From Trichoplax adhaerens (taxonomy: Eukaryota; Animalia; Placozoa): a stretch of DNA of 64,000 bases. Below are positions 1 to 64,000 of the stretch, piece by piece. The notes under the pieces were generated by a model. It did not search any database and was not told the DNA's origin. It saw only the letters and a list, made by a program, of their open reading frames with translations. Each line of letters opens with the position of its first letter. The first letter of the stretch is position 1. Position numbers and translations under genes: made by a program. The stretch covers positions 620,001 to 684,000 of the forward strand of contig NW_002060965.1 of assembly GCF_000150275.1 (NCBI RefSeq), in the 5' to 3' direction.

Positions 1-3000
1 CTCCTATGGCAATAGCATTAATTGGTGGCAACATCTTGCATGATGATATTCAATTTCAAAATCAGTTTAAAATGAACGGAAGCTCTCTTGAAAATGGTTA
101 TGCAACGAAATCAGTAAAATCCGCTAAAGTCGAAAAAATAAAATTTGCGTTAGGCAAAGCATTCGATACCGTCGACGTTGAGTTAGCTAGTAAATTACGG
201 CAATTGGTTACTTTTCAAAAATGTCCAAAGATTCCATTAAATCCATTAAATGTTTTATGGCAACTTAACGATGGACAAGTAGAAAATATTATGAATCAAT
301 TAGCTAAGCAAAGTTTAGTTTTAATTACAAAAAAACGACGAGATAAGTAAGTAAAAATTCAATTAATTCAAAGGCTAATCCTATAATCAGCGATACCCGT
401 ATTCAGTTGGACTAGTTTGTTATTTTACTTTTGGGTGTAGGAATAAAATGAAGAAATTTTCAATTTTCGACCATACAAATGAATGATTTAATATCCTTGA
501 TTAGTCTTTTGAGGTTCGAATTGTAACTGACTATCTTTAACCTTTTTATTTCTACTTTTAGTCAATTACCAATCTATGAATTACATGATATAGTCATGAA
601 CTATCTAGTCGAAAAATCAACAAACTTAATGGAAATGCATCAGTCTCTGATTCGCCAGTATGAGGATAAATTCAATGGCGATTGGTTAGCTATCATGGAC
701 GATGAGTATATGCGCGATCATTTCATCTATCATCTACTACAAGCTAAAGAATATGATAAAGTCATGTCGATTTTAACCAATTTAGAATGTTTGGAAGTAA
801 AGTTACGAGCTACATTAATATCTAGGGTATTGAACGACTTCCTTCAATGTCGTTCGATATTAAGCAAAGAGGTAAAGATCTGCTTCAGTTTTTTATTAGA
901 CTGCAGTATTCTATGTTTTGACCACTATTCGTCTTGCTACGAGTACGCGTATATTACTTGTTCTGATAGTATAACATTTTCAAGAGTTATTGAACCGAAC
1001 GATTTAGGCTTTAATGAAAGTTTAAATCTGAATCAGTTAAATAGTTATATTTAGGAACTTTATAAATTGGCATTTTATAATTTTATCACTATATGATATT
1101 CATACTGCTGATAGAAATGGTATTCCATAGTACTTTACTGTAGATATTTATGAATACTGATCTTTCGCCTTATAACAGGAATTAAAGATTTAAAGTTAGA
1201 TCCTTATAAAAGTGATATTCTAGTAATTCAGATCTCTTATTCTGTGTAGAAAGTTTATAAGTCTAAACTTGTCATCATCCTGGACACATGGCTAATTATG
1301 TATAGCAGTAAATTTAAAAACTATGATTGCGTACGATTATAGCTACTAAACTGCAGTTCTGTCATGAAATCCTTCTACGCTAACAAAGTTATAAATAGCA
1401 TTAGGTGTACTTGCTCTATTAATTATAAAATGAAGTTGAAATAGTGGTTTAAATTCATGAATTTTAACCTTTTTTGCTTGTAATTATTTATATTGGTCTA
1501 GAACTGGGAAGCGATCAGTCAATATTACCAATTTGTTATTTGTAACGGTAACATCTACAATATTAATCCTCAGCAAAGTATTATTCAAATGGCCTTGAGT
1601 AAGCTTGGCTGGCCTGATATTTACGATAAAGCGGAAAAATTGGCAAAGAGATATTGCCAGGAATCACTATATTTTAAATGGAGGTAAGATGTTATCAAAA
1701 CCGCCATTAGACAAACTGTTCGTCGTCAATTCTAACAGCTATAGCCTATTTCAAACCACCTGAGTTAACTTGTGGCAATAGCAAGATTAAAAATCAGCAG
1801 CAATCCATCATCCTATTACTTTGATCATTTGTCGTAAATTGCTTATTAATTGGTCCAAGCTGAGCTTTAAAGTTAATACTACAACTTTTTCTCTATTTTT
1901 TAATCGATAGCAACAATCATCAATACGATGTTACCGATCAATCCATTTCATCTACGGAAATCCATAACGATCGAATAACATGTTGCAGATTTTCACATGA
2001 TGGCAGCAAAATTGTATCATGTTGTGATGGAGGCGAAATTAAGGTTTGATAGTGTCCTATTCTCAATTTATTTATACAAATTTTAATCGATTCAGTGACA
2101 ATTATCCTGCGTAGAACTTTAAATTTAACTAGAGTTCTTCCATCTCATAAGGTCTGGGATAGTTTATCCTCCGCTGTATTAATTTCCATTAACTGTGGCC
2201 ACAGTGATCGAATAACCCACTGTTGCTTTTCACCTAATGATAAACTCATTGCCACATCATCGTGGGATCACTCTGTAAAGGTAAATTGTTTATAATACTA
2301 TAATTATTTTAAATAAGCGAACTAATGTTTAAGATTTCGTAATGAATAATACTGATGCTGTGAGAGAAAATAAATTCACTTACCGGAATTATTTACTCTG
2401 ATACATTCCTATCATAGTCTATTATAACTAATTACTATCAACAAGAATGTTGTTTTGATCATAATCATCAGAATGTTCAGAGCACTATCATTAATCATTT
2501 TCTCCGATGGCCTTATCATGGCCTGCAACGTAATTTTGTATCTAGATCGTTTTAATGATCATAGCATTTGATCGATTTCCCTAATAGCTTTATTGTAAAT
2601 TATTATGGCATCATGTTATCTAGATCATCAAAATAGCATTTTATTCATGAATTCCTTCGATGGTCATTTAAACCTAGAATATAAACTTATAAAACTATTT
2701 ATTGCAGATTTGGGATGTCTATACCGGGAAAATTGTATTTAAATATGAGAGCCATTTATTTGCTGTTAATTGGTGTGAATTTTCCATGGACGGCGAAAAA
2801 ATAGTTTCCTGTTCCGCTGACAAATTAATTAAGGTTGATATAATTGAGTGTATCATTTTAGAGTTTGCTTATATATTATTTTTATCAAACGCAACATGAT
2901 TTTGCGTAAAGATGAATGTAAACATAAGAAACCATTTGCCTATTTTCTGATATTTATCGGTACCCTTTATGATTTGGTTTAGATATGGGATAGCAGAACC

Positions 3001-6000
3001 GGTAAAGATCTTGTCATTTGTCGTGGCCACAGCGGTGGAGTTTTACAATGCCGTTTTTCCAAAGATGACAGAAAAGTCGTTTCTTGTTCATCTGACGAAT
3101 CTTTAAAGGTAGAATTGTACTATAATGCTGCTTGTTTTGTGTAAACTTATCGCTATGCTAAATCCTGTTGATAACATAGTGAGTTAACAGCGAAAGGATA
3201 TACGGTTTAATATTAACAGAAACACCATGTAATACTGTAGATTAGTTGACGGAATTTCATAGGGATAACTCCGATATACTCTCAGGCTTCCTAACATGGA
3301 TGGCTAAAGTATCGTTCTGTGTTATGAACCCTTAGAAATGATGATACAAATAGTAGAATTTGAGAGTATTCAGCAATTCCATCATGATATTTTTAGATCT
3401 CATAACATTTGGCTTTAGCACGGTGTATTTAAATTATTAGAATGATAACTGTCTAATCGTCGCAGCAGTAGAAAAATAGTCCCTAAGAACATTAATCGCT
3501 CTCTTTGGTTTCTATTCTACCATAAGATGTGGGATACCAGCAATGGCAAACTAATTTTCTCATGTCGTTGCCCTCATCGGGTTTCCGCCTGCTCATTTTT
3601 CGATGATTGCAATAAATTAATGTGCATCTGTCGAAACACAGTATGCATGTGGAATGCTCATAATGGATCATCACTAGGCCAATTTTATTGCTCGGGAGAA
3701 ATTACAGCGTCCGCCGTTAGCTTAGACAGTAAATTTTTTGCTCTGTGCGTTTACAATGTCTTCAAGAAGAAAGATATTTCTTTACAAGTAAGGAGTAACT
3801 TATGTACTAAACTATTGCAGCTAGTTGCATTAAATCAGCTGTGGTAACCAATCATTTCGATTAGAACCAGTAGTAATTGGAATAAAACTACTAATATTTA
3901 CCAAGAGTTGTACTTTCATCCGTTCTTTCTCCTAGGTATGGGATAATAAAAAGAAAAAATTAATATCTATCTACTACGGACACTCGAATAATATTTATAG
4001 TGTTCAATTTTCGCCAAATGATCAAACTATTGTTACTGCTTCCTATGATAAGACCATTAAGATATGGCACCGTAATAAGAAAAAATTAAATCGCGCCGTT
4101 CAAGTTAAGAATAATTTACCCAGTTTAGAGTTATACGAATGCAAATTTATCGAAAACTGCCTTGTAGTTTATGCGGTACATGACGAAAAAAATCGATTAA
4201 AGGTAGGTTATATGGTCCGGAGTATTTTGCTTGATTCGTAGGGAGATAATTATACCTCTTACCAAGATATCACCGATTCTGTTAAAAGGAAGTTAACAAC
4301 TTTTACTTTACCATCATTGGATGAAATTTCTGTTATTCATTAATTGCTATACCTCAAGTACGGCCTGATCATTTCTATATAATTATCCACATGTAGAAAT
4401 TACAATTTTCAATAATTTATTGAGTACTCGATGTTTGCATTGAATAACTACCAGACCAGTAATTAAAACATTTTGAAATTGCAACAGTACAATAATATTT
4501 ATTTATCATTAACTTTTAATGTGTCGGCTTAAAAATGACAGCTAACCCTTAAGCAATCTTAAATTTAGTTTCCAATGCTTAAAATGATAGCGAATCTTCC
4601 TAAAATTATAGTTTAAATAACATTTTCCACTTCCTTTTGAAAAGTCTAAATTAGAAATTACAATAATATATTCATCTTTTCTTGATATATCCAGTTTAGC
4701 TAACTATTAGCTATTCAATATTTTTGATATTAAAACTTTCAATTTGAATTTCCCATGACTTAATGAATCTTTTACTAATTTGTCCATTAATTGCTAGCAA
4801 TATTTTATCGTCGCACTACTGCGTTAGTAAGACCTATTGTCATTGCTTTTGAAATCTATTCCACTATCCTGCTTTTAGATGTATGCTGGAACCGACAAAG
4901 AGTTTAAATTAATCTCAAAGTATAGCACCTTTGGCCATAGAATTACCGCAATCTGTATATCAAATAACGGAAAGCAAGTTGCAATAGGTTTTAGTGAAGC
5001 TGGTGGAGTACAGGTAAGAGGAGATGTGAACCATTTTTAACTAAGAATTTTATACTTATACAGGTAAAATTGCCTATCTGCAGTCCTTTACTTAGCAAAT
5101 TCATAACGTCTATTATAGATAAATATCTTAGCATTTTATTACTCTCTAGTTATTATCCGCCAACGACATCAAGAATTGCCTATGGCATGTTAAAGGAAAC
5201 TTGTGCGAGATGACGTGTATTACGTTAATCAAATTTAGCAGCAATGATAACAATTTGATTGTTAAAGATGGCAACCGGCAATTATTTGTAAGTTGTATCA
5301 TTTATCTTAGTTCTATGGATTGAACAGATTAGTTAGAAAGTCAACTTAAAACATCAAATTAATTTTGAAATGGGTTAGGTCTTAAGCTCGACCGGAGCTG
5401 TACTCTTTAAGAGTGGTAAAAATCATGGCGATATCACCGGTTGTGCAATATTTCCAACTGGCCAAAGAGTTCTTGGTTGCTATGACGAAAGTTTTAAAGT
5501 ACGTTATCCTGTCATTCTATTTATTTTCTTCTTTAATTTTGCTGGAAAATAAGATTTTATAAAATGCCTTTCCTTCTAAACTAATTCGTAATATTTAATT
5601 GTTCTTAAATGAATTATTCTAGATTTGGCATTGCTATGACGTAAGCCAAGTTGTCACTGTTAGAGCGCATAACGATATTATTGCGCATTTCGATATCTCT
5701 TATGACGAAAATATGCTAGCAACTCTCTCCTTTGACAAGATAGTCAAGGTGAGTCGTCAAGTCTGCTAATATTCAAGCTAAATCATAAAACTGTAAAGTT
5801 TTTGCTAAAATATTGCAATATATCTACAGCACATTATATAGAAGAGTTCCAAGTTCAATCAAAACGCATGCAAATTATAATACTTTCTGCTAATTAAAAG
5901 TTTGCCAGTATAACTCCTACTGGACGATACTATATCTGCAAGATCAAGGATCAGAGCATAGAATTACATAGATTTTCACTGAAAGTATACAGAATTAACA

Positions 6001-7184
6001 AGTCTTATATAAAATATAAAATATTTAAGCTAAATCATAGGATGTTAAAGTTCATATTTAAACATGAATACTGTACCGGTACCAAAGGATTCTATTATCG
6101 CACTCTGAATCCACTGTATATAAGAGAGCTGAGTTAAAATGTTCATAAAAGCTTTTAGCCTTTATTAAATAAAAATATATTAAAAAAAATTATGCTATAA
6201 CCTATCACATAGAGAAACTCAGTGCTGAAATATATCTAACACATAGTACCTGCTTAATGCTGTACAGTAATTATATGATTGAAACTTATCATTTTACGGC
6301 ATATTGCTCATAGATTTGGGATTGCACCACTGGTTCACAATTGGCTTCCTTAGATCATTACTCTAGCGTTAATACTTGCAAATTTTCAATCAACTGCCAA
6401 TTTTTGGCCACTTGCTGTGTTGATGGTTCAGTTAAGGTAACGATGACCTATAAATAAGTACGTTAATGTTCATACGATATTATTATTTATCCTAATTTTG
6501 AGTATGCAGAAACTTTAAAGGTATAACTTTATTCCAATACTTAGATTAGCTGCCTATACTGTATTGTGTGATTTGTCATTTTATGAATGTAAAGTAAAAG
6601 TTGACTGATTTTCATATCCTTTCTGTTTCGGATACAAATTAATAATACGAAAAGTAGAACTGTTATTAAAAATAATTCATATAGAGGAAATTTTAAGAGT
6701 TGAATGTTTTTAATGTTACGATGATAGCTTAACAGAACATTTAGCCATCAAATTGATGTAAGGTTGAAACTTTAAAATTGAAAAGGTCTTTCTTCTCAAT
6801 TAGATGTGGAATGTTCGGTCTGGAAGATTGCGATACCGATTTCGCGGCCATACGACCCAAGTTTTAAATTGTTATTTCATGCAAGACGATAGAATTCTCT
6901 TAACTGTAGGTGATAGTTTAGCTTGGTGGCAAATTGAAGATGAAGAATTAATCCAACGCTTCCCATTATATGGTAATGCATCGATGGCTTATTACGCTGA
7001 TGATATGAAATCATTAGCTACAACAGATGATAAAGGGTATTTTTATTTTCTATCTCAAATTGTACCTAAAAATGAAGCGCCACGACGGCTATCCTTCGAT
7101 CGACGATTGTCATTCGACCGTCGAATATCATTTGACAGACGAATATCGTTTGATAAAAAAAAGGAATCATGTATAATTTGTTAG
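1..7184 (+). CDS. APAF1: Apaf-1-like NB-ARC / helical domain / WD40 protein (5'-truncated by window edge), multi-exon
   Basis: Hand-spliced exons: <1-346, 562-871, 1502-1683, 1911-2043, 2152-2280, 2708-2833, 2983-3108, 3527-3787, 3936-4202, 4879-5013, 5150-5287, 5379-5498, 5623-5748, 6314-6436, 6804-7184. Motifs: PMAIALIGG (GxP motif, cf. Apaf-1 GSPLVVSLIG), YELHDIV (LHD/MHD motif), helical domain SIIQMAL...DIYDKAEKLAK...YFKW resembling Apaf-1, then about 13-14 WD40 repeats (GH...FSxD...S.D..K.WD). May be a lineage-specific Apaf-1 paralogue rather than the strict orthologue. Confidence 0.88.
7083..7154 (+). repeat. Coding tandem repeat, 4 x 18 nt, encoding (RR[LI]SFD)x4
   Basis: cga cgg cta tcc ttc gat / cga cga ttg tca ttc gac / cgt cga ata tca ttt gac / aga cga ata tcg ttt gat. 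Differences between units are almost all synonymous. Confidence 0.95.
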
Positions 7185-7934
7185 ATTCTATATGTAAGAC
7201 GTTAAGTGGCTGTCTTTTTTCGGATACTGTTCATATTTATAACTGTTACAACAGGTTTTATCCATGATAGTGATCAAATAAAAGCGGAAACATATTTTGG
7301 CTAGGTTAAAAGACTTTTATCGGTGTTATTAGAAACTTATTAATGTTAAGCACCGGTAACGTATAATCTATGTATATATTTTATATACTAATATATCCAC
7401 AAAATTGATTGCATTTGAGAATATAAGGCTGAAATATCAATTTATAGTATTCGCGGGAAAAAATCTGGGATGTGTTAAAGTATATAATAGTCAATAATAC
7501 ATAGAGTTGTATACATGGAATTTCATTAATGATATTCAAGAAATTGATATGGTATCAATGTGTAAAAGCACAATAGATGTGTGATAATACTAAATGATTA
7601 TAGAGATCGAGTGAAAGACTTCTAAAGATATTTAAAAATGTTTTTATCATGACTTTTAATTTTTTTAAAATCTTTCAAAAGAATGATACTCCTATATAAC
7701 AGAAAATTAATAGGATATTTAAAGTGTCGGCAATTATAAACTTCATTTTGTTACAATTTCACAGTAAGCACAAACAACTTCAAGATTTTATATATTAAAT
7801 GCTATTTTGATACTGCATAAAAAATAAAAATCAATTTAAGAATAACTGTGCATTAATTATCAAAGACACTGAGTCAAACATTGCATATGGGATATTTTAA
7901 AATATCATTCCATTTGCCCAGATCGTTCATGTAA

Positions 7935-10180
7935 TATTATGATAGATGATTTTACCAACGTTACGAGGACCAATATAAATCCCTCGTATCAGATTATTAA
8001 GGCATTAGCCTTGATTTAATGCTCTGTCATACGCATTAAAGTAAATCTTTTGTTCTAAAGCTGTAAGATCATAAAATAGAATATAAAACATATTACATTA
8101 TATGAGAAAACACTTGCTACAATTTCAGGATTATAACGGTATAGCCATGCTGGTATCATTTCCTCAAAATAGTCTAACAACATTATACACAGCTCTTCTA
8201 GCCATCGATCGAATCTGTTGCCGCCTCTGGGCTCTCTTTAAATTGTTCTTTGCCAAAGTAGTAAGAGCATGGTTTTACTCAAGCCTGAAAGTCTAATATT
8301 GAATGATTTCTCATATGCTGAAATAGCCTCATCATACATGCTTTGACTTTCATAGGCGAATCCTATGTTGTAATATAAATATCCAAGATCGGGATGATTT
8401 GTACCAAGGACTGATAAATTAATTCTAAGTGACTTGTCAAACATAGAATGAGCCTCATAATGCTTGATTTGTTTCCGTAGAAAACTCTTAGGTTGTGATA
8501 TAAATCCGTAGCATTGGGATGATCTTCACTGAAGACTGAAAATCAAATATTAAGTGACTTGTAATATATAGAAAGAGCTTCAATATACTTTCTTTTCTTA
8601 ATATTAGCATCTCATATGCTTTCATATGACTGAGCAACATCGGAATGATTTTGACCAAGAACTGACGATCGAATATTAAGTAATTCATACATAGAAAGAG
8701 CCCCGTCATACTTGCTTTAATTTTTATAGAAACTCCCATGTTTTTATATGAATTTGCAACATCAGAATGATTTTGACTAAAGACTGATAATCGAATACTA
8801 AGTGATTTATCACACAAAGAAAGGGCCTCATTGTACTGAGTTGATTCCTGTAGATAAATCCTATGTTTTCATACGAATCTGTAACATCGAAATGGTTTTG
8901 ACCAGAGTGATAACTAATCGAACATTAAGTGATTTATCATACATAGAAAAAGTCTTGTTATACTTGCCTTAAATTTTATAGATAATTGCCGTGTTATTGT
9001 ATGAATCTGTAACATCGGGATGATTTTGACTAAGAACTAGTAATCGAATATTAAATGATTTATCATACATAGAAAGAACCTTATCGTACTTGCCTTTGTC
9101 TCTGTAGACAATTCTATGTTGGTATATGAATCTGCAGCATCAGAATGGTTTTGACCAAAGACTGATAATTAATCGAATATTAAGTGATTTATCATACATA
9201 GAAAGAGCCTTGTCATACTTGCTTTGATAATGGAAGACAATTCCCATATTGCGATATAATTTGGCAACGTTGGGATGATTTTGACCAAAGACTGATAATC
9301 GAATATTAAGGGATTCATCATACGTAGAAAGAGCCTCGGCATACTTGCCCTGATTTTTATAGACAGATCCAATGTTATCATAAGAACATTCACATCGGAA
9401 TGATTTTGATCAAAGACTAATAATCGAATATTAAGTGACTTATCACAGAAAGAACCTCGTCGTACTTGCCTTAATTTTTAAGGATAAATCATATGTAGTT
9501 ATACGAATCTGTAACATCGGGATAATTTTGACCAAAGACTGATAAAGATCAAATATTAAGTGACTTATCGTACATAGAAAGAGACTCGTCAAATTTGTTT
9601 TAATAATGAAAGATAATTCCCATATTGTTATATAATTTAGTAACATCGGAATAGTTTTGACCAAGGGCTGATAATCGAATGTCAAGTGATTTATCATACA
9701 TAGAAAGAGTTTCTTCATACTTACTATAGTACGTAAGAGCGCTCCATTTCATGATATGAATTAGCAATATGCAAATCATCGTCATCTAAACATTTTAGTT
9801 TTATTTCTAGTGATTTTTACTATCTTCTAATGCTCTATTCCAATCGTTTTGGGATATTTAATCTGCCTCTGTCAGTATAAGCATTCAGTCTTTTTGACTT
9901 CATCTTACAGTTTATTAGCCGGGTGTCGCCCCTTCGCAAGCCATTCATTGGCTTTCAAGATTTTATATTGCAACCTGTAAGTATTATAAATTTCAAGAGA
10001 AATATCGCACCGAAGTCCATCAAAATCAGTAGAAGTATAGATATTGATTCAATTTCATCTATAGTTTGAGTAAAATAAGTCAACTTTCCCTAAATTGTAT
10101 GCGGTCCGGTATTACTGACCCTGTTTGAATGATGATCTATCTGTCAAGGATAGTAGGGATAGTAGATATAGTGGGCGGAT
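7935..10180 (-). pseudogene. Decayed tandem paralogue of the TPR-Roc-COR-DD gene: about 12 TPR (42-aa) repeats plus the start of the Roc exon
   Basis: A ~126-nt periodic motif (CATAGAAAG-like) recurs about 12 times from 8317 to 9700, and the TPR frame is broken into pieces (ORFs 8238-8444, 9600-9785, others out of frame). The Roc-exon remnant reads ALEQKIYFNAYDRALNQG*CLNNLIRGIYIGPRNVGK, with an in-frame TAA at 8005-8007 and a +1 insertion right after the P-loop Lys (~7950). It is collinear with 14880-16340. Confidence 0.88.
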
Positions 10181-11732
10181 TAATAAAGTGGAATTATATC
10201 AAACTAACATAGAAAATGCAGGTTCATGAAACTCAACTGCCAAATCAAATTATTTAAAGCTTAGGCGAGTTAATATGCACTATCGTAGATAATAACACAA
10301 AAGAAGACCAGAAATGATATGTGATGTATGGTAAATTAATACAATGTACAATCAAATATCTATAACTCAATAATGAAACATAATATGAGGATTGTGGTAT
10401 GATGTAAGATGGCTTACATTAATATCGATTAGATATTTTCAATTTATAATCGAACCTAGATAGGACTAGTGAGTGTTATGACGGTTATGTAGTTTTGATA
10501 GCTTACCAGTCGCGGTTCGATCATGAACAAGTTACTTAAATTTAGCTATAATATTATAATAGATTTTCACGCCATTGGACCATGTGTGTCGTCCACGTTA
10601 CCATCACACCAGTGGATCGAAATTGCAGTTAATGGGTAAACGAATACCGTGCAAAGAATAATTAATTTACATGCACTCCGTTTTTATAAATATCAATTTA
10701 ACTACCGATGTACGGTAAAAATGGAGGTAATTTTATAAAATTGATGATGCTATCCAACCTGGCATGCTTAAATCATCTAAATCGTTTATATTTAATGCAT
10801 TTAAAATCATTTGATTCAGATATATATTAGCTATATCATCAATCAACATATGCGTATAAATACCTTATAAGTGACACGTTAAAGAGTTAACAGCTATACT
10901 AGCAGAGTAAGACATCATATAAGATATTATATCAATATGTACTGTAGATAATTAGCTCATTTAGCAGAATTACAGTATAATCATGAACGAAGTTTTAGGC
11001 CAAGATCATGACTTAGCTTGTAATTTTAGAGATGTGGGTTGCCAAATAATGAATTGCAATTTACTGTACGTTCTCACTATTTTTATATGCATTATGTGCG
11101 TATACAACAAGAATTCGTACAGTCACAGCGGATATACTATAAATAAATATAGTAAATGTATGTGTAGTCTATTCAGATAATTTGGTAGTATCTACCGGGC
11201 CAAAATAAATAATTATAAGCATTTATATATATAGCTTTATTCTATATTAAATGCTGCTAGATTTATCAATGTATTAAATAATTAATACAAGTGTAAGCGC
11301 ATCTGGATAGTAAAATTGAGAAATATTTGAAGATCCAAAAGAACTGAGCGGCCTTTAGTAATGATTCATAAGCTATTTAGTAGGCTTCCAGCTAATAATT
11401 TAAATAAGATGATATAAATCATATTTTGTATCAAAACATTGTAATTTCACTTTTTCAAAATCACACGGGAAAAAATTAAATGAAGATTGGCTTTGTTATA
11501 ATAAGCATATTGCGTATAACATTATCGTGACAGTTAAGTTACTGAGTTAAAATAATAACGTATCTAACTGATTTAACTACCAGTGACTGCAAAAACTTGA
11601 TCTGTTTCAACTAAAGTACAGAAAGAATTTAAAATAAATTTCAACTGTAGGATTTGACTGTACTATTAGATAAGTCAATCCAAATATATTACAAATTGCA
11701 ATCTGCAGCACAAAAAAAACTTTGAATACTGG

Positions 11733-14700
11733 TTATTCACGCTGTAAGAGTTTCGTTCGCTTCTTCTCCAATATAATATCATTTCTGTTTATCATTTTTA
11801 AAGCAATCTGCAATTCATTAAGGCTCGCATTTGGCTGTTTCGTTTTGTACCACAAATTAAGTAATTGCTTCGCTTGGTTATATACGTGATCGCGATTTTG
11901 TTCCTTGATAACCTCAACATCAATAGCTGGATCTAGCACCGTTGCTAATTTTATCCAATCTAAACCAATAGAGCTTGCAATAGAATGAAAATAATTTCTA
12001 GGATCTGCTAAATATGAGTGTGTATATACATCACAGTTAGTCTTTAAATTTTTAAATGGCGAATAAGCTATGATATAAATCCACAATAGTTTACTGTTAA
12101 CTAGCTCAAACGTTTCAATCGTGATTGGAATGATTTGTATCATTATTTATATAATCACAATATGAATAAGATAGACGATAGCTCGTATGCTCATTAGAGT
12201 ATGTTTATTTAAATTACTTCACAGCTATTGATTATATTTAGTATTCAAACTTCTTAAAAGAAGCAGTATAGAAACTGGTTTTACCTTTATCATTCGCGTC
12301 TATCCATCGCTCTATGGGATTGTAAGGAAATTTTAGATTAGTAATCGTAAGAATTTTTATCGAAACGGAGCAGCAACGCTACATACTGAATTCACGTATA
12401 CAGTATATAAATACTCTGTAAATTTACAGTCGTATTTATATATGAGTTTTTATTTAAATAGATTATACAGGTTCCTTTTATTACTTGCTTTTTATGTGTT
12501 CTAATGTTATACCATTATTCATACTAGCATACGTGAAAGATAGTGTAAAGCTATGGAGTTAACGTATTCTACTCTTGTGTTGCTCATATTCTCATATAGT
12601 AACATTTTACTTGCTTATTTTAGTTCTTGCTATGCAATTACTATTGATAAAATCATAGTTATCGTAACAGTAGTTTAAAGATTTTATATAAGGAAACCCG
12701 AGACGCAAAGATTATTTGCTGGTTACTGTTATTATCAAAAGATGTCGAAGTTACGCGAATCATCATGATTATCTATAGAAATAATGATACAGATAGATCT
12801 TAAATACTTACCCATCCATAACTTTTCGTCATAAACCATCCAATCGCCAAGAGATTGACTTGCAAATCGCATTCTACAATGTTGACACTGAATCCAATTT
12901 ATATCTCCCGCCTTATATTTATCGACAATACTCGTTTGCTTGCAACATTCACTGCATTTAATGTAAAATCGACAACTAGCTCCTCGAAATCTTATCATTC
13001 TTTTATCCACTATCGACATCAATCTATTTTTAACAACATCTTGAGGCCGGTTATGATATATAGAATTCTTAACTTTATCTATAACTGGCTTGGCAATAAT
13101 TGATCTATTTATTTTCTGAAAGCAATATTGTAATCCTATATAAGATTCCTCTTTCTTGACAATGAGATAATGATCATCATCTGCTAGATAATATTTAGCA
13201 CATTGATAATATAGTTCTACATCGGTATTATTCCATTGTTTTAAGCATGATGAAAGTAGACAGTAATAAATTCCATCTGGGATATAAGGAATATCTTGAC
13301 TGTCGTATCCGATATAAAGCCAATCTGATACATGATATTTTGATAAATCAAATGGCTTAGCATCATCTCTCAATAAATATGGAACAAAATATTCATATTC
13401 TACTGCACTACATGTATTGCCTTCTTCATGTCTAATGGCACATATAATATCATACGCCTCCATTAGATTCAATATTGTCTTTTTACTATTTTCATCCAAA
13501 TTAAATTTATCGATAGCATAATCGATGTAATTTCTTGATAATCTTCCTGTTTCACTGGCTTTTTGGTATTCATATCTCACTTGTAGACTACCATCTAGAT
13601 GATCTTTTAGTTGAATGATTGCACGAAATATATTTAATAACCAATCGACATTAGTTATAACAATTCCTGAATCGCCTACTTTATGGCAAAATATAACTTC
13701 TCCTAAATCATGTAAGTACATTAGCATATCTCTTAATTCATCATCACTTTTGTACAATCCATACTCTTGAGCTAAGTATTTTATTTCTTGCACTGTCATG
13801 ATATTATTCACTTGAGTAGTTCTTATTAGATTAATAGTACGAGATATCGATTGATTGTTATGCTTATGTAGAGATGCGCTTAATATTGTAGCCATAATGT
13901 ACCATCGAATAGGAACAGGATTACGAATAAATGGTAACGATTGTACAAACGTTTTAATAACGTAATGTAAATGAAGACAATATTGCTGACGTTGCTCCAC
14001 TGTCGATGGTCTATTATCATCAGGGTCGCAATTAAAAATAATACCAGAAGAGTAGATATGACTCTTATAAGACGGTATAGAAGATATCAGCTCTCTAACA
14101 AATTGTTTAAATCGACGATGTCGTTCTTCTTCATGTTTAATGCAATCGCTATGGGAAGCTACTAGAATAATTATAGGTAATGAGTATTGTGCATGGTCAT
14201 CGTTGACGTTAACGTCAATTTTACTTTGATTACTGTGGCCTCCTATAATTGATGTTAACCATTCTTGCATAGCCTTTAAATATGTCATTTTAAGTACTTG
14301 TCCATCTCTTGTTAGCACATTAGCGTTAATATCTTGATTAATGTTAAATGTGAGAATATATATACTATTAGCAGACATGAATGGATGATGTGTAACATGA
14401 TAGATTGCGTGACCTCCGAAATCCCATATTTTAATATATTGGTTATTATCACGATTATTTTTGTTTTGGTTTATGATTGATGAACAATAATGCTCATGTA
14501 AGCTAGTTACAGGCTGAGATTGAGTTTGAACCGTTTTTGACGATATAAGAGCTCCTACATCATCGATAATACCTATAGGAGAATGTGGTTTATCTTCGAA
14601 TTGATTTTCCTCAGATAGATCATCCATGCTAATTTGTTGATCTATGATACTGGTATCCGTTGTTTGCTGACTGATATTTTGCTGATTCTCTGCTGTTACT

Positions 14701-16341
14701 TCGGCTAATTGTTCTATGACTGTTGTCACTGTATCATGTAATATCTGATTGAAATCACAAATTTCCAAATTATGAATATTATAAGATTCAGTCTCTACCA
14801 TTTTATGAGAGTCTTCAGCAACTCGTGTTGGTGATTGATTGCTAATTAACACTTGTTGAGTAAATAATTTGATAATAGATGATTTACCAACATTACGAGG
14901 ACCGACAAACATCCCACGAATCAAACTATTACGGCATTGACCTTGATCTAATGCTTTGATATATGCATTGTAATATTTCTTTTGTTGTAAAGCTATAAAA
15001 TAACAAAATAAAATACTATATTTAATGAAGAATTACTTAATAAAGTCATACCAACCATAACAATTCGATTAAAGATTTACCTTTGTCTTGAGCTTGTTGA
15101 TTACTGTTGCCATGTGGGTTGTTATTGCTGATGTTATTATTTTCCGGTGGCGTAATCTTTATTATACCATTTCCCCAGAATAGCCTAACAAAGCCATCGA
15201 AAGCTCTTTTAGCTATTGATGTTGACGGCTGTAGGTTGGATTGCTGCCATCGTATAATAGCTATGGTATCTCTCATCTTTTTAACACTGGAATGATTTTC
15301 ACCTAAGACTGATAGTTTTATGTTTAGTGACTTCTCATACATAGAAAGAGCCTCACCATAATTGCGTTGATCAAAATAGACATTCCCCATATTGTTATAA
15401 CATTCTGCAACATTGAGATGATTGTCACCAAGGACTGACAATCGAATTTTAAGCGATTTATTATACATTGAAAGGGCCTGTTCAAGCTTACCCTGATTCC
15501 TATATACAATGCCCATGTTGTTATAAGATTGTGCCACATGGGGATGATTGTGGTTAAGGGCTGACAATCGAATTTTAAGTGACTTTTCGTACATGGAAAG
15601 AGCCTCGTCATGCTTTCCTTGTTTCTCATAGACGACTCCCATGTTGTTATATGACTTCGAAATATCAGGATGGTTTTGGCCATGAACTGATATTCGAATT
15701 TTAAGGGACTTGCTATACATAGAAAGGGCTTCATCATATCGGCTTTGCTTCTCAAAGGTAACTCCGATATTGTTATACGATTTGGCAATATGAGGATGAT
15801 TATGTCCAAGGACTGATAACCGAATTTTTAGAGACTCGTCATACATATCAAGAGCCTTATCATATTGACCTTTAAAATCATAAATTCGTCCAATTTCATG
15901 ATAAGAATTGGCAATACGTAAGTCTAGCTTGCCTAAGTACTTTAATTTCATCTCCAAAGATTTCTTACTATCTTCTAATGCCCCATTTAAATCACGCTGT
16001 GATATCTTCAGCTGACCTTGTCGGTATAAAAATTCAGCCAGTCTGACTGGATCCTGCAGTTTATTAGCCAGATATTTTCCCTTAGCAATCAGCTCCCTGG
16101 CTTTAGTCCACTCGTATTGCAATGTATAAATGTGACAAGTATTAAGATAAAGATCGCATAGGAATTGATCTATATCAGCGGAAGTATTGGGTATTGATTC
16201 AATTTCGTTAATAGCTTGCATGTAATAACTTTGTGCTTCTTTCAAATTGTAAGCTGTCAGGCATTTCTGACCTTGTGCACATAGAGATTGTATCTGATGA
16301 GGAATAGTACTCGCTCTATGACAAAATTGATCGGCGGCCAT
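11733..16341 (-). CDS. ROCO-family protein: TPR repeats - Roc GTPase - COR - Zn ribbon - death domain
   Basis: Exons 16341-15081, 14992-12812, 12311-12285 (27 nt) and 12007/12004-11733, all joined by phase-1 GT-AG introns. The N-terminus has divergent TPRs plus five 42-aa TPRs (A.SYNN.G..Y..QG.YDEALSMY.KSLKIRLS.LG.NH). Roc motifs are GPRNVGKS, WDFGG and LVASHSD. COR hallmarks include LMYLHDLGEVIF, VDWLLNIFRAII and YFVPYLL. A CSEC..CQHC pair follows, then a death domain (IASSIGLDWIKLATVL...QAKQLLNLW...LQIALKMINRNDI). Confidence 0.9.
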
Positions 16342-19192
16342 ATATTCCAATTTAGTAATAATTAACTAGCGAAAAAGTTGTAGAGGTTAGAGGCCTTGTA
16401 ACGTCTGCACACATTGATTCCTAACATCAATAGAACATTGAAAGAAATGAAATTATATCTAAACTATATATCTAAATGTTATTGAAATATTTATTTAATT
16501 CTAGATCCATCAATCTTTTGCATGCACAAATAATCATGCTTCAATAAAATTACAAATACAAATAGTATAATATAAAGGTTGTTAGGTACAGCACGATGGA
16601 AAAATTCTTAAATAGAAAGATCCACTTGTGATTCGTATACACGTACAAATGCAATTTCAGTTACCCTTACAGATTAATGATTCTAGACTATTACCAAAGA
16701 TAAAATATTGGCTAAGAATTACCTGCACTAGCAAATTGGAGTTCTGTTCAGTCAGAATAGTTATTTATACGAATCATTACAAACTGCACACTAGCGGTGA
16801 TGTGCGAGAATAATCAGTACCAAATCAAATATTTATTTTAATACTTATACAAATTAATGTAATTAAAGTACTACAACTGATAAAATGGAGGAAAAAAGAA
16901 ATAGGATATGTAATATACTCAGTATTTAATATAAATATTGACATTAGCGGTAAAATAAAATATACCAATCGTAATGGTGTAAGACAACTTACGTTAAGAA
17001 TCGATCCAATGTCTTCACGTTGTATTTACTTTCGGATAGGCCTGGTGTTATGACGGATGTTTAAACTTATAACAGCTGCTTATCAGTCAATACTCAATTA
17101 TCAACCAATTATGATTTAATTTTAGTTCATAGACGTATACAAGTCTAACTTGTTCAAATAAACTCTACTTTCGCTCGTTCCAAAATAATGAAGAGAAACG
17201 AAAATGAAAAGCCCTGCCACGCGATTAATGTCATCAATACTGCGCAATAGCATATTCGTATGCCTTAATTGCTCTATTTAAATTCTTCCCGGAGATTAAT
17301 GGCATAATGGTTGATCTTTATATTGTTATATAGTGGAAGGCTTAATTAAAAATATTGTCAACTCTCACCAGGCATATATTATAACAGGTAGTTACAATGT
17401 AGGCGTATAATACTACTGCATATAGTCCCATGTAAGACAAGAGTTGGTAATTTCAATAAAGGTTTTATAAAAGGAACTATGGTAATCAAGAAAGGGCTAT
17501 CCCCTCCATCACAATATCGAGAATGAACTTTGTGTTAATAATAGAGCAAGGCTGCATAAAATTACAAGGCTGTTTGAGGCTCATTTAATGACCTATGTAC
17601 AGTATAAAAGTTACGGTACGTCGATAAAGTAATATATTCTATCAAATCACTCCTTCCTTGTTTTACCTATATAATAAAGTACTACGAGTAGGTAGCCCTA
17701 CTCTAATCTAGTCATCTATAAGGTTAGGCTCTAAGTGTAGCAATTAAAAATAATTTACAACTTTAAAACTTATTGTTGAATATTTTCAATAGTAAAACTT
17801 AGACCACATAAATTATACACAGCTAGCTCTCAGGTTTTAGATTGAACTATCTCCTACCAAGGCACCCTGCAATCTTACTTAAGGCTACAGCGATCGTCGC
17901 TAAATTACCCACCAACAGTGCACGACTATCTTAATACCTAAATGTAATCTTTGACATCACCAGTTTACTTAGATCTAGCGCTCATCTTATGATTACTGGA
18001 ATTTCATGATCGAGCGTATTTTGCTACAGCCTAGTTCTCTAGCTTGTTGAAATCTCTGATGATATCTAGATTTTATGTACATACATTCGCCTGAGTAGTA
18101 CGTATGGATTGATTTCTACCATAGTGCCAATAAATCCGATAAATCGTTATTTACTTTATTTACATTATTATACAATCAAAAATTGATTCTTTCCTATAGT
18201 TACTATAACATAGTGTACAGGTATAAATGTTAATACGGTGTCAAATAGGCGTAACTATATCGATAGAGGATATCGAACGAAGAACAATCATTAGGATTTA
18301 TTCCATTCTCCACCCGTAATATACTGTAGCCCTGCTTCGATTCATTAAAAAATAAATACATATATGCAGTGTTTACTTCTAAATACAGTATAGTTTATTT
18401 TTAGTGAAACGTTTATTTCCACTAGACTGTATCATAACTCTTAATATGCTTAACTTATATTTAACGATTTACATTGCGGAAATCTTAGACGCTAGCTAGA
18501 TTATACCGTAACATTACCCTTGCATAGAAGTAACATATTATTATGAATCATCCGTGTCTATAAGTAATTTCCTCCTGCAGTGCTCTTAATATTATAAAAG
18601 CTATCTTCTTTCGCCTATCGCATTAATTAGTTCTGGTAATTATATGGTAAGCTTGCACGCTTTACCTATTCTACACTACTATAGTTATTCGACTAGTCAC
18701 GTCGTTACTCGCACGACAATCTTACACGATTATTCTCTTACACTAGTTCAATAAAGATTACTCTTCCGTTAACTATTCTATTTTACTTTATTGCGACGAA
18801 TGCCGAACTCTCAACCTTCCAAAATATCACAATATATATGACCTAATACATAAAAAAAATAATCCTGGTATTAGAATGTACAAATAAGTCTAAAATTGAG
18901 TTGTAGATGGGTGATAGTGATGAGACATTTACATAATCTAAAGACCATCTAACTAAATCACTATTTCCAATTTAGTAGGCTAGCAAGAGTCAATAACAAT
19001 ACATCGATAGAACAGTTTTGCTGAAAATTAGAGTAATAACTATTCATAGGATATTATTAAAAAATCAGTTTCAGTGGCATTTCCAAGGACGGTCAATGTA
19101 ATAAATTAAAAAATCTTGTCTTGGTTGATTCTTTTTCTTTTCATCCAGTATACCATTAACGTCCATGATACTTAGACGTTACTTACAATATA

Positions 19193-22100
19193 TCAAGTAG
19201 ACAAAGCATTTTTTACAGTATGGTACAAAATGTTTTTAATCTGTCGATCAAAGCAAGCCATTAATTAGTTAAGTATTAAGAGAAGAAGGTAATTTCTAGC
19301 TTAATGATAATTATCGATAGACAAACCTGTAACTTATCTTCATGGTTACTGTGGAAATCAGACAATTTTCGAAATTCTTCAGTTAATTTCAAGCATTGAT
19401 TAATATGCTAAGAAATGAATAATAAAAAGATAAACTTCTATGTTCATTTTAAGCACTGATCAATCAGTCGATATGCCGTGAAATGAATATAAAGTTTTCC
19501 TATTCTTTCGTTCATTTTAAGTAATAATCTATAAGTTATAAAATTAATATTTCTTCCTATTTGATATAGTATAGACCAGTAATTGTATAATAATCTCTAC
19601 AGCGATATCTCGATGAAAAATGTACATTTTATGCGATGTACTGTAAAGGCTCTCGTAGTAGCCTATTATTGTTGTGATATTTTATTGCTTAAATCAAGAT
19701 GTAAAACTTCTCTTTATTATACTATCGGGAATGCCACAAGATTTATTATTGTAAGCTAATATTGGTCGACGATTGCACTTACTTCAGGTGAGATAAAGTC
19801 TTCCGCTATTTTTATACAGTTATTTAAATTTTTAACCTATAGAAACAACAAATAGGCAAGGTCAAACTAAATGATATATATTCGATGATAGTTTCACTAT
19901 AATGTACCTTGTTCCAGTATCATAAATGCATATGATTTGCCTACCTGATGGGGAGCACCGGCTGGAATAATGATGGCATCACCTTGACATTGTAAAATAG
20001 CCCAGCCTTTTACCTCATATCTTTCATGGAGGATTTTTCTTAGACTTGGCGTAATGTAGAAGCTCTATAAGAAATAATATATTTTATAAAGGACACCAGT
20101 TATACGTTTTATTGATATATCCAACTCACCTGGTCATGAATGGGATCCGAATGAATAGTCTGTTTTTTATCACAATGCTCTCTTAAAAATAATCGAATTT
20201 TATCGACATCATCAGGACTATAGATATGCCAAATCGCGCCCTATGCAAATAAAATTGCCATCAGAACTTGATACACGAAAAGTCTCAAGGTTAATAAACA
20301 ACTATTAAAGGAATTTATATTCTTGTACTTACGGGCATTTCACCATTTTTCGTAACTCTCTTAATTTGAGATTCGTCGCAATCTTCATAATCTAGATCGT
20401 TTAAAGTAACTGCAAGATAGTAAAACAAGAATACATTCAATTCAGATACGAGTATCTCTTTCATTATACATAGAGAATATTAAGTTAAAAAATATCTGAT
20501 ACTGACAGCGTTTTCCATCTTTACTGTATGCCCAGGATACGTAGACCTAACATCATATTATTATTGAAAGGATGGTTAAAAAGGCGGCTAAAAAGTGTAC
20601 CCCGTAGAATAAACTATGTAAAGAATGATCGTTTTTCTTTTTTAATATTTTATAATATCAAATTATATGCACCATCGTATTAATTGCATCCGATATATCG
20701 ATGTGAAGATTCGTCGTACCAGAATTAGGATATGCAGCACTACCTGTAGAAAACTAGAATGTTAGTGCCTATATTGATCAATTTGGATGCTATAAATAAC
20801 AAAATATAACCCAGCCTGCCCTCACCATATGCATTGTACATTTTCGGACCTAAATCTGGTTTAACACAGTTTGGTGGTAGGCTGTAATGAAAAAATAACT
20901 TGGTTAATGAATGAAAATACTAGTAAATCACGAGATTAATAAAAATTTTAACTTTTTTCCTAACTGAGCCGCTAAGTTTAAGGAGCCATCACGTGAAGTA
21001 AGTTCGGGAAATGGAAAGGCCGACATGATATCATCATATCTATATGGTTACGAAAACACGTGTATGCATACTTATAAATCATATTAACTTTAATAGAATT
21101 AAAAAAGACGGAGATTATTACCCATCAGGAAAGACTTCACGAAAATCTGCAGCTGGCGGCCAGTCCTGAAATGTTAATATCAATATGCCGTGAATGGGTC
21201 AACTTCCATCAATATAGTTATTATTTACTTACTTTTAGCTTTAATATTTCTGTACTTTCATTCCTAAATTTTGTCCTTTCTGTTACAGACAAATAAACAA
21301 TGTTAATAATGACAGAGACATGCTTGGTAATACGGTTTATCTTGATTGCTAATGCTTAAACTACTATCGTAATCTATAACCTTTATAATTATCAAATCCT
21401 AGCCAAAATTTGTCTTTAGGAAAGTTTTTCATTACCGCTCCAGTTCTACAATTTATAACTTCACACGTAGATTGAGCTAATATGGATAACAGTAAATAAA
21501 GACAAATTTTAAAATAGTTTGCCAAATCTATATTGAACTACATCGCATTCGCTATATACCAAAATTTTTGATAAAGTACTGAGGATTCCAAAATTTTGAA
21601 TTCGTTTTATGATGAATGCCACATACCACAACAGGCTATGTACAAGTTAACAAATTATTAATTTAGTCCATCAGCTGAAATGGTGGTATGTTTTATAATT
21701 ATATAAAATGTAGATTAGTAAAACTAGTTACATACTTCATTTTTTATCCACCTCTTGAGAAAAAAATGTATGTTATTCGAGTGATCAGGTTCATTTAATA
21801 GCACTAATTTGTCATCGCATATATATTTAAAAGGGGGATCTAGATTCAGTCATAACCCAATTATTGTTAGTCGTATACTTGTCGTACTTATTATATAAGA
21901 ATTGCATATACGCGTACATAATCAGAACTAATATCGTCCACATCGATCATTTTGATACTATTAATTCTGGATGCATTAGTAAATAACAATACCGTAGATC
22001 TAAAGCAGCTCAAGGAACTGATAGATTTCAATGTAATGATGTCCTGAAGTTTATAATAAAATAGTAAATAGGTACGATCGTATATGCTACTGTAGTTGAT

Positions 22101-25100
22101 ATTATGAATTTCTATAATGCATTAGTAAGTGATATTTACTTGGATATGTAAAGTAGCCTAAGATAGAATAAATGTACTTATTAGATACTTTATCGATATA
22201 ACATTATAATGTAGCATAAGCGAACTGTATCTTATTAATATGATGCAATAAATTGTGCAATACATCAGCAAGTAGTAACCATGTTTAAATCAGCTCAAGA
22301 TTAGGGTAACTAGACTATAGTACCTTTTAATTCGGGATTAAGTGTCGAAATACTCGTATATTTTATTCGTTTAATTCTTTTGGATAATGTCGATTGCAAT
22401 TTAGACATAGCTTAAATAGATAAAGTTAACGCCATTAATAATGACAAGCATTATCGCAAAATAGCCATACAATCTTAATTACTAACCTTTAAGAGGTATT
22501 ATTTCCGTTAAAATGAGTCTTTCCATAGTATGTAATTTACGACTTTTACCGCATTTTAGCCAAGATATACAGCTGGACTTATTTTTATCTGAATATCATA
22601 GCATAATGTCAATATTATGCCATCTAAAATATCGCATTATCATCCACTTCGACTACTAACCCATACTTGAATTTTGAATAAAATCCTCTTGAACACATTC
22701 TTTACAAACAGTAAATCCACAATATTTACAGGTCCAATGAACATTAAATATAGAAGTTCTACAAACATCGCATAGTTCTCGAAATCCATCAACGGACGGC
22801 TTGATATAAATAGAGTCTAAAGGAATCGCAAGTTCATGTAATATTGTTATGGATGAGATCAAAATGTACATGATCGCCTAGTAAACATCTAATAATTTAT
22901 TTACTCACTGCTGTATGCATAATAATCAAGAATTGAACACGCATACTTCTACCTTTATCCCCTTGCTTTATAGCCTGCAGTTCGTCCGCTAATATTGTTA
23001 AAAATATTTCACCAGTGCATTGTAAAATGTATCTGGAGATCAACTTTTCACATTTTTTCCTCTTTCCTGAAGATGGAATTGAAGAAAAACACTGAGATGG
23101 AATTTTATTACTTAAAACGCGATCTAATTCATCCTGATTCGAAGTAGAGATTGATTACAGGATTACCATTTTTTCCCGGTAGCCATATATTACTAATAGT
23201 ACTGTTTTTATCTAAGCAGAATTCACGAGCGTTCCATTTGCCTGCAAAGGATAGCCTAGAATAACAAAACGGATAAATGCAGCCAGAATTTAAAAAACAT
23301 AGGTTAGGACATACTGAGACTTGGTAAGATTTTAAATATTGCGTCTCCTTCTTATTAGCTAGCTTAGCAGAAATTACTTACAATCGGAAATTGAGGAAGC
23401 GGCAGCAATTATCTTCTATATCTGAATTATCGTCTTGGAAAGAACCACAATCTAGGCAGCGTGGCAAGTATTTAACCAATTGATTGCAACTACAGGGCTG
23501 CCATAAAATAAACGGTTATAATATGGATAATTACGAATGTATATACAATCATTATCAAGCTAACATTAATCCAGAACTTTTTTAGTAATGAGATATACCT
23601 GTGGCGTTAACGAACCATCTTTTGGTAGAGATTTTGGCATAGCTTTAAATGCAAATTTTTAACATCAACTATTATACTCCGCTTTTAATACGAATATCGA
23701 TTGTTGAATTAGCGTATAATCGATGCCAAGGAGATACTATGATTGTAAAAATGATAGTATAACTTACTTTTCCGTTTCTTTACAGAATCCGTAGATTTAA
23801 CTCCATTATTAAAGTCTTGTTTCCCAGAGTGATTTGGAGGTATAGGTGATAATGCGCTCGTAGATACTTCCGCCCAGGATTCTGCTTGGATGGCTTTGGA
23901 AACATTTAAGCAAGATTTAGGTAAGGAATCTGCTTCAGGTTTCGACCAAGAATCCGTAACTGGCAAGGTCGTACGCATAGCGAGAGTTTCAGTAAGGGAT
24001 TTAGGTGCTGCTTTTGCCTGATGCTTTGTAACTGGTAGAGCTTGAGGTCCTATCGGAAGCGACGTAAGTTGCTTTGAAGACGATGAGCTCCGAATTGATG
24101 TTAAATCTTGATTCCTAAAATTATCTGATTTTAAATTCATAATTTTTTTCTTCTTTTTTTTTGATTGATATTCAAGACAATTTAGCTCAAATTGAAATTT
24201 ATCGATTTCTCTCGTTTCATGTGGCAAGTCTATCGGCGATTCTTGAGCATTATATGCGTAATCAGAAAGCGTAGCCTTAGTGTTCACGTTGACGGCGGAT
24301 AGATCTTCTGCTTTAGCTGGATCGTTACCTGATTTTTCAACATCAGGTGGCGGAAAATTTTCATTGATATCTTCTAACGCTGCCGTTTTACAGTCACCTG
24401 AAGAATTTCTTCTCGCTTCATCTGGTAAATTTTTCTGCGATTCTTGAGAATTATATGTATGAGCATGAAGCGTAGCCTTAGTGTTTACATTGGGGATCGG
24501 TAAATCTTCTGCATGAACTGGATCATTATCTGATTTTTCAACATTAGCTGGTGAAAGATTGTCATTGGAATCTTTTGACGCCGCCATTTTAGAATCTTCT
24601 GAAGAATTCTTATTTTCCGGCGGTAGATTAGTCATTTGCACTATCTTTTCAGATTGGATTGGGTTTATATCCACGGCATCCGTATTTTTAGATGATTTTG
24701 TTTCACAATCAAACTTCCTTCTACGTTTTCTTCTTGGTTGTAATAATCTAAGAGCATCATTCCAATTACTGGGGGTAATAGGATCCAATTGATTCTTCTT
24801 GGTTAGCAAGAATGAGTGATCTTGATCATTGCATGAAACGCTATTGAGTAAATTATTCGTAGGTGATGATGATAATGTGGTAGTTGGCGTAGCCATAGCT
24901 TTAGAAGTAGGGATCTCGAGCTCTAAGTGATTATTATTTGAATGCATGTCGTCATAATTACTGTTAGGGAAAATACCATTTTGTCGACTTTCAGATTGAG
25001 TAACTAAACACAATTTAATCCAATATAGATTAATGTTGCATTAGTAAATTGATTCGTTCACTGATTTAAATCAACTCAAAATGTGGAGACAATACCAATT

Positions 25101-28100
25101 TAAAGATTTACGACGTGTTTATTAACCTAAGCTTACCCATGGTTGGATTAAAATTGGAACCATTGATACATTGATACAACTACAAATGTACAAAGTTTAT
25201 AAGGAACAGTTAAAAATAGGATATTTAATTTAAACAAATTATTATTGCTGAAAACGCTATGTAACATCCTAGGAAATCGTCCTTGTCAAATTGCTATCCT
25301 ACCGGTATTGATTGAGTAGAAATCTTAAAATTAGAGGGTTTTTATGAATCCTTTTCGGTATCAAAACTTAAATAGCACTAATAGCAATGGATGGCTAAAG
25401 GCATTTATTAATGAACGCCTAATTCTTGATAAAGTATAGTACAGAGTTCTTCTATTCGTACCGTAATAAGCTAACTTGCTTCCTATAACATGCAATACAA
25501 CCACGAAATATCTTCGTATTGTGGAGATCTTATAATACAGTCATCTTAAATTGCGATGATTAGGTATTGTATTCTGTGAAAGGATCTTCGCGACTGCGAA
25601 AGGTTAGTTTTAATATTGTAAAATTTCGTAGTGTGGAAATGTGCTTGCAAATCTTATTAATATGAAAAGACATGGAAGAAAAGCAATCGATGATTTCCTT
25701 TCTATATAAGAATAATATTCTAGTATCGTGCTTTTTCAAATATCTTTGCAGTCGCTAAAATGACTATTTTACTTAGAATCTTAATTACAGGAATATATAT
25801 CTATTTGGCTAGCTATCCCTTTTGAAATTTTAATGCTAGTATCAAGTTCTTCATGAATGTAGTAATTATTTTAAGAATTTTTCACGAATACTAATCATAC
25901 GGCATCTGAATCCATAAACTAACCTTGATATTACTGAGTGAGAACAATCTATTAAGCCGCCCATGACGAAAGCATGTACTTTCGTCGGATAATTCAGCCA
26001 AAATTTCATCTGTATTTAATTCAATTAAAGAGAATCGTCAATTTATTATAGTTGCTCGTATTCTTCGCGATTAATGATTTAGTCTTATGCTCGCCTATGA
26101 CAAACTGATGCATAATAAAACATGCTAGCAATATTTCCATGTAAGGAATAGAGCTCTACTCATTCAAACTAATTTGTACCTGAGATCATTGGTCGAATAT
26201 CAGTTATTCTTGGATCAAGCAACTTTGATTGCAAAGTCATTCGATCAAATATGGAGCAATGATTGCCACTAAAATCTTGAATTACGCCTTCACGCCACTG
26301 CCTGATCTCGCTTAGATAGAATAATACTTTGCAGCCCAATAATGCACGGTCTCCTAAGATAATTTAAACGAAGACGTTGCAATCATAAAAATCCTACCCA
26401 TTATCAACTATGTTAATAATAGCATGAAACTGATTCTGATATATTTAATCTCTTAAATTATCAAGCATGTCCATTGCAGCAATAAAATAGATTCTAATCG
26501 AGCTAATCTCGTAGATCAATGATAAGAATTAGATTAGTAAAAATTGATTCCGAACATAATATTTTGACTGCAACTATGAAGCTAATTACAGTTATGCTAA
26601 TCTCACAGGTTATCGATGATATTAATTAACTACGGTATAGAATAAAAACAATTCCTATCACGTTAATGATCTGATAGATCATTAACATTGTTATTTGCAG
26701 TAATAGAATTAACGTCGACTATGCAAGATCCATAGATCTTCATGATATTAATCATGGCGGTAAAACTAATACTGATCATATTAATCCCTTAGATTCTAGC
26801 TATTAACGATATCGATTACGAGGATAAATCTGATTTCGATCACACCAAACTCAGATTAATTATCAATGGTACGAATTAAAATAAGAAAAACTGATTCGAG
26901 TTATCTCTTCAGTCACTCTAATAACATTAATTACAGCAGTAAAACTGTCTCCCATCGCGCTAAATGATCGTCAAGGATATTACTGTAGTATCCTTGATTC
27001 GGTCATGTTAGTTTCTTTGATTAACAAAGATACTCTAGAATCTAGACTATCGACGGTAGGAACTAGAACGGTAAAATCGATTCAGTTCAGGCTAATTCCT
27101 AATTATCGACGATATTAATTAACTATAATAATAAAACTAAATCTAAATGCACTAATCTCATATCCGTGCGATGCAATTATAATTATTAATACGAATTACT
27201 TCAGTAAAACTGATTTCCATCATATCGGTCTCATAAATTGTAATTAAGGCAATAAATACTAATTCTGATTCTGATCGTACCAATTTCATAAATTACTAAC
27301 TAGATAAAAGACAGCCAAGAAATGACGTAGTTACTGCATGATGGACTACAGCATTTTATGCCACGAGTATCGTGATATAGGGTCGAATATAAGTATATTA
27401 TGAAAAATATTCTTACGTTGTAGTATTAGATATTTGCTTTTCTTCTCAAGGAACCAATGCATAATCGCCCGTTGAATATCTACGAGGCAGTTAAGCTCCC
27501 CATTACTACCACAGTAAGGTCTTTGATAAGGTACCACATGAGCATAAGAATTTGCTAATGGTTGAACAATAACTTGGTTATCATCTTGGTCAAAGTGAAA
27601 TCGATCGACAAGAGGATAGAAAACCTGTTAAAAATGAACTCTGATCAATAATAATAATCAAAAATAATGCAAATAATATAAACCCATAATAAGATCGATC
27701 TTGCACAGCTGATCTATCTCTGCCTTTTAATTACTCTTGTACTTTATAACTTGAAGTAAAATAATACAGTGATACCAATCATGCCAATTCTCATAGTTAG
27801 ATTCTTTTAAAGTTCTAGTATGTCTGCATGTTATGTCTTATACTGCGATCAGTAACTGTTAATCATTACTATAAAAATGCTACTGATCAATAAACACTTT
27901 ACTACCACTATTCAATGTCTGTAATAGCATACTAAAAGATGCAGTATTCAAAGCGCATAGGGTACTAGTATAGTTTTTACTAAAATAAACTGTAGCGGCC
28001 AGTAAAAAGATGTTCATCACTGTGCAAATTATAGGGCTCTAAAATAATCGTTTATGCATTAGTTATGGTTAATAATTAAATATAAATTGTTGTTATTCTA

Positions 28101-31100
28101 TTTGCTACAGCTTAATTTTAACTAATTACGGTAGCTAAGAATAAAGCTAGTAAGTTATCGTGCAAATTGTATACCTTTAAACTAATCATTAACTGTGGCT
28201 AATATTTAGCTACAAATGATATATTGCTGTTATATTCATTGTAGGAATTGCCACCTGACTCTCATAAATTATAGTATAACTTTCGATAAAAATTTGTCAG
28301 TTAATGTGCTAATTATAGAGCTCCGAAATAATTATTTGCACACTAATTACAACGAATAATTAGTCTGAAATTGTATCATCTCTTCATGTGCTTACAGCTT
28401 GATTTTAATAAATTACCGCTGTATCGATTAATAAGTGTAGGCTTCCATGTAAATTGTAGACGTCAAGACTAATCACTTACACTTTAATTAATTATTGATT
28501 GTAATTAGCTGTAAATCGCACGTTCCATTCATTGTAAGTATTCGCATCTATATTTATAACAAATTATAGTACAACTTCGATAAAAAGTCTCCAGTTATTG
28601 TGCAAATCATATCGCTCTAAAATAATCTTGTGTACACTGATTAAATCTAATAATAATTAGCTAGAAATTGTGCCGTCTTCTCTTCACTACGAAATGAGCA
28701 TACATGCAGCTTGATGTCAATAAACTATGGTTGTACTGATAAAAAATTGTCAGCTCTCATGCAAATTTTAGCCTTCTAAACGAATCATTTACATATTAAT
28801 TATAGGCAACAAATTAGTTACAAATCGCGTATTCTATTTATTGCAGGCATTTGCGTCTAAATTTATAATAAATTATTGTGCAACTATGGAATAAGGCTAT
28901 CAGTTATTGTGGAAATTGGTCGTCTCTAAACTGATCCTTTGTACATTATTGAAAGCGAATCAATAGCTACGAATCCTATCTGTTACAACTTGATTTTGTC
29001 AGTAAACGGTAAATTCTATGATATACAGTCTAGATAGTCTTAATAACCAACGTATTAAATCAATATCTTACTGTTATCTTTTTTCTCTTGAAAAATTCTA
29101 CATTAAAACTACACTGCTACATATCAGCTCGTACACTAGGTAATGGCGATTAATTATAATCATCATCAATGACGATTTTAAGTCGATAGTATGCTAGCTT
29201 GTATACGAGGTGGTCGTGATTAATTATATATAATTATCATCAATGATAAATTTTAAGTCGACAATATACTGTACTGACTTGTATAATTGATACTGTAAAA
29301 TGGTTGCAATGTCAGAGGATTTGAAAACCCCACTTGGCTAGTAATCTAATTAAAAGCTATTTTATGAGACCGATAAACTAACACCAGCATAAATAATACG
29401 TTCATAATAGAAATTCTATAATTAGAAAAATGCTACTTTCATGGCCTTGTGTTATGTCTATTATGTATGGGATTACATTGCACCAAAGATTAAAAAATAG
29501 ATATATTGACAGCATTGATGGAATAAAGTACAGGAAAGGGTATTTGGATGCTTTTTCAATTCTTAAAAATATTATCATGTTCTGTTCATAGCCAACTAAA
29601 TTAATTAATTCATTTATTCTTAATATATTAAACTATTCCTCTTTCCCTATGATACTGTGCAATATAAAACCAGAGTAAATCATTTCAGAACCTTACGATT
29701 TTAAAGTGTCTGCTGAAAAAATATATTCAGTAACTGTAAACTACACTCATAATTTTATTTTTAAGTCTCTTTAGGATAGACTCTCACAGCTGATGAATCT
29801 ATTTACGCCTGTGATAAATCTAGCGGAAAAGATGCTTTACTGAAATAGACAAATAGCTAAAATAAAATTGTGCTAATACAATGAGTGATAGTCGACGAGT
29901 TGTAGTAAGCATAAAATTACGCCTAGGTGATAAAGTACATTGAAGGGTTTTCGAGCGCTATTTTAATAGTTTAAAGGGACTAGTATGCTTTAACATCACC
30001 CTTTTTCACGTTATACCAATATCGAATTTTTCATGTAAGATCACTCCAAAGTAATCGTGCATAGATTAATTATTCATGGTATAAAAAAATTAATATCGCA
30101 GCAAGCAATTACCCAAACTTACAATAACAGGTGAATCGTTATAAAGAGCCAGGTAATCTTCGACCATAACAGCATTTAAACTTTCTTGTGAACAGTAAGC
30201 TTGGTCCATGTTGATATTCATTGTCCTGGTTTCATTATTTGGAAGTTCGACCAAAAATTGGTTAGGAGTCGTCTAATGAAGAACAGCAGTTGATAGTGAA
30301 GAAAAAAATGATAAACTATCAGCCTAAACTATAACTTATAGTTAATTTTCATAACATGGATAGAAGTTAAGCATAGAAACTAGGAAGGTACTGACAAATT
30401 ATATTACATACGCCTGAATGATATGTGAATGCAGTGCAACAAGAATATTGAACAGCAGTACTTTTCAGAAAGATTCTGAAATTTAGTCCGGATAGTAATT
30501 ATAGGTAGACTTTAGACCTTGGTAGATTAGCATAAAGTAATATACTAAATTGCAATGGATTACATAAGTAAATACTGTACTTTGTGGTAATAACAATAAA
30601 GATTTCTTTCTAGTTAAATACTGTATTATTCAATTTTTACTATAACAGAGTCAGTAAAGTATGTAATATTAAATGTAAATCATTATTATTAGGTAGTAAC
30701 GATCATGCAATTTTCTTTCGAAATTTTAGACTTCAAAAAAGTACTTAAAATATTTTAATATATCAGCTGGTAATAAAGTCAGATGGTGAGGGCTAATAAT
30801 GAACGACTAAAATGCAATTTGTCTCCTTTCAATGCCATTATCCTCATTGCTATGCCTGAAGTTGTTTGAACAATCTATATAGCCATTTCTCCTTGATTCT
30901 GGATAACTAACAAATTTCGATGGTAGCTGGTACACATTCTTGCCTATCTTGAAGGCATTGAATTTATTGTATGCTGCTGTTTACTCAGTAATCATATTAA
31001 CAAGACGTTAAAACTTCTATAATCTAGTATAAGTGACTACGAGACAAATGTGTTGTTTTCTCTCAATTTTTAACCCTATAATCAAAGTTGTCTGCATTTA

Positions 31101-32517
31101 AAATAAACTCAATTCAATTGAAATATATGCACATACTACATGTAAGCGTTATAGGTCCTACATGCAATATATAATGTCAAGTATTAATTAATGTGCCTTT
31201 ATAAATTTTTTTAATATAGTTACTTGAAAGTAAAAAATTTTAAGTAAATTGAATTAATAAAATTCGTTTTACTTAAGTACAGTAATATTTTGTTTCGAGC
31301 AGCCATAAAAATTAATGTTGAACGTAAATCAATATTATTTTAACGCTGAACTAAAGCCTACTATAGTAAATTGATGTAAAAGAATTGAGATAATAGTTAA
31401 TATCTCTATAAAATTAGCATAGTAAGTTGGATTTAAGAATTTTTGAAGGAAATCAATGTTAGCGATATTGTATGATAAATATAATCTAACATGTTGCATA
31501 AATCATAACTTAGTACCAATCCTACTTTAATCATTGTTTCAATTTTTATAATCTATGTATAATATTGGCTAATAATAAGGTATCAATAGTATTAAGCTTA
31601 TCTTTAATTATGGTAATGAATTACCCTTCTTTAGCAGGTTTAACTCTGTAGATTAGGTAGCTATAATAAGATTTATTTTGAAGCAACGACAAGCAACTAT
31701 GCATTGCTACATATTTGAATGCAATATTCGGAGGGCCTAATCATTAGTAATCGACGGTCGATAAAAGGATTTATCATTTTGCAAATTTATTTAGAGCTGA
31801 GCGTGCAAATGTTTGATGTATTTTCCCTTCAAAGTAATTGGTTATTGCAAAGGTTAAGAAATCTTCGTGTAATGATAGTGTACTTCTATATAGTATCATA
31901 GTGTTTATCCTAGCATTCGTTAATAATAGTAATCACAAAAGTGATATTTAGCTAGCTGCTATTTTATCGTAAATTCAAGCTGGCTAACGACTTGAATGAA
32001 ACTAAGATTGTTTGCTGTGGTAGAGAAAGTAGACGATATTTAATTTCTAACCATGACTTTACTGGTTTATACATGGTATGTTATTGCATTTTATGTGTTC
32101 GAATAGTTGTGTTGGCCTTCGTATATTAAAAGAATGCTATAATTAATTATACGAATATTCTACGTATCCATGGTCTTGTAGATACTGTATAACTTTAGAT
32201 CAACACTAGGCTGATTTCTCTACTATCCGAGACAAGAAATGGTGTTTATATATACTGGACTATTATTGCTGATTAGATATATTAATTATTGGCCTACGAA
32301 AGATAAACGGTTATAGTGCTACGTATGATAACATTTAATTTAACAACTAACTAACGGTCGATAGCTCGATTACCTTAGAAGATTCATTTTGAAATTGACA
32401 GCTGCGAATAACAGCAGATTTCCATTGGATATCAGACCATTGATGAACTTGCTTATCTTGACCTAGAGGAGCATATAAAATTTCCCGGCCTGGTAGAATT
32501 TCTTCTGATAAATCCAT
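19193..32517 (-). CDS. KDM3: KDM3/JMJD1-family JmjC histone H3K9 demethylase, multi-exon
   Basis: First exons are 32517-32374 ([12 protein letters not shown]...WKSAVIRS), 30272-30123, ~27624-27417 and ~26353-26180, followed by a large low-complexity exon at ~24956-23768. The C6 zinc finger reads [31 protein letters not shown]. JmjC motifs are [66 protein letters not shown] and [16 protein letters not shown], with the stop at 19193-19195. Fe-ligands HxD...H are intact. A few internal exons near 21.7-22.1 kb are not resolved. Confidence 0.92.
24207..24630 (-). repeat. Coding internal duplication, 201 nt (67 aa) period, about 2.1 copies, in KDM3 exon
   Basis: [36 protein letters not shown] vs [36 protein letters not shown]. 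The anchor TGATTTTTCAACAT occurs at 24330 and 24531. Confidence 0.9.
26410..27300. repeat. Degenerate ~60-bp intronic minisatellite
   Basis: An AAAACTGATTC-like anchor recurs at about 26427, 26539, 26643, 26761, 26825, 26886, 26940, 27071, 27132 and 27204, at spacings of roughly 60 or 120 bp. Confidence 0.55.
28005..28990. repeat. Degenerate ~290-bp tandem repeat (about 3.3 copies) in KDM3 intron
   Basis: A TGTGCAAATT...CTCTAAAATAATC-like anchor occurs at 28021, 28305, 28599 and 28908. A secondary anchor at 28159, 28446 and 28758 suggests a ~145-bp subunit. Confidence 0.7.
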
Positions 32518-34249
32518 GTTTTATATTTTGATGCGATGAATGAATGATCTCGTCCAATCGTCTATCCTAATTAAGATGGAGTAGGTGGACAATATAGCTC
32601 CTATCTAGCACTATTATACTATTTGCCCAAGGATATTCGAAGACTTTTGCTAAATTAACAGGTGATCATCGTAATCTAGAAAGGCGGCATAGCTTGAGCT
32701 AGTTTACAAGAACTCCTTCGGTACGTAGTCACAAACCCGATGGGGCAATTTGCCTCACCGTAAATTCTTCAATCGTGCTTCGACGAATCACTAGATCTTT
32801 ACTTATTGACCGTCTCTCTCGGCAGTACTTATAAAATCATATTCCTAACTGCATGATACACTTGCTTATTACAGTGTTAACGGCCAAGGAATATGACCTT
32901 GATTGATTGCTTTGCGAATGCTGTTATACGGCTGGACACGCCGCTTAAATCGAAAGAGATTTTGATAGCAGTCGATACAGCATAGGATAGTGTCGATTAC
33001 ATTTACATAGTATATTCTAACCTAGTGTGTTGTGTTTGGCACAGTGGACTACCTAGTTGGCATTCTTAGTCGGACGGCCAGAACTAATTATAATTATGTA
33101 TAATGAACCATACCAAGATACATACATACAGTACTAGCTTGACCAGATATTTTAGTACAGAGACTATACGGTCTCAAGTCTATCATATAGTAATGTTGTA
33201 CCATAGCTTTCGATTGCATCGTAGTTTTTGTGTATCCAGCTACAGTGTAGAAAATTTTATTTCTATAGTTTACTGTAGTCGGCTATTGCATACTCCGAGA
33301 TTCAGCAACTTATCCGCATTAATATATATGCAAGAAGACTTATTGGACTACTTCAGTCATGCCTTACAATCGGTTGCAGCGCACTAGAATTGCAAACTTG
33401 TCCCAGTCCGATTCTAATGGCGCGATTTGCGCCCACAGTTAATAAATCTCTCCCGACTAATGGATGATGAAATTTAGCATAAAATATATATATTGTAATA
33501 ATGTTCGTATTTTATAGCCATGGACTACCAAATATTATTATTTATAGCAACTAAATAATGCTGGTGGGATATGTACTCTATGACATATCCTTAAGATACT
33601 TTTTTGATTTGATGAAGTTTACGCTGACACTAGTAAATAATTCATGATCACAGTTTACCATTCAAATTAACCGGATCAGTCACTTTTAACTACGACTTTA
33701 CAATAGGGATTTAATGCACTGCAGAACTATACACCTATATTGTAGCAGTTGCATATAAAATGCAAAACTTTAGAAAGTTTGCTACCGCGTATCTAGGTCA
33801 ATGTACATTAAGCTCACGGAAAATCAAAGATCTAGGTTATAATAATATTTTTAAAATATTTATAAACTCACAAGCCAACTCTAATATTTCGCAATTACAA
33901 AATTTTATCAAATAACATATCGTTTGCGAATGTCTAATTTCAACCTCAATTTCATGAAAAGCTTGGATTCTGTGGTATTGACGTTTTCAAATTAAAACTG
34001 CTATTATTACGAGCTACTACGTTTAGACTAAGCGGCATAAAATGAAACATTATTCTATTATTCCATAAGTGCTTATTTATGTGCTGGCTCCAGCTTGACA
34101 CTATATTGTACGCGTAAATTGGATTATAGAAATCACGTAGGTTAAGAGCTATGGCATCACTTTAACAAAGCAATAGAGTTTATAAGATGTCATCTACGAA
34201 TAGATAATTGCCATTATGGTAGAATTGTATCTTTCTTCATAAAAAAATT

Positions 34250-37200
34250 CTATGACGACGATAAAAGTCTTGCAAATTCTACTAGAGTGCGTGTAGGACG
34301 ACCTGAAATAAATCGTAATCCATGATGAAAATGATTTAAATTTTTGATGATAAAATAAAATTGAACTTGAAAGTAATTCCAATACCAGCAAATTATGAAG
34401 TTTTATTATCGTAACTGACGTGAAATGAATTTGTAGCATCCTATACATACCTGTCATCCCATTGCGTAGATAAGCCGGGTAATCGCCTTCTGAAGACATG
34501 ACACCAGCTATATCGAGATGTGCCCAGCGAGAGTTTGAAACAAATTCCTAAGCAGAAGTAATGAGTTTTTTCAACCTTAATGATTCATTATATTACAGAC
34601 GTTATAGTATTAAAGCTATATTTCGATGGAAAAGAATACGATATATTAGGATTCTCAATGTTATAGTGAGGAATTTAAGTTGAGCCCTTTTCGTCCAACA
34701 AGTTTTTAGTGAATAATGTAAAATACCTTTAGAAATGCTGCTGCTGTGCAAGCTCCACCAATCCTGAAGTGATAAATTAAAAAAACAATCGATACCGTAA
34801 TTTAAACATTTACTGGGGCCGAATTCATTGACATTGTATGAGCAGAATGGCAATTTACAGATATTTAATAATTACCCTCCTGCTTTCCCAATATTTCTGA
34901 TATCGGCGACATTAGATTTAATTTGTTTAGAATATAGATCATACAACGGCATCTGCCATAAACGGTCACCACTTTTCCAGCTACACTAACGACCGATAAT
35001 TAATACGATAACGAAATATTATTGCACAAGTAATTCTTTTACACTCACGTATTACATTGAAAATATATCTTAAAATTAAGTTTTATACCTCATATAATTC
35101 TTGCCATAATTTCTTTGAATTTGTAAAAACACCTGCAGCACCTGCTCCTGTTGCCACCGCCATAGCTCCTAGAAATGTTTGATAATGGACAATAATTATA
35201 TATATACATAATTAAACATTAGAATAACAACCGAACTAAGTAACGTTAACAAATATATGTCGTTCTTTGTAACCAATATATCTATATGCTGCTCAATTTA
35301 CCGGTTAAAGTTGCAATGTCTATCAAAGTTTCAGGATTAAATTGATGAACAAAGTGCAAAGCGTCGGCAAGAATTAATCGTCCCTCTGCATCGGTATTAT
35401 CCACCTTTAAAAAATTGTAAAATCCTTCAGTTATTAATCTTATCACTAATCTTATAGACTCCCATTTGAAAGCATTAAACTCTACGGAGTATAATAACAG
35501 AATATCATTGTGACAGACACGTGCGATCATCAAATTATGTACAACGCAACCTGCTGTTATTACACCTGAATTGTTTTTCCGCTCATAGCTGTTAGAACAT
35601 CGCCAGGTTTTACTGCACTTCCAGAAGGCATATTTTCACACAACGGAATGACACCAATTATATTGAGAGGTAAATTAAGCTTTGAAGCCGCGTACAATGT
35701 TCCAATCGTGACAGCCGCGCCGCCCATATCTGCTTTCATCATGTCCATATTGGCGGCAGGTTTAATACTAATCCCACCACTACAATAGTACAAATTTATA
35801 ACTCTCTTCATTTGTAGTTATCAACATGGAAGTTAACCAGTAAGTAAATACCTGTCAAAAGTTACGCCTAAGGAAGTAATAGAGTAATACGAAAACATGA
35901 GGTTATAAGGAGGCAACAAGTATCAATAAATCCACAGTATAATCTGACATGCAACTGCTAAAAGGTAATATACCTTTTCCAACAATTGCCAAAGCGTGCT
36001 TTTCGGTACTTTGATTTCCACGGTAATTCACGACTAGAAAAACTGGAGGTTCACATGACCCCTGAGAGACTCCAAGAAATGCACGCATATTATTTTCTTC
36101 AGCCCATTCTTTATCGCTGCATTACAAAGGAATGTTTTAAAATTCTCAAAAGTACAGTATTATTTGATATTTATTTACGGAATATCAGGCTTACTAAGAT
36201 GTAATGGTAATATTATTAAATCCTGCCATGGTCTTTTCAACGGTAGAAGCAAAGATGGTTGGGGTCATTAAATTTGATGGTGAATCCATTAAGCGTCGAG
36301 CAAAATTTTGACTCTCCGCCAGAATCGAACCAAAACCCCAGTCTTTTGATATTAATTGATCACTAAAATAATTAAATATACGAATTAAAGTATTAGCTGT
36401 AAACCACGTACGAGGTATATGCTACAGTAGTCATATTTAATTTGCTTACTCCTTCATAAAATGTGTCAAGAGTAATTCAACTTTGCATTTCTTTTCTTGA
36501 TCCGATTTTAAATCATTAAAGTCATAATTAGCTAGATAGGCGCCTTCAGCAGCAGCTTGATAGGAGGAATAGTTATAAAATGTTCATAATAGTGCATAGG
36601 GATTTACTAAGATTCTCAATTTATGTCGAGGTATGAATCTTACCTTTTGCATCCCAGCACGGATCCACTTCAATAGTAGATAATTCCAGTGATTTTAGTT
36701 GCTTTACTCCACCTAAGTGCAAAACATACGCAGGAAGGATCATCATGATAGAATTTTAATAAAACAATCTAACTAAAGTAGAAAACAATTTTACTGGATA
36801 TATACAATCTCATGATAGTATAATATATAAGTAGGTAAGTTCACCTGCTATTCCAGTACGGATATTTTCCTTCTCTTCATCAATATTTTCAAGCGATTCG
36901 GAATTTTCATTTGAGCTTTCAATATTAGCAACGTAGACTGCTGGATAATCCTGTAACAGTTTTTAAAAGTGTAAATTGTGGATTAAGCGATTTAAATTTA
37001 ATTTTAATATTTATATATATATATATATGCTAACCTATATATATATATATATACGAGTATATATGTGCATGATAAAAGTAATAGATCTTAAATTCAATAA
37101 CGTAACTTTAAAATATCTTTGACGTTAGCTTATGTACACGTACTATGTTGCATGATATTACAAAAATATTATCTACTTTCAGTAGGAAGCCGTTGTGTAT

Positions 37201-37663
37201 GATAAATGACAAATTACAATTTAAATTCATGCTAGGATTAGTTAATTCTAATAATTAGAATAGAAGTGTACCTCGTCCAATCCGTAAAAAAGACTTCCTG
37301 CACCTTTATTAAAGCCGGGAGCTCTGAAATAATAGAATAATTGTATTACGTGAAATACTTAGTAGCTCATTTGTACCTTGCCAATCATACGTTTTTAGTA
37401 ACTCTGATAGTCGTCCATTAGTCTTGGTATCAAATGCTTTTGCAGCTCCTGTCAATTCTGGCTGGGTCGTTTTATCTCCGTCTTTCCGAACTGCCAGCAA
37501 TAGACCTCTGCCTGCCTATCAATACCAGATATTGCGGTCACTCATTTATAATCAATGTTGGATTAAGTATACAACCTCGAAGCATCAATTACAAGCAAGT
37601 ACATACATATCGAGTAGAAGCTGTTCCGAAAAATCGACGAATTAAACCATGGGATTTCAGCAT
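34250..37663 (-). CDS. LAP3: M17 leucyl aminopeptidase (cytosol aminopeptidase) with N-terminal mitochondrial-type presequence
   Basis: Exon 1 (37663-37607) [19 protein letters not shown], then [10 protein letters not shown]...AAKAFD...GRLSELL. Conserved motifs are [24 protein letters not shown]|VTFDS|[65 protein letters not shown] and [10 protein letters not shown]. Stop at 34250-34252. Confidence 0.95.
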
Positions 37664-39223
37664 TCTGTAAAATTTTTATCATCAATTAATTCTTTGCTCA
37701 GATCAAAGTACGAGTATCTATGTGCGTTAAAATGATAACGCAATTTATTAAGGACTTGAGATGATTGTTCGCATGTTATGCATGACAGCTAATCAAATTT
37801 CAATACTATTAAAGACACGTTAACATTCAAGGCACTTTTTTTAAGGTCCCTAAACAACTCAGTGACTGGACCTGGTACTGCCGTTGTAAGCGAAAAAGCT
37901 TCCCATTAAAAAATTGTATCAATAATACAGGTATACACTTACTGTACACGTATTGTAGATCTTTTTTTTAACAGATCCATGCAGCTTCAAGGTGCTAATG
38001 GCATCTCTTATGAAACAGTTGTACAGTACAGTATTATATATATACGTTATCTAGTCGAAATGAATTCCAATTACTGCTATCATCTTCTTTAGAAGCAGTT
38101 GCTTGAGTACACAGTAACTTGATAGTACTGCAACAAAATGAGCAGCCTACAAGGTCATCAACACTGCCGGAAGAAAATCACCACTTTTTCCCCTGCTCTA
38201 CAGCTGCAACAACAAGTATGGCAGTGCTCCAGTTTTGTTCATCGTGCAACTACTCGTACCACTTGATATGGCAGGAATAGCAATAGCACGTCAATAATTA
38301 ATACATAATACTGGATGATATTCAAGTCTAGATCTAGCATGATACAGTAATTTAACTTGATCTCGCTAAGCTTCTTGATTGCGACCAGGGTAGGCTCTAG
38401 CTCAGCGCTCTTAATGGTTGCAAATAGTAGTAAATACTGTACAACTTCAATCCAGCACAATTGAGATAGTTTATGAATCAGAACAAAATATTTCCATATA
38501 TTGGTCTGTGTGTACCCTTGATGATGACCATAAATAACGTGCTAACATCATCTATAATACTCGATGATATTCAAGTCTAGATCTAGCATGGCATGCATAC
38601 TCTGTAATCTAACTTTAGTAGATTAAGTGAAGATGAATTTTACCTTGATCTTGTTAAGCTCCTTAGAAAGCGAGGAAGGATGCTTCAAAATAATAATGGT
38701 AGCAAATGGTGGACTCCACAATCTATTGCCAGCTCGTACCCTACTGAACAGTACTGTACTATTAGTGTATACTGTAATAAGGTATACTATAGTAAGGTGA
38801 TTATGCAGCGTATTACTACGCAAATCAGTGTACGATACTGTACTGTAGCATACTGAATGTCATCATCAAGTGAGTCTGCGACGAATTTGTCACCTTCATT
38901 CTCCTCGTTGTTTTGGTCGAGCAATCACAGCATAAGTGGTGGCAAATCTACCGCTAAAGTTACTGAAAATGTCGACGAGAAACGATATAGAAGAGTTTTA
39001 GAACATTTTGGATAGACAGACCTTGGCCATTTGTAGAATACCCTTATCAATTACGTTGTTCTTGCTGGTTACAAATACGTAGAGTCTATACCAATGTACT
39101 GCGATTATTTTCAATCGGCGAGCATTTCAAAATTTCTATGGTGGATATGGGAAGTCTAGTCCACTTCAAAAAGAGCGAATAAATTTTCAATGAGACCAAT
39201 GTGATCATAGAACAATTGCTCCA

Positions 39224-41843
39224 ATGTTGCGCCAAATCAAATTTCTACACTATGTTTTAAAGTCTTTCTTGTATAACTCGTTTAATTCGAGTTTAACACT
39301 AATTGAAACTGCCTTTCAACCGACCTTGTTTTGCTTTGATATCCTTATCCGAATTTTAGGCCCGGTAAAGTATTAACAGTAGCCTTGATAATGATGTAAA
39401 AGTAGAATATCAATCAGAACTGTAACCATAACTCATAGGAAGTGTTCAAATCTAAGGGTTCTTTTTATGAAATAGTCAAAAATGATCTACAATTTAGTTA
39501 ATACACACTTCATTGGTTGTCATAATTGTTTAAACTATCTTATGCAGTGATCAAGAGATCTTGTACCAAAGCTTGCATGGATTAAGCACAGAATCATGTT
39601 ATTACTTATAGGTTCAATGGTACATCTTGTAGGCTGCAGACATAAAATTTTAGAGTGCTTGTTGCTCATGGTATCAAATAGATTCAATATTAATGTTGTC
39701 GTGGGAACGCGAACTGTAATATACTCTACAATTGATGAGATTGCAATAACTAAGAAGTCTGTATAATATTAAATTAAAAATAATAATGAATGAAATGGAC
39801 GTATGTTGATAATTTGATGGAGTCTAAGAAATTTTTCATTTTCTTCAATGCTAGCTATTTGTAGTATTGGTGATAGGTCTGACAACAGTCGTGGTCGTTC
39901 TTTACTACCGACTCCTAGTTCCGAGAATTTTAACTTATGGCTTTATTCGATCATCATGTCATCTTTTGTATGCGCATTGGTTATTAGTCAATATCTGCCA
40001 TCAGTATTATCGAGCAGTTTGTACAGAACCTGGATATCCTGATGAGGTTATTGATATTATTGTATAGTAGAATCATATCTCTATACTGTATGTACATAGT
40101 AATAGCTAATATCGATAAAGATTAAATTCTAATGACGTTTTTACAAATACAATATTTGAAATTCTATTTTAACTAGTTATAGTACATTGCAATTTAGTTT
40201 TGATCATTCCTTTACTCGTAAGCTCAAATCGCACTCAATTCTGCTGTTTGAATGCTTATAAAGTCTTCACTCTCAATCTATATAAATTATGTTACTATCC
40301 ATTCATTTGTACAATTTTATAAGATTACGTAAAGAGTGCGAATTTTGTAACAGAAGAGGCTCAAAGGCATAAAATGTAATATACTCTACATTTCAGAATC
40401 CAGAAAATGCTATTGAAGCTTTACACTATCCAGTTTGCAAAGCCTGTAAGATATTATAGAATTATGTTCATATTTATTATTGCTACAGTCTGTATTTATA
40501 TAAGAAATTATGCTCTTATCAAGGTATCGTTGCTAAACCTCCAAGGACTCATCACTGTCGCATTTGTAGGAGGTAAGGAGAAAAAGAAATGGATACTCAA
40601 ATAATTACGACTTTAATATATACTCCAGATACAAATGAATTGTCTATAGTATTTAAATCATTTTTATCATAGGTGTATTATGAAGATGGATCATCACTGC
40701 CGTATCTTCAACTACGTTTTCTTATAAGGATATTGTACAATTTGTAGCAAAATTTGCTATTAAAGTAGAAGTATTAATTAATATAGTATACAACTTGGCC
40801 ATCATATTATATGCAACAATAACGTATTAATACGTGTATATACAAGTACACGAGTATTTGTCCTTAATAGTAATATCTGTAGCTTGGGTAAATAATTGTG
40901 TAGGTCGGAATAACCATCGCTATTTTATACTCTTCTGCGTATACATGTTTCTTGGCACGTTATACGTCTCTCTCTCTGGATATGATTTATTTCTTGATCA
41001 GTTATATCTCCAGGTATGTGATTTAATTTTGGCGGTGTATAATTTAAGATCGTATTACATGTTTCCTATAGGCGATTTTTAATCGTAATTTTTGTCTGAT
41101 ACGAAACACGAGGTTTTAGAGCTTGACTAAGAATGCATGTAATGCAAGCGTGCTATTACTGAGAGATATCCTGATCGTTGCATAAGCACACTGTTTATGT
41201 ACATGCAGCATCATTTTTAGTTGTGTTCTTCCTTTAATGAGTAGATTGTTTATAATTGTAAAAATTTTTTCATCAATCTTCAGCTTCAAGATCGTTCGAA
41301 ATTGAACTTGGCTTCCGAGTATGAAACGGATCAGTCTAGTGCGTTATTCTTAGGAATTCTTTGTGCAACAGTGGCTTTTATATTATTACTCTTTACTGGC
41401 TGGCATTGTTTTCTTATATCTACAAATCAAACGACGATAGAAACGTATGCCAATAAGAAAAAGAAAAAGTTATTGAAGAAAAAAGGAAAGGTCAGTCATA
41501 GCATAAAGATGAATTCTTAATTATTTTTAATCATGGCATCCAGTGACAAACTGATCGTTTCGATGGGAGTTTTTAGAATTTGTTAACGTACGCAATATTC
41601 ATTTTTAATATTAATTATTAATCATCATTATTTGTAATGAAAATGTTGCAATAGCGATTCCGTAATAAATATGACCGTGGCTTTGTAAGTAATTGGAGGT
41701 CAGTTCTTGGAATCTCAAGAAATGATAGTTTTGCCTTATTATTGTGGCCGAAAGCCTTACCGCCTATCCGAGACGACTACAGAACTGACTACAGCAATAA
41801 ACTTAATGGAAATTTTATAGTGGAAACTGTACGCTCTGTTTGA
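39224..41843 (+). CDS. ZDHHC16: DHHC palmitoyltransferase, ZDHHC16-like
   Basis: Exon 1 (39224-39364) LKSFLYNSF...ETAFQP...ILIRILGP matches the ZDHHC16 N-terminus. The DHHC-CRD reads CKAC...[37 protein letters not shown], followed by TTIE and NKYDRG...NW motifs. Stop at 41841-41843. Confidence 0.92.
40702..40882 (+). other. Probable U12-type (minor spliceosome) GT-AG intron inside the DHHC-P codon
   Basis: The 5' site is GTATCTTC (U12 consensus GTATCCTT). A branch site TCCTTAAT lies at 40861-40868, 12 nt before the AG, and there is no polypyrimidine tract. Confidence 0.75.
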
Positions 41844-43100
41844 TATGTTTAATAGCATATATATATATATATACTTATACCCGTATAATTTGTATATCCT
41901 AAAGAAACCGTATCACGCACGGAAGTAAAATAGGAGCCTATGCTATCGCATGAGCATAACGCTCATTTTTCTTCGATCCCATGATTCGATATTGATAGGA
42001 AATGTAACTCCATTGCTAACGACTAAATTTTAAGAATAAATATTTGATACCGAATCCAAATTGTTTGATATAACCTGCTGAAATTTTTATATTATATGGC
42101 TGTTGATAATGCTGGTGCTGTATGATAATTAATATGCCATTAAATTTGTCTTACATAGTGATATTACGCTGTATATTATGTAAATGTAATAAATTAAAAT
42201 AGTATAATGTTTATTAGCCCGATCAAAAACGTGTTTATATTGATATTTCGAGTACATCTTTAAGTAATACATGATTTGAGCTCTATTGTATGTTATAGTT
42301 GTTATATTGTATAGCATTATTACCTTTGAGTCTCTTCATTAATTACTGCTTTGATGCAATCAGCATGTTTTGCTTACAAGATTTATTTTGCCATTCATAA
42401 TATACGCGTACACGTACAGAACACGTATGATGCTTTATCAGAGTAATATGGGGCGTTGTTATAGTATGCGAGGTTGGTACCCGAACGATGGTTAAAAGAA
42501 GCGTCTATAGCAGTTGTTTGTACGTACAGTAAACAGGATACCAATTTTCTCACTATCAGGGCCAATGATACCCGTTTACTATACTAGGTTAGATATCAAA
42601 ACCTTTTCAATTTCGCTTTATCTTCGGTTATGATAATGACTGCGTATATCTTGCAAGAGTCATCAATCTTTAGAGTCCATGATTCATTAGTATTACAAGT
42701 GCTATCTATCATGCTAGCACCTTGTCATGAGTGATATCGCTATTGAAGATCATTAAGTGATTTTAGCCATTTATCGTTTTGAACTAATGTTCAATGGATA
42801 GTAAAAGGTGTACATGCAAAGAACTCACACAAAGAATATGTGATGGAAACCGCTACAGACGTATACAGTAATAGCATTTGATTGCAGTACAAATTTCTTA
42901 TTCAACTAGACACTATGAGTAGTTTCGTCCTCGTTGTAAAAACAAGATTGGGGAGTTTTGGTGGCAAGCTTTTTTGAACCTTTACCTTTTAAAACAAGTT
43001 GCTGATTTCATCATTGGCATGTAACCTTTCGAACAAGTTTGTTTACAGTGTTGCAGTCATATTTACTTTTCACTCTGATCCACAGGAATACTCTAGTCAG

Positions 43101-43668
43101 GCACTGTGGTAGTGACATTATTTTTGCATTCGCCTTATATAGGATCAATATAATAAATCATTATTATGGATGCCGCGTTACCGGAAATGATGTCATGGCA
43201 AAATTGCATAGTACGATACCATAGACTGTACACTGTACTGTACAGTACAGTAGTGAGTTGATCTGAGTTCAGCACTGTGATAGTGACATTATTTTTGCAT
43301 TCGCCTTACGGATCAATAAAATAAATCATTATTATAGATGCCGCACTACCGGAAATGATGTCATGGCAAAATTGCACAGTACGATGCCATTGACTGTACA
43401 TTACAATACTGTAGACTCTGCACTGTAGTGAGTTGATCTGAGTTCAGCACTGTGATAGTGACATTGTTTTTGCATTCGCCTTATGGATCAATATAGCAAA
43501 TCATTATTATGGATGCCGCGCTACCGAAAATGATGTCATGGCAAAATTGCACACTTAAAATGCACAGTACGATGCCATTGACTGTACACTGTACAGTGTA
43601 CAGTGCACAGTACAATGCTGTAGACTCTACACTGTAGTCTACAGTACAGTAGTGAGTTCATCTGAGTA
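43101..43668. repeat. Tandem array of 3 units (~171-220 bp): conserved ~125-bp partly palindromic core plus variable CTGTA/CAGTA-rich linker
   Basis: Units start GCACTGTG(G/A)TAGTGACATT at 43101, 43272 and 43447. Each ends with AGTGAGTT(G/C)ATCTGAG. Confidence 0.92.
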
Positions 43669-43688
43669 CTGTACAGTACTGTATACTG

Positions 43689-43897
43689 TAGTTAAGCCCA
43701 TTGGAAGAGATGCAATTTGAGGTCTGAAACTCTTGCTCACGCGACTGTACGGAGTACAAGCCTTACNNNNNNNNNNNNNNNNNNNNNNNNNNNNNNNNNN
43801 NNNNNNNNNNNNNNNNGGNGAAAGGCTTGTACTCNGTACAGTNGNGTGAGCAAGAGTTTCAGACCTCAAATTGCATCTCTTGCAATGGGCTTGACTA
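43689..43897. repeat. Long inverted repeat (76-bp arms) flanking an assembly N gap; foldback/MITE-like or hairpin
   Basis: 43689-43764 is the reverse complement of 43822-43897, with 2 mismatches (plus 3 N). The loop is a run of Ns at 43767-43816. Confidence 0.9.
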
Positions 43898-44380
43898 TCG
43901 TGTACAGTGTACAGTAGGCCATGGTACTGTAGAGTACAGAATAAAGTAAACATCAACCATTGCATCATCGCAGACGAGAAAATAAACCGTCAAGATTGCA
44001 AGAATCAACCTCTTTCTCTCTCTCTTTCGGTGCATAATAAGCCTTCTTGAAGTATTTTAGTTTAGTTAAGGTAAGTCAATGGTTTTGAATCAGTTGAATG
44101 AATGCCTTATTCATTTTTTGGCCTGCTGTTTGTATGCATTAATTATCAGTTAATAACGACTAGAATAACTATGAGTACACAGTCAATGCGTGAATATTAT
44201 TGGTCAATCAGACCTTTGTTCATTAATCAGGAAACAATAGGTAGCACGGCTATTGTATCACGAATTGTAGATTAAGAAAAAATAACGGAACCATTGCACA
44301 TTTTCTTTTGGTTATCGTCGCGGGGTAAGTCGTCGATTTACCAACGTGAGAGAGATTAGAAGAGTAACAGCGTGAAAAAA

Positions 44381-47300
44381 ATGAATCACAATTTCATCTG
44401 TGGCGTGATAGAAGGTGAGTAGATGATGATTGAGGATAAAGGATTGCTTGAATGTTTGGATTGAATTCAATACAAACGATTGGCATAGAAAGAAAAAAAT
44501 AGCTAGATAATGTAGTTGTAAAGAACGGAGTGAAAAGTTTGTATTGAGATGTAGATTTTTTTTCAAAATACATTGATTGTAATGTGTAGAATGACTGTAA
44601 GATACTAATTCAATCCAATTTTGGATTTTATGTTTATGTAACCATCAATCTGTCGTTGGCCGATCGATCGATTAGGATTTTATGGATTGCCATGGTCATT
44701 CACCGATCGTTTAGACCTTTTTGAAAGGTAAATAATTCAACATGGCGACGTATGTTGTATACCGTTGAGATATTGACAGTGTTGTTAGTCAAAAGAATCA
44801 TAACGCTCGACGATAGCCGTAATCGGATAAAATAACGTCCAATGCTTTATCGATAGCATTGTCTGGAAACGATTGGATAGTTATTTTATCCATAGAGAAG
44901 ATGGCATGCTTGCATTCTCCTTGGTTCATCGTCAAAATCGTTTCAAATTTGTCTGGAAAAAAATGTCCCATTAACGCGCTTTTTACTCTTGTCGTATCCA
45001 CTGCTTTATTAGTCATGTCATAAATAGTTCTAATTATGCCCTTTTGTTATGCCCAATTGTCATTGATGACGAAGTTATTTTCTATTGCAATACTCGATAG
45101 GATGTTTGCTTTCATTGATTGTTCATGTAGCCGAGTTGACATCACACTTGGACTGGACAGTATACTTGTACACTTTTATGTGTCAGTAATTTCATCAACA
45201 TTAATTTGCGTAGTATAATGAGTTTACAAATAAGTCTTTTTCATCCTTTTCGTCCATCTTATTATGATATCATTGTACTTGTGGCACTTAATCTACTGAT
45301 TTTGTTGATCTACTTCTATTCATTTCTACTATTTCAAATCAATTTTAGACTTAAAAAATGGGGACTTAATACCTACATTTACGGCCCCAAAGATGATTAC
45401 AAACATCGTTCAGCGTGGAGGGATTTGTATACTGAAACTGAAGCAGGTAAGATAGCCTTGAAAAAATATAAAAATAAAAATAGGCTGGCATACCAGCACT
45501 GTATTAAAGCTGTCATGACTTATTTTTACAAACGTAATTTTTTTTGAAAGCAAGAAATTGAATCGCAGTTCAGTCGCTTAAATCGTTTTTAATGTAGTAG
45601 ATCGGCAAATGTTGTTTTTTTCATAAAAATGGAAAAAGATCGCTCTAGACTAGCTAGCGATCCTTTGAACATTAATCCATGATTAGAGTATAATGTGATA
45701 TTAACGCATCCAACTCTCTTACCATACTGCACTGATTAGATTAGACATATTATTATTTATTCTACAGTACAGTACTGTACATGCACTGTACGAGTGAGCT
45801 ACTTCTAAATTGATACCGTCACCGATAAATAAAAGTTGATAATTTCCAACTTGACTACTATAGGTGAAAACTGATGCAGTAATAGTAATCACAAATTTTC
45901 GATCACTTTAGGCCTATTTGATCTGCATTTTAACCATACTTAACGTATACGCGTATTGTAGTTGACGTTGCTTATGGACTATTTTCAACTTATCTGTCTT
46001 CATTCCATTAGATTTATTTAGAGCGCTGATAAAAAATGCCATCGTAAACGATGTTATTTTCGTTTACGCAATTTCACCTGGAAATGATATCTGTTATTCA
46101 AACGCTAGCGATATTGCTGCATTAAAAGACAAACTTGATCAGGTTTGCCTCTTCTCGGTCGAGACGAGTACCGAAGCGCCTTAACTTTTGAATCGTTTTT
46201 CTTAATTGTTATTTTCTCGTAGAATAATGTTATTGTTAACACGTATTGTGTCTATTTTTTTTTTCAGGTTCGTAGCTTTGGCTGCGAAGCATTTGCCGTT
46301 TTTTTCGACGATATTTATTGTACTATGAGTAAGAAAGATAAGGGGAATTTTGCAAGTTTCGCTGATGCCCATGTTTATATAGCTAATTTAATTTACGAAC
46401 ATTTAAACAGACCGGCCGTATTTATGTTTTGCCCAACTGGTAATGAAAAGTTGATCATCTTTCTCATGACTAACATACATATTGTAGGATTTGCTAATAG
46501 TTATATCCCAAACCTGTATTAACAGCCATATCTGTGTCATTTCAGAGTATTGTGCTACTCGAGCTGTCCCGAGTGTAGAAAATTCTCCTTATTTAACAGT
46601 GATTGGCGACAAGCTCCATCCCGACGTTAAAGTATTATGGACAGGTAAAATAATGAGTTAATCTGATGAATGCCATTGTATTCGGACTACATTGTTCAAT
46701 TATGATGGGGGGTGCATTGCAATGCTCCCTTTACGTTATTACTAGTATTACTACGTGCTAGCTGTATGAATCCTAATCAATCACCTTTGGCAATCAATTA
46801 CAACGATCGAGAAAAATAATATAGCTTCTTCCTTTTGTTTTCAATGACGATTTATAGGACCAGACGTGATTTCACCGTTTATATCGGTCGATTCCATTCT
46901 CGCATTACAAGAAATTTTAAAGCGTAAACCGATAATATGGGATAATATTCATGCCAACGATTATGATCATTCCAGAATATTCTTAGGGCCGTATCAAGAT
47001 AGGCCTATTGAACTGGCTAAGGTCTTAAGTGGTGTTATTACAAATCCAAATTGCGAGTATAGAATGAATTATGTACCTATTCGAACATTTTCATTATGGT
47101 GTCAAAGTCAAGATAAAGATGATGTCCAATACAGTGCAGAAAGTGCTCTCACTTGTGCAGTTGAAGAGTGGGTTAAAGAATTTTCTGTTCCGTCTCAATT
47201 AAATATTGATCAAGAAAATATTGCTGTCACCATGAAAGATGGGATTGCTAAAAAGGACATGACAGTAACTACCGAGCATTTATTGCTTCTGATTGATATA

Positions 47301-48556
47301 TTTTATTTACCGCATAAATACGGTCGACATTCGATTCACTTGATTAACATGGCTCGTTGGTTACAAGTGAATAGCAATATGATCACTTCTACGAAGGAAA
47401 CCGACAAAGCTACTTCTCCTTCGGTAAAGGTAAATTATCTTGTACTGCCTGTATCCTGAGAAAATACCGTACTATGTTGTTTTGATGATAAAGTCTGCAC
47501 TCTAATATCGATCAAAAAAAGAGACAGGAGTAAGAGTGTGTTGATCCTATTTACTAGTTTGTTCAATCTTTTAAAATCGGTACAATATTTTAATCGGATA
47601 TAAACGTCATTAATTGATTGATTGTAATTCAATTTAAAACTGGGGAAGCTATTTGTTGGACGTAATTAGTTGTTGAATTCATAATCATTTTGGTTATAAA
47701 TTCAGTATATTCATTTTTCTTCTACTATAGCTTGCTTGATACTACTTACGCATTTTTACACAGCGATGGCCTGATAATCTATAGTATTAATATAAACAAC
47801 TAATTTGACTACAAATGCTTATTTGTGCTACTATTATAATTGTGTTGTTGTGGAACTTATTTGGAAGTATTGTTGTATGTGTTGAAGATCTCATTCACGG
47901 TGTACTTATTTTCTAGATGTGGTTTCAAGTATTTAACGAATTTAATAGCTTGTGCCAAGGCATTTTACTTCTATATGATTACCTAACAATGTGTCCTAAT
48001 CAAGCAATCTCTCGGGAATTAAATTCGTATATAATCAATTTAAAGAAGATTTTTCATATTCTATCCCTACATATCAACTCCCTTGGTGAGTAATGATGCT
48101 TATGTACTAGTATGTTATTTTTTCCTGATAGATAGACTGATAAGTTAACCTACTCTAACAAACATGTATTTGTATTTGTTGATGTGAAACTTTGTAATTG
48201 TATTTGGATTGGCTCCTCCTATAGGCACCGAAGCTACGAAGCATTCTTCTGATGCCGCTGATACTGTCGATTCCTCTGATGCTGTTGTTTATGGTGGTAT
48301 ATTAGGAGAAGTAGTCGTAAGTAAAAACTTATAAGCAGTTTCAGAATTAACACTGACTTTATATAGCATCACTTTACATACATTTCTAATGTTACTATTA
48401 CGAAATTATCCGTAGAAAATCATAAAAGAGGGAAGTGACGGTGATTTGAAAAGTTCCCAACAACAAGTAACAGCTTGTGCAATAGAAGTTTCTCTAAAGA
48501 ACAGCGATGCAAATATGGGTGCAGATATACCCACCAATGCCACTGTAATTGGATGA
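44381..48556 (+). CDS. OGA: O-GlcNAcase (GH84) paralogue 1, short form lacking the C-terminal pseudo-HAT domain
   Basis: Exons start at 44381 ([12 protein letters not shown]), 44676 (FYGLPWS), ~45349 ([17 protein letters not shown]), ~46012 (FVYAISPG), ~46268 (FAVFFDDI, catalytic DD; FCPT), ~46546 (EYC..LWTG) and ~46858 ([18 protein letters not shown]). Stalk exons are at ~47917 and ~48225, and the last exon is 48416-48556, ending TVIG*. Confidence 0.9.
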
Positions 48557-51500
48557 TTTTGAAGAAATAAATAGATTCGTAATGTATGAATATCTACATG
48601 ACATGATATATATGATAGGTGTTTACAGTTAGTAAAGATCTTCGAAACTCTACTATAATTATCTACAGCGCAGTTGTACTTAATTGCTCTATACGACACT
48701 GTAATATTTATGAGAGGTTATATTTTCTACGTTCGATTTTTTGTTTAAAACATTTTATAGGTGATTAATATAAGTTTTGCTAAGTTAGTATTATTAATAT
48801 ACACAGGACTCCGTTTACGAACTTATGATACCGTATGATACGATTAAATTGAACTCGAATTATTTATTACTGTTATTTACGTAGAATCCTTTGACGTAAT
48901 ATTGGAATTTTACGTAAGGCAAAACATGAAGTACTGTTAGCGATGACGATATCTGTATTGATTGTAAAAAACAAATACAACCCTGAGTACGGTATATTAG
49001 CTTAAATCCGAAAATAGGTCGAAGAACATTATAAAGGATAGTTAAGATTGTTTTACAATTCTATAATAAAAACTTTTCGATATAAACGATTGTTAACCTT
49101 GCTGTACTGTTTGTGTTGCTCACCAATTATTGCTGTGATGACAGTTCTCGAATTAAAATTGCATGAGGTAGGTTGATGTATACAGTTAGCAATCCTAAGA
49201 ATCATTAATAGTGATACCGGAGAAAATGGCTGTCAATGAAACGATTATGCATTTACAATACAGTCAACGGAAACTGCTAGTGTTGTCAAATGAGAAGCTG
49301 AAATGATTCAACGAATATATTGATGATACAGTGAGACGAGTGAAATGATACAATCCATCTCGATAGTCTTATTTAAAGGCTTGATAGTTTACTGTATATG
49401 TCGTATACTCGTATTACAATTACGTAAATTACGGTTTGAATGCAAACGATTTGGATTGGGTCTATAACCCCAATAGCGTTCATGAAAATTTTATATCGAA
49501 TGCAGTTTCTGATTATTTATTAGTCTGCAGATTGTGGTTGAATATATTCAGCATTCTAACCGTTCTACTGTATAGTACTCGCATAAGCGATGATCTCTGG
49601 TGATTCGATTTTTAACAAAACTAATCATTATGCTTTTGTCCGCTTCCATTCCCAGTATCAAGTACACCTACTACAACGCTAAGAATATTACACCTTTAAT
49701 ATACAGTATCCAATTTTGGTATTCAGTTAGACAAATTCAACATCAAATTTTGCCTAATCAAACAGGCTCATTTTCACCTTGGCTTAAAATCAATATACAC
49801 CTACTACAGGAACGGTATGGTTCTCCAACAGAAGTACTTGTGTGATTAAGAGCCATTTTATCGAAACAAATTATCAATAGTAAAGTGCGTAATTCTGAAC
49901 AGTTTAAGGTAGATAGTACAGAATAGAGGCACTTTTAGTTAAAGTTGACGGTGACGGACAGTAAAGCTTTAGGGCCTGGTTCAAATTGGTTACTCGTTAT
50001 TATAAGGCAAAATTATGAGGACAATTGATAATAAATAAAAAAATGGTTTTGTTCAATCTCGGACTATCCTTCCTATAGCTATAAAAAGTTACGTGATACC
50101 GGTCACAGGGATACATGCTCAAGATAACTCAACAGGACAAGAGTTCTGTATTTACTGTACTGTATTTTGACGTGCTGACAATGGATAATATAAATTGGCT
50201 TTCTTCCACCTCGGATCACATTCAAAAACTCAGCAGGGACTATTCAAAGCATTTAAAATATTGCACGCGCGTTTAGCTTCGCGTACATAGCGTATTTCTA
50301 TTAGTATCATCGTTCAGTTCTGCTACTGTATTGTCTCGTTTCCAATCTTTGATCATTGCCGTAGGTTGCTTTGACACGCTAAATGAGTAGAGATATCTTA
50401 TGATACGTCAAAAGCATCTTGCTGAACTGTAGTGCATCGTTTGGAATAGTGCCGCTAATAGTGTTCGCTGCAAAATCAGCAGAGATATCTTACAGTAGAA
50501 GCATCTTTCTGTACTTTAGTGAACTATAGTAGTAGTACTGTACATTAAATCAATGCTTTCAATCAACATAACAAGAAAACACTTTGCTAACGAGATGAAC
50601 AGTACAGTAAATTCAGTTCACTGAGGAAAATCAGCAATTTCTACGTATGTTAGTTACTGTAGTTTGCATAATACTGTAAATTAGTATAAGATAACTGATT
50701 GGTTGTGCTAGAATAATTAGAATCATTCAAGCGAAGAGAAGAAGAAAAGAGCTTTACCATAGAGAAGCAATGTGTTGACAACACGAAGTGACTGATTTGT
50801 ACTGTGCATAACGACACACTATGCTATCGATGTAGAAACACAGTAAAGTCAATTTGGTTAAGTGAGGGATATACAGTATAGCTGGTGCAGTAAGCCATTG
50901 ATGACAGTAGGTGTTTGTTTCAGTGAAAAAGCGTAGAATCGCCGATCCATGCGAGTGGTAGGCTAGTATTATTGCTTAAGCGAAGAGAAGGAGAATAGAA
51001 TAAAGCTTGACAACACAACAGAGAAGAAATGTGTCCGCCAGTAGAGGGCAGTAAAATAGAGTACAAGAGAGTGTAGACAAGCCAAGTAAAACGTACACTG
51101 AGTTGTACAATACTATAACAAGCATTTACCCTATCGGTAGTAGCTTAAAAAATAAACTAAAAGTCGTCCTAGGCAGTAAAATTCCCCAAAATAAATATTG
51201 GATTAGCTGAAATAAGCTGAAAACTGCTAACCAGACTACCCAATTCAAACTGGAATGTTGTAGACAATAGGCGTCTACTTGTCCACTCCCTCCGTCTCCA
51301 TGACAATGGAAAAGGATTGCTACTCATTCAATCCATCATGGTATAGTATACTGTATGGGACAGGTATTATCATGCCTATTGTATGTATCCCACTGTGAAA
51401 AGTTCTTCTTTACTATTATACGCTATCGTTCACCATATAGTACCGCCTAGAATAGTACCAGTACTATTGTACTCGGACTCAATACGCAACCGCATAACCA

Positions 51501-51637
51501 ATCCTTGGTGTTGCAAGCAGAAAGAGCAGAAAGGATCACGTCCATTTTTTCCTATTCTATTGCAATAAGTGAATTAACAACGGAATTAACTTATATTATC
51601 CAAGGAAAATTATCCCATTAGACCTACTCTTGCAGCG

Positions 51638-54600
51638 ATGACATCTGATAAATTCCTTAGTGGCGTGGTTGAAGGTATACTAATATGAAGATGAATTGTA
51701 ACTGTGATGTACATCACCATGATAACATCCAGTTACAGCGGTGGACCTGTGATCAATCGATCATCTCGCTGCTGTAATATGGATAAATGAATGTGCCAGT
51801 ATTTTCTACTATTGATGAATGAAAGGATAATTTCATCCAAGATAACCTTCACTAGAAGTATTTAACTTTAGCTCCATGGATCACTAATATTTGTAGGCCA
51901 AGACTACTTTCCTGTCAATAAAGTAAACAGGATATTGCATTCGATTAGATCAAGATACAAGCACTTGAAAAAGTATAACGGGTAGATGAGTAAAAATGGT
52001 CTTATACAAACTATTCTCATTAGAAACTATAGTAACAATGATAGTTAATTAGCTTTGCCATAACTTATATATATTATTACTATTACAATTTGATTGTAAT
52101 TTTATCATATATCCGGGGTATTTGTAATAGCGATTTGATAATTAATCATAAGAATCAAGTATTGATCGATGGTATTTTCCACTCATTCATGATCACAATA
52201 GTTCTTCCTTGCCTAGTTAACCTACAAAAATTATTAGAGTAATCACATAACACAACGTATGAATGTTCTGTATCGTACATAACATGTTGCAGCAAAATCT
52301 GATTATATAAGCATACAACTACTGCGGCTGCCATTTCCAATTATGTGAAGAATGTCACTGTTTAGTTCCCCGTAACAGATACAAAAATATAATTACAGTG
52401 TAGAAGACTACTAGATAATACAATCCCTTCTCTACTAGACGATAAATACGGCATACTGTAGTAGGATCAACTATCAAAAATGCAGAAAGTACAGTATAGA
52501 TGTTGATGATAATCTAATCTAGTTGTAAAAAATATTGTTTGCAAAATCCTAGTAACCAACGTACCAGTTTATCAATTTCTTTACTCCATAGCGCACTCTT
52601 TTGAAAAATGGAAGGCTTTAATAAGATAATTTTATAAACTGATATACTGTATACTAAATATACTGAAAAAGTGATGACTTTATCGCTATATGTATTGTAT
52701 TTATAGTAGGTACGAGATCAATCGCAGTAAGCAGTTTCTTAAGTTAAGCATTTTACTCTCTCATTTACAAATATCAAATTCTATTGATTACAATACTATG
52801 CGACGTCCTGTATGTATGGTGATAGTGAGAGTAGTAATCCCATCACTTCATACATGTGTAAAGACAACTGTAATAGCTGATTTCTGAAGTTAGAGATTTA
52901 TTTTTTAAATTTATAGACTGCAATACAAAATGTAAATACAAGTATACGAGTCTAAATAACAACAACTAATTTTGAAGTTGAGAACTTTTTACCCTCTAGT
53001 TTGTCCAATTTTAATACCATTTCGACTGTACTGTATATAATGAATAAACCATCGTCTGTAAGATAATTTGATAGAAACACATAATGATGTTAGACCGTAC
53101 GTATGTAAAAAAGTATGTATTTTTGAAGCATTATAGTCAAATAAGCTATACGCCTACGTTTTTACTGATGATAATCATGAGCCTTTAGAAAAATAACATA
53201 TTTTTCTAAAAAGCCCCAGCCTAATAACCTTCTGTTTCTAATATGGTATCAACCTTCTCATATCTTGTTTGCTATAAATTATTAATTGGATATATCTAAT
53301 GAATTAGCTTTCGATATTTAAGATTCAACTTTTTAATAATAACAATGAATGTGAAACGGAGGTTAAGATTACTAAATACGATACCGTACTTGTGGCTATG
53401 TATGGAATTTTAAATTATTAACTGTTAAATATATTGCCAACCCTAATGCTAGGTTTCTACGGCAAGCCGTGGAGTTTCGAGCAGCGCAAGACTTTATTTT
53501 CAAAGTAAGCGATATTTCATATTTTAGATAAACGCATGCATTTGACATCACTAGTCTAAGATATTGTAGTGCAAATCAACTAAATAACTATAATAATAAG
53601 ACATTACTCTCATATGTATAAATATAATCTAACATAGTTTTATACGTAGGTAGTAATTACTGATCTTGCAGCCCGAAATTAATTCCAATTCATTTAAACC
53701 CTAAAAAAATACGTTATATGTAAAGTATTTTACGTTAGCATACATTACACTCTTATTACGTGATATGCAGATCTTTGTAGTCCTTTTGAACGTCATAGAA
53801 ATAAGTAATAGCTGGTTTATTAATCAGTTGTTATTTATTTTTCAATAACTATTACAGCATGGCCAAGTGGGGGTTAAATACGTATATGTACGGGCCTAAA
53901 GATGATGAGAAGCACCGTGCTGCATGGAAGCAAGCTTATTCCAAGCGTGAAGGGGGTAAACTCCTATTTGCGAAATTATTTAAATCTAAATCGTTAAAAT
54001 TAATGGTACATATCACTCTATAAGGGTCTTTGCTTTTTATTTAAATCTCACAGATAGCCTACGAGCTCTAATACGGGCAGCTGAAGAGAGTGGCATTTTA
54101 TTCATTTATGCTATCTCACCAGGTGTTGATATTACATATTCCAGTAATCGTGATATGAAATTTCTAAAAGACAAGCTTGATCAGGTGGGTAGTTTTTTAA
54201 TGCTTTCAAACTTTATTTTAATATCTAATGAAATTGGCATTGGGTGTGCCTATAATATTAATCTTTGGAAAGCACTTGGGTAATACTCTGATAAGTAGCC
54301 TTGAATTGTTCCATAACTAAATAATACGACTTCTTTTAGAAGAAATAGGTTCATCAGTATTTATGCATATTTTTCTACTTAACTGTTTACCATTAGTTGT
54401 ATAATCGCCGTATTTGTTAACGATCAACATTTATAATGGACATATGGGTATTGTAGTCATCATGCGAGTATGTCACAAATAATGTCTTATCTTATTTTAC
54501 TCTTTTGACGTACACGTGATATACTAAAATATTATAACTTTACGTGTATTCAGATACAAAATTACAATTACAATTTAAAATCTGTGATGTTCGCATATTA

Positions 54601-57600
54601 AATATCCTTAGAATGTATTAAAAGCAATTATTTGAAACTGATGAGGTATAACGATCACTTCTCATAATGATTCGTAGATTCGAAATTTTGGCTGTAATTC
54701 CTTTGCTATATTCTTCGATGATATCGATACTGTTATGTGCTTACAAGATCAAGAAGAGTTTGAGTCCTTTGCTGCTGCACAAGTAGAAGTTACGAATGAG
54801 ATATATAAATATCTAGGGATGCCAGCTAACTTTCTATTTTGCCCTACTGGTATAAGTACCGTTTCGATAGATTCGATATGAATATTTGATTGTCGTATTT
54901 TCTTTATTTGCCGCATGGGTAAATTACTTTTATTTCTTTACTTAGAATACTGTGCTGCTCGAGCAGATCCGAATGTTAAAGAATCTAAATATTTAGTTAC
55001 TGTAGGTACTGGCTTACATTCTGATATCCATATAATGTGGACAGGTATGTATCATATAACTACTGTACCTAACTGATGAAATATTAACGGGTCCTGATGA
55101 TGCAATTATTATTTTCGGTACATTGAAGGTCCTAAAGTAGTCTCTAACAAAATTAGCGTAGAGTCTATACTGGAACTACAGACAGTTCTTCGGCGAAAAC
55201 CTGTAATATGGGATAATATTCATGCCAATGACTATGAACAAGGTAGACTTAACCTTGGTCCCTACGATTGTAGACCTGCAGAACTAATGGAATCATTGAA
55301 TGGAATATTCACAAACCCTAATTGCGAATTTGAACTTAATTACGTACCGATAAGAACATTTTCTTTATGGTGTCAAAGTAAACGTACCAGATTTAACTAC
55401 GATGTTGAAAAAGCGCTAGAACAATCAATTAGAGAGTGGACTGAAGAATTTTGTATTCCTCGACTGCCCGATGGATATCTCTTAGAAGCTGATACTTCTG
55501 ATACTAACGTAAATGAATACATGGATGATGAAATGCAATCCGACTCAAGACCAATTTCTCCAGCAAATTCAATGGAAACTGATAAAGATGAACTAACAGT
55601 AAAAGATATCAGATTGCTAGTTGAGCTATTTTATCTCCCCCAAAAGCATGGCAAGACTGCCAATGACCTCCTAGCTCAAGCAAAGTGGTTAAAGTCGAAC
55701 TTTAGAATAGCAGCACTATCTAGAAAGCCGAATAATACTTCAGAGGGTAGCAACCTGGACGAGCATAATACTGACTATATTGCTGCAAAGGTAATGATAA
55801 CTCAATAAATTAGCTTAGTCATACAAAGATTGCACAGTTAGACATATTAAATCGTTAATAAAAATACAACTTCATTGCTAAATAATGCGATAGAATGAAA
55901 ACTTTATCATTTTGAAAAGCATTATTAAAGTTGGCGTAACATTATTGCCCACATGTTATACAATCCATCGATACTTTTAAATCATTTACTAACTCCGGAT
56001 CTACCCTTTGTTTTCCCAAATATTTCATCTATTTCATTTCATTACGAATTACATTATGATATTAAGGGAATCGCGTATACTGCATAACTATTCTGAACTA
56101 TAAAGTACAACTAGATTATAAGTTTCACTTCAACTGATAGAACACTCATCATTATTGTCTTGGAATACAGGAATGGGATAAAAGATTTTCTAAATTTCGA
56201 TCAATATGCCAAATTATTCATCAATTCGGGGATCGCTTGATGACATGTCGAAATCGTGTACTGCTTTATGAAGTATACAACTACGTTGCAGATCTATGCG
56301 GAATCTTATATCATCTAATATCACGAATTCATTCTTTAGGTGAGATATTAAAGGTGGCTCCAGTTAAAACTATTACCTTTTACGTAGTATTAATTACGTT
56401 ATTTACTTACCAATGATAGCAAATCCAGAAAAGCTGGAGAAAAGGAGTGACTCAGAACAAAGTTCTTTTCGCTATGGTGGCTTTGTAGGCGATATTCATG
56501 TAATACAGGAATACATGGTGTGCCATGCCAGATATGATATCTATCGATTTTATTTAATTGCTTTTATCTATATTTAGCGCCTCATAGTAAGCACTGATGA
56601 ATACGAAGAATCAACGTTAAAGAATTCTGATGCGTATGTGATACGCCCATTTATGCCATCAGATGAAGTAATCACACTTGGCTTGACCGAAACTTATAGA
56701 TCTTGTATCACTTATACAGTTAAATTCATTGTATTGTTTAGGAGACTCTGTATGATTTATGTCTGAAATCATGCATTGAAAATTCCAATGGCGATGAAAT
56801 TTACAAAAGAGAACCAAGGATTATTGGCGATAGGTAATAAATCGAATCTAGAATGAGGCGCTTATTATGAGTAGAATACAGTGGTATTCAATAATATTGG
56901 TATCTGTTTGAACATTGTAAAATTATAGGGATCTAGGAGCATATATTTACTTACATCCAGAGTATATTTACGTACTGGAAGATGACCGAGATAAAATCTG
57001 TGGCTATCTATGCGGTGCATTAGATTCTAAACAGTTCTATGAGCGATATGAATCGGAGTGGTTAACGCAAGTATGAGCAAGAAGATGATAAAAAATTAAA
57101 ACAGGTATAATCTAATATTAATCTGTCTTGTAACTAGATCCGTGATCGTCACCCCCAACCTGAAAATGATATTGCGTCCTGGACTCCAGAAGAGGTCTGC
57201 TCATTACTCATTAGTATGCCTGTAATATCTTTGTTATCGAACTTCCTGATTGGTATTCCAAATATCCTGATCTACTATAGATTGTAGCGAATTCTTTTTA
57301 TAATTTTACGCCACCAACGGATGTGTCTGTATTGTATCTGTCACATTTGGAAGCTAGATTTGATTCATCTGTTCCGGTCAGTTTAGGGCTTATAAAAATG
57401 TGTTTAATGTTAATTCAACTTAAGTTACTAACTCTACAAAATTTATATTAATTCCTATTTATAACATCCCCATTCTATAAAACCTGACAGTTTTGCTTTA
57501 TCATAACACTATAGGAAAAGGTCATAAAAAGAATAATTCGATTTATACTTGAACAATTGAAAGCTAAAGGTTAGTTTATGTACATTTGCATCCTCTTAAT

Positions 57601-57774
57601 GTAAACTAACCATTGCTTGATTTCTTAATGGAAGGGTCATATGGAGCATCAATGCTAATCGATTCATGGAGGACTAATCTCCGCAGAATATTTACGTCAA
57701 TGGGTTTTGTAGACCTGCAAGAGTACAGTTGGATGTCTGAACAAAAGTGCATGATTGCTATTAAATTAATGTAG
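51638..57774 (+). CDS. OGA: O-GlcNAcase (GH84) paralogue 2, full length with C-terminal GNAT-like pseudo-HAT domain
   Basis: Motifs are [13 protein letters not shown]|[53 protein letters not shown] and NPNCEFE. The pseudo-HAT exons run from ~56578 ([18 protein letters not shown]...YVLEDD...[10 protein letters not shown]...FTSMGF). Stop at 57772-57774. Confidence 0.93.
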
Positions 57775-58748
57775 CCGATACTGTGTTTATGGTCAGATTG
57801 TTTAGTGCAAAATATAATTATATGGTATTATTGTTGAATACTTTGCTTTTCATGCTGCATGATTTTAGTACACATTTCGGGCATATATACATATATATAT
57901 CTATATCTATATATACTCGTATAATATATTTATATATTGATATGATTGTTCCGGCAAAACATCAGTGATCACAATGTATTATAAGAGTCAACCATTTTAT
58001 TTTATATTAATGTTATTTCTCATATATAGTCGAATTCTTATCTCCACAGCAATTTATCTCTGAAAGTTAATAAATATCTACCTTTATTCTGAAGTTACAA
58101 AGGGCTACATAAAATTTTTTCCCAAACAATCTCCGAATTAGCCAGCATGAAGATACTTGATTATCATATAATTGTTGCCAAAAATGTCCTCTAAGTTAGA
58201 TTAGATGCCTATCAAATACTTCGTTAATGTATCCATTTTCTAATTGTAGCACAGGATTTATTTCAAGCATGTGGAGTTTAATAGTTTAAATCAAAAAATT
58301 AAATACTGTATGAGATATATTACCAGATTTAGTTTATTATAATTTATGTTAAAAATTCTTAACAACAGTCAAATGCACAAGTTTAATTGTAGCTTACAAC
58401 AATTCACAGGAGAACAAGTTTTTTTCTTACAAATTAAATTCTGTATTGGACTGTTGTCGAGTGCAATAATGAAGCCTGCTTCACATGTAATTGAAAATGC
58501 TTTAACGAATATCATCAGATATTCTAGTACTCTAACATAACCTACCTTATAACCATCTATTCGAGATAATTAAATATCTCTGATTAGCACTGAGCTAATT
58601 TGGATGTATATATCGTCTGCGCTTCGACAGTAGAATGTAGGTAATTTTATTTTAAATCATAGATATTTACATTATGAGCATTTACTGCAATATACGTTAG
58701 GTCGTAATGTATAGCAATTATCAGTAATTATACTTGATAATTATATTA

Positions 58749-59810
58749 TCACACAGTATAAAACTTTTTAATGCGATAATACTCTTTTAATATTTGTGAT
58801 GATGTTGGCCGTAGCTTCGGATTTATTAGCCGGCATAACTTATGCAATGGTCTTAACTCATGTAAAATGGTTAAACATACAGGACAATCATTACTTGTTA
58901 AGATATACTCTGTCACTTTAGGTAATTTCCAGATATCAGTTTTTTCATCGTAGCCAAGCATTTGGCTGTCGTTAAAAGGAAGAGATGGATAAGGCCAAAG
59001 TTGTTCTGGAGCAACAAAATCTCCAAATAACTGTCTACGACCGCATTTAATCAATTGATTATTTAAACGGTCGACGTAAGGCAATGCATCAACATCATTG
59101 AGTATCATTCGAAGATCTTGAGAAATGACATATTGTGATAGAGTTTTGATGAGATTATTGGAATCGCACATAACCAATGTCCCTCTAGGGCTGTTATGTA
59201 AGAAATGAATAATATTAACATAATCTAGAGCGAGTTGATATCGAATGTTGGCATTATGACTAATATTTAATTGCTGTAAAATAGTTTGTATGTTATCAGC
59301 TGAGCCATATGGATGATATTCTGTGATTACATGATGATTACACATACCCAAAAATTTAATAACAAATGGAGATGATTGCAATGATATTATCATTGAGATA
59401 CCATGCATGAAATCTGGTCGATAATGATGATTAGCTAATATCGATAAGGCTACAGAATAGGAATTCCATTTCGCTAAGTATACATCACGAATTGCACCAG
59501 AACCAATTTGTTGCTTTACTAATAAATGATCACGAAGAATATTGCAATCAAGCCAGCGTCGACAAGTGATCCAATGATTGAATGTAAATGATCCATTAGG
59601 GCAAGGTCGACATTTATTGTAGATTACTTTGAGTGCATTGCCTTGACAGTAGCAATTTGAATTGTTAGTTAAGGGCTTCCATCTAGGCTTATAACAACTT
59701 GTATTCGTACTTGATAGGACAAGTTGACGAATTAGCAAGCCAATGTTAGGTAGTATACAGATGATAATAATGGTCAATGCAAGCTTAATCATTGACAATG
59801 AATGGTCCAT
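58749..59810 (-). CDS. POMK: Protein O-mannose kinase (SGK196-like atypical kinase), single coding exon
   Basis: N-terminal TM anchor and CPNGSF...C..WLDC stem, then IGSGAIRDVY, VALS (no VAIK Lys), TEYHPYGS, VMCDSN..KTLSQY, DVDALP, FVAPEQLWPY and YDEKTDIWK. These are the POMK-specific substitutions of the kinase motifs. Confidence 0.93.
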   Translation of the reverse strand: MDHSLSMIKLALTIIIICILPNIGLLIRQLVLSSTNTSCYKPRWKPLTNNSNCYCQGNALKVIYNKCRPCPNGSFTFNHWITCRRWLDCNILRDHLLVKQQIGSGAIRDVYLAKWNSYSVALSILANHHYRPDFMHGISMIISLQSSPFVIKFLGMCNHHVITEYHPYGSADNIQTILQQLNISHNANIRYQLALDYVNIIHFLHNSPRGTLVMCDSNNLIKTLSQYVISQDLRMILNDVDALPYVDRLNNQLIKCGRRQLFGDFVAPEQLWPYPSLPFNDSQMLGYDEKTDIWKLPKVTEYILTSNDCPVCLTILHELRPLHKLCRLINPKLRPTSSQILKEYYRIKKFYTV

Positions 59811-59899
59811 GGATCCAGCGTTGTTTATATAAACTGATTCATGAAGTTATGATATACCTTAGCTACGAATAACTAGGCAGTAAAGAGTAATAGATATTA

Positions 59900-60950
59900 C
59901 TTATTGACAGAGATGTTAACAGTTTTGTCTGCAAATGAACATGTCGTTGAAAGAATCGCTGATTCGTCCAACTAGTGTAGAGATTCTTGGATAACTTCTA
60001 TAAATAAAGATGTCAACAGTCTTAACTGTCGGTAAATTAAGACTGAACACGTTAATTTGATCAATCAGTGTGCAGGTGATGGAGTATTTTTACTGACAGA
60101 GAAAGGAACTAACAGGGATGCTAAGTGTTTGCATGTCCGTCAATAACATGAAAATTCGTTAATTTGATCAGTTAACGTGCAAATACTCCTTATAAGCAAA
60201 GATATTCATTATCTTGACTGACGATAAAATAAGACAGTTGATCGGCTAGTTTATAGAAGATTGGATTTTGACCTAAGCAGAGGCACCGACAGCATTATCG
60301 ACATATAAATTAAGAGAGAACTCTTTGATTTGATCTATCAGCCTTCCAATGTAAGTATGCATATAGACAACGGTGTTCATATTTTAGATTGTCGATAAAT
60401 TACGAGAGAATCAGTCGACCAGCAGCGCAAAAGACTTGATCTTCTCATGAACAGAGATAGCAATAGTTTTGGTTATCGAACAGTGAAAGAGAACTGGTTA
60501 ATTTGATAGTTGGAGGTGATCAGGTATTTTTATTGATACGAAACAGAAATAAGGGGCTGACAGAGATGTCAACAGTCGATAAATCAAGAGAGCTCGCTGA
60601 TTAGATTAGCCACCATACAGTTTGGATTGTCGATAAAATAAGAGAGAATTGATTCATCACCTAGCAGATGATTCGGATCTCGTGACAAAGGGAGCTGCCA
60701 GTGGTCTTGGTTGTGGATAAATTAATGAACTTTGGAGAAAACTGGCTGATCTGATCAGTCTGCGTAGCAATACTTGTCAAAACAAAAATGTTTACAGTCT
60801 TAATTGTCGATAAAATCAAGAGAGAATCTGTCAATCAAAGCGCAGATGATTTGGATTTTTAGCTAGAGAGAGTTGATAGCAGTCTTGATTGTGGATAAGT
60901 TGAGAGAAAACTCGTTAATTTGATCAACTAAGGTGCAGATTGCCTGAACA
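59900..60950. repeat. Degenerate ~85-90-bp tandem repeat between divergent POMK and XPO7
   Basis: Recurrent TGT(C/G)GATAAA(A/T)T.AAGAGAGAA and TTAATTTGATCA blocks at about 60027, 60390, 60576, 60628, 60712, 60805 and 60890. Confidence 0.65.
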
Positions 60951-61836
60951 TAGACAGTTTGCTGTGCATTATTGGTTATAGCAAAGTTCTTTGCTAACGT
61001 TGTACGGAATGTTATCTGGTATCCACTAGTTACACACGGTTACCATAGTGTTGCATGATACGCGCTTTTAATTGGTGCTACAATATCAACTGTATTGTAC
61101 GATTTGCGCACTAGTATAGCAAGTGTTGATATTCACTTGCCAGTACCTACCTACCTCAATGGCGGTAGTTGGAGTAAATAAATACAGTAGCATGCATTTA
61201 CCCTAGCCAATGGATTTTTTCTAGTGGTCTACTGCCTACCCTATCATAGTATGCAACACGATTACGTGATTTCTAATAATAAACAAGTCTAATCAATGTG
61301 TATGGTTAAAAATAGTAGACTGCATGCAGGTATCCAGGCTAATCCAGCTGTGCTAGTTCGACTACCATGGTCAGGGGGCCCCCCATTCATTAACAGTAAG
61401 TCGCGGGCATGCCTTTGGTTTATTGTAATTACTTGAAGATGGGCTAGAATTACAAGTCATACATGATAGCTCCAACTTGCATTAGCAACGACAAAAATCA
61501 ACCCATTGAATTGTTAATTAGCATGAGTTGGAGAGCAACAGACTAAAGAGTTTAGCGTCCATTCTCGGTTAACCATATTGCTGCTAGTGAAAGGCAACAG
61601 CGAGTCTCGACCGTGGTAGGGCATGGTAGAAGTCATACTGGCCACGATATCACGGCGGTCTCTATATATTCACTAGAGCATTGTAGTCATACATCAGTAC
61701 CATCACTTCAATATTGACACACAACTAGCAGTCAGTGAGTCACGCCTCGATTGCCTAGGCATGGCATAACAACCGTGGGTAAAAGAGGCTATTTCTATTA
61801 CGCATGCGCAACACCCATCCAAGTTCAAGCAGTAGA

Positions 61837-63956
61837 ATGACCATGGACGATCGCCAGCAGGTAAAAATGGAGGAAAATGATTTGAGTTCAAGATTGGAAT
61901 AACATGCAAAAAATTGTCAATTTTATGACTATATTATATATTAAAGATGATTAAAATCAATGGAAGCATCCATATAGTGTAAAATCAAAGCAAAATTTAA
62001 TTTTATTTGACCTTATTAGATTCTTCGAATTGAGGCCTTGTGCAAAGATTTATACGAATCGACTGATGCCACGCAAAGAAGTCAAGCACAAGAAGCCTTG
62101 GTAGCCATTTCCAATTCTGATAATTGCTTAACAGAATGCCAATTTCTGTTAGAACATAGTACAGTAAGTCATTCTATAAGGCATAAATTTATCATAATGG
62201 ATTCATGATATGGATTGAATCGCCATCGATGGCCTATCAGTTTGGTTTTACTATTTTTATTAAAAAAAAAAACTATCAAGTTATTCTGCACAGTCTACTG
62301 TACGTTGACTAGACCACTCGCACAGTCATCAAAACGTTCAGTTATAACTAGGACTGTAAATCCTATACACAGATAGCATTCCCTTTTTACGAGCGAGAAA
62401 TAACACCTAGTTCAACATTGCAAAGACATGGTAAAGAAAATGATGGCGTCGAAATGATGCTATAGTGGAAAAGAAAACGCCATGAAGATAATAATGAACA
62501 GGCGTCAAGTAGGGTCGATTCTTGCAGTAATACTGGTATCATGCTATATGATGACGACGTAATCGCGTTTGAATAGCCCTAGAATCGCTCTTTTCCTCCC
62601 TCCATCGACGAGCAGATGTTTTCGATCTTACCATTAAAATCATCATTTTACTCCATTTGACCATGGAAAATAACAAAATGGATCATCCTTATCTATCGTA
62701 GGATGATATTAATGATAATATCAACGCATTCCATGACCAAATCGAGCGTCCATTTTTACTTCATTTTATGATGGTTGTTATTTGCATGCTGCGACGAGAA
62801 TCAATATTGATGACGCTGATGTAATCAACTGTTGTTTAGCGTCGACTGATTGGCATCAAATAATTAATCGATGGTGATGACTATTTTCAATTAATGGAGT
62901 TTATTTTTTTCTCTCTCTCTTCATTAGTCTCCCTATGCACAAATGTTTGCCTCGCAATCATTAATCAAGCTAATCTCACGAACGACATCATCGTTACCCT
63001 TAAATCATCGATTAGAAATGCGTAAGGATAAACAACATAGATTCAATGGATATATCAACATTACAATTCCTTTCTTATCCTATCTGCAGATGCTTTAAAT
63101 ACGTGTTGTTATTATTTTTGACTATTCTAGGTAATTACTTACTGAACTATCTGGCTACACGACTCAAATTGACCAATTTTGTAGCCCAAGCTTTAATGAA
63201 GGTATGATATTAGAATCACCTCTCTTACAATGAACAATGTTTATCATCAACGATAAAAATGAAATAACCCTGATAATACTATTTTGAAGCAGTATGTAAT
63301 TTGTTTTTTTATCATCAACATCATCTAGTTATTAGCAAGAATTACCAAGTATAGTTGGTTTGAAATGCAAAAAGAACAATATGTCTTTCAAACTGTTGTA
63401 AATGATGTGATGAATAAATTCTTGCAAGGAAATTCTATCGATACGTGCGTTATTGGCATTCAGATTTTAACTAATTTAATTATAGAAATGAATCAGGTAA
63501 GAGTGGACTAGTTGCAACTTCACACGTTTATAATTATGTAGACCATAACGTCTACCATTGCCTTGAATTGGTTTTTTATAGGTTGCTGATCCATCCAGAT
63601 CGTTTGCCAAACAACGAAAGGTAACATACATAACCAAAAACAATTTAAGTATTTTTTATGTCAAACAAGCCCCATTTTAAATCAGTACAAAAATGCATAT
63701 TATCTTATCGAAAACATTTAGGTTGCAGCGTCCTTTCGTGATTCAGTACTATTAGATATGTTTAATGTCGCATGCTCATTCCTCAAACAGGTAACTTAAT
63801 AATATTATATGAATTGAAAATATTATTATCAATAATATAAAATACTCTTTATGGGTAAACAACCTTGCACTAAACTAATATTTTTTGCGTTCATAACTTT
63901 ATCATATCCAATTTTAGTTAACAAAGAAACCAGTAGATCAAAATAACCAAGAACAA
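61837..63956 (+). CDS. XPO7: Exportin-7 (RanBP16/17 family), 5' part; continues beyond window
   Basis: Exons: 61837/61843-61860 (MDDRQQ), 62020-62163 (ILRIEALCKDLYESTDATQRSQAQEAL...CQFLLE), 62928-63020 (SPYAQMFA...LPLNHRLEM), 63131-63201 (RNYLLNYLATR), 63329-63496 (ARITKYSWF...EMNQ), 63582-63620, 63722-63790 (ASFRD) and 63918-63956. Confidence 0.93.
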
Positions 63957-64000
63957 GTAAGTCTTATCATTTTTCGAGATAATAGTAATCAATTATGCTT

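What the first reader, a model, noticed from the sequence alone, without database searches (positions are those of the whole stretch)
7070..7184. Apaf-1-like protein ending in four tandem PKA-type sites, a basic patch and a CaaX box: a candidate lipid-anchored, phospho-switchable apoptosome
Seen: after the last WD40 blade the protein ends APRRLSFDRRLSFDRRISFDRRISFDKKKESCIIC-stop. The four 18-nt units differ almost only at synonymous positions, which points to selection on the peptide rather than recent slippage. Established: RRxS-hydrophobic is the canonical PKA consensus. C-aliphatic-aliphatic-X at the C-terminus is the prenylation signal, and X=C is compatible with farnesyltransferase. A polybasic stretch plus prenyl group with adjacent phosphosites forms the electrostatic membrane-release switch of K-Ras4B, Rap1 and RhoA. 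Vertebrate Apaf-1 is soluble and has no such tail. Inference: this NB-ARC sensor may be membrane-tethered and released or sequestered by cAMP/PKA signalling. I do not know this regulatory mode for Apaf-1-type proteins.
Basis: partly seen in the sequence, partly recalled or inferred. Interest (0 to 1): 0.82.

Follow-up and report, generated by a model that had tools for sequence, protein, structure and literature searches.

The report
Apaf-1-like protein with lipid-anchor tail
One of the Apaf-1-like cell-death sensor genes of the simple animal Trichoplax really ends in a selected 41-residue tail that looks like a kinase-controlled lipid anchor, which would put an apoptosome-type protein on a membrane, but no RNA, orthologue or biochemical evidence could be reached.

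Summary
The last exon (window 6804-7184) is joined by canonical GT/AG sites. It adds a tail to the final WD40 blades: linker, four tandem RR[L/I]SFD units, KKKES, CIIC, stop.

- **Gene:** complete Apaf-1 architecture (CARD, NB-ARC, WHD, HD2, about 15 WD40 blades).
- **Tail position:** mammalian Apaf-1 ends within 1-3 residues of the point where this tail begins.
- **Selection:** of at least 10 nucleotide changes among the four units, 9 are synonymous and 1 is Leu/Ile (0 of 20,000 simulations match this).
- **CaaX:** a strict CaaX ends 0.25% of random open segments here. The closest paralogue, on another scaffold, also ends in a CaaX (CSVL).
- **Machinery:** prenyltransferase beta subunits, ICMT, 14-3-3 and RIIa-domain genes are present.
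- **Precedent:** a published synthetic switch (tandem Kemptides, Lys, CaaX) has almost this design and moves between membranes on PKA activation.

No transcript or placozoan orthologue could be reached, and PKA is only one of several kinases that fit the sites. I found no report of a prenylated Apaf-1 or NLR. An unverified scan note (s1-746124) reports another NB-ARC protein ending in a CaaX in this genome.

Verdict: new variant of a known kind, moderate interest.

The parts
6..350 (+). Exon with the winged-helix domain of the Apaf-1-like gene. The CARD and P-loop exons lie upstream of the window, at G000:C1392:614403-614774 and 618173-618664.
   Evidence: PF21296 APAF-1-like WHD, E 5e-5, 23.8 bits, below the 27-bit cut-off. 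CARD PF00619 6e-6 and NB-ARC PF00931 7e-6, both over cut-off. The P-loop exon's best PDB matches are Apaf-1 (1z6t, 1.4e-8).
596..1054 (+). Exon with the Apaf-1 helical domain HD2
   Evidence: PF17908 APAF1_C, E 3e-13, 50 bits, over cut-off. The only PDB hit is Apaf-1 (1z6t). This locus ranks fifth among HD2 matches in the genome, fourth among distinct loci.
1864..6436 (+). Series of about 12 WD40 exons (about 13 blades). The penultimate exon is 6314-6436, ending ...GSVK with a GTAACG donor at 6437.
   Evidence: Open segments with WD40 matches. The donor was read.
6802..6803 (+). Splice acceptor AG of the last exon (intron 6437-6803). Joining it restores the WD40 motif ...SVK|MWN in phase 0.
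   Evidence: Paralogue last exons start at the same point with IWN, IWD, IWE or VWN.
6804..7058 (+). The last two WD40 blades (residues 1-85 of the last exon)
   Evidence: The exon aligns to Apaf-1 residues 1176-1246 of 1248-1260. A profile of the five paralogue exons aligns to 1153-1247 of 1249, E 4e-36. AlphaFold2 gives pLDDT mostly 68-85 for residues 1-80 and a final strand at 79-85.
7059..7082 (+). Linker (IVPKNEAP) between the propeller and the repeats
   Evidence: pLDDT below 50 from residue 86. The canonical paralogue and mammalian Apaf-1 stop about here.
7083..7154 (+). Four tandem 18-nt units, each encoding RR[L/I]SFD: four dibasic R-R-x-S-Phe kinase consensus sites
   Evidence: 9 of at least 10 changes synonymous. 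Unique in the genome.
7155..7169 (+). KKKES: a lysine patch directly before the CaaX cysteine. It is encoded by an A8 run (7155-7162), so the CaaX frame depends on the length of that run.
   Evidence: The net charge from the Ala-Pro before the first unit to the CaaX cysteine is +6.
7170..7184 (+). CaaX box CIIC followed by TAG stop
   Evidence: Strict CaaX background is 0.25%. The closest paralogue ends in CSVL.
7277..7282 (+). AATAAA polyadenylation-type hexamer, 93 nt after the stop
   Evidence: Read. No RNA evidence.

Best explanation
**What it is.** The gene is one of five CARD/NB-ARC/WD40 (Apaf-1-type) paralogues of a Trichoplax-like placozoan. Its last exon adds a 41-residue flexible tail to the end of the second propeller, at the point where mammalian Apaf-1 stops.

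**How it most likely works (inferred).**
1. Cys123 of CIIC is farnesylated. The -IIC tripeptide is then removed and the new C-terminus is methylated.
2. The lipid works together with the KKK patch and the four RR[L/I]SFD units. This stretch has net charge +6. In an extended chain, Arg/Leu-or-Ile/Phe lie on one face and Arg/Ser/Asp on the other. Together they hold the protein on acidic membranes.
3. A basophilic kinase phosphorylates up to four serines. PKA is the best sequence match. This turns the charge to about -2, loosens the electrostatic part of the anchor and may create 14-3-3 sites. The sensor would then move off the plasma-membrane-type surface to endomembranes or the cytosol.
4. Oligomerisation into a wheel would multiply the anchors at the rim.

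**Status of each step.**
- Shown: the sequence, its selection as a peptide, the family assignment, the position of the tail, the second CaaX in the closest paralogue, and the presence of the machinery.
- Inferred: prenylation, phosphorylation, the kinase and the relocation.
For: - **Tail and frame:**. Canonical GT/AG join that restores a WD motif.
- **Purifying selection on the repeat peptide:** (9 synonymous changes plus 1 Leu/Ile out of at least 10; 0 of 20,000 simulations).
- **Uniqueness of the repeat:**
- **Apaf-1 architecture:**
- **Tail lies beyond the Apaf-1 end:**. It is predicted to be flexible.
- **CaaX is rare by chance:** 0.25% strict. The reciprocal-closest paralogue (38% identity in the last exon) also ends in a CaaX, CSVL. 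P of at least 2 in 5 is about 1.3e-3.
- **Machinery present:** three prenyltransferase beta loci and ICMT; 14-3-3 and RIIa-domain genes.
- **Literature:**
  - Tandem Kemptide + Lys + CaaX is a working, reversible PKA membrane switch whose serines act additively (PMC8361095).
  - LKB1 carries a PKA/RSK site two residues before its farnesylated Cys (PMC3898322).
  - CSLC is farnesylated (PMC3566133).
  - Ile at a2 is favourable, and neither a2 nor X of CIIC is a restricted residue for yeast FTase (10.1101/2023.02.06.527295).
Against: - No transcript, EST or protein record for this 3' end could be reached.
- No orthologue from another placozoan could be examined, so conservation rests on paralogues and on the internal repeat.
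- Three of the five paralogues, including the most canonical one, lack a CaaX. The upstream tandem neighbour has a short basic tail without one.
- Each unit carries an Asp that cancels half of its Arg charge.
- In the synthetic switch, three Kemptide units mislocalised and extra lysines weakened the response. Four units plus KKK may therefore not behave as a clean switch.
- The CaaX frame depends on an A8 run.
- The kinase is not identified by the motif alone.
Confidence: 0.45

Rival explanations
1. Constitutive anchor. The tail is prenylated and binds membrane, but the RR[L/I]SFD units are a fixed amphipathic, basic membrane- or partner-binding segment. They are not a phospho-switch.
For: The CaaX, the KKK patch and the +6 charge. 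The strict alternation of hydrophobic and polar residues is read from the sequence. AlphaFold2 places one unit as a weak strand (residues 102-108, block pLDDT about 60). The paralogue with CSVL has no RRxS units.
Against: Ser and both Arg are invariant in all four units despite saturated synonymous change. That is what a kinase site needs and more than charge or hydrophobicity alone needs. The Asp reduces membrane affinity and is hard to explain for a pure anchor.
Confidence: 0.2
2. Soluble phospho-regulatory tail. The repeats are multi-site kinase and 14-3-3 docking sites that gate the WD40 sensor or oligomerisation. The terminal CIIC is not lipidated, or it serves another role such as a PDZ-type ligand.
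For: Four R-R-x-S sites under selection. Two 14-3-3 genes are present. The farnesylated motif CSLC of the prostacyclin receptor also binds a PDZ domain. From my own knowledge, not checked here: mammalian Apaf-1 is inhibited by RSK phosphorylation and 14-3-3 binding.
Against: A strict CaaX exactly at the stop, directly after a Lys patch, is a 0.25% event, and the closest paralogue repeats it. CIIC has no residue that restricts FTase.
Confidence: 0.15
3. Caspase-cleavable tether. Each unit reads [L/I]-S-F-D followed by Arg or Lys, which gives an aliphatic P4 and Asp P1 as in initiator-caspase sites. The caspase that this scaffold activates could cut the scaffold from its anchor, and Ser phosphorylation at P3 could block the cut.
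For: Four tandem [L/I]SFD tetrapeptides are read from the sequence. The protein carries a CARD. Kamm et al. report CARD-caspases in Trichoplax sp. H2 (PMC6321704).
Against: From my own knowledge of caspase specificity, not tested here: P1' is Arg or Lys in all four sites, which caspases disfavour, and P3 is Ser rather than Glu. There is no experimental or comparative support.
Confidence: 0.05
4. Not part of the mature protein. The tail is skipped or truncated by splicing or polyadenylation, the gene is silent, or the CaaX frame is an assembly artefact of the A8 run.
For: No RNA or protein record was found. An A8 run lies just before the CaaX. Other scan notes report decaying Apaf-1-like copies in this genome (unverified).
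Against: The synonymous-only divergence of the repeat shows long-term translation in this frame. All exons read as intact WD40, NB-ARC or CARD pieces. The splice sites are canonical, and an AATAAA lies 93 nt after the stop. The selection evidence covers the repeats but not the last 10 codons.
Confidence: 0.08

Closest known systems
Mammalian Apaf-1 (PDB 3sfz, 5juy, 3jbt)
   Same: CARD, NB-ARC with P-loop, WHD, HD2 and about 15 WD40 blades. The last exon aligns to the extreme C-terminus of Apaf-1.
   Different: Apaf-1 ends 1-3 residues after the last aligned strand and has no tail, lipid signal or tandem kinase sites. This gene is one of several divergent paralogues, and cytochrome c binding is untested.
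Synthetic FES-PKA switch (Kim, Wu and Inoue 2021, PMC8361095)
   Same: Tandem R-R-x-S-hydrophobic PKA sites, lysine(s), then a CaaX at the very C-terminus. In cells this design shifts reversibly from the plasma membrane to endomembranes on PKA activation, and its serines act additively.
   Different: The synthetic design has two Kemptide units, one Lys and CVIM. Here there are four units, each with an Asp, then KKK and CIIC, attached to a protein of about 1,250 residues that oligomerises. In the synthetic series, three units mislocalised and extra Lys damped the response.
K-Ras4B farnesyl-electrostatic switch; RhoA and Rap1 C-termini
   Same: A polybasic stretch plus a prenylated CaaX, with serine(s) inside the basic stretch whose phosphorylation weakens membrane binding (background in PMC8361095, PMC6888304).
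   Different: Those are small GTPases with one or two sites and Lys-rich stretches. This is a STAND ATPase with four repeated Arg-based sites.
LKB1/STK11 C-terminus
   Same: A non-GTPase signalling protein with a PKA/RSK site (Ser431) two residues before a farnesylated Cys433 (PMC3898322).
   Different: LKB1 has a single site and no repeat. It is a kinase, not a death-fold scaffold.
MARCKS effector domain (my own knowledge; named in PMC8361095)
   Same: A basic stretch interspersed with Phe and several Ser. It binds membrane in extended form next to a lipid anchor and is released by multi-site phosphorylation.
   Different: MARCKS has an N-terminal myristoyl anchor, PKC sites and no Asp.
Prenylated guanylate-binding proteins GBP1/2/5
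   Same: Innate-immune NTPases that oligomerise and need a C-terminal CaaX for membrane attachment (PMC9005921, listed; details are from my own knowledge).
   Different: They are dynamin-like GTPases, are not homologous, and have no tandem kinase sites.

Membership tests
Apaf-1 / CED-4 / Dark family of STAND ATPases | N-terminal CARD | tested here: met
   PF00619, E 6e-6, 26.6 bits, over the 23.9-bit cut-off, on the exon at L011:404-775.
Apaf-1 / CED-4 / Dark family of STAND ATPases | NB-ARC nucleotide-binding domain with Walker A and Walker B | tested here: met
   PF00931 over cut-off. The best PDB hits are Apaf-1. G-S-G-K-T and L-I-L-D-D-V were read.
Apaf-1 / CED-4 / Dark family of STAND ATPases | Winged-helix domain | tested here: inconclusive
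   PF21296 at E 5e-5 but 23.8 bits, below the 27-bit cut-off.
Apaf-1 / CED-4 / Dark family of STAND ATPases | Apaf-1-type second helical domain (HD2) | tested here: met
   PF17908, 50.2 bits against a 22.8-bit cut-off.
Apaf-1 / CED-4 / Dark family of STAND ATPases | C-terminal WD40 propellers homologous to those of Apaf-1 | tested here: met
   About 15 blades read exon by exon. The profile of the last exons hits the Apaf-1 C-terminus at E 4e-36.
Apaf-1 / CED-4 / Dark family of STAND ATPases | Ligand-triggered oligomerisation and caspase activation | not testable with these tools
   Needs biochemistry.
CaaX-prenylated proteins | Cys at -4 from the true C-terminus, non-charged a2, permitted X | tested here: met
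   CIIC followed by a stop. Ile at a2 is favourable, and X = Cys is not among the restricted residues K, P and R. CSLC is farnesylated.
CaaX-prenylated proteins | Accessible, flexible C-terminus | tested here: met
   pLDDT is below 50 for residues 86-101 and 111-126. This comes from a low-depth model, so the evidence is weak.
CaaX-prenylated proteins | Prenyltransferase and ICMT present in the organism | tested here: met
   Three PF00432 loci and one PF04140 locus. The Rce1-type protease was not searched.
CaaX-prenylated proteins | Covalent isoprenoid on the cysteine | not testable with these tools
   Needs labelling or mass spectrometry.
Farnesyl-electrostatic switches (K-Ras4B type, FES-PKA) | Net-basic stretch next to the CaaX, with phospho-acceptors inside it | tested here: met
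   Net charge +6, KKK at -5 to -3 from the Cys, and four Ser within 26 residues of it.
Farnesyl-electrostatic switches (K-Ras4B type, FES-PKA) | Phosphorylation-dependent change of membrane localisation | not testable with these tools
   Needs cell imaging.
PKA substrates | R-R-x-S/T followed by a hydrophobic residue | tested here: met
   Four exact matches. The consensus is as cited in PMC8361095. The motif is shared with other basophilic kinases, so it does not identify PKA.
Caspase cleavage sites | Asp at P1 with a small residue at P1' | tested here: not met
   P1 is Asp and P4 is Leu or Ile, but P1' is Arg or Lys in all four units. The preference rule is from my own knowledge.

The most novel reading that the evidence does not exclude
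A sub-clade of placozoan Apaf-1 paralogues consists of prenylated, membrane-resident death or immune scaffolds. The members seen so far are this gene (CIIC) and its closest relative on another scaffold (CSVL), possibly with other NB-ARC genes flagged elsewhere in the scan. In this gene the anchor has been elaborated into a four-site, kinase-gated electrostatic switch. Second-messenger signalling would then decide whether the apoptosome-like wheel assembles on a membrane or in the cytosol. This is a natural counterpart of the synthetic FES-PKA device.
Probability: 0.3. Interest if true: 0.75.

Novelty: new variant of a known kind. Interest (0 to 1): 0.55.

Why it matters
Apaf-1, CED-4 and Dark are treated as soluble or protein-tethered scaffolds. 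In three full-text searches I found no report of a lipid-anchored Apaf-1 or animal NLR.

Placozoans have an unexplained expansion of Apaf-1-like genes (PMC6321704). A membrane-targeted, kinase-gated member would give one concrete reason for that diversification: different paralogues guarding different compartments. It would also link cAMP-type signalling to cell-death or immune scaffolds in an early-branching animal.

The tail is also a compact natural version of an engineered PKA translocation switch, so it is easy to test as a GFP fusion in ordinary cells.

Tried and rejected
1. **Full phmmer of the last exon against 1.84 billion representatives.** The top 150 were generic multi-WD40 proteins whose scores come from many summed repeats. 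There was no self hit or orthologue, so it says nothing about conservation. Their C-termini showed no comparable tail. Pfam on four of them listed only WD40 families among the best 25 families shown.
2. **Word search of the last exon.** No hits. The search sees only proteins of 69-220 aa, so full-length models and longer transcript fragments are invisible.
3. **Metagenome scan for relatives.** Nothing found.
4. **Supplements of Kamm et al. 2019.** They hold no NLR protein sequences.
5. **Supplements of the yeast CXXX screens.** The per-motif score for CIIC is not held, so I used the papers' general rules.
6. **Survey of C-termini downstream of 20 further HD2 loci.** My WD40/TPR reference set recognised only the three WD40-type paralogues already known.
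7. **Lead from scan note s1-756319.** I located the motif at G000:C1414:6358684, but the surrounding 3 kb did not show which family it belongs to, so I dropped it.
8. **Recent slippage as the origin of the repeat.** Rejected: the units are 67-78% identical in DNA with no indels.
9. **Rab-type double-Cys motif.** Rejected: the cysteines are at -4 and -1, not CC or CXC, and the protein has no Rab fold.
10. **Joined protein.** All searches were run exon by exon, by reference.

Full report
**Source.** The window is G000:C1392:620001-684000 of a 105.6-Mb, 1,414-contig, AT-rich (about 32% GC), intron-containing assembly. Other reports of this scan name the genome as Trichoplax adhaerens, and the gene content agrees with a Trichoplax-type placozoan. 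Every search was run exon by exon, by reference.

**Observation.**
- The open frame 6804-7181 (126 aa, TAG at 7182-7184) encodes two WD40 blades. It then runs through a short linker, four tandem RR[L/I]SFD units (7083-7154), KKKES (7155-7169) and CIIC (7170-7181).
- Tandem Repeats Finder reports period 18, 3.2 copies, 77% matches and no indels.
- The exon is preceded by a TTAG acceptor (AG at 6802-6803). The previous WD40 exon (6314-6436) ends ...GSVK before a GTAACG donor. The join is in phase 0 and restores the usual blade-end motif SVK|MWN.
- Paralogue last exons begin at the same point.
- An AATAAA lies 93 nt after the stop.

**More than chance.**
- The four units differ at 4-6 of 18 bases pairwise. 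The peptide differs only by Leu versus Ile. Of at least 10 changes, 9 are synonymous.
- Only 27% of possible single changes in these units are synonymous. None of 20,000 neutral simulations to the same divergence kept the peptide as similar.
- The repeat is therefore old, translated in this frame, and constrained at both Arg, the Ser, the Phe and the Asp.
- The doubled-unit pattern is unique in the genome.
- A strict CaaX ends 0.25% of 3,582 random open segments from this genome, and a loose one ends 1.1%.

**The gene.**
- Upstream of the window lie a CARD exon (PF00619) and a P-loop exon (PF00931). The P-loop exon's best solved-structure matches are Apaf-1.
- Inside the window lie the WHD (just below cut-off), the Apaf-1 HD2 (PF17908, over cut-off) and about a dozen WD40 exons totalling about 15 blades.
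- A profile of the five paralogue last exons hits the extreme C-terminus of Apaf-1 best (residues 1153-1247 of 1249, E 4e-36). The exon alone aligns to 1176-1246 of 1248-1260.
- Mammalian Apaf-1 therefore ends where this tail starts. The tail is residues 86-126 of the exon.
- AlphaFold2 on the exon gives confident blades up to about residue 85. The tail is low-confidence, with one weak strand over a repeat unit. That strand may only be filling the blade left open in the isolated fragment.

**Paralogues.**
- The genome has about 40 loci with an Apaf-1-type HD2. This is consistent with the published placozoan expansion (PMC6321704).
- Only five loci have a related WD40 last exon.
- The most canonical one (C1390) stops right after the last strand, as mammalian Apaf-1 does. 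One other (C1407, near 1.06 Mb) also lacks a tail.
- The upstream tandem neighbour ends in a short basic, Ser-containing tail without a Cys.
- The reciprocal closest relative of this exon (C1407:34681-35007, 38% identity) ends in CSVL, a geranylgeranyl-type CaaX, followed by a double stop.
- Two CaaX ends in five has P of about 1.3e-3 under the loose background. This suggests that the lipid signal predates the split of these two genes and that the repeats were added later in this one.
- An unverified first-reader note of this scan reports another NB-ARC-TPR protein ending in a CaaX (s1-746124).

**Plausibility of the mechanism.**
- The genome encodes three prenyltransferase beta-type loci and ICMT. 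It also encodes two 14-3-3 genes and RIIa-domain proteins.
- CIIC has Ile at a2, which is a positive determinant. It has no residue that restricts yeast FTase: D, E, K or R at a2, or K, P or R at X (10.1101/2023.02.06.527295).
- X = Cys has a farnesylated precedent in the prostacyclin receptor motif CSLC (PMC3566133).
- The stretch from the linker to the Cys has net charge +6. Four phosphates would bring it to about -2 (inference).
- With a six-residue period, an extended chain puts Arg, Leu/Ile and Phe on one face and Arg, Ser and Asp on the other. This is read from the sequence. The comparison with the MARCKS effector domain is from my own knowledge.
- The closest working analogue is synthetic. 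Kim, Wu and Inoue placed Kemptides in tandem with a Lys and a CaaX. They obtained a farnesyl-dependent, reversible, PKA-driven shift from the plasma membrane to endomembranes, with additive serines (PMC8361095).
- In the same study, three units mislocalised and extra Lys damped the response. Four units plus KKK therefore need not behave identically.
- LKB1 shows the same pairing in nature: a PKA/RSK site next to a farnesylated Cys (PMC3898322).

**Limits.**
- I could not reach any transcript, annotated protein or placozoan orthologue for this exon. The representative library returned only generic WD40 proteins. The word search is blind outside 69-220 aa. The metagenome scan found nothing.
- The selection test covers the repeats, not the last ten codons. 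These follow an A8 run whose length sets the CaaX frame.
- The kinase is not identified. R-R-x-S-Phe with a hydrophobic residue at -5 also fits PKG and RSK/S6K, and the R(-3) plus hydrophobic(-5) part fits CaMK-group kinases (my own knowledge).
- The [L/I]SFD tetrapeptides resemble initiator-caspase sites, but P1' is Arg or Lys, which argues against cleavage.

**Verdict.**
It remains untested.
- Three full-text searches found no prenylated Apaf-1 or NLR.
- I class it as a new variant of known kinds: an Apaf-1-like STAND scaffold combined with a farnesyl-electrostatic switch.

Noticed in passing
G000:C1407:34681-35007 (-) = L002:1429-1755 (-): The closest paralogue of this gene's last exon (38% identity) ends in ...SKMCSVL followed by two stops. 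This is a geranylgeranyl-type CaaX on a second Apaf-1-like CARD/NB-ARC/WD40 gene. It has no RRxS repeats.
   Followed up: partly
G000:C1392:607994-608290 (+) = L003:1501-1809: The tandem upstream Apaf-1-like paralogue ends in a short basic tail (…DRIGSFSLRRNLRRK, stop). It resembles one degenerate repeat unit and has no Cys. No CaaX remnant lies after the stop.
   Followed up: partly
window 8238-16341 (-): The convergent neighbour gene has kinesin-light-chain-type TPR arrays (open frames 8238-9785) and a death-domain-like C-terminal exon (11733-12143). Other first-reader notes describe it as a TPR-Roc-COR-death-domain gene (s1-769917, s1-769933). I did not examine it.
   Followed up: no
G000:C1414:6358684-6358707 (+) = L036:1432-1524: A 30-aa open frame ends in ...SSCCIIF before a stop. 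This is the only match to that pattern in the genome (the reversed control also gave 1). It lies about 17.5 kb upstream of long-open-frame loci at C1414:6376178 and 6388014 that gave weak HD2 matches. The gene it belongs to was not established.
   Followed up: partly
G000: C1291:1665, C1414:6376178, C1414:6388014, C1384:76830, C1364:22263: Several HD2 matches, two of them just under the family cut-off, lie in very long uninterrupted open frames (717-1,587 aa). Nearly all the other HD2 loci lie in short exon-sized frames. These may be intronless NB-ARC genes.
   Followed up: no
window 7083-7154: Seven of the eight Arg codons in the repeat are CGN, in a genome with about 31% GC. This may reflect descent of all units from one CGA-CGA founder rather than codon preference. 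I did not test this.
   Followed up: no
P0117 (library protein, 2483 aa): A very long WD40-rich protein of unknown origin ends in ...CCCVIS, a palmitoyl-plus-farnesyl-type end. Its N-terminal domains were not visible among the 25 Pfam families listed.
   Followed up: partly
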